Of a DNA stretch of 45,337 nt, positions 1-45,337 are shown in pieces (positions within the stretch are counted from its first letter, which is position 1; every line of letters starts with the position of its first letter). The notes under the pieces are model-generated. The model made no database searches. It was not told the DNA's origin and saw only the letters and a list, made by a program, of their open reading frames with translations. Source of the stretch: a virus (taxonomy: Duplodnaviria; Heunggongvirae; Uroviricota; Caudoviricetes). The stretch lies in the IMG/VR virus record IMGVR_UViG_2718217885_000006; one strand, given 5' to 3'. The position numbers and the translations under genes were made by a program.

Positions 1-16297: not shown

Positions 16298-17869
16298 ATG
16301 GACACCTCACTTGCTCATGAGAATGCCCGCCTGCGGGCACTGTTGCAGACACAACAGGACACCATCCGCCAGATGGCTGAATACAACCGCCTGCTCTCAC
16401 AGCGGGTGGCGGCTTATGCTTCCGAAATCAACCGGCTGAAGGCGCTGGTTGCGAAACTGCAGCGTATGCAGTTCGGTAAAAGCTCAGAAAAACTTCGTGC
16501 AAAAACCGAACGGCAGATACAGGAAGCACAGGAGCGAATCAGCGCACTTCAGGAAGAAATGGCAGAAACGCTGGGTGAGCAATATGACCCGGCACTGCCA
16601 TCCCCCCTGCGCCAGTCTTCTGCCCGTAAACCGTTACCGACCTCACTTCCCCGTGAAACCCGGGTTATCCGGCCGGAAGAGGAATGCTGCCCGGCCTGTG
16701 GTGGCGAACTCAGTTCTCTGGGATGTGATGTGTCAGAGCAACTGGAGCTTATCAGCAGCGCCTTTAAGGTTATCGAAGCACAACGTCCGAAACTGGCCTG
16801 TTGCCGGTGCGACCATATCGTGCAGGCACCAGTACCTTCAAAACCCATTGCACGCAGTTATGCCGGAGCGGGGCTTCTGGCCCATGTTGTCACCGGGAAA
16901 TATGCAGACCATCTGCCGTTATACCGCCAGTCAGAAATATACCGTCGCCAGGGCGTGGAGCTGAGCCGCGCCACGCTGGGGCGCTGGACAGGTGCCGTTG
17001 CTGAACTGCTGGAGCCGCTGTATGACGTCCTGCGCCAGTATGTGCTGATGCCCGGTAAAGTCCATGCCGATGATATCCCCGTCCCGGTCCAGGAGCCGGG
17101 CAGTGGTAAAACAAGGACTGCCCGGCTGTGGGTCTACGTCCGTGATGACCGTAACGCCGGTTCACAGATGCCTCCGGCGGTCTGGTTCGCGTACAGCCCG
17201 GACCGGAAAGGCGTCCATCCACAGAATCATCTGGCCGGTTACAGCGGTGTGCTTCAGGCCGATGCTTACGGTGGTTACCGGGTGTTATACGAATCCGGCA
17301 GAATAACGGAAGCCGCGTGTATGGCTCATGCCCGGAGAAAAATCCACGATGTGCATGCAAGAGTGCCCACCGACATCACCACGGAAGCCCTGCAGCGTAT
17401 CGGTGAACTGTATGCCATAGAGGCAGAAGTCCGGGGATGTACAGCAGAACAGCGTCTGGCGGCAAGAAAAGCCAGAGCTGCGCCACTGATGCAGTCACTG
17501 TATGACTGGATACAGACTCAGATGAAAACACTGTCGCGTCACTCGGATACGGCAAAAGCGTTCGCATACCTGCTGAAACAGTGGGATGGCCTGAACGTGT
17601 ACTGCAGTAATGGCCAGGTGGAAATCGACAACAACATCGCAGAGAACGCCTTACGGGGAGTGGCCGTAGGCCGGAAAAACTGGCTCTTCGCGGGTTCCGA
17701 CAGCGGTGGCGAACATGCGGCGGTGTTGTACTCGCTGATCGGCACATGCCGTCTGAACAATGTGGAACCAGAAAAATGGCTGCGTTACGTCATTGAGCAT
17801 ATCCAGGACTGGCCGGCAAACCGGGTACGCGATCTGTTGCCCTGGAAAGTTGATCTGACCTCTCAGTAA
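16298..17869 (+). CDS. IS66-family transposase TnpC
   Basis: 523 aa; N-terminal leucine-zipper-like region, CxxC...CxxC zinc-ribbon (CPACGG ... CCRCDH), DDE-type catalytic region. Confidence 0.85.
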
Positions 17870-17899
17870 ATATCAATACGGTTCTGGCGAGCCGCTTAC

Positions 17900-17907
17900 A
17901 ACCACAG
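17900..17907. repeat. target-site duplication (right copy) of IS66-family element
   Basis: AACCACAG immediately after the right inverted repeat. Confidence 0.8.
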
Positions 17908-18005
17908 AGCCTTTCAGGGGTGAGCTTACGGGATGGTCAGTGTGACTTTCTCTGTGGGCTGGTCACCCCAGGGCGCAGGCTCACCCACTAAAAGGAAAAG
18001 TCACG

Positions 18006-18431
18006 ATGTTTGGTATTTTCAAAAAGAAAACACGCAAGGCCATTACCGAAGTGAAGAAGATGGAGAATCGCGATGCAGTGGAGGCGACCGTCTGGGGTGC
18101 GTATTCCATTGCATATGCTGACGGCACCTGTGACGCGAAAGAAATCGCGGTACTGGAGAAAACCATTGCAGCACTTCCTGCCTTTGCGCCGTTCTCGGGT
18201 GAGATTGCACAAATGAGTGCAAATATCCGCGCCCGTTATGAAGCATCGCCGCGTTCTGCCAATGCCGAAGCCCTCCGCCAGCTGGCTGATATTGCAGGTA
18301 CTGATGACGCAGTTAATGTGCTGTGCCTGTGTCTGGATATCGCTGACCAGGATGGTATTGGTCCGGATGAAGAAGCACAGCTCAAGAAAATTGCTCAGGC
18401 GCTGCAGCTACCACTGGAGCAGTACCTGTGA
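18006..18431 (+). CDS. TerB-like (tellurite-resistance TerB domain) protein
   Basis: 141 aa; helical protein with YADGTCDAKEIAVLEK and DIADQDGIGPDEEAQLKKIAQAL segments resembling the TerB repeat; call by recollection. Confidence 0.5.
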   Translation: MFGIFKKKTRKAITEVKKMENRDAVEATVWGAYSIAYADGTCDAKEIAVLEKTIAALPAFAPFSGEIAQMSANIRARYEASPRSANAEALRQLADIAGTDDAVNVLCLCLDIADQDGIGPDEEAQLKKIAQALQLPLEQYL

Positions 18432-18592
18432 AAAGTGCGCGCCTTGTGCTGGCTGCCATCCTGCTGTTTCTGGTAGTGGCAGTGGATTTCACCGGACGGC
18501 TGATGTCGGTACTGGCAGATGGTGTGCTGGTGGCGGGGATGGTGATAATGGTGTTGCCTTTGCTGAAGAGTGTAAAAAATACACAGACGTGA
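18428..18592 (+). CDS. small membrane protein (54 aa)
   Basis: GTG start overlapping the TerB-like stop (GTGA); two hydrophobic segments (LVLAAILLFLVVAV, LVAGMVIMVLPLL). Confidence 0.4.
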   Translation: MKSARLVLAAILLFLVVAVDFTGRLMSVLADGVLVAGMVIMVLPLLKSVKNTQT

Positions 18593-18786
18593 AATGTTAA
18601 ATCCATCACAATTAAGTTGATTGGGCATTGCTGGTTGACGGAGCTTTTGTTAGAAAAAATTTGCATGGTGGATCCCCCCGGGTGGTGGGCATATGAGTGA
18701 TGTATGTTTCTGTTCTGCTCCTTTATTATGCTGATTCGGGTACTGATACTGAATTCATCGGGAGGCACCCGGCACCATGCAAGCAT

Positions 18787-18809
18787 GCCCCTCTCCTGAG
18801 GGGCTTTTT
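18787..18809 (+). terminator. intrinsic terminator-like hairpin
   Basis: Stem GCCCCTC/GAGGGGC, 4-nt loop, followed by TTTTT. Confidence 0.45.
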
Positions 18810-18853
18810 ATATAAACAGGTTCTACAGATTCTATCAGACATGCGTAAACTTA

Positions 18854-19189
18854 TTATGGCCTGTGTCGTTTTAGTCCGTAGGGGCATATTTGCAGAATGC
18901 AACGGTTATTAAAGCATTCATTAAATACGTTATCTGAATTTGCAGGGCATTCCTGGCTGTTTTTGATTAAATCCCAGAATCTTTTATTGAATGGTACAAC
19001 GTTGTAAATGGTTACAGGTAGCACTTTGTTATTGAGTACGATACCTGTGTGAGTCAGCGTAAATATACTTTCAGGAGGTAAGAAAACATCCGATTGATAC
19101 CAGATTATTAATTTTATTTTACTCCATATGGCTGAAAAAGATATTCCACATGATGGCTGGATAACTGTATCAATCACAATCCACTTCAT
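18854..19189 (-). CDS. hypothetical protein (111 aa) in AT-rich island
   Basis: ATG with AAGGA SD 6-7 nt upstream; opposite strand to surrounding late genes; long AT-rich upstream region 19190-19435. Confidence 0.4.
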
Positions 19190-19450
19190 TTAGTTTCCTT
19201 ATTTATGCCTTGCTGGTGATGTTCTGAAAAGTATAAATGATAATTTTGAATGTAAACCATAGAGCAGAACTGTTTTTCTGATTTTGTTTATTGTTTATTT
19301 AAAATGCAGGGTGGTTTATATCTCGTCTTGTAGTTTATCCATGCATATCTGCTTTATGATGAGGTTTTATTTAAGGTATGGTTTTGTGTTTTTTTCTGTA
19401 TTGCATGTCAGGTATTTTAAAGAATTATTTTTTAGATGGTGGAAAGAACC

Positions 19451-19786
19451 ATGGCATTTAAACACTATGATGTTGTCAGGGCGGCGTCGCCGTCAGATCT
19501 TGCGGAAAAGCTGACACACAAACTGAAAGAGGGCTGGCAGCCATACGGCGGACCGGTTGCCATTACGCCGTACACACTGATGCGGGCGGTGGCTATTGAA
19601 GGAGAGCCACAGGTCGGCCCTTCATCTGAGCCGGACTGGTTCTACGTGGTTGTGCTTACCGGACAGTCCAACAGCATGGCCTACGGTGAAGGGCTTCCGT
19701 TACCGGATTCTTACGATGCTCCGGATCCGCGCATTAAACAGCTGGCGCGCCGCAGCACGGTAACTGGCATTTTTAGCAGAGCCTGA
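19451..19786 (+). pseudogene. truncated nanS-p-like gene (DUF1737 plus start of sialate O-acetylesterase domain)
   Basis: N-terminus MAFKHYDVVRAASPSDLAEKLTHKLKEGWQPYGGP matches the DUF1737 module found upstream of lambdoid lysis genes; then the beginning of an SGNH/SASA esterase (VVVLTGQSNSMAYGEG) and stops after about 110 codons. Confidence 0.6.
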
Positions 19787-19893
19787 ATGCCATAATCACG
19801 GCTCCCGGAGTTGGCCGTCAGTGGGTGACACGGGCGGCTTTTTGTTTTTCTTTACTTTCATTTTCTGTCGGCGGGGACGGAGACATACATCAT

Positions 19894-20100
19894 ATGGAAA
19901 AAATTACAACAGGTGTGTCATACACCACGTCAGCGGTGGGGACGGGATACTGGTTACTGCAGCTGCTGGACAGGGTTTCCCCGTCTCAGTGGGCGGCAAT
20001 AGGCGTGCTGGGGAGTCTGCTGTTTGGTCTGCTGACGTACCTGACGAACCTGTATTTCAAAATTAAAGAAGACCGGCGTAAGGCGGCGCGGGGAGAGTAG
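19894..20100 (+). CDS. holin (lambdoid S-type)
   Basis: 68 aa; [23 protein letters not shown] ... hydrophobic helix ... C-terminal charged tail ([13 protein letters not shown]); GGAG SD. Confidence 0.8.
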
Positions 20101-20103
20101 ACG

Positions 20104-20745
20104 ATGAACCATGAAGAAATGAATCAGCGCATAAGTTGCCTGGAAAATGAAATCACTGAACTGAATAAAAAACTGTCGGTGCTGATGGTTTCTGAAGATG
20201 AAAAAAAACGCCGCGATGAGCAGGAAGCAGCGTTTTACGATGATTGCATCAAAATTGCTCGCAGGACCTTTGCGAAGATTTTGCAGGAAAAGTTTTTACC
20301 GACCGCATTGTCAGAAAAGCACTCCATTACAGTTAAAAGTGCCGGAGAGGAAGGCAATAAACGTTATTTTATTGCGTCTGCACCGGATAAAGACCAGGAA
20401 TGGGGGGGGAATCGGCCATCTTTTATTGTGACAAGCGATGACTGGAATATCACGATCCGTGAAGATGGAAAAGTAACACCAGCATCGCACCAGCACAGTG
20501 AGGCGCTCATTGAATTTGCCATTGATTACCTGAAGAACAATAAAAAGCAGGGACTAATGAAGCGCATTGGTCGTTGCATGGGATATCTGCAGGTAGCTGC
20601 TGAGATTGAAGCGCTGGCCAGTGGTGCGGACAAGGATGCAGTTGTGCGGGAGGCTCTTCTTCGTGATTTTGATAATCCACCCTTTAAAAAAGTGCCGGCT
20701 TACTGGTTTCATCCAGGACTGACTTATCTTAAAGGACGTATATAA
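20104..20745 (+). CDS. hypothetical protein (213 aa) inserted between holin and endolysin
   Basis: ATG 4 nt after holin stop with GGAGAG SD; N-terminal coiled-coil (NQRISCLENEITELNKKLSVL); no recognisable domain. Confidence 0.55.
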   Translation: MNHEEMNQRISCLENEITELNKKLSVLMVSEDEKKRRDEQEAAFYDDCIKIARRTFAKILQEKFLPTALSEKHSITVKSAGEEGNKRYFIASAPDKDQEWGGNRPSFIVTSDDWNITIREDGKVTPASHQHSEALIEFAIDYLKNNKKQGLMKRIGRCMGYLQVAAEIEALASGADKDAVVREALLRDFDNPPFKKVPAYWFHPGLTYLKGRI

Positions 20746-20754
20746 GCTGGCTCG

Positions 20755-21069
20755 TTATCTGTTGCCGGATAATCGACGGAAGATGCGTTCTTTTTGTGAT
20801 TTGGCGTAATGATGATCCCACTCACATTCAAGGTAGTTTAATTCTTCGTTTAACCAGTCATTTATATTGTCTTTCAGACGTAGAAGCATGGCTGGTGTTA
20901 ATATTCTGGACATAATGTCGAGAGTTGGTGGTGTGAGGTGTCCATACGGTTCAGCCTGAATGGATTTTACTGCTTCGTGGTTTTGCTGAATGAGTTTAAG
21001 GAATGCTGATTTAAATTGTTCATTCATGGCCTGCATGCAGGCGGTATATTTATGTTCATCGTTATACAT
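20755..21069 (-). CDS. hypothetical protein (about 104 aa), convergent with preceding gene
   Basis: Start chosen at ATG (MYNDEHKY...) with GAGGA SD 8-9 nt upstream; the track ORF extends to a GTG at 21123. Confidence 0.45.
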   Translation of the reverse strand: MYNDEHKYTACMQAMNEQFKSAFLKLIQQNHEAVKSIQAEPYGHLTPPTLDIMSRILTPAMLLRLKDNINDWLNEELNYLECEWDHHYAKSQKERIFRRLSGNR

Positions 21070-21197
21070 TGCTAAATCCTCGACGGGAATTGTCAGATAT
21101 ATTTCAGCCATCAGGTAAAACACCAGTGCCCACCACTGGCGGGCTGAAGACTTAACATATCCAGGGATTCGGAACCGATAAATCCTGATAAATATCC

Positions 21198-21731
21198 ATG
21201 AACACCAAAATCAAATACGGTCTGTCGGCTGCCGTTCTGGCGCTGATTGCCGCAGGTGCGCCTGCGCCTGAAATCCTCGACCAGTTTCTGGATGAAAAGG
21301 AAGGTAACCACACAACGGCATACCGCGATGGTTCCGGCATCTGGACCATCTGTCGGGGTGCCACGATGGTGGATGGAAAACCCGTTTTTCCCGGTATGAA
21401 ACTGTCGAAGGAAAAATGCGACCAGGTCAACGCCATTGAGCGTGATAAGGCGCTGGCATGGGTGGAGCGCAATATTAAAGTACCACTGACCGAACCACAA
21501 AAAGCGGGTATCGCGTCATTTTGTCCCTATAACATTGGCCCCGGTAAGTGTTTTCCATCGACGTTTTATAAGCGGCTGAATGCTGGTGATCGTAAAGGTG
21601 CATGCGAGGCGATTCGCTGGTGGATAAAAGATGGTGGGCGCGATTGCCGCATACGTTCAAATAACTGCTATGGACAGGTTATTCGTCGTGACCAGGAAAG
21701 CGCATTAGCCTGTTGGGGGATAGATCAGTGA
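21198..21731 (+). CDS. endolysin, GH24 lysozyme with N-terminal SAR-like segment
   Basis: 177 aa; weakly hydrophobic Gly/Ala-rich N-terminus ([19 protein letters not shown]) followed by T4-lysozyme-like catalytic region ([23 protein letters not shown]). Confidence 0.85.
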
Positions 21732-22195
21732 GCAGAGTCGCCGCGATTATTTATGCTCTGGTTATCTGCATCATCGTCTGCCTGTCGTGGGCGGTCAATC
21801 ATTACCGTGATAACGCCATCGCCTACAAAGAACAGCGTGATAAAAAAGTCAGTGAGCTGAAGCAGGCGATCGCCACCATCGCTGACATGCAGCAGCGTCA
21901 GCGTGATGTTGCTGCTCTCGATGCAAAGTACTCGAGAGAATTAGCCAATGCGAAAGCTGAAAATGAAACTCTGCGCGCTGATGTTGCCGCTGGTCGTAAG
22001 CGCCTGCGGGTCAATGCCAGTTGCTCCGCAGCCGTGCGTGAAGCCACCGGACCCACCAGCGTGGATAATGCAACCAGCCCCCGACTGGCAGACACCGCTG
22101 AACGGGATTATTTCACCCTCAGAGAACGGTTGATGACGATGCAGAAGCAACTGGAAGGGGCGCAGGAATATATTCGCACCCAGTGCATTAAGTAG
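21728..22195 (+). CDS. i-spanin Rz
   Basis: N-terminal TM helix ([19 protein letters not shown]) plus coiled-coil periplasmic domain; near-identical to lambda Rz as recalled; GTG start with GGGGGA SD, overlaps endolysin stop. Confidence 0.8.
21948..22133 (+). CDS. o-spanin Rz1 (embedded in Rz in the +1 frame)
   Basis: 61 aa; lipoprotein signal with lipobox VVSAC; Pro-rich mature part ([30 protein letters not shown]), very close to lambda Rz1 as recalled. Confidence 0.8.
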
Positions 22196-22218
22196 CCTTT
22201 TTGTTATCAGGAGAATGT

Positions 22219-22485
22219 ATGAAGAAATTACTGGTAACCGCAAAGCTCTTTAATGGAAGAATCCCGTTCCGGATTTTACAGCGTTGTCGTGTTCTGGCTG
22301 AAGGTACATTCAGTGGTAAATGCACGGAATGTTATTCACGAATATATGAAGTGGATGCCACGGATGAAGATATAACCGTTGAGTGTAATGCCGGGATTGT
22401 ATCGGCCACATTGCTTCATGGGCGAATTGGGTTGTCGCAGGAGGATGCAAATGAATTACCAACTGGCAAAACTTTATCGTGGTAA
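22219..22485 (+). CDS. hypothetical protein (88 aa)
   Basis: ATG with AGGAGA SD 6 nt upstream, directly after Rz. Confidence 0.4.
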   Translation: MKKLLVTAKLFNGRIPFRILQRCRVLAEGTFSGKCTECYSRIYEVDATDEDITVECNAGIVSATLLHGRIGLSQEDANELPTGKTLSW

Positions 22486-22651
22486 ACATTTCGCAGGGTA
22501 TGGGATTGCAGTTAATGGTGAGTTACTGGAAGGGCAGCTTTCCGCCAGGACAGAGTCACGCGGAGGCGAGCCACCAACCGTCACTGTGACTTTCAGACTG
22601 ACAGCAGAACATATCGAGAATCAGCCCGTCATTAAACTGAACAGGGTGTGA
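22451..22651 (+). CDS. hypothetical protein (66 aa)
   Basis: ATG with AGGAGG SD 6 nt upstream; overlaps the end of the preceding ORF. Confidence 0.4.
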   Translation: MNYQLAKLYRGKHFAGYGIAVNGELLEGQLSARTESRGGEPPTVTVTFRLTAEHIENQPVIKLNRV

Positions 22652-22660
22652 GGTATATTT

Positions 22661-23011
22661 ATGCCATCACGAATCCCACGCGCCTGCCGTAAGCGTGGAT
22701 GTGCAGGTACAACCACAGACAGTTCTGGTTACTGCGATAAACATCGTGGCGAAGGATGGGTACAGCATCAACGCGGACTGAGCCGCCACCAGCGTGGCTA
22801 TGGCTCGAAATGGGATGCCATACGTGCGCGCATACTGAAGCGTGATAATCATCTGTGTCAGAACTGTCTGCGCAATGGACGAGCCGTTGAGGCCAGGACT
22901 GTAGACCACATTATCCCAAAAGCTCATGGTGGCACTGATGATGATTCCAATCTTGAGTCGTTATGCTGGGAATGCCACAGAGTGAAGACAGCAAGAGAAC
23001 ATATTCGATGA
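22661..23011 (+). CDS. HNH endonuclease (terminase-associated)
   Basis: 116 aa; Cys-rich zinc-binding and HNH motifs (CQNC ... VDHIIPKAHGG ... NLESLCWECH); located just upstream of the terminase genes. Confidence 0.85.
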   Translation: MPSRIPRACRKRGCAGTTTDSSGYCDKHRGEGWVQHQRGLSRHQRGYGSKWDAIRARILKRDNHLCQNCLRNGRAVEARTVDHIIPKAHGGTDDDSNLESLCWECHRVKTAREHIR

Positions 23012-23146
23012 TAATATTCACTGCTGTAATGCATAAAAATAGTTTCTACATTCATGCAGATACCCGGAAGGAATTTTGGGTTGTTTTAAGTAAAAAGCTG
23101 GGGTGGGGCAAATTTGAGTTAATTCGCCCCTCAGATGAGTTTAGCC

Positions 23147-23662
23147 CTACTGGAGGGTTGTTTGAATTAGTCGAAGTGCGTTCGGCAGATTCAGAGCCCC
23201 CTGAGTCAGTAACTGTAGGGTCAAATGTTTTATGGCGTCTCCCGGAAGCTCTCGGAGTTTTGAAATCAATCCCTTCTTCTGATCTTCAGGTATATTTGCA
23301 ACACGGATTATATCCTCAAGGGCAACAATCGTGTCATTGTGTAACCGAACGGTTTGAACTTTAAGGATCGCACTTAAGCCGCCATCATCAAGAAGAAAAT
23401 CAATTCCTTTCTCTGTAATGTTGCAGTACGGGGCATTGAAGATAAAATCAACGCCATCCATGGTATCGCTGCGTACGAAGGGTGTAGAAACGAGACCATG
23501 CATTTCAAGGTATAACATGCACGCCACAAAGTGATCATAGCTGTCAAATTTCTCAATAAGGTCTTGTTCCTGTGCCTTGTTTAAAGAGTTAGGAGCACAA
23601 TCTATAAGGGCGTTGAGGATTTCAAGTTGTAAGGTTCTGTCATATTTTCTGGTTTTATCCAT
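23147..23662 (-). CDS. hypothetical protein (171 aa), reverse-oriented moron
   Basis: Well-formed helical ORF on the opposite strand between HNH and terS; GGAG SD; AT-rich relative to flanking structural genes. Confidence 0.5.
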   Translation of the reverse strand: MDKTRKYDRTLQLEILNALIDCAPNSLNKAQEQDLIEKFDSYDHFVACMLYLEMHGLVSTPFVRSDTMDGVDFIFNAPYCNITEKGIDFLLDDGGLSAILKVQTVRLHNDTIVALEDIIRVANIPEDQKKGLISKLRELPGDAIKHLTLQLLTQGALNLPNALRLIQTTLQ

Positions 23663-23904
23663 TTCTTAGACTCCATCGTTTATTTATTGAGATTAACTGA
23701 AGACATCATGCTGAGCATCCTGATGGATGACCAGTATCTTCTTTTTGCGTGATTTCTTGCTGCCATCTTCAGGGGGGAGGGGGGGATCAAATCCCTGACG
23801 CCTTTCGCGCTTCAGGACCGCCGCCTGACCCTTCCTCATATCGCCGCAGGTTCGAAAACTTTTTTTTGGAAATGTGAACAAACGATTGATAGGTAAGACC
23901 GATT

Positions 23905-24387
23905 ATGTCAGGACCTCCGAAAACCCCGCCACGCCTGCATTTGATTCGAGGCAACCCCTCAAAGCGCCCCGTTAAAGACCACAAAAAAACCGCTAAAAAG
24001 GATGAAAAAGGTCTTCCTAAAATTCCGCAGCATTTAGGGGCTCAGGGGAAGTACTGGTTCAGGCGAATGGCGGAAGAGCTGAATGCGGAAGGGATCATTT
24101 CTCAGCTTGATGCGCGTGCGCTCGAGTTGCTGGTGGAAGCCTACACCGAATATCGGCATCACTGCGAAACACTCGATGTTGAGGGGTATACCTACCGCAC
24201 GGAAACGCAGAGCGGTGATGTACTGATTAAGGCGCACCCCGCGGCGGCAATGAAAGCGGATGCCTGGAAGCGGATCCGGGCAATGCTTGCAGAGTTTGGT
24301 ATGTCACCGGCAAGCCGGGCTAAAGTAAATATCGCCGGACCGGATGATGTTGATCCGCTGGCGGAGCTTTTAAAAGCGAGAGACTGA
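23905..24387 (+). CDS. terminase small subunit (P27/HK97-type)
   Basis: 160 aa immediately upstream of and overlapping the large terminase start; basic N-terminus. Confidence 0.75.
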   Translation: MSGPPKTPPRLHLIRGNPSKRPVKDHKKTAKKDEKGLPKIPQHLGAQGKYWFRRMAEELNAEGIISQLDARALELLVEAYTEYRHHCETLDVEGYTYRTETQSGDVLIKAHPAAAMKADAWKRIRAMLAEFGMSPASRAKVNIAGPDDVDPLAELLKARD

Positions 24388-26144
24388 TGGCAAAAGTGGC
24401 TGACGGGATCCGCTACGCCGAACGTGTTGTTGCAGGAGAAATTGTTGCTGGCGAATTTGTCCGCTTGGCCTGCCAGCGTTTTCTTGATGATCTGAAGTAC
24501 GGCGAAGAGCGGGGGATTTATTTCAGTGAACCCCGTGCGCAGCACATCCTGAATTTCTACAAATTTGTGCCTCATGTAAAAGGGGCGCTGGCAGGCCAGC
24601 CCATTGAACTGATGGACTGGCATGTATTTATCCTCATTAATATTTTTGGTTTTGTCATTCCGCTGGTGAATGAAGAGACCGGGGAAGTTGTCATGCGCAG
24701 CGATGGCAGCGGACGTCCGGTGATGGTGCGCCGGTTCCGGACGGCGTACAACGAAGTCGCCCGTAAAAACGCAAAATCAACTCTGTCATCGGGTATCGGC
24801 CTGTATATGACGGGGGCAGATGGTGAAGGCGGTGCTGAGGTGTATTCAGCCGCCACCACGCGTGACCAGGCCAGAATTGTGTTTGAAGACGCCAAAAATA
24901 TGGTCAGAAAAGCCCGGTCGACACTCGGGCGGTTGTTTGATTTCAACAAGCTGGCGATTTACCAGGAGCAGAGCGCATCAAAATTTGAACCGCTTTCCTC
25001 GGATGCAAACAACCTGGATGGTCTGAACATCCACTGCGCCATTATTGATGAGCTGCATGCACATAAAACCCGCGACGTGTGGGACGTTCTGGAAACGGCA
25101 ACCGGTGCCCGCCTGCAGTCCCTGTTATTTGGTATCACCACGGCAGGGTTTAACAAGGAAGGGATTTGTTACGAGCAGCGTGATTACGCCATCAAGGTAT
25201 TGCGTGGCTATAACAGCGATGTGGAGGGCGCTGTAAAAGACGACTCCTACTTTGCGATTATTTACACCCTCGATGAGGGAGATGATCCGTTTGATGAAAC
25301 GGTCTGGCAGAAAGCGAATCCCGGCCTGGGCATCTGTAAACGCTGGGATGATCTGCGTCGCCTGGCGAAAAAAGCGAAAGAACAGGTCTCTGCGCGGGTG
25401 AATTTTTTTACCAAACACATGAATGTGTGGGTAACAGCAGAGTCTGCCTGGATGGACATGATTAAGTGGGAGAAGTGCGAATACATTGCCCCACGACATG
25501 AGCTGAAAACGTATCCCATGTGGGTCGGCGTTGACCTTGCTCATAAGATTGATATCTGTGCGGCGGCAAAACTCTGGCGAACGGATAACGGGCATGTTCA
25601 TGCCGATTTTAAATTCTGGCTTCCGGAAGGACGGCTGGAACGATGCTCGCGGCAGCAGGCAGAACTTTACCGGAAGTGGGCGGAGATGGATAAGCTGATT
25701 CTGACGGATGGTGATGTTATCGATCATGCTCAGATAAAAAGTGACTTACTGGAATGGATTGGTGGTGAAAACCTCAGGGAACTGGGATTTGACCCGTGGA
25801 GCGCGATGCAGTTCAGCCTGGCACTGGCTGAAGAAGGGATACCGCTGGTGGAGGTTCCGCAGACGGTTCGCAATCTGTCAGAGGCCATGAAGGAAACGGA
25901 ATCACTGGTCTATGCCGGGCGTTTCCATCACAGCAATCATCCGGTCATGAACTGGATGATGTCTAACGTTACGGTAAAACCGGACAAAAACGACAATATC
26001 TTCCCGAATAAATCCACGCTGGAAGCCAAAATCGACGGCCCTGTTGCGATGTTTACAGCAATGAGCCGGATGCTGGTCAATGGTGGTGAACCGGAGCTGG
26101 ATCTGTCTGAACATCTGGTCAGCGTGGGCATCCGTTCGCTTTAA
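24387..26144 (+). CDS. terminase large subunit
   Basis: 585 aa; ATPase motifs (Walker B-like AIIDELH) and C-terminal nuclease domain; conserved position ahead of the portal. Confidence 0.9.
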
Positions 26145-26155
26145 CCGAGGTCATT

Positions 26156-26338
26156 ATGTTTCTGATAATTCTCGCGCCACTGGTGGGCGTGCTGGGTGCG
26201 CTTTTGCTGGCGTATGGTGCCTGGCTGATTTATCCCCCGGCGGGTTTTGTTGTTGCCGGGGTGCTGTGCCTGTTCTGGTCGTGGCTGGTGGCGCGATATC
26301 TCGACCGTACACAGCCGTCTGTCGGCGGAGGTAAATAG
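26156..26338 (+). CDS. small membrane protein (60 aa)
   Basis: ATG with GAGGT SD; two predicted TM helices ([40 protein letters not shown]); sits between terL and portal. Confidence 0.4.
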
Positions 26339-27579
26339 TGTTCTTTTCGGGGTTATTTCAACGAAAAAGTGACGCGCCGGTGACCACGCCAGCAGAGCTG
26401 GCGGATGCCATCGGGTTGTCTTACGACACCTATACCGGAAAGCAGATCAGCAGTCAGCGGGCCATGCGACTGACGGCGGTTTTTTCCTGCGTCAGAGTGC
26501 TGGCAGAGTCGGTCGGGATGTTGCCCTGCAATCTGTATCACCTGAACGGCAGCCTGAAACAGAGAGCCACCGGCGAACGTCTGCATAAGCTGATCTCCAC
26601 GCATCCCAATGGCTATATGACGCCGCAGGAGTTCTGGGAGCTGGTGGTCACCTGTCTGTGCCTGAGGGGAAACTTTTACGCCTACAAAGTGAAAGCATTT
26701 GGCGAAGTGGCTGAACTGCTGCCCGTCGATCCCGGTTGTGTGGTACCGAAGCTTAACAGTCGCTGGGAGCCGGTCTATCAGGTCACATTCCCGGACGGTT
26801 CCACGGATGTACTGAGCCAGGAAGATATCTGGCATGTGCGCACGCTGACGCTGGACGGTCTGGTGGGACTGAATCCCATCGCCTATGCCCGCGAGGCAAT
26901 ATCGCTGGCAGCAGCGACCGAAGAGCACGGGGCCAGACTGTTCAGCAATGGTGCGGTGACGTCCGGTGTGTTGCGTACAGAACAGACGCTGTCGGATCAG
27001 GCTTATGAGCGCCTGAAGAAAGATTTTGAGGAGCGTCACACCGGGCTTGGCAATGCTCACCGCCCGATGATCCTTGAGATGGGGCTGGACTGGAAGTCGA
27101 TGGCGCTGAACGCCGAGGACAGCCAGTTCCTGGAAACCCGCAAGTTTCAGCTTGAAGAAATCTGTCGTCTGTTCCGGGTGCCGTTGCACATGGTGCAGAA
27201 CACCGATCGCGCCACCTTCAACAATATCGAAGAGCTGGGGCTGGGATTTATCAACTATTCACTGGTGCCGTATCTGACCCGCATCGAACAGCGGATCAAC
27301 ACCGGACTGGTACGAAAAAGTAAGCAGGGCGTTTATTACGCCAAATTTAACGTCGGGGCGTTACTGCGCGGGGATATGAAGTCCCGTTTTGAAGCCTACG
27401 CCACCGGGATCAACTGGGGAATTTACTCTCCCAATGACTGCCGCGACCTGGAAGATATGAATCCGCGTCCCGGTGGGGATGTCTATCTCACACCGATGAA
27501 CATGACCACGAAACCATCCGATGGCAGTAAAGCCGGTAAGCAGAAGGATAACGCCAATGCAGACGAAACAACGTCTTGA
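26338..27579 (+). CDS. portal protein (HK97 family)
   Basis: 413 aa; GTG start with GGAGGT SD; conserved position after terminase. Confidence 0.85.
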   Translation: MFFSGLFQRKSDAPVTTPAELADAIGLSYDTYTGKQISSQRAMRLTAVFSCVRVLAESVGMLPCNLYHLNGSLKQRATGERLHKLISTHPNGYMTPQEFWELVVTCLCLRGNFYAYKVKAFGEVAELLPVDPGCVVPKLNSRWEPVYQVTFPDGSTDVLSQEDIWHVRTLTLDGLVGLNPIAYAREAISLAAATEEHGARLFSNGAVTSGVLRTEQTLSDQAYERLKKDFEERHTGLGNAHRPMILEMGLDWKSMALNAEDSQFLETRKFQLEEICRLFRVPLHMVQNTDRATFNNIEELGLGFINYSLVPYLTRIEQRINTGLVRKSKQGVYYAKFNVGALLRGDMKSRFEAYATGINWGIYSPNDCRDLEDMNPRPGGDVYLTPMNMTTKPSDGSKAGKQKDNANADETTS

Positions 27580-28207
27580 TGTACCGCTGAGTCTGAAATC
27601 TGTCAGTGACTCCGGTGAGTTTGAAGGGTATGGCTCCGTCTTTGGTGTAAAGGACAGCCACGATGATGTGGTGATGTCCGGGGCATTTGCTGCTTCCCTG
27701 CGGGCGTGGAGTGACAGAAAAGCGTTACCTGCGCTGCTCTGGCAGCACCGCATGGATGAACCCATCGGTGTTTACACCGAAATGAAGGAAGACGATGTCG
27801 GGCTTTACGTCAGGGGACGGTTGCTTATTGATGATGATCCCCTCGCAAAACGCGCACATGCACACATGAAGGCCGGTTCGTTAACCGGCCTTTCTATTGG
27901 GTACGTCCTGAAAGACTGGGAATACGACCGGAGCAAAGAAGCCTTTCTGCTGAAAGAAATCGACCTCTGGGAAGTCAGCCTGGTGACGTTCCCGTCTAAC
28001 GACGAGGCGCGGATCAGCGACGTCAAGAACGCACTGGCCCGCGGGGAAATCCCCGAACAGAAAAAAATCGAAAGAGTCCTGCGTGATGTCGGACTCTCCC
28101 GTACCCAGGCCAAAGCATTCATGGCCGGGGGCTATGGCGCACTGTCCCTGCGCGACGCTGAGGATGTGGGCTCTGCACTGAATGCACTGAAAAATCTAAA
28201 CTTCTAA
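27557..28207 (+). CDS. prohead maturation protease (HK97 family)
   Basis: Start at ATG (MQTKQ...) with AAGGA SD; N-terminal FEGYGSVFGVKDSHDDVVMSGAF typical of HK97-type proteases. Confidence 0.8.
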   Translation: MQTKQRLDVPLSLKSVSDSGEFEGYGSVFGVKDSHDDVVMSGAFAASLRAWSDRKALPALLWQHRMDEPIGVYTEMKEDDVGLYVRGRLLIDDDPLAKRAHAHMKAGSLTGLSIGYVLKDWEYDRSKEAFLLKEIDLWEVSLVTFPSNDEARISDVKNALARGEIPEQKKIERVLRDVGLSRTQAKAFMAGGYGALSLRDAEDVGSALNALKNLNF

Positions 28208-28221
28208 TCAGGAGAAATACG

Positions 28222-29427
28222 ATGGCGGTTGATATTAAAGATGTCGAACAGGTCGCGCAGGAGCTGCAGCAGAAGTTTGACGACTTCAAAGCAAAGAACG
28301 ACAAGCGCGTGGATGCGATTGAGCAGGAAAAAGGCAAACTTGCCGGGCAGGTGGAAACCCTGAACGGGAAACTCAGCGAGCTGGAAAACCTCAAAAGCGA
28401 TCTTGAAAAAGAGCTGCTTGAGCTGAAACGTCCGGCAGGTGGTGCGCAAAATAAACTGGCCACCGAGCATAAAGAAGCGTTTGTGGGCTTCCTGCGTAAA
28501 GGCCGTGAAGATGGTCTGCGCGATCTGGAGCGCAAGGCATTACAGGTGGGCTCCGATGAAGACGGCGGCTATGCCGTGCCGGAAGCACTGGATCGCAACA
28601 TTCTCACCCTGCTGAAAGATGAAGTGGTGATGCGCCAGGAAGCCACGGTGATCAGCGTTGGTGGTTCCGACTACAAAAAACTGGTGAATCTGGGCGGCAC
28701 GGCTTCCGGATGGGTTGGCGAGACTGACGCGCGCTCCCAGACTGCCACCTCAAAACTGGGCCTGATTGAACCTTTCATGGGGGAAATCTACGGTAACCCG
28801 CAGGCCACCCAGAAAATGCTGGATGATGCCTTTTTCAACGTGGAAGCATGGATCAACAGCGAGCTGGCAACCGAATTTGCCGAACAGGAAGAAATTGCCT
28901 TTACCACCGGCGATGGTACCAAGAAGCCGAAAGGGTTCCTGGCGTATGAGTCCACGGATGAAACAGACAAGGTCCGGGCGTTCGGCAAACTTCAGCATAT
29001 TGTATCCGGCGAAGCGACGGCGGTGACCGCAGATGCCATTATCAAACTGATTTACACGCTGCGTAAGGCACACCGCACTGGCGCGAAGTTCATGATGAAC
29101 AACAACAGTCTGTTTGCCATCCGTCTGCTGAAAGACAGTGAGGGTAACTATCTGTGGCGTCCGGGGCTGGAGCTGGGGCAGCCGTCCTCTCTGGCGGGTT
29201 ACGCTATCGCTGAAAACGAACAGATGCCGGATATTGCCGCTGATGCGAAAGCCATTGCATTTGGTAACTTCAAACGGAGTTACACCATCGTTGACCGTAT
29301 CGGTACCCGCATTCTGCGTGACCCGTACACCAATAAACCGTTTGTCGGTTTTTATACCACCAAGCGCACCGGCGGCATGCTGGTCGATTCGCAGGCCATC
29401 AAACTGCTGAAGATTGCAGCGGCGTAA
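28222..29427 (+). CDS. major capsid protein (HK97 fold)
   Basis: 401 aa; N-terminal coiled-coil scaffold-like delta region followed by capsid domain; AGGAGA SD; gene order protease then capsid. Confidence 0.9.
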   Translation: MAVDIKDVEQVAQELQQKFDDFKAKNDKRVDAIEQEKGKLAGQVETLNGKLSELENLKSDLEKELLELKRPAGGAQNKLATEHKEAFVGFLRKGREDGLRDLERKALQVGSDEDGGYAVPEALDRNILTLLKDEVVMRQEATVISVGGSDYKKLVNLGGTASGWVGETDARSQTATSKLGLIEPFMGEIYGNPQATQKMLDDAFFNVEAWINSELATEFAEQEEIAFTTGDGTKKPKGFLAYESTDETDKVRAFGKLQHIVSGEATAVTADAIIKLIYTLRKAHRTGAKFMMNNNSLFAIRLLKDSEGNYLWRPGLELGQPSSLAGYAIAENEQMPDIAADAKAIAFGNFKRSYTIVDRIGTRILRDPYTNKPFVGFYTTKRTGGMLVDSQAIKLLKIAAA

Positions 29428-29433
29428 TCATTC

Positions 29434-29457
29434 AGGGGGCGCAGAAGTGCGCCCCCT
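29434..29457 (+). promoter_or_regulatory. stable GC-rich stem-loop after the major capsid gene
   Basis: AGGGGGCGC / GCGCCCCCT inverted repeat with 6-nt loop, no following T-run. Confidence 0.4.
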
Positions 29458-29478
29458 GTTCTGACAGGTGAAAGAATC

Positions 29479-29667
29479 ATGATCCTGAAACAAGATCTGA
29501 AATGGTCACCGGACGGTATGCGTGTTGAGATTATTCGGGCCGGTGAGTATGAAGATAAAGAATTACCCGAACGGGTACGCGAAATTGCCACTGCAGCTGG
29601 GATTGTCTCTGATAAGAGAACACCTGTTGCGCGGGGGGCTGATAAGTCTAAAAAACAGCATTCATAG
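29479..29667 (+). CDS. hypothetical protein (62 aa)
   Basis: Small ORF between capsid and head-tail connector genes. Confidence 0.35.
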   Translation: MILKQDLKWSPDGMRVEIIRAGEYEDKELPERVREIATAAGIVSDKRTPVARGADKSKKQHS

Positions 29668-29678
29668 AGGTTGCCCAA

Positions 29679-29984
29679 ATGATGCCCACTCTGGAAGAGC
29701 TTCGTGTTCAGTGCCGGATTGATGATGACAATGAACAGGAGAATTCTCTTCTTATGATGTATCTGGCTGCTGCCAGGGAAGAGGCTGAAAAGTTTTTAAA
29801 CCGGACGCTTTACGATGAAACTGTTTCTGAGCAGGATACGACCGGGCTTGTAATAACACCTCTGATAAAACTGCGTCTTATGCAACTGGTTGGCTACTGG
29901 TACGAGAACAGGGAAATGCAGGATGCAGTGCCTGATTTTTTCTATACCGGACTGCGGATGTATCGATTTCATCCCGGAACATAG
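29679..29984 (+). CDS. head-tail connector (gp6-like)
   Basis: 101 aa; position and size in the HK97-like head module. Confidence 0.6.
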   Translation: MMPTLEELRVQCRIDDDNEQENSLLMMYLAAAREEAEKFLNRTLYDETVSEQDTTGLVITPLIKLRLMQLVGYWYENREMQDAVPDFFYTGLRMYRFHPGT

Positions 29985-29992
29985 GAGGATTC

Positions 29993-30331
29993 ATGCAGGC
30001 AGGAAGATTACGTGATCGTGTGGTTATTCTGAATGCCACCACCGTTCGGTCTCCGTCAGGGCACCCTGTGGAAACAATGACGGAGGGGGCAACCGTATGG
30101 GCAGAAGTTAAGGGGATCAGTGGCAGGGAGAGAATATCCGGAGGCGCAGAAACTGCTCAGGCTACAGTGAGGGTCTGGATGAGATTCCGGCGAGATGTAA
30201 CAGCAACTTCATGTCTGAAAGTGCTGACTGGTGCATTCAAAGGCGCGATTCTGAGTATAGACGGTCCGCCGATACCGGATGCTCGTGCCACACGGCTTGA
30301 GATACTCTGTTCTCAGAAGGGGAATGTGTGA
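29993..30331 (+). CDS. head closure / head-tail adaptor protein
   Basis: 112 aa; AGGAGG SD; conserved position. Confidence 0.6.
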   Translation: MQAGRLRDRVVILNATTVRSPSGHPVETMTEGATVWAEVKGISGRERISGGAETAQATVRVWMRFRRDVTATSCLKVLTGAFKGAILSIDGPPIPDARATRLEILCSQKGNV

Positions 30332-30777
30332 TGGATTTCAGTCTTGATTTTTCAGGTCTGGCGGATATTGCACGGGATCTGGAGACGCTCAGCAGGGCAG
30401 AAAACAATAAGGTACTGCGCGATGCCACCCGTGCCGGTGCTGAAGTTATGCGGGATGCAGTTGTTGAACGTGCGCCGGAGCGAACCGGGAAACTGAAGAA
30501 AAATGTGGTTGTTCTCACTCAGCGTTCAAAGCGTCGGGGGGAAATTATCTCGGGTGTCCACATTCGTGGACGGAACCTGCGAACCGGAAACAGTGATAAC
30601 AGCATGAAAGCCAGTGATCCCCGAAATGCGTTTTACTGGCGCTTTGTGGAGCTGGGAACGATAAACATGCCCGCGCATCCGTTCATTCGCCCGGCTTTCG
30701 ATACGACAGAGGAACTGGCAGCACAGATTGCCATACAGCGAATGAATCAGGCTATTGATGAGGTCTTAAGTAAATGA
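30331..30777 (+). CDS. HK97 gp10-family tail component
   Basis: 148 aa; C-terminal GTINMPAHPFIRPAF resembles the gp10 family; overlapping start and stop with neighbours. Confidence 0.6.
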   Translation: MDFSLDFSGLADIARDLETLSRAENNKVLRDATRAGAEVMRDAVVERAPERTGKLKKNVVVLTQRSKRRGEIISGVHIRGRNLRTGNSDNSMKASDPRNAFYWRFVELGTINMPAHPFIRPAFDTTEELAAQIAIQRMNQAIDEVLSK

Positions 30778-31118
30778 GAGAGACCACACTGTATTCCCTG
30801 CTGTCTCAACTGGCCGGAGGACAGGTTTATCCTTATGTGGTCCCGCTGACGGAGGGAAAGCCTGCGGTATCTCCGCCATGGCTGGTATTTTCTGTGGTGT
30901 CTGACACTGCGTCTGATGTGCTTGATGGTCAGGCTGAATCCAGAATTACCGTGCAGATCGATGTCTGGGCAACAGTACCTGATGACGCAGATGATATCCG
31001 TGAGCAGGCGCTTGATGCGGTAAGGCAACTTGCACCCTCCGTTATTTCTAAAACTCAGGGTTATGATCCTGATTCCCGTCTGAGCAGAGCCACGCTTGAA
31101 TTTCAGGTAATAGCCTGA
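30774..31118 (+). CDS. tail completion/terminator-like protein
   Basis: 114 aa; ATGA overlap with the upstream gene; position before the major tail gene. Confidence 0.5.
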   Translation: MRETTLYSLLSQLAGGQVYPYVVPLTEGKPAVSPPWLVFSVVSDTASDVLDGQAESRITVQIDVWATVPDDADDIREQALDAVRQLAPSVISKTQGYDPDSRLSRATLEFQVIA

Positions 31119-31138
31119 GGTCGTTAATGATTTTACCC

Positions 31139-31160
31139 ACCCGCCGCTGGCGGGTTTTTT
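31139..31160 (+). terminator. intrinsic terminator-like hairpin before the major tail gene
   Basis: Stem ACCCGCC/GGCGGGT, 3-nt loop, then TTTTTT. Confidence 0.45.
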
Positions 31161-31177
31161 ATTTTCAGGAGACGAGT

Positions 31178-31882
31178 ATGTCCTCTAATTTTGAGCGTTC
31201 GCAACTGACGAAAATTATGATTTCGTCTGCACCGGTAACAGCAGAAACCCTGGATTCTGCCAGCTATCTTGGCCTGAGCTGTACAATCAAAGAGGTGCAG
31301 TTTACCGCAGGACAAAAGCAGGATATTGATGTCACCACGCTGTGTTCTGTTGAGCAGGAAAATATTAACGGCCTTGGTGCCGCGTCAGAGATTTCCATGT
31401 CAGGCAACTTTTACCTCAATGCTGCCCAGAACGCGTTGCGCAGTGCCTATGACAATGACACCACGTATGGCTTTAAAGTTATTTTTCCGTCAGGCAACGG
31501 ATTTACCTTTATGGCAGAGGTGCGTCAGCATACCTGGTCTGCAGGAACTAATGGTGTTGTGGCTGCAACGTTTTCCCTGCGCCTGAAAGGTAAACCTGTG
31601 CTGACGACAGAGCCGCTGAAAGTGAAGGTCGATTTAAACAGCACGCTGCAGGTTTCTGCCGGAGCGAAACTCGAAATGGTGGTTGAGGCTGCCGGTGGTG
31701 TGCCGCCTTATTCTTATGTCTGGAAGAAAGGTAGTTCTCCTGTTTCCGGACAGACGGCGGCAACATTCAGTAAGGCATCAGCAGCATCAGGTGATGCCGG
31801 TGCGTATACCTGCGAGATTTCTGATTCAGCAAGCCCTGTTAACAAGGTGACCTCCACTTCCTGCACTGTTACCGTCAGTTAA
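31178..31882 (+). CDS. major tail tube protein with C-terminal Ig-like domain
   Basis: Start at ATG (MSSNF...) with AGGAGA SD; C-terminal region (PLKVKVDLNSTLQVSAGAKLEMVVEAAGGVPPYSYVWKKG ... YTCEISD) looks Ig-like, as in lambda V. Confidence 0.7.
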   Translation: MSSNFERSQLTKIMISSAPVTAETLDSASYLGLSCTIKEVQFTAGQKQDIDVTTLCSVEQENINGLGAASEISMSGNFYLNAAQNALRSAYDNDTTYGFKVIFPSGNGFTFMAEVRQHTWSAGTNGVVAATFSLRLKGKPVLTTEPLKVKVDLNSTLQVSAGAKLEMVVEAAGGVPPYSYVWKKGSSPVSGQTAATFSKASAASGDAGAYTCEISDSASPVNKVTSTSCTVTVS

Positions 31883-32268
31883 TGAGGATAGATGTGATGA
31901 CTAAAAATATCCGCAATCTGGCACTGGCAACGATGTCGGGGTTTCGCCATAAAACTGTTGATGTGCCTGAATGGGAAGGGGCAACGGTTGTATTACGGGA
32001 ACCTTCTGCAGAAGCCTGGTTGCGCTGGCAGGAGATCGTTAAAGCAAAAGATGATGAGACACCGTTATCCGTTGCGGAGCGCGCCCGCCGAAATCTGGAG
32101 GCAGATGTTGAACTGTTCATTGATGTTCTGTGTGATACCGGACTGCAACCTGTATTTTCAGAGGATGATCGTGAACAGGTGATTGCCGTGTATGGCCCGG
32201 TGCATGCGCGGCTTCTTCGGCAGTCTCTGGAACTGATCAGTGATGCCGGCGAGGTTAAAAAAAAGTAG
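31882..32268 (+). CDS. tail assembly chaperone (lambda G-like)
   Basis: 128 aa between the tube and tape-measure genes; ends in a poly-A slippery tract. Confidence 0.7.
   Translation: MRIDVMTKNIRNLALATMSGFRHKTVDVPEWEGATVVLREPSAEAWLRWQEIVKAKDDETPLSVAERARRNLEADVELFIDVLCDTGLQPVFSEDDREQVIAVYGPVHARLLRQSLELISDAGEVKKK
32257..32265 (+). other. -1 programmed ribosomal frameshift slippery site (A8 then G)
   Basis: AAAAAAAAG at the 3' end of the G-like ORF; the -1 frame is open from 32259 into the T-like ORF. Confidence 0.6.
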
Positions 32269-32570
32269 CGCTTCCGGGGATGCGTTTTCTGATGATGCTG
32301 GCGCTCAGGATGGGGCGCACATTGTCAGAGTTACGCCGGGAAATGTCCGCATCAGAAATCATGATGTGGGCAGAATTTGACAGGTTCAGCCCGCTGGGTG
32401 ACGAACGGGCTGATATCCGGGCTGCCCAGATAGTTTCTGCGGTTTACGGTGCGCAGGGTGTCAAAGTCACACTGAATGATGCGCTTCTTCAGTGGGAACA
32501 AGAGCAGACAGAAGGCGTCTCAGATCCATTTGCCGGACTGGAAAACGCGCTTTTAATAGTGTCTCAGTGA
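32259..32570 (+). CDS. T-like extension of the frameshifted GT tail assembly chaperone
   Basis: -1 frame relative to G, open from the slippery site to 32570; the track ORF 32280-32570 is in this frame. Confidence 0.6.
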   Translation, partial: KKVALPGMRFLMMLALRMGRTLSELRREMSASEIMMWAEFDRFSPLGDERADIRAAQIVSAVYGAQGVKVTLNDALLQWEQEQTEGVSDPFAGLENALLIVSQ

Positions 32571-32578
32571 GTCAACAT

Positions 32579-32599
32579 AACCGCTTCGGCGGTTTTTTT
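32579..32599 (+). terminator. terminator-like hairpin between GT and tape measure
   Basis: Stem AACCGC/GCGGTT, loop TTCG, then TTTTTTT. Confidence 0.4.
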
Positions 32600-32609
32600 C
32601 GTCCGGAGA

Positions 32610-35600
32610 ATGAGTGTGGCGACATTACGTGAACTGATTATTAAAATCTCGGCAAATTCCCGGTCATTCCAGTCAGAGATCTCCCGGGCTTCGCGTATGG
32701 GGCAGGATTACTACCGTACCATGCAGAACGGAGGCCGGCAGTCCGCTGCTGCATCCCGTGAAATGCGGCGTGCACTGGCAGAAGTGACGGATCAGATAAA
32801 TACAGCTAAATCTTCGGCACTGAATATGGCGGGGGCATTTGCCGGAGCTTTTGCTACCGGTCATCTTATTTCTCTCGCCGATGAGTGGAATTCAGTAAAT
32901 GCCCGTCTGAAGCAGGCTTCACAGTCCAGTGATGATTTTCAGGTATCACAACGTGAATTAATGGCAATCAGCCAGAGAACGGGAACGGCGTTTTCTGATA
33001 ACGCCAGCCTTTTTGCCCGCTCTGCAGCTTCCATGCGGGAGTATGGCTACAGTTCTGAGGAGGTACTGAAAGTCACCGAGGCGATCTCCACGGGCCTGAA
33101 ATTATCCGGTGCCAGTACAGCAGAAGCCAGTTCGGTGATCACGCAGTTCAGTCAGGCACTGGCGCAGGGAGTGCTGCGCGGTGAAGAATTTAACTCTGTG
33201 AATGAGAACGGCGATCGTGTTATTCGTGCGCTGGCTGCGGGAATGGGTGTTGCCCGTAAGGATCTGAAGGCCATGGCGGATAACGGAAAACTGACCGCCG
33301 ATAAGGTTGTTCCTGCACTGATTAGTCAGCTTGGGGCGTTGCGTGATGAATATGCAGCAATGCCTGATACTGTTTCATCCTCTGCAACCAAAGTTGAAAA
33401 CGCCTTTATGGCCTGGGTTGGTGGTGCGAACGAGGCAAGCGGAGTGACAAAGACACTCACCGGGGTGTTGAATGGTGTTGCAGACAATATGGATACCGTG
33501 GCTGCTGCAGCTGGCGCACTGGTTGCCGTCGGGGTAGCCCGATATTTTGGCAATATGGCGTCGTCTGCTGGATCTGCAACTGCCGGATTAATTACTGCAG
33601 CCAGAAACGAAGTGGCTCTTGCTGAAGCGCAACTTCGGGGGACACAGATAGCAACCGCCAGGGCGCGTGCGGCGGTTTATCGTGCGCAACAGGCGGTTGT
33701 TGCTGCTCGCGGTACCGAAAGGCAGGCCGCAGCAGAAGCGAAGCTGACAGCTGCCCAGGCGTCACTTACCCGTAATATTGCGGCCAGAACAGCGGCACAG
33801 ACAACGCTGAATACTGTCACGTCAGTGGGGAGTCGTCTGTTAAGTGGTGCGCTGGGGTTGGTTGGTGGTGTGCCGGGACTCGTCATGCTGGGGGCGACGG
33901 CCTGGTACACGATGTATCAGAATCAGGAGCAGGCCAGAGAATCTGCACGCCAGTATGCCGCAACAATCGACGAAATTCGCCAGAAAACGTCGGCAATGTC
34001 GCTTCCTGAAGCGTCAGATAATGAGGAAAAGACGCGGCAGGCACTTGATGAGCAAAACAGGTTAATTGACGAGCAGAAAAGTAAGATTAAATCCTTACAG
34101 GAAAAAATTGCTGGCTATCAGTATGTGCTGGCAAACCCGGGCTGGACAACCGATAACGGTTTTATGATTAACCACATGACGTCGGTAAAAACTGTCACAG
34201 AAGGGCTTGCAGAAGCAACAAATCAACTGGCAGTTGAACAGTCCCGTCTCACACAAATGCAGGGCAAAGCGCAATCCATTCAGGATGTGCTTGCCGGGCT
34301 GGAGGAGCGACGGGTGGCGTTGATCCGTCAACAGGCCGCGGAACAAAACAAAGCGTATCAGTCCCTGTTGATCATGAATGGGCAGCATACCGAGTTTAAT
34401 CGCCTTCTCGGGCTCGGTAATGAATTACTTCAGCAGCGACAGGGGCTGGTGAATGTACCGTTACGGCTACCACAGGCAACCCTGGATGATAAACAGCAGA
34501 CCGCACTGAATAACAGTGAGCGCGAACTGGCTCTGTCCCGCCTGAAGGGGGAAGCCCGTGAGCGTGCCCGCCTGGGTTATGCTGCGGATGATCTCGGCTT
34601 TGTGGGAGAGGCGTATCAGACAGCCAGACAGAATTATATCAATAACTCACTGGATGCCTGGCGAAATAACCAGGCAAATAAACCCAAAGCGCATAAAAAG
34701 ACCGAAGCGGAAAAAACAGAAGATATTTATAAACGGCTGATTAAACAGCAAAAAGAACAAATAGCACTGGCAGGGCAGAATACTGAACTGGCTAAGATGA
34801 AATATCAGGTCAGTCAGGGCGAATTATCAACCCTGTCAGAAGCGCAGAAAAAAACGCTTTTGCAGAATGCAGCACTCATCGACCAGAAAAAGATTCGTGA
34901 GCAGCTTGCTGCGTATGAGAGCAGTCTGGCGGACAGTAATGCCAGTGCCCGGGCATCTGACGAAGCGCAGTTGCTGGGATATGGTGAAGGCTCACGGATG
35001 CGTGAACGACTCCAGGAAATGTGGAGTATCCGGCAGGCGTTTGAGCAGAAAAATAACGAGCTGCTGAGACAGTATCAGGCCGGAGAAATTGAAGAAGCTC
35101 TGTGGAAACAGGAGAAAGAACTGAATAAAAAATATCTGGAAGAGCGTCTCAGCGATCAGCAGGATTATTATGCAAAGGCCGATGCTTTACGTAATAACTG
35201 GAATGCCGGACTCCAGGAGGGACTGACCAACTGGGCAGACAGTGCCACCGATTATGCTTCACAGGCGGCAGATGCTGTCGTTTCCACGATGGACGGGCTG
35301 GTATCAAATATTTCCGATGCACTGGCCGGGAATGTTGTGGACTGGAGGAACTGGGGGAGTTCAGTTCTCCGGGAAGTTTCAAAAATTCTGATGAATGCAG
35401 CCATTGTTAACGGACTGAAATCACTCTCCGGTGCCGGAGGGTGGCTTGGTACGGTCGGCGGATGGATTTCGGGGGCAGTGGCAAACGCAAAAGGTGGTGT
35501 TTACACATCGGCAAATCTGAGTGCTTACAGTAACACTATTGTGGATACACCGACGTATTTTGCTTTTGCGAAAGGTGCCGGGTTGATGGGCGAGGCCGGG

Positions 35601-45337: not shown

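Follow-up and report, generated by a model that had tools for sequence, protein, structure and literature searches.

The open reading frame lying directly upstream of the holin gene in a lambdoid prophage is very probably a pseudogene, derived from a full-length prophage nanS-p gene by a single, microhomology-mediated deletion of about 1,855 bp. The DNA analyzed, hereafter the window, is the IMG/VR record IMGVR_UViG_2718217885_000006, 45,337 nucleotides long, and corresponds to a whole lambdoid prophage. The coordinates of the relevant features are reported in Table 1.

Table 1. Features of the window. Positions are numbered from the first letter of the window; domains and motifs of the remnant are located by residue numbers of its predicted product.
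Feature	Position	Strand	Remarks
Integrase	1..1314	-	
Q-like antiterminator	13576..14124		
tnpA (IS66 family)	15281..15931		
tnpB (IS66 family)	15931..16278		
tnpC (IS66 family)	16298..17869		
Module	18000-21250		TerB-family gene, DUF3927, IraM-like gene, nanS-p remnant, holin S, two unknown ORFs
TerB-family protein	18006..18431		moron cluster upstream of the remnant
DUF3927 small membrane protein	18428..18592		moron cluster upstream of the remnant
IraM-like anti-adapter	18854..19189	-	moron cluster upstream of the remnant
Truncated nanS-p ORF	19451..19786	+	111 codons; ATG 19451, TGA 19784-19786
Complete DUF1737 domain (PF08410)	19457..19588	+	residues 3-46 of the 111-aa product; Pfam
SASA/NanS esterase N-terminal fragment	19628..19765	+	residues 60-105; match to 3PT5
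GQSN motif (GGA CAG TCC AAC)	19661..19672	+	residues 71-74
Deletion junction	19764..19765	+	2-bp microhomology 'CT', common to both parental sequences
Six out-of-context codons (GIFSRA) and TGA stop	19766..19786	+	non-coding spacer in intact loci
Hairpin and T-run of the nanS-p-to-S spacer	19814..19849	+	kept; fold and phage 434 homologue
Holin S, class II	19894..20100	+	intact, 68 aa; Pfam Phage_holin_2_1, E=3.5e-33
213-aa ORF	20104..20745	+	phrog_1085, unknown function
122-aa ORF	20755..21123	-	phrog_1853, unknown function, convergent
Lysozyme R	21198..21731		hydrophobic N-terminal stretch
HK97-like major capsid protein	28222..29427		

A first-pass annotation, made from the letters of the sequence, had described here an ORF with a DUF1737-type N-terminus and the beginning of an esterase domain with its GQSN motif, closed by a stop after about 110 codons and separated from the holin by about 100 bp; the whole had been read as the deletion scar of an esterase of about 600 residues. 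Each of these statements was borne out, by matches well outside what chance would produce. The frame contains 111 codons, and 107 bp separate its stop from the holin ATG. DUF1737 is the sole Pfam domain found in it (E=2.8e-15; 56.3 bits, with a cut-off of 24), and residues 60-101 of the product, GQSN included, align to residues 17-58 of NanS/YjhS (3PT5) with E=1.3e-14. We take GQSN to contain the block-I serine that acts as the nucleophile in NanS. The esterase part left in the remnant amounts to 46 of about 320 residues, or about 14% of the catalytic domain. The Pfam SASA domain was not detected in it, although it was detected in intact relatives, and DUF6645, the C-terminal lectin-like domain, is absent from the remnant as well as from the entire window. 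A second in-frame ATG is located upstream, at 19436; a product starting from there would be 116 aa long.

Full-length NanS-p proteins, such as those of E. coli E110019 (WP_165899068.1), phage 434 (CPT_434_71), 933W (L0105) and phi24B (gp84/vb_24B_21), are encoded, like the remnant, between the Q region and the holin S gene, and have in common with it the first 105 residues, composed of DUF1737, a linker and the SASA start with GQSN. They continue with residues 106-616, while the remnant does not, about 86% of the catalytic domain being gone. In the intact locus of E110019 (L004), the CDS, located at 6001..7851, has 616 codons and is annotated as 'SASA family carbohydrate esterase'. Pfam domains in the intact relative are DUF1737 (residues 3-49), SASA (66-262) and DUF6645 (467-577); residues 60-379 align to NanS 3PT5 with E=2.6e-120, and residues 421-613 align to the solved NanS-p C-terminal domain 6YP6.

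The similarity to these proteins is high and ends sharply. Residues 1-105 of the remnant are 97% identical to the E110019 esterase of 616 aa (tblastn), and its 5' arm is 98.7% identical to E110019 at the nucleotide level over 314 bp. By BLASTP, the same 105 residues align without gaps to residues 1-105 of a 616-aa protein of YYZ-2008 (83% identity, E=9e-63), which is labelled just 'conserved hypothetical protein' and is taken to be NanS-p; the following GIFSRA has no counterpart in it. Nucleotide identity to phage 434 is 92.5% along the 5' arm, with 95% amino acid identity over the first 61 residues. The arrangement around nanS-p and holin S is the same in the window, E110019, phage 434 and YYZ-2008.

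Two of the traits of the NanS-p family are thus found in the remnant: it has the DUF1737 N-terminus, and it occupies the family slot in the lambdoid late region, 3' of Q and directly 5' of holin S. A complete catalytic domain, carrying both the GQSN serine and the C-terminal histidine, is missing. H359 of the E110019 protein, aligned to chain residue 312 of 3PT5, falls within the deleted part; it is presumably the equivalent of the catalytic His301 of NanS, whose catalytic dyad is reportedly formed by Ser19 (of GQSN) and His301. The chromosomal NanS (YjhS, 3PT5) is a complete esterase, about 320 residues long and without DUF1737; the remnant matches only its first 46 residues or so, GQSN among them.

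In order to map the deletion, the window was compared with the intact loci by pairwise BLAST. Its left arm, 19450-19765, corresponds to positions 6000-6315 of the E110019 locus, and its right arm, 19761-20108, to positions 8166-8514. The same two-arm pattern is observed with phage 434 (L005, 4008-4314 and 6165-6504) and YYZ-2008 (L002, 1837-2150 and 4001-4350), so that both flanks are collinear with intact loci in all three references and about 1,854-1,855 bp are missing from the window. With respect to E110019, the missing segment is 6316-8170, that is 1,855 bp, and comprises nanS-p codons 106-616, the stop and 319 bp of downstream spacer. Alignment to full-length nanS-p genes, which the first-pass annotation had indicated as the way to locate the breakpoint, places it at the 'CT' shared by the two parental sequences. 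The left parent reads ...CGCAGCACGGTAACT / CCGGGTGG..., the right parent ...CCGGAATGTTATCT / GGCATTTTT..., and the window ...CGCAGCACGGTAACT / GGCATTTTT..., the slash marking the junction. The 7-mers around it, GGTAACT and GTTATCT, are identical at 5 of 7 positions. Neither tblastn nor blastn found the deleted segment elsewhere in the window, as a translocated or inverted copy or otherwise, and no immediate progenitor with both arms at least 99.9% identical was found. The locus thus shows the features of a deletion pseudogene: flanks collinear with intact loci, loss of the middle segment and a premature, out-of-context stop.

These data suggest the following course of events. A nanS-p gene of 616 codons, encoding DUF1737, the SASA esterase and the C-terminal lectin-like DUF6645, would have stood at the usual moron position, with the Q antiterminator region on one side and holin S on the other. 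A single illegitimate deletion, mediated by the microhomology at the 'CT', would have removed about 1,855 bp. With the loss of codons 106-616, of the stop and of the 319-bp spacer, the frame would run for six codons into formerly non-coding DNA, up to a TGA. The product would come from the late transcript, and its tail would hold the GQSN serine motif without the rest of the catalytic fold. We infer both the role of the microhomology and the continued expression of the remnant.

The region downstream of the junction is well preserved. The ribosome-binding region of holin S and the gene itself, which is annotated as 'class II holin family protein', are kept beside the deletion. The homologue of the spacer hairpin in the phage 434 record is an annotated terminator (L005, 6218..6254). 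The hairpin was not flagged by a consensus promoter/terminator scan, and the fold of the 95-nt stretch containing it has a z-score of only -1.45; it is accordingly described as terminator-like only. Since the lysis cassette and the spacer hairpin are untouched, no effect on the late programme of the phage is expected.

The distribution of the deletion was analyzed in several collections. Among 5,426 complete E. coli genomes, six carry the 901-bp segment 19200-20100 at 99.9-100% identity (08-00022, 09-00049, 06-00048, MFDS1022581, OkiPb01715 and N96). They were obtained from different sources and countries, and the left arm occurs once in each of them. A degenerate junction pattern retrieved three IMG/VR contigs, all with the same allele, and had no match in GTDB species-representative genomes. 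Since the junction recurs in six complete genomes and three IMG/VR contigs, it represents a real allele rather than a fault of assembly. A protein identical to the 111-aa product is found on 395 contigs within a collection of 15 billion proteins. The remnant is already annotated as a pseudogene in RefSeq: on the identical DNA of 08-00022 and MFDS1022581, PGAP reports a pseudogene, 'DUF1737 domain-containing protein; incomplete; missing C-terminus', which is 315 nt long and ends exactly at the junction mapped here.

The allele is part of a module of about 3.2 kb, which three different prophage backbones share with 99.8% identity or more, namely the window, the Rac-like prophage of 08-00022 and a yecE-integrated, lambda-head prophage of MFDS1022581. 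At about 21250, within the lysozyme gene, the density of mismatches rises abruptly, which marks a recombination boundary. Because the module is found in three backbones, modular recombination must have taken the deletion allele along with it; that the allele is tolerated agrees with the nature of nanS-p as an accessory 'moron' gene.

Other features of the prophage were recorded along with the remnant. The large ORFs downstream of the major capsid gene are read as a siphovirus-type tail. The window contains no tRNA genes, unlike the E110019 and 640R1 loci. An IS66-family element (15196-17899), flanked by an 8-bp target duplication (AACCACAG) and with ends GTAAGCG...CGCTTAC, is inserted between an HTH gene (14212..15108) and the TerB-family gene. 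E. coli 08-00022 has no insertion at this site, and MFDS1022581 has the same one as the window. Given its position, with the Q antiterminator on one side and the lysis genes on the other, the element could be polar on late transcription. The IraM-like gene followed by the nanS-p remnant is an arrangement common to the window and to the 640R1-type prophage. Between holin S and lysozyme R, an insert of 1.1 kb carries two ORFs, of 213 and 122 aa, neither with a Pfam match above cut-off; it is larger than what is found there in four references (640R1, YYZ-2008, E110019 and phage 434), where a single small ORF or direct abutment is observed, and could be moron or defence cargo. To judge from its sequence, the N-terminus of lysozyme R looks like a SAR signal-anchor, which would fit a pinholin-type class II holin upstream.

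The predicted product was modelled by using AlphaFold2, with an input alignment of 31 sequences. The model contains a strand (residues 4-11), a helix (14-26) and two further strands (30-39 and 42-50), with pLDDT values of 74-84, while residues 56-111 mostly have values below 50. Foldseek found no match for it in the PDB at E of 0.001 or lower, and the PDB copy searched holds no solved DUF1737 structure. The product, if made, would then consist of a folded DUF1737 of about 55 residues and of an unstructured tail of about the same length. We infer that sialate O-acetylesterase activity has been lost, because the region of the catalytic histidine and the C-terminal lectin-like domain are both gone.

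With respect to the nearest intact allele, the remnant shows four nucleotide changes, three non-synonymous (Q45R, A70T and G75S, the last two on either side of GQSN) and one synonymous (D16D), too few to test selection. Residue conservation was evaluated on the best 120 matches of a word-indexed protein search, mostly 'partial' fragments from contig ends with no full-length protein among them; the search was used just for this and for spotting further decay forms. Of 120 homologues, 115 have Q at position 45 and none has R; at position 70, 96 of 97 have A and none has T. Substitutions at sites conserved in at least 95% of the homologues, such as Q45R and A70T, are compatible with relaxed constraint.

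Other explanations of the short form were evaluated. Many E. coli strains carry nanS-p in several copies, in up to 12 places per genome, and draft assemblies often break within it, so that contigs frequently end in 'partial' proteins; a collapsed repeat or another assembly or sequencing artefact might produce such a junction. This reading was rejected and is extremely improbable: six complete genomes, sequenced independently of one another, have the identical junction, as do the three IMG/VR contigs, and the left arm is single in each of the six genomes, so that a collapse with another copy could not have taken place there. The two arms could also come from two different phages, joined by illegitimate recombination rather than by an internal deletion. 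Lambdoid prophages of this kind are highly mosaic, as seen from the module shared by three backbones and from the jump in divergence at its end, and no progenitor with both arms near-identical was recovered. The order and orientation of the arms are, however, those of every intact locus examined, which makes an intramolecular deletion most parsimonious; an origin from two phages is considered very unlikely, and it would lead to the same functional outcome, a truncated gene.

The first-pass annotation had also considered that the short form might be a conserved stand-alone DUF1737 protein. Along this line, the truncated gene would have been kept as a functional protein, either decorating the phage's own capsid or competing for sites on the capsids of co-resident phages. 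In phi24B, the DUF1737 of gp84, a NanS-p protein, is bound as a hexamer on the central hexons of a T=9 capsid; it is apparently cut from the esterase after residue 54-57 and stays on the capsid alone, and 2,528 of the roughly 3,000 DUF1737 proteins in InterPro are single-domain (10.64898/2026.04.10.717836). The DUF1737 of the remnant is intact and confidently folded in the model, the frame has stayed open and retains its native start and ribosome-binding region, and the spread of the allele over 395 contigs and three prophage backbones is what a functional short protein would also predict. Furthermore, DUF1737 has been kept in both the window and the 640R1/ST131-type deletion, which are independent. 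Against this, no diverged short orthologues sharing the C-terminus of the remnant were found, every carrier having the same allele at 100% identity. Genuine single-domain proteins of the DUF1737 type should consist of the domain alone, in an architecture conserved among diverged homologues, and the remnant shows neither trait: 46 esterase residues and six residues read from intergenic DNA are attached to its domain, and it drags a useless, unstructured tail of about 55 residues with an esterase fragment. In addition, Q45R falls four residues past the tyrosine that corresponds to Tyr42 of gp84, the residue anchoring gp84 to the capsid, and the window encodes an HK97-like capsid and a siphovirus-type tail, whereas binding was demonstrated on a T=9 podovirus capsid. 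A functional stand-alone protein is thus very unlikely. In a broader form of the same idea, recurrent deletions in nanS-p would be a way to shed the esterase and keep DUF1737 as a capsid-decorating or site-competing protein, and the 111-aa product of the window would be made late and bind capsids; this is very unlikely as well. Random deletions towards the 3' end would keep the 5' end anyway, and the searches were seeded with DUF1737 and therefore biased towards finding remnants that retain it. A deletion pseudogene remains the preferred reading.

Decay of nanS-p appears to be frequent, the remnant of the window being one of several independent forms. In the prophage type of vB_EcoS-640R1 (L001, 3234..3595), residues 1-74 of NanS-p are joined to residues 572-616, and W63 is changed to a stop. 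This remnant is not annotated as a pseudogene, but as two genes, a 67-aa 'DUF1737 domain-containing protein' and a 53-aa 'hypothetical protein'. The arrangement is also found in many other complete E. coli genomes; the matches include strain 131 and others that presumably belong to ST131. The 640R1-type locus and the window have in common the IraM-like gene upstream, the promoter-proximal region, the retained DUF1737 and the same class II holin just downstream, whereas the lesions differ: residue 74 is joined to residue 572 in the former, while the deletion of the window extends from codon 106 through the 3' spacer. The two are independent events.

Further decay forms among database proteins include frameshifts just past GQSN and an in-frame fusion of DUF1737 to DUF6645 (P0016). 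P0075, a protein of 75 aa found on 8 contigs, complete genomes among them, comes from another E. coli prophage allele, in which DUF1737 (residues 1-58) continues in frame into roughly the last 17 residues of the holin; the deletion would here extend from nanS-p into S, and lysis should be abolished. The 5' DUF1737 arm was located in 6,801 places in 2,047 complete genomes, and a 785-bp segment of the catalytic domain in 5,354 places in 1,410 complete genomes; as a rough indication, the counts being confounded by megablast sensitivity, many nanS-p 5' ends may be without a catalytic domain. Among PHROGs families, the remnant matches those of the 67-aa form (phrog_2036), of the form of about 113 aa (phrog_9498) and of the full-length protein (phrog_143).

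Beyond the first-pass annotation, the analysis establishes the exact breakpoints, the additional loss of 319 bp of downstream spacer and the place of the remnant among several decay forms. Taken by itself the locus matters little, being an ordinary pseudogene with many counterparts; what it contributes is a further case of the decay of the multi-copy, accessory nanS-p, mapped to its exact breakpoints and to a 2-bp microhomology. The prophage no longer contributes a NanS-p esterase, and therefore no gain in the use of 9-O-acetylated sialic acid from mucin. The wider point is that several independent remnants keep DUF1737, which is a capsid-binding domain according to a 2026 preprint (10.64898/2026.04.10.717836).

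Follow-up and report, generated by a model that had tools for sequence, protein, structure and literature searches.

Two accessory genes in the holin-endolysin slot of an Escherichia coli lambdoid prophage

In the Qin prophage of E. coli K-12, the lysis genes follow the order essQ-ydfR-rrrQ, and an O157 Stx1-type prophage has the corresponding arrangement of holin, YdfR and lysozyme. YdfR (b1555) fills the interval between holin and endolysin; its gene begins 4 nt past an S21-type holin and runs up to the endolysin. It binds the catalytic/N-terminal domain of RNase E, RNA co-purifies with it, and the RNase E contact has been reported at DUF1327 residues 1-72 (2026 study, PMC13232886). Only some cassettes have holin and endolysin adjacent, as in DLP12 (essD-rrrD), and this adjacency speaks against a need for the slot gene in lysis.

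The locus described here lies in an E. coli lambdoid prophage that is complete and makes up the whole of the 45,337-nucleotide stretch that was analysed (the window). The 2-kb region that was searched is 100% identical to strain GB089, whose annotation agrees with the entire window. The lysis region contains the following genes.

19894..20100, + strand: phage-21-type class II (pin)holin, 68 aa (Pfam Phage_holin_2_1, 3.5e-33; PHROG holin families; class II holin according to PGAP)
20104..20745, + strand: ORF-A, 213 aa, soluble, a DUF1327-less isoform of long YdfR-family proteins (phrog_1085, 1.7e-101; homology)
20755..21069, - strand: ORF-B, 104 aa, predicted soluble five-helix protein, antisense to the late operon
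21198..21731, + strand: SAR-type endolysin (lysozyme), 177 aa (Pfam Phage_lysozyme, 1.4e-24; hydrophobic N-terminus with a maximum Kyte-Doolittle value of 1.74)
21713..22195, + strand: Rz spanin ORF (Pfam Phage_lysis, 1.1e-49)
21948..22133, + strand: Rz1 lipoprotein, embedded in Rz (PGAP annotation)

A preliminary description of this DNA had placed ORF-A and the convergent ORF-B between the holin and the SAR endolysin at these coordinates, which are right, and had read the cassette as abnormally interrupted. The second part of that account does not hold, since in Qin/Stx-type cassettes the holin-endolysin slot normally carries a YdfR-family gene. Every sampled E. coli search row matching both holin and lysozyme has a gene in the slot. 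To describe the surroundings of ORF-A we used 108 non-redundant IMG/VR viral contigs carrying its conserved C-terminal module (C-module); the holin lies 6-7 nt upstream in 103 of these loci, and a lysozyme gene lies downstream in 105. In terms of position, then, the 213-aa protein is a conserved component of the lysis cassette, with homology to long YdfR over 99% of its length, and this too argues against the earlier reading. Because DLP12-type cassettes exist, the gene in the slot is accessory and does not belong to the core lysis genes. We interpret the locus, with a probability of about 0.7, as the accessory slot of Qin/Stx-type pinholin/SAR-endolysin cassettes, occupied in this prophage by two independent genes.

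ORF-A and the long YdfR lineage

Three nucleotides separate the holin stop codon from the start of ORF-A. The ribosome-binding site of ORF-A, GGAG about 8 nt 5′ of the ATG, lies within the 3′ end of the holin gene and bears out the good Shine-Dalgarno sequence previously ascribed to this start. Two parts of the protein can be delimited.

20104..20298, + strand: ORF-A residues 1-65, helical, coiled-coil-like N-terminal region (AlphaFold2; aligns with the linker helix after DUF1327 in long forms)
20416..20742, + strand: ORF-A residues 105-213, core of the conserved C-terminal module (invariant alignment columns)

The AlphaFold2 model has helices at residues 3-27 and 31-64, with a pLDDT of ~80 over the first 20 residues, and two long predicted helices in the first ~64 residues fit the coiled-coil N-terminus that had been proposed. 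Taken as a whole, the model (25 homologues) is poor, and its pLDDT of 49.7 makes it unusable for a fold search. No transmembrane segment was found in ORF-A or in ORF-B.

A homology search yielded 189 relatives of ORF-A. Those that bear PF07041, 259-333 aa in length, align to 99% of ORF-A at 58-64% identity; long members of the YdfR family thus include a stretch to which the whole of ORF-A is homologous. In the alignment, ORF-A corresponds to the part of long YdfR that follows DUF1327 and comprises a coiled-coil-like linker, a variable insert and the conserved C-module. Its match to phrog_1085 spans profile positions 117-296. PF07041 itself gave no match in ORF-A even at E <= 1, whereas the long relatives score 9e-41, and no DUF1327-like sequence was found elsewhere in the window. 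What separates ORF-A from YdfR is therefore DUF1327, the part that defines the family in Pfam and contacts RNase E. DUF1327-less forms of 185-222 aa are common and have their own shared start, MNHEEMNQR.... These alignments place ORF-A in the long YdfR lineage, of which it retains the coiled-coil linker and the C-module without DUF1327.

The C-module is marked by two motifs of invariant alignment columns, GRCMGYLQVAAEIEA and DFDNPPFK..P..W..PG..YLK, and no Pfam model covers it. The ORF-A module is under constraint (dN/dS 0.20-0.37), and the GC content of ORF-A, 44.5%, compares with 52-55% in the flanking lysis genes (holin 54.6%, endolysin 51.7%, Rz 54.0%). Of 5426 complete E. coli genomes, 787 (~15%) carry DNA of the module. 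An exhaustive phmmer search of 1.84 billion representative proteins gave only 23 proteins matching the module, with no informative extra domains in the distant relatives among them. These distant relatives, at 30-48% identity, are built in the same way, from an N-domain followed by a coiled coil and then the C-module. When the distant clade was sought, IMG/VR gave E. coli-type loci alone and the species-representative genomes gave one Escherichia locus; judging from these searches the ORF-A lineage is essentially confined to Escherichia.

We infer that the late transcript would yield ORF-A along with the holin, probably by translational coupling, and that ORF-A would act in the cytoplasm at the time of lysis as a soluble oligomer. 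Its role can be suggested only tentatively. The protein might modulate lysis timing, acting on the pinholin as soluble holin regulators do; alternatively, and just as tentatively, it might modulate late host RNA/physiology in the pathway of its frequent fusion partner YdfR, a pathway to which it would probably belong because the C-module is so often fused to DUF1327. With respect to a route through RNase E, we observed on the opposite side that ORF-A is without DUF1327 and that the window holds no other DUF1327 gene.

The convergent gene, its cassette and its leader

ORF-B is read towards ORF-A, and 9 nt lie between its stop codon (20755-20757) and that of ORF-A on the opposite strand. PGAP places its start at an upstream ATG (21111), which in other alleles is out of frame through a 1-nt indel. 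The ATG at 21069 is preceded by a GAGGA Shine-Dalgarno sequence at 21077-21081, and on both counts the 104-aa start chosen in the preliminary description is correct. Five ORF-B alleles with 75-89% nucleotide identity are all 315 nt long without an indel, their dN/dS values are 0.22-0.49 (p <= 0.011 in 10/10 comparisons), and the other five frames across the gene contain 2-12 stops. ORF-B is a real gene under purifying selection, as the intact frames and the dN/dS range of the five alleles show.

The protein belongs to phrog_1853 (8.4e-47), a family of unknown function that also includes a subfamily, ORF-B′, of 106 aa and 47-50% identity to ORF-B. AlphaFold2 predicts a confident five-helix fold for ORF-B (pLDDT 85.6, pTM 0.79), and a structure search with this model gave no informative match. 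A zinc site, considered on the basis of conserved Cys and His residues, was dropped since ORF-B′ is without them. ORF-B DNA occurs in 95 of 5426 complete E. coli genomes and in 4 of 50,697 phage records, which represent two phages; GB089 has the gene at four places, and the exact protein is found on ~970 contigs. The family that the 104-aa gene defines is small and restricted to Escherichia.

Comparison with cassettes that are without ORF-B delimits the DNA that accompanies it, in which the following elements were located.

20746..21168, no strand assigned: ORF-B cassette, ~420 bp, approximate extent (alignment with the ORF-B-less cassettes CE10 and L032)
21070..21197, - strand: ORF-B leader and putative promoter region, 128 nt (conservation)
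21144-21121, - strand: terminator-like hairpin and U-run, upstream of ORF-B and not downstream (scan)
21159-21154, - strand: weak -10-like TATGTT (by eye)
21182-21177, - strand: weak -35-like TTTATC (by eye, spacing 17)

The insertion is sharply bounded, by the ORF-A stop on one side and on the other by the conserved ~25-30 nt that precede the endolysin ATG. The distance from the ORF-A stop to the lysozyme start is 36-42 nt in loci without cargo and 424-454 nt in those with ORF-B or ORF-B′. The GC content of ORF-B is 39.7%, compared with 52-55% in the flanking lysis genes. The second gene had been described as oriented against the late transcript and cargo-like, and its minus-strand position, AT-richness and presence or absence as a unit uphold this.

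The leader is 86-100% identical among eight alleles and, when the same pairs are compared, ~9-11 points more conserved than the ORF-B coding sequence. Its RNA folds at -34.6 kcal/mol, more stably than shuffled sequences (z = -3.9). RNAalifold revealed no compensatory pairs in the leader, a region too conserved for covariation to show, and the region had no match in an Rfam scan. As for expression, no consensus sigma-70 promoter upstream of ORF-B passed the scan, the candidate hexamers TTTATC-17-TATGTT match 7/12 consensus positions, and no terminator was found after ORF-B; these observations count against the moron reading that follows, and the strong conservation of the leader counts for it.

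We consider it a real possibility, though one short of an even chance, that ORF-B is a moron like lambda bor, which would be expressed in the lysogen from its own promoter and would confer an exclusion or defence benefit or damp the cassette. Our best guess for the pair is that ORF-A is a late-made, holin-coupled accessory protein and ORF-B an antisense moron.

Linkage of the two genes and rival readings

Neither protein matched any of the 5027 PADLOC models at E <= 1, and neither has a significant family in Pfam or NCBIfam. A PDB sequence-profile search returned noise alone (AbpA at E 0.01 across the coiled coil, as well as GCN4 fusions), and literature searches for DUF1327, lysis-cassette morons and hotspots, and the locus tags returned nothing on ORF-A or ORF-B. 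The preliminary description had found no recognisable domain in either protein; this stands for Pfam, NCBIfam and PADLOC, and in PHROG both fall into families of unknown function (phrog_1085 and phrog_1853). Its view of the pair as uncharacterised genes within the cassette is upheld; the two proteins are conserved, with dN/dS values below 1, and soluble, with no transmembrane segments. Its further suggestion, of an arrangement reminiscent of toxin and immunity, is not supported.

Across the 108 loci, ORF-A-type genes are followed by no cargo in 73, by ORF-B in 28, by ORF-B′ in 5 and by unrelated cargo in 2. The ORF-A module mostly occurs without ORF-B in complete genomes as well (787 versus 95, or ~8-fold more genomes), and the pair is thus not an obligate unit. 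The unrelated cargo consists of a 75-aa DUF1327-like gene and a minus-strand 105-aa gene (phrog_10490); the latter was considered as a remote homologue of ORF-B and rejected (hhalign probability 0.8%). ORF-B is found behind three upstream architectures, of 213 aa, of 185 aa, and a 268-aa DUF1327 fusion. ORF-B′, at 47-50% identity to ORF-B, adjoins an ORF-A module 94-95% identical to that of the window, and the pairing of a divergent ORF-B′ with a near-identical ORF-A module shows that the two do not co-diverge; alleles of ORF-B are exchanged independently of those of ORF-A. Conversely, ORF-B is always beside a C-module, in 53 of 53 IMG/VR loci and in about eight other loci. Since the left recombination flank is the 3′ end of ORF-A, this exclusive adjacency is attributed to linkage; as far as genome comparisons go, it leaves room for a functional link, which we discount. 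Two independent accessory genes, and not a toxin/immunity pair, are probably what the slot contains.

The same facts bear on the idea of a two-gene module, either toxin and immunity or effector and regulator, in which ORF-B would bind or restrain the ORF-A C-module, for instance by inactivating any ORF-A that arises from leaky expression in the lysogen. This idea draws on the observation that ORF-B or ORF-B′ is always directly convergent with the C-module, at 9-27 nt or overlapping, in all 53 IMG/VR loci and in the other loci examined; that ORF-B is never beside a short YdfR in the loci examined; and that the 3′ ends of ORF-A and ORF-B′ overlap where ORF-B′ is present. It has to contend with the 73 loci and the many genomes that have the ORF-A module on its own, with divergence of ORF-B that is uncoupled from that of ORF-A, with the replacement of ORF-B by unrelated cargo, and with genes that converge and do not form an operon. 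Matches to toxins, antitoxins and defence systems are absent from PADLOC and Pfam, and homologous-recombination flanks alone would lead one to expect the adjacency. We regard a functional module as distinctly unlikely. There is also a slim chance of a joint role in tuning lysis, with the C-module as an unrecognised cytoplasmic regulator of pinholin/SAR lysis or late RNA turnover and ORF-B with its leader as a lysogen-expressed brake.

Prophage morons often encode exclusion functions, and ORF-B, by itself or together with its leader RNA, could be a prophage-expressed anti-phage defence or superinfection exclusion determinant to which ORF-A is irrelevant. The anatomy of ORF-B is moron-like (antisense to the late operon, AT-rich, with sharp present/absent boundaries), and its four places in GB089 and its distribution on contigs also favour this proposal. 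We nevertheless think it unlikely, as ORF-B matches none of the PADLOC models, its predicted fold is without informative relatives, the scan upstream gave no consensus promoter, and a helical protein of 12 kDa that has no enzymatic motifs offers no mechanistic handle. Almost no weight can be given to a reading in which neither ORF is functional, ORF-A being a degraded remnant of long YdfR and ORF-B a chance ORF. ORF-A is indeed without the N-terminal domain of its relatives, and several slot genes carry PGAP pseudogene labels; however, the "pseudogene" in the O104:H4 slot is an intact 268-aa ORF, and the DUF1327-less forms share their start across several length classes and hundreds of sequences and retain the holin-coupled start. 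Both ORFs, moreover, are in intact frames with dN/dS well below 1.

Two independent genes in an accessory slot, the reading we prefer, make the finding one of modest interest, chiefly for annotation. The C-module of long YdfR is a widespread E. coli prophage domain without a Pfam model and can exist without DUF1327, and in PGAP annotation ORF-B is given the wrong start and some slot genes with intact frames are called pseudogenes. An influence of ORF-A or ORF-B on lysis timing, if there were one, would be relevant to the release of phage and toxin by prophages of the Stx type. Were the C-module a regulator and ORF-B its brake, the timing of Shiga-toxin release would be tuned in EHEC prophages; the C-module is also found in Stx-phage-type cassettes. 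Overall, the locus amounts to two genes that are already catalogued, lie in a known variable slot and are uncharacterised.

Comparison with known systems

Soluble holin-associated lysis regulators encoded beside the holin are known from P1 (LydB) and T4 (RIII). ORF-A resembles them as a soluble protein that directly follows the holin and is probably co-translated with it. No sequence similarity between ORF-A and these holin-associated regulators was detected, and the setting differs in that S21-type holins encode their own antiholin isoform.

Morons of the lambda bor/lom type lie in or beside the late operon and have their own expression in the lysogen, according to the concept of Juhala and Hendrix. 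ORF-B is like them in being a discrete insert between genes that adjoin each other in relatives, in its deviant base composition and in its orientation against late transcription. Bor and Lom are exported to the envelope and have known phenotypes, whereas ORF-B is cytoplasmic and its own promoter is putative.

The closest counterpart of the locus as a whole is orf5/orf6 of the Stx2-converting phage 86. The product of the first of these genes, gp05 (YP_794052; 268 aa, annotated as YdfR family), has DUF1327 fused directly to the C-module without a coiled coil, whereas ORF-A possesses the coiled coil but not DUF1327. The product of the second, gp06 (YP_794053), is annotated as hypothetical and is 68% identical to ORF-B. 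The order is the same as in the present prophage: holin, a plus-strand C-module gene, a convergent 104-aa gene and lysozyme.

The ORF-B leader and its hairpin

Two features lie 5′ of ORF-B, the 104-aa gene that is convergent with ORF-A, the 213-aa gene following holin.

21070-21197, minus strand: upstream non-coding region of ORF-B
21144-21121, minus strand: terminator-like hairpin with a U-run, upstream of ORF-B

Conservation across the non-coding region (86-100%) is higher than that of ORF-B itself. The hairpin is shared with L029, a related lysis cassette whose cargo is unrelated to ORF-B and in which the U-run is absent. As an element of the ORF-B leader, the hairpin may serve as an attenuator, a 5′ stabiliser or an insulator.

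Alternative cargo and host copies of the cassette

At two comparison loci, other genes occupy the ORF-B site.

L029 2284-2833 and L031 4170-4719, plus/minus pair: substitute cargo

In both, a plus-strand 75-aa DUF1327-like gene is paired with a convergent 105-aa gene (phrog_10490) that is unrelated to ORF-B, and this is a second case of plus/minus genes immediately ahead of endolysin. In L011 (4440-5370; the contig is shared with L168), an IS1 element with a recognisable InsA sits at the 5′ end of ORF-B, and the insertion separates ORF-B from the lysozyme gene.

In the genome of E. coli GB089 (NZ_CP013663.1), ORF-B is found at four places and matches to the lysis region of the window at eight, which indicates that the cassette has been multiplied across several resident prophages. 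The PGAP annotation of GB089 includes Rz1 and lacks the Rz spanin, despite an ORF (21713-22195) that matches Pfam Phage_lysis at 1e-49; the omission probably stems from a non-ATG start overlapping the endolysin stop. In E. coli O104:H4 2011C-3493 (L008 3316-4131), PGAP labels the gene between holin and endolysin a pseudogene, 'missing C-terminus'. We reject this label, as translation gives an intact 268-aa ORF comprising DUF1327 and the C-module, the conserved C-terminal part of ORF-A-type proteins. An intact ORF-B lies downstream.

RNA genes and further cargo in the window

An Rfam scan of the window gave three matches at gathering level, listed here with a hypothetical gene that is, besides ORF-B, another antisense gene in the window.

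8672-8748, plus strand: isrK
8773-8860, plus strand: C4 antisense RNA
18634-18809, plus strand: STnc100 sRNA
23147-23662, minus strand: hypothetical gene (171 aa), between the HNH endonuclease and small terminase genes

Additional cargo and an insertion sequence are located upstream of holin.

~15281-17869: complete IS66 element (tnpA/tnpB/tnpC)
within 18006-19786: TerB-family and DUF3927 genes, further cargo just 5′ of holin
18854-19189, minus strand: IraM-like anti-adaptor gene
19436-19786: truncated DUF1737 fragment

The IS66 element is flanked on one side by the DUF1133/HTH genes that follow the replication module and on the other by the lysis cassette, and it may influence how the late operon of this prophage is expressed. 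In related prophages a DUF1737/SASA esterase is encoded before holin, and the DUF1737 fragment may be what is left of the N-terminal part of this protein.

Follow-up and report, generated by a model that had tools for sequence, protein, structure and literature searches.

In phage P22, the sieB/esc/sas region combines a gene for exclusion with an overlapping product that provides self-escape and a switch based on antisense RNA; the partner of the exclusion gene is an in-frame internal product read from the same strand, and the antisense RNA does not encode a protein. The term moron reportedly arose from the comparison of HK97 with HK022 and is said to denote independent transcription units inserted in late operons. 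Long antisense overlaps of two conserved protein genes have rarely been established in bacteria or phages, and standard annotation suppresses such overlaps; the antisense overlapping genes of E. coli O157:H7 are for the most part young, restricted to narrow taxonomic ranges, and embedded over their full length (PMC9927249). In HK97 the genome end has been mapped experimentally, and the TerS binding site, which includes an A-tract, lies at +15 to +29 from the cut (PMC11331095). Here we analyzed a prophage locus in a window of 45,337 nucleotides (the whole stretch of DNA under study), in which sequence comparison places a widely conserved antisense gene pair just upstream of an HK97-type cos. 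The reading that we favor, with a probability of about 0.6, is that a mobile convergent two-gene moron, consisting of the genes ORF171 and ORF-A, lies here with an HK97-type cos to its right, and that expression of its two genes would be mutually exclusive.

The locus forms part of an HK97-like packaging module with the gene order HNH, cos, terS, terL, and portal, accompanied by HK97-type head genes, and its cos region falls between the genes for the HNH protein and the small terminase. The HNH endonuclease gene (22661-23011, plus strand; PF01844, E = 1.5e-16; phrog_144) encodes a protein with 43% identity to HK97 gp74 over 47 aa (E = 2e-11), and it is followed on the same strand by the small-terminase gene terS of the P27 family (23905-24387; PF05119, E = 2.3e-25; phrog_83). 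The distance from the HNH stop codon to the terS ATG is 893 bp here versus ~148 bp in most relatives, and the HNH–terS region holds a true insert in this prophage: a two-gene cassette of 745 bp between HNH and cos, the right boundary of which adjoins a G tract. The HNH gene, the block from the G tract to terS, and terS itself are common to ~1000 E. coli genomes, and only 26-27 of the 5426 E. coli genomes carry ORF171. G+C content is 0.37-0.44 across 23000-23800 versus 0.50-0.58 in the flanks. The coordinates of record NZ_CP015228 are non-collinear with the window away from the locus, and this record was left unused for distant features. The cassette is moron-like in its presence or absence between otherwise collinear prophages and in its deviant base composition, and it occupies many sites in other phages. 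A preliminary description had placed a 171-aa minus-strand ORF in an AT-rich stretch between HNH and terS, considered it a possible moron, and proposed comparing related prophages for its presence or absence. Location, base composition, and moron-like behavior are borne out, the comparison finding 26-27 carriers among the ~1000 related E. coli prophages.

The minus-strand gene ORF171 (23147-23662; RefSeq hypothetical protein WP_000361882.1) starts with ATG, has a GGAG Shine-Dalgarno (SD) sequence 8 nt upstream (complement of 23671-23674), and is a real, conserved gene. The phrog_3983 HMM matches it over its full length (E = 1.9e-57; residues 5-171 against profile positions 2-164/165), and dN/dS is 0.03-0.4. 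Conserved homologs, for want of which the preliminary description would have abandoned the gene, number 1036 representatives at 50% identity. The domain search that it also proposed gave, apart from phrog_3983, no significant match in PADLOC (PADLOC-DB v2), Pfam, or NCBIfam, and no Pfam model scored above its gathering threshold, that of YjcQ (PF09639) included. The latter produced a subthreshold match in 8 of 57 ORF171 homologs (best E = 0.0054), and the PadR and MarR Pfam models gave no match at E ≤ 0.1 in any of the 57 family members. Searches of Rfam and of the literature with the accessions, the PHROG number, YjcQ, and DUF2513 returned nothing informative. One Acinetobacter phage record names its ORF171 homolog a “putative transcriptional regulator.”

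A confident predicted model folds ORF171 residues 1-92 into an acidic, YjcQ/PadR-like winged helix, followed by a conserved helical C-domain at residues 105-171 (LRELPADAIKHLTLQLL) that is unique to the family and partly dual-coded. The N-domain has a mean net charge of -6.4 and a pI of ~4.8; K6, R9, and Q12 vary little or not at all, and Lys and Arg make up 4% of the recognition helix and 7% of the wing. An acidic winged helix with so few basic residues in its recognition helix argues against a conventional repressor. A resemblance between residues 103-145 and the staphylococcal protein A B domain was considered and rejected: its significance was only apparent, because repeats had been summed, and single-domain E-values exceed 0.1. 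The 5′ region of ORF171 (23663-23771, minus strand) includes the SD site and presumably the gene's own promoter, and no sigma-70 consensus promoter was found upstream of the gene. It also contains the block TACTGGTCATCCATCAGGATG (complement of 23716-23736), which includes an inverted repeat, CATCC-N4-GGATG, and is partly conserved in the Enterobacter and Proteus copies.

ORF-A (23008-23364, plus strand; 118 aa) is unannotated and co-directional with the late operon, and its start shares the tetranucleotide ATGA at 23008-23011 with the TGA stop of the HNH gene. Its residues 1-46 lie outside ORF171, and residues 47-118 are encoded opposite ORF171 codons 100-171, giving a tail-to-tail, dual-coding overlap of 218 nt on both strands (23147-23364). 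The ORF-A peptide, its Met start, and its SD site are conserved in 20 loci, with homologs of 89-119 aa. The ~45 codons outside ORF171 vary like coding sequence, nucleotide diversity in the 43 non-overlapping codons being 0.414, 0.295, and 0.627 at codon positions 1, 2, and 3. An AF2 model predicted from database sequences has pLDDT 88-96 over residues 1-70 and comprises a five-strand beta domain (residues 3-58), whose strand 5 is encoded within the overlap, followed by helices at 78-100. On the evidence of the conserved Met, the SD site, and the coding-type variation, ORF-A appears to be a real gene. The stretch adjoining ORF171 had initially been described as non-coding and as the probable site of cos; this holds on the side of the G tract, which belongs to cos, but on the other side 23012-23146 is the 5′ half of ORF-A. 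Nor does the plus-strand ORF at 23008-23364 displace the minus-strand gene, as had been envisaged, since both genes of the convergent pair appear to be real. A hairpin at 23101-23126 (z = -2.1), at first read as a terminator for ORF171, a role that it may still have, sits within ORF-A, and its conservation is explained by this coding sequence.

ORF-A had already been called by gene callers in 85 public protein clusters, and loci L053-L055 have calls for both members of the pair. It has no match in Pfam, PHROG, or PDB sequences, and a PADLOC search with its family found only PDC-M06B, at E of at least 0.0047 and in 4 of 65 members; neither ORF-A nor ORF171 matches any family of known function in the databases searched. 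ORF-A is without annotation in RefSeq at this locus and in the phage GenBank records examined, and ORF171 is the only annotated gene of the pair in RefSeq and GenBank. This annotation, together with the lack of a PHROG or Pfam family for ORF-A, would fit a single reverse moron gene, with a plus-strand ORF open by chance and a left flank devoid of coding sequence. A first antisense-stop scan also suggested that the frame is not conserved, a conclusion that was rejected, the scan having revealed only variation in where ORF-A stops (sense codons 101-130). Against a chance frame stand the conserved frame, Met, SD site, and peptide of ORF-A, the coding periodicity of its codons outside ORF171, its confident AF2 fold, and the tests of the overlap described below, and we give the single-gene explanation next to no credence.

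Third-position diversity of ORF171 is lowered only where ORF-A overlaps it, being 0.322 inside the overlap versus 0.670 outside and, for the homologous stretch in a sister subfamily that lacks ORF-A, 0.715. Within the overlap, identity is 0.552 in the ORF-A frame against a null of 0.225 ± 0.009 and 0.647 in the ORF171 frame against 0.198 ± 0.009, under null models that ignore shared ancestry and with third positions outside the overlap near saturation. Each frame is far more conserved than constraint from the other frame alone would give. The antisense frame is open in ~1% of synonymous shuffles versus 14 of 15 real sequences, and diverged homologs keep both frames open and conserve their start and length; the part of the overlap present in all homologs is only that over ORF171 residues 130-170. 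Recombination mosaicism as a source of the low dS in the C-terminal half of ORF171 was rejected, because the adjacent ORF-A-only codons are near-saturated at third positions and the subfamily lacking ORF-A shows no drop. At the level of sequence comparison, these results show purifying selection on both reading frames within the overlap.

A convergent ORF171 homolog was found beside ORF-A in all 80 of the viral contigs with ORF-A (80/80), with overlaps of 146-314 nt, and the pair occurs across phages of Enterobacterales, Acinetobacter, and Pseudomonas at unrelated insertion sites. Elsewhere the cassette sits between Q and holin, between tape measure and gpM, at a prophage end, or beside cI. 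In 56 distinct contexts, the first long ORF is on the strand of ORF-A upstream in 40 and downstream in 44. In AbIPP1, ORF171 is found downstream of cI, and in GF-2 its translation is coupled to that of an Arc/Mnt-like gene. The unit is a mobile convergent overlapping gene pair, rather than one reverse gene. ORF171-type proteins also occur without ORF-A (L045-L050), and each gene of the pair is occasionally disrupted alone (L035, L040, and L044), ORF-A persisting where ORF171 is frameshifted (L035 and L044); the pair is therefore not strictly interdependent.

A sister subfamily that does without ORF-A would also fit two functionally unrelated genes whose 3′ ends overlap through compaction or overprinting only. 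ORF171 would then be an autoregulated, PadR-like transcription factor with targets among host or phage promoters, ORF-A would be an accessory late protein, and their antisense overlap would play no part in regulation. The predicted PadR/MarR/YjcQ-like fold and PadR-like two-domain size of ORF171 suit this explanation, as do the conserved inverted repeat upstream of the gene and the regulator label in the Acinetobacter phage record. We consider it unlikely in view of the pairing in 80/80 contigs from several host groups at unrelated insertion sites. Moreover, an overlap of 128-314 nt heavily constrains both proteins and, if neutral, would be expected to resolve quickly, and the acidic winged helix has few basic residues on the usual DNA-contact elements.

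To the right of the cassette, the G tract GGGGGGAGGGGGGG lies on the plus strand at exactly 23772-23785, as first described, and is followed by ATCAAATC. It is conserved in HK97, mEp235, Fraca, and ~1000 E. coli prophages, and in a five-phage alignment the G tract, TCAAA, and ACCGCCGCC are invariant. The G tract, TCAAA, ~24 nt, and GACCGCCGCC align with the right end of HK97, the record of which ends in ...GACCGCCGCCAAA and starts with GTTTGAAT..., placing the genome end 3 nt past the ACCGCCGCC core; the published base numbering (T16 and C:G at 21) agrees with this record (PMC11331095). The alignment of the G-tract region with the experimentally defined end of the HK97 genome assigns this region, suspected from the start to contain cos, to that site, and homology shows the G tract to belong to an HK97-type cos as a conserved upstream element; no role for the G tract was described in the HK97-type cos literature that we found. 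The predicted cosN occupies 23817-23828 on the plus strand, with the ACCGCCGCC core at 23817-23825. Cleavage is expected between 23828 and 23829, leaving a 10-nt 3′ overhang of approximately CGCCGCCTGA (23819-23828) and placing the G tract ~44-57 nt upstream. The post-cut block at 23829-23904 on the plus strand (CATATCGCCGCAGGTTCGAAAACTTTTTTTTGG...) is conserved among phages with a P27-type TerS but not in HK97, and BLASTP found no similarity between the TerS encoded here and HK97 gp1. By analogy with the HK97 TerS site, this block is a candidate TerS-binding region; its A/T tract at 23854-23867 is at +26 to +39 from the predicted cut, 10 nt farther than in HK97.

The 45-kb window contains only two GGGGNGGGG sites, one at each end of the insert, and the right insert boundary abuts the G tract. 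On this basis, the G tract and its surroundings could, instead of being cos, belong to the cassette and serve in transcription or insertion, for example as a terminator or recombination scar. This is very improbable, since ~1000 prophages without the cassette carry the G tract, ATCAAATC, and ACCGCCGCC, as does HK97, where the genome ends 3 nt beyond the core. The left G-rich motif (23100-23108), within CTGGGGTGGGGCAAATTT at 23098-23115 on the plus strand, was likewise rejected as a degenerate copy or relic of the cos G tract, because it encodes LGWGKF of ORF-A, in which G32, W33, G34, and F36 are nearly invariant, and because it accompanies the cassette to every other site and genomic context.

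For the convergent two-gene moron, the following mode of operation may be proposed. In the lysogen, ORF171 would be expressed from a promoter of its own at this locus and from a cI or mnt-like operon in other phages, and ORF-A would be made only once late transcription runs through; with polymerases converging and the mRNAs complementary over at least 128 nt, production of one protein would then preclude that of the other, and the overlap would also prevent separation of the two genes by recombination. The most likely role of ORF171 would be that of a lysogen-state exclusion or regulatory protein, with ORF-A as a late-expressed partner relieving or replacing it. We infer the mutual-exclusion switch and the exclusion and antagonist roles from gene orientation and neighbors only, and a part for ORF171 in exclusion or host interaction, as originally suggested, is a plausible guess. 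Possible, if on balance doubtful, is a self-contained, mobile toggle of the life cycle in which ORF171 would be a lysogen exclusion or defense effector that also harms the resident phage, ORF-A its late antagonist, and the overlap a device that enforces exclusivity and welds “poison” to “antidote.” If true, this would be a protein–protein version of the P22 sieB/esc/sas logic and would represent an unrecognized, widespread class of prophage cargo, hidden from annotation as one partner is never called.

The tight linkage and mobility of the genes could also point to a toxin–antitoxin or addiction pair, in which ORF-A would be a small beta-rich toxin and ORF171 an acidic antitoxin combining a winged helix with a C-terminal neutralizing domain, backed up by antisense RNA. 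ORF171 is acidic and two-domain, as are many antitoxins; ORF-A, with five strands and a C-terminal helix, has the size of CcdB/MazF-type toxins; and the convergent 3′ overlap resembles that of bsrG/SR4-type prophage type I systems. However, hhalign found no match of ORF-A to CcdB or MazF, neither PADLOC nor Pfam gave a toxin match, ORF-A is not basic, and ORF171 homologs occur without ORF-A. A toxin should not tolerate loss of its antitoxin, yet ORF-A is kept where ORF171 is frameshifted, and it has a good SD site within a strongly transcribed late operon. The genes are convergent, rather than forming the co-directional bicistron with a known toxin family that typifies type II systems. We regard an addiction pair as distinctly unlikely.

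ORF-A and ORF171 offer a clean system for protein evolution on opposite strands, with the sister subfamily lacking ORF-A as an internal control for overlap effects, and the pair is suited to asking whether a convergent overlap serves as a lysogeny/lysis expression switch. The ORF-A family, with at least 85 public clusters, is missing from PHROGs, from RefSeq at this locus, and from the GenBank phage records examined. With cos identified by homology, the packaging site is now predicted in a large group of P27/HK97-like E. coli prophages.

Among described proteins, those closest to ORF171 are phrog_3983 and the YjcQ (PF09639), DUF2513, and PadR-type winged-helix proteins; compared with YjcQ and PadR proteins, ORF171 is acidic (pI ~4.8), has a family-specific C-domain, and falls below Pfam thresholds. 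The locus shares with HK97 (PMC11331095 and PMC9410871) its gene order, a homologous HNH protein, and an aligned right end but differs in the sequence downstream of the predicted cut, in a TerS without BLASTP similarity to gp1, and in the 745-bp two-gene cassette between HNH and cos. Like morons, the cassette shows presence and absence, lower G+C, many insertion sites, and a gene opposing the late operon; it departs from the typical moron, a single gene between a promoter and a terminator of its own, in comprising two convergent genes that share 128-314 nt, one of them read with the late operon. For the proposed logic of the pair, P22 sieB/esc/sas would be the closest functional analogy, with a lysogen factor, an overlapping lytic partner, and antisense transcription choosing the product, but here both strands encode full proteins, and there is no sequence relationship. 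As in E. coli O157:H7 (PMC9927249), an ORF antisense to an annotated gene has been missed by annotation pipelines; the O157:H7 cases differ from this pair, whose genes overlap tail-to-tail over only part of their length and each retain an independent half outside the overlap, an arrangement conserved in several gammaproteobacterial orders.

A lambdoid E. coli prophage whose head genes are of the HK97 type makes up the window, which extends from an integrase at one end to tail fibres at the other; three sequenced E. coli chromosomes match positions 22600-24000 with 100% identity. Genes in this neighborhood run in the order lysozyme, Rz/Rz1, two small ORFs, HNH (22661-23011, +), ORF171 (23147-23662, -; 171 aa, with an ATG start and, 8 nt before it, a GGAG Shine-Dalgarno site), P27-family terS (23905-24387, +), terL, and portal, with a G tract, GGGGGGAGGGGGGG, at 23772-23785; the preliminary description had placed ORF171 and the tract exactly. 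Its AT-rich stretch is also borne out, with a G+C of 0.37-0.44 over 23000-23800 vs 0.50-0.58 in both flanks. Some 1000 E. coli genomes share HNH, terS, and the sequence from the G tract up to terS; ORF171 is present in only 26-27 of 5426, and the HNH stop lies 893 bp from the terS ATG in the window compared with ~148 bp in relatives such as APEC O1, strain 774, and CV839-06. By this comparison, the segment carrying ORF171 is an insert; this scattered presence, together with varied insertion sites in other phages, agrees with the earlier suggestion of a moron. The last ~7 codons of HNH read ...AREHIR* with the insert and ...ARERIN* without it (22990-23011 vs comparison loci L005-L007), which places the left recombination junction inside the HNH 3′ end. 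Upstream of ORF171, 12 nt (23747-23758, GCGTGATTTCTT) are missing from the alleles of PhiR49_2, 2014C-3075, and strain 61, the other E. coli copies.

ORF171 is a full-length match to phrog_3983 (E=1.9e-57), and its homologues, 180 of them word-indexed and 1036 as cluster representatives at 50% identity, come from phages of Escherichia, Edwardsiella, Klebsiella, Pseudomonas, Acinetobacter, and Halomonas. With a dN/dS between alleles of 0.03-0.4, the minus-strand ORF is a real gene, as had been proposed. The suggested domain search came back empty in Pfam, NCBIfam, and PADLOC, and no database match assigns the gene a likely function; sub-threshold Pfam matches to YjcQ, DUF2513, and the protein A B domain were seen in a minority of the family. 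The AlphaFold model has a mean pLDDT of 78.9, with a helical bundle of lower confidence at residues 105-171. An ordinary PadR-like regulator is a possible reading, and two automatic labels among the homologues, all others being "hypothetical", do say "transcriptional regulator". The winged helix of the family is consistently acidic (mean net charge -6.4, pI 4.8) and its recognition helix contains 4% Lys/Arg, which makes it doubtful that ORF171 binds DNA in the manner of a classical repressor.

When ORF171 homologues at unrelated sites of insertion were aligned over their 3′ flanks, ~100 nt proved unexpectedly conserved, because the antisense frame encodes a conserved ORF running into the ORF171 3′ end. 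In the window this ORF, ORF-A (23008-23364, +), encodes 118 aa, and its start codon and the HNH stop codon overlap in the sequence ATGA, an arrangement created by the left junction. The conserved peptide is MKIFTA..H.NGFFI.AD...DFWV.LS..LGWGKF.LIR.S.EFS..GGLFEL.E.R...S.PPE.V..GSNVLWRLPEALEVLKS. Across 20 loci, ORF-A is 89-119 aa long (156 aa in Pseudomonas), has 39-51 codons wholly outside ORF171 (85 in Pseudomonas), and overlaps it by 128-230 nt; GAGG or GGAGG lies 5-9 nt 5′ of the Met in nearly all copies, and among homologues the frame is kept and only the stop position varies. A G-rich motif at 23100-23108, considered as a relic of cos, was rejected, as it encodes the GWG of ORF-A.

Nucleotide diversity at codon positions 1/2/3 of the nonoverlapping ORF-A residues 2-44 is 0.414/0.295/0.627, a coding signature. 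Third positions of ORF171 are second positions of ORF-A in the overlap, and ORF171 diversity is 0.454/0.359/0.670 outside it, 0.428/0.255/0.626 where only the variable ORF-A tail overlaps, and 0.316/0.186/0.322 where the conserved part does. In a sister ORF171 subfamily (L045-L048; 36-38% identity) with no ORF-A anywhere within 1.5 kb, the homologous stretch keeps the normal pattern (0.462/0.355/0.715). When ORF171 synonymous codons were shuffled and the antisense frame was scored over the last 42 codons, it stayed open in ~1% of shuffles, vs 14 of 15 real sequences. Over the 41-codon common overlap, pairwise identity is 0.552 in the ORF-A frame against a null of 0.225+/-0.009 in which only the ORF171 protein is conserved, and 0.647 in the ORF171 frame against 0.198+/-0.009 in which only ORF-A is; these reciprocal nulls ignore shared ancestry, though outside the overlap the third positions come close to saturation. 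AlphaFold, using 65 sequences, modeled ORF-A with a pLDDT of 88-96 for residues 1-70, as five beta strands, the fifth encoded within the overlap, followed by helices at 78-100 and a disordered tail. Together, these data show that two conserved genes overlap tail-to-tail with both frames constrained, and they contradict a reading of ORF171 as the only gene.

ORF-A was unannotated in the phage GenBank records examined, and no relative was detected in Pfam, PHROG, PADLOC, or PDB sequences. Public pipelines had called it in 85 protein clusters, all hypothetical and ~100 aa, including Klebsiella, Salmonella, Yersinia, and Acinetobacter, and in three loci (L053-L055) both genes were called, with an overlap of 161 nt. 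A convergent ORF171 homologue (overlap 146-314 nt) accompanies ORF-A in every one of the 80 IMG/VR contigs retrieved with it. The preliminary description was right about a real gene, a moron, and a cos site, and wrong in treating the plus-strand ORF as an alternative to ORF171: by conserved peptide, coding tests, and linkage, both are genes. ORF171 is apparently frameshifted beside an intact ORF-A in Citrobacter werkmanii (L035) and Providencia stuartii (L044), and in Kluyvera cryocrescens (L040) an intact ORF171 stands beside an ORF-A cut to 41 codons, through sequencing error or true decay. The ORF-A-less subfamily (Serratia grimesii, Limnobaculum, Silvania, and Enterobacter sp., L045-L048; also L049 and L050) shares the winged helix and a GIDF..DGG..AILNVQT core and differs at the C-terminal end, which suggests an older family of single genes that either gained ORF-A or lost it. 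In the PhiR49_2 record (L021, PV340570.1), the HNH gene is unannotated, a 61-aa minus-strand "hypothetical protein" is called within its coordinates (3007-3192), and a small, probably spurious plus-strand ORF is called across the G tract and cos (4063-4212).

ORF171 homologues lie opposite the late genes between antiterminator Q and holin in Salmonella, between the tape measure gene and gpM in Proteus, among tail-region morons in Serratia, and at a prophage end in Enterobacter. The homologue of Acinetobacter phage AbIPP1 follows cI on the same strand, and the start of that of Edwardsiella phage GF-2 overlaps the stop of an Arc/Mnt-like gene diverging from arc-ant. Such contexts fit a moron whose expression occurs in the lysogen. 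Among 56 distinct contexts, the nearest long ORF lies on the ORF-A strand in 40 on the upstream side and in 44 on the downstream side, so ORF-A would ride the late or structural operon while ORF171 opposes it or joins the lysogenic operon. The gene neighborhoods show a pair that moves as one unit, its orientation set relative to both operons. ORF171 is not the sole gene opposing the late operon, since two further reverse ORFs lie in the late/lysis region (18854-19189 and 20755-21111, both -); an identical E. coli record names one anti-adapter protein IraM and the other hypothetical. Three consecutive ORFs at 15281-17869 (+; 216, 115, and 523 aa) resemble, by size and order only, IS66-family tnpA/tnpB/tnpC of the related NZ_CP015228 prophage, which is not collinear with the window there (coordinates ~2.2 kb apart).

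The HK97 record ends in ...GGGCAGGGGGGGGGATCAAATC(24 nt)TGACCGCCGCCAAA and starts with GTTTGAATTT...; the way bases are numbered in PMC11331095 (T16, C:G at 21, followed by an A-tract) agrees with this and makes the first base of the record +1 relative to cleavage. In the window, APEC O1, mEp235, and Fraca, the G tract, TCAAA, and an unvarying core, ACCGCCGCC (23817-23825, single copy in the window), line up with the HK97 genome end, upholding the earlier proposal of cos near the tract and contradicting a reading in which the G tract is not cos. By homology, the predicted cut is at 23828/23829, with a predicted 10-nt 3′ overhang of ~CGCCGCCTGA and the G tract at -57 to -44. HK97 diverges 3′ of the cut, whereas CATCGCCGCAGGTTCGAAAACTTTTTTTT is common to the phages whose TerS is of the P27 type, in keeping with a window TerS that has no BLASTP similarity to HK97 gp1 alongside homologous HNH proteins. 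The cos site, assigned by homology, lies to the right of the insert. In each phage, the final Gs of the tract can base-pair with a short run of Cs a few bases 3′ (window 23772-23795; L010 1899-1935; L020 780-810), as GGGAT-CAA-ATCCC in the window and GGGTC...GACCC in mEp235, a hairpin-like feature that survives sequence change.

The late transcript of the window would read HNH, ORF-A, ORF171 in antisense, and then cos and terS. We propose that the lysogen transcribes ORF171 and that ORF-A is reached by late read-through; converging transcription, with at least 128 nt over which the RNAs are complementary, would then allow only one of the two to be expressed at a time. ORF171 may then be an exclusion or regulatory protein of the lysogenic state and ORF-A a late partner relieving or replacing it, the overlap preventing their separation. 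A toxin-antitoxin-like pair is also possible; hhalign of ORF-A against CcdB and MazF was negative. The two may also be unrelated genes whose overlap has no regulatory meaning. The predictions of the proposed model are clear and testable. What stands out is that ORF171 has an antisense partner gene, widely conserved and unannotated: morons and overlapping genes are already known kinds, and the pair is a new variant of them.
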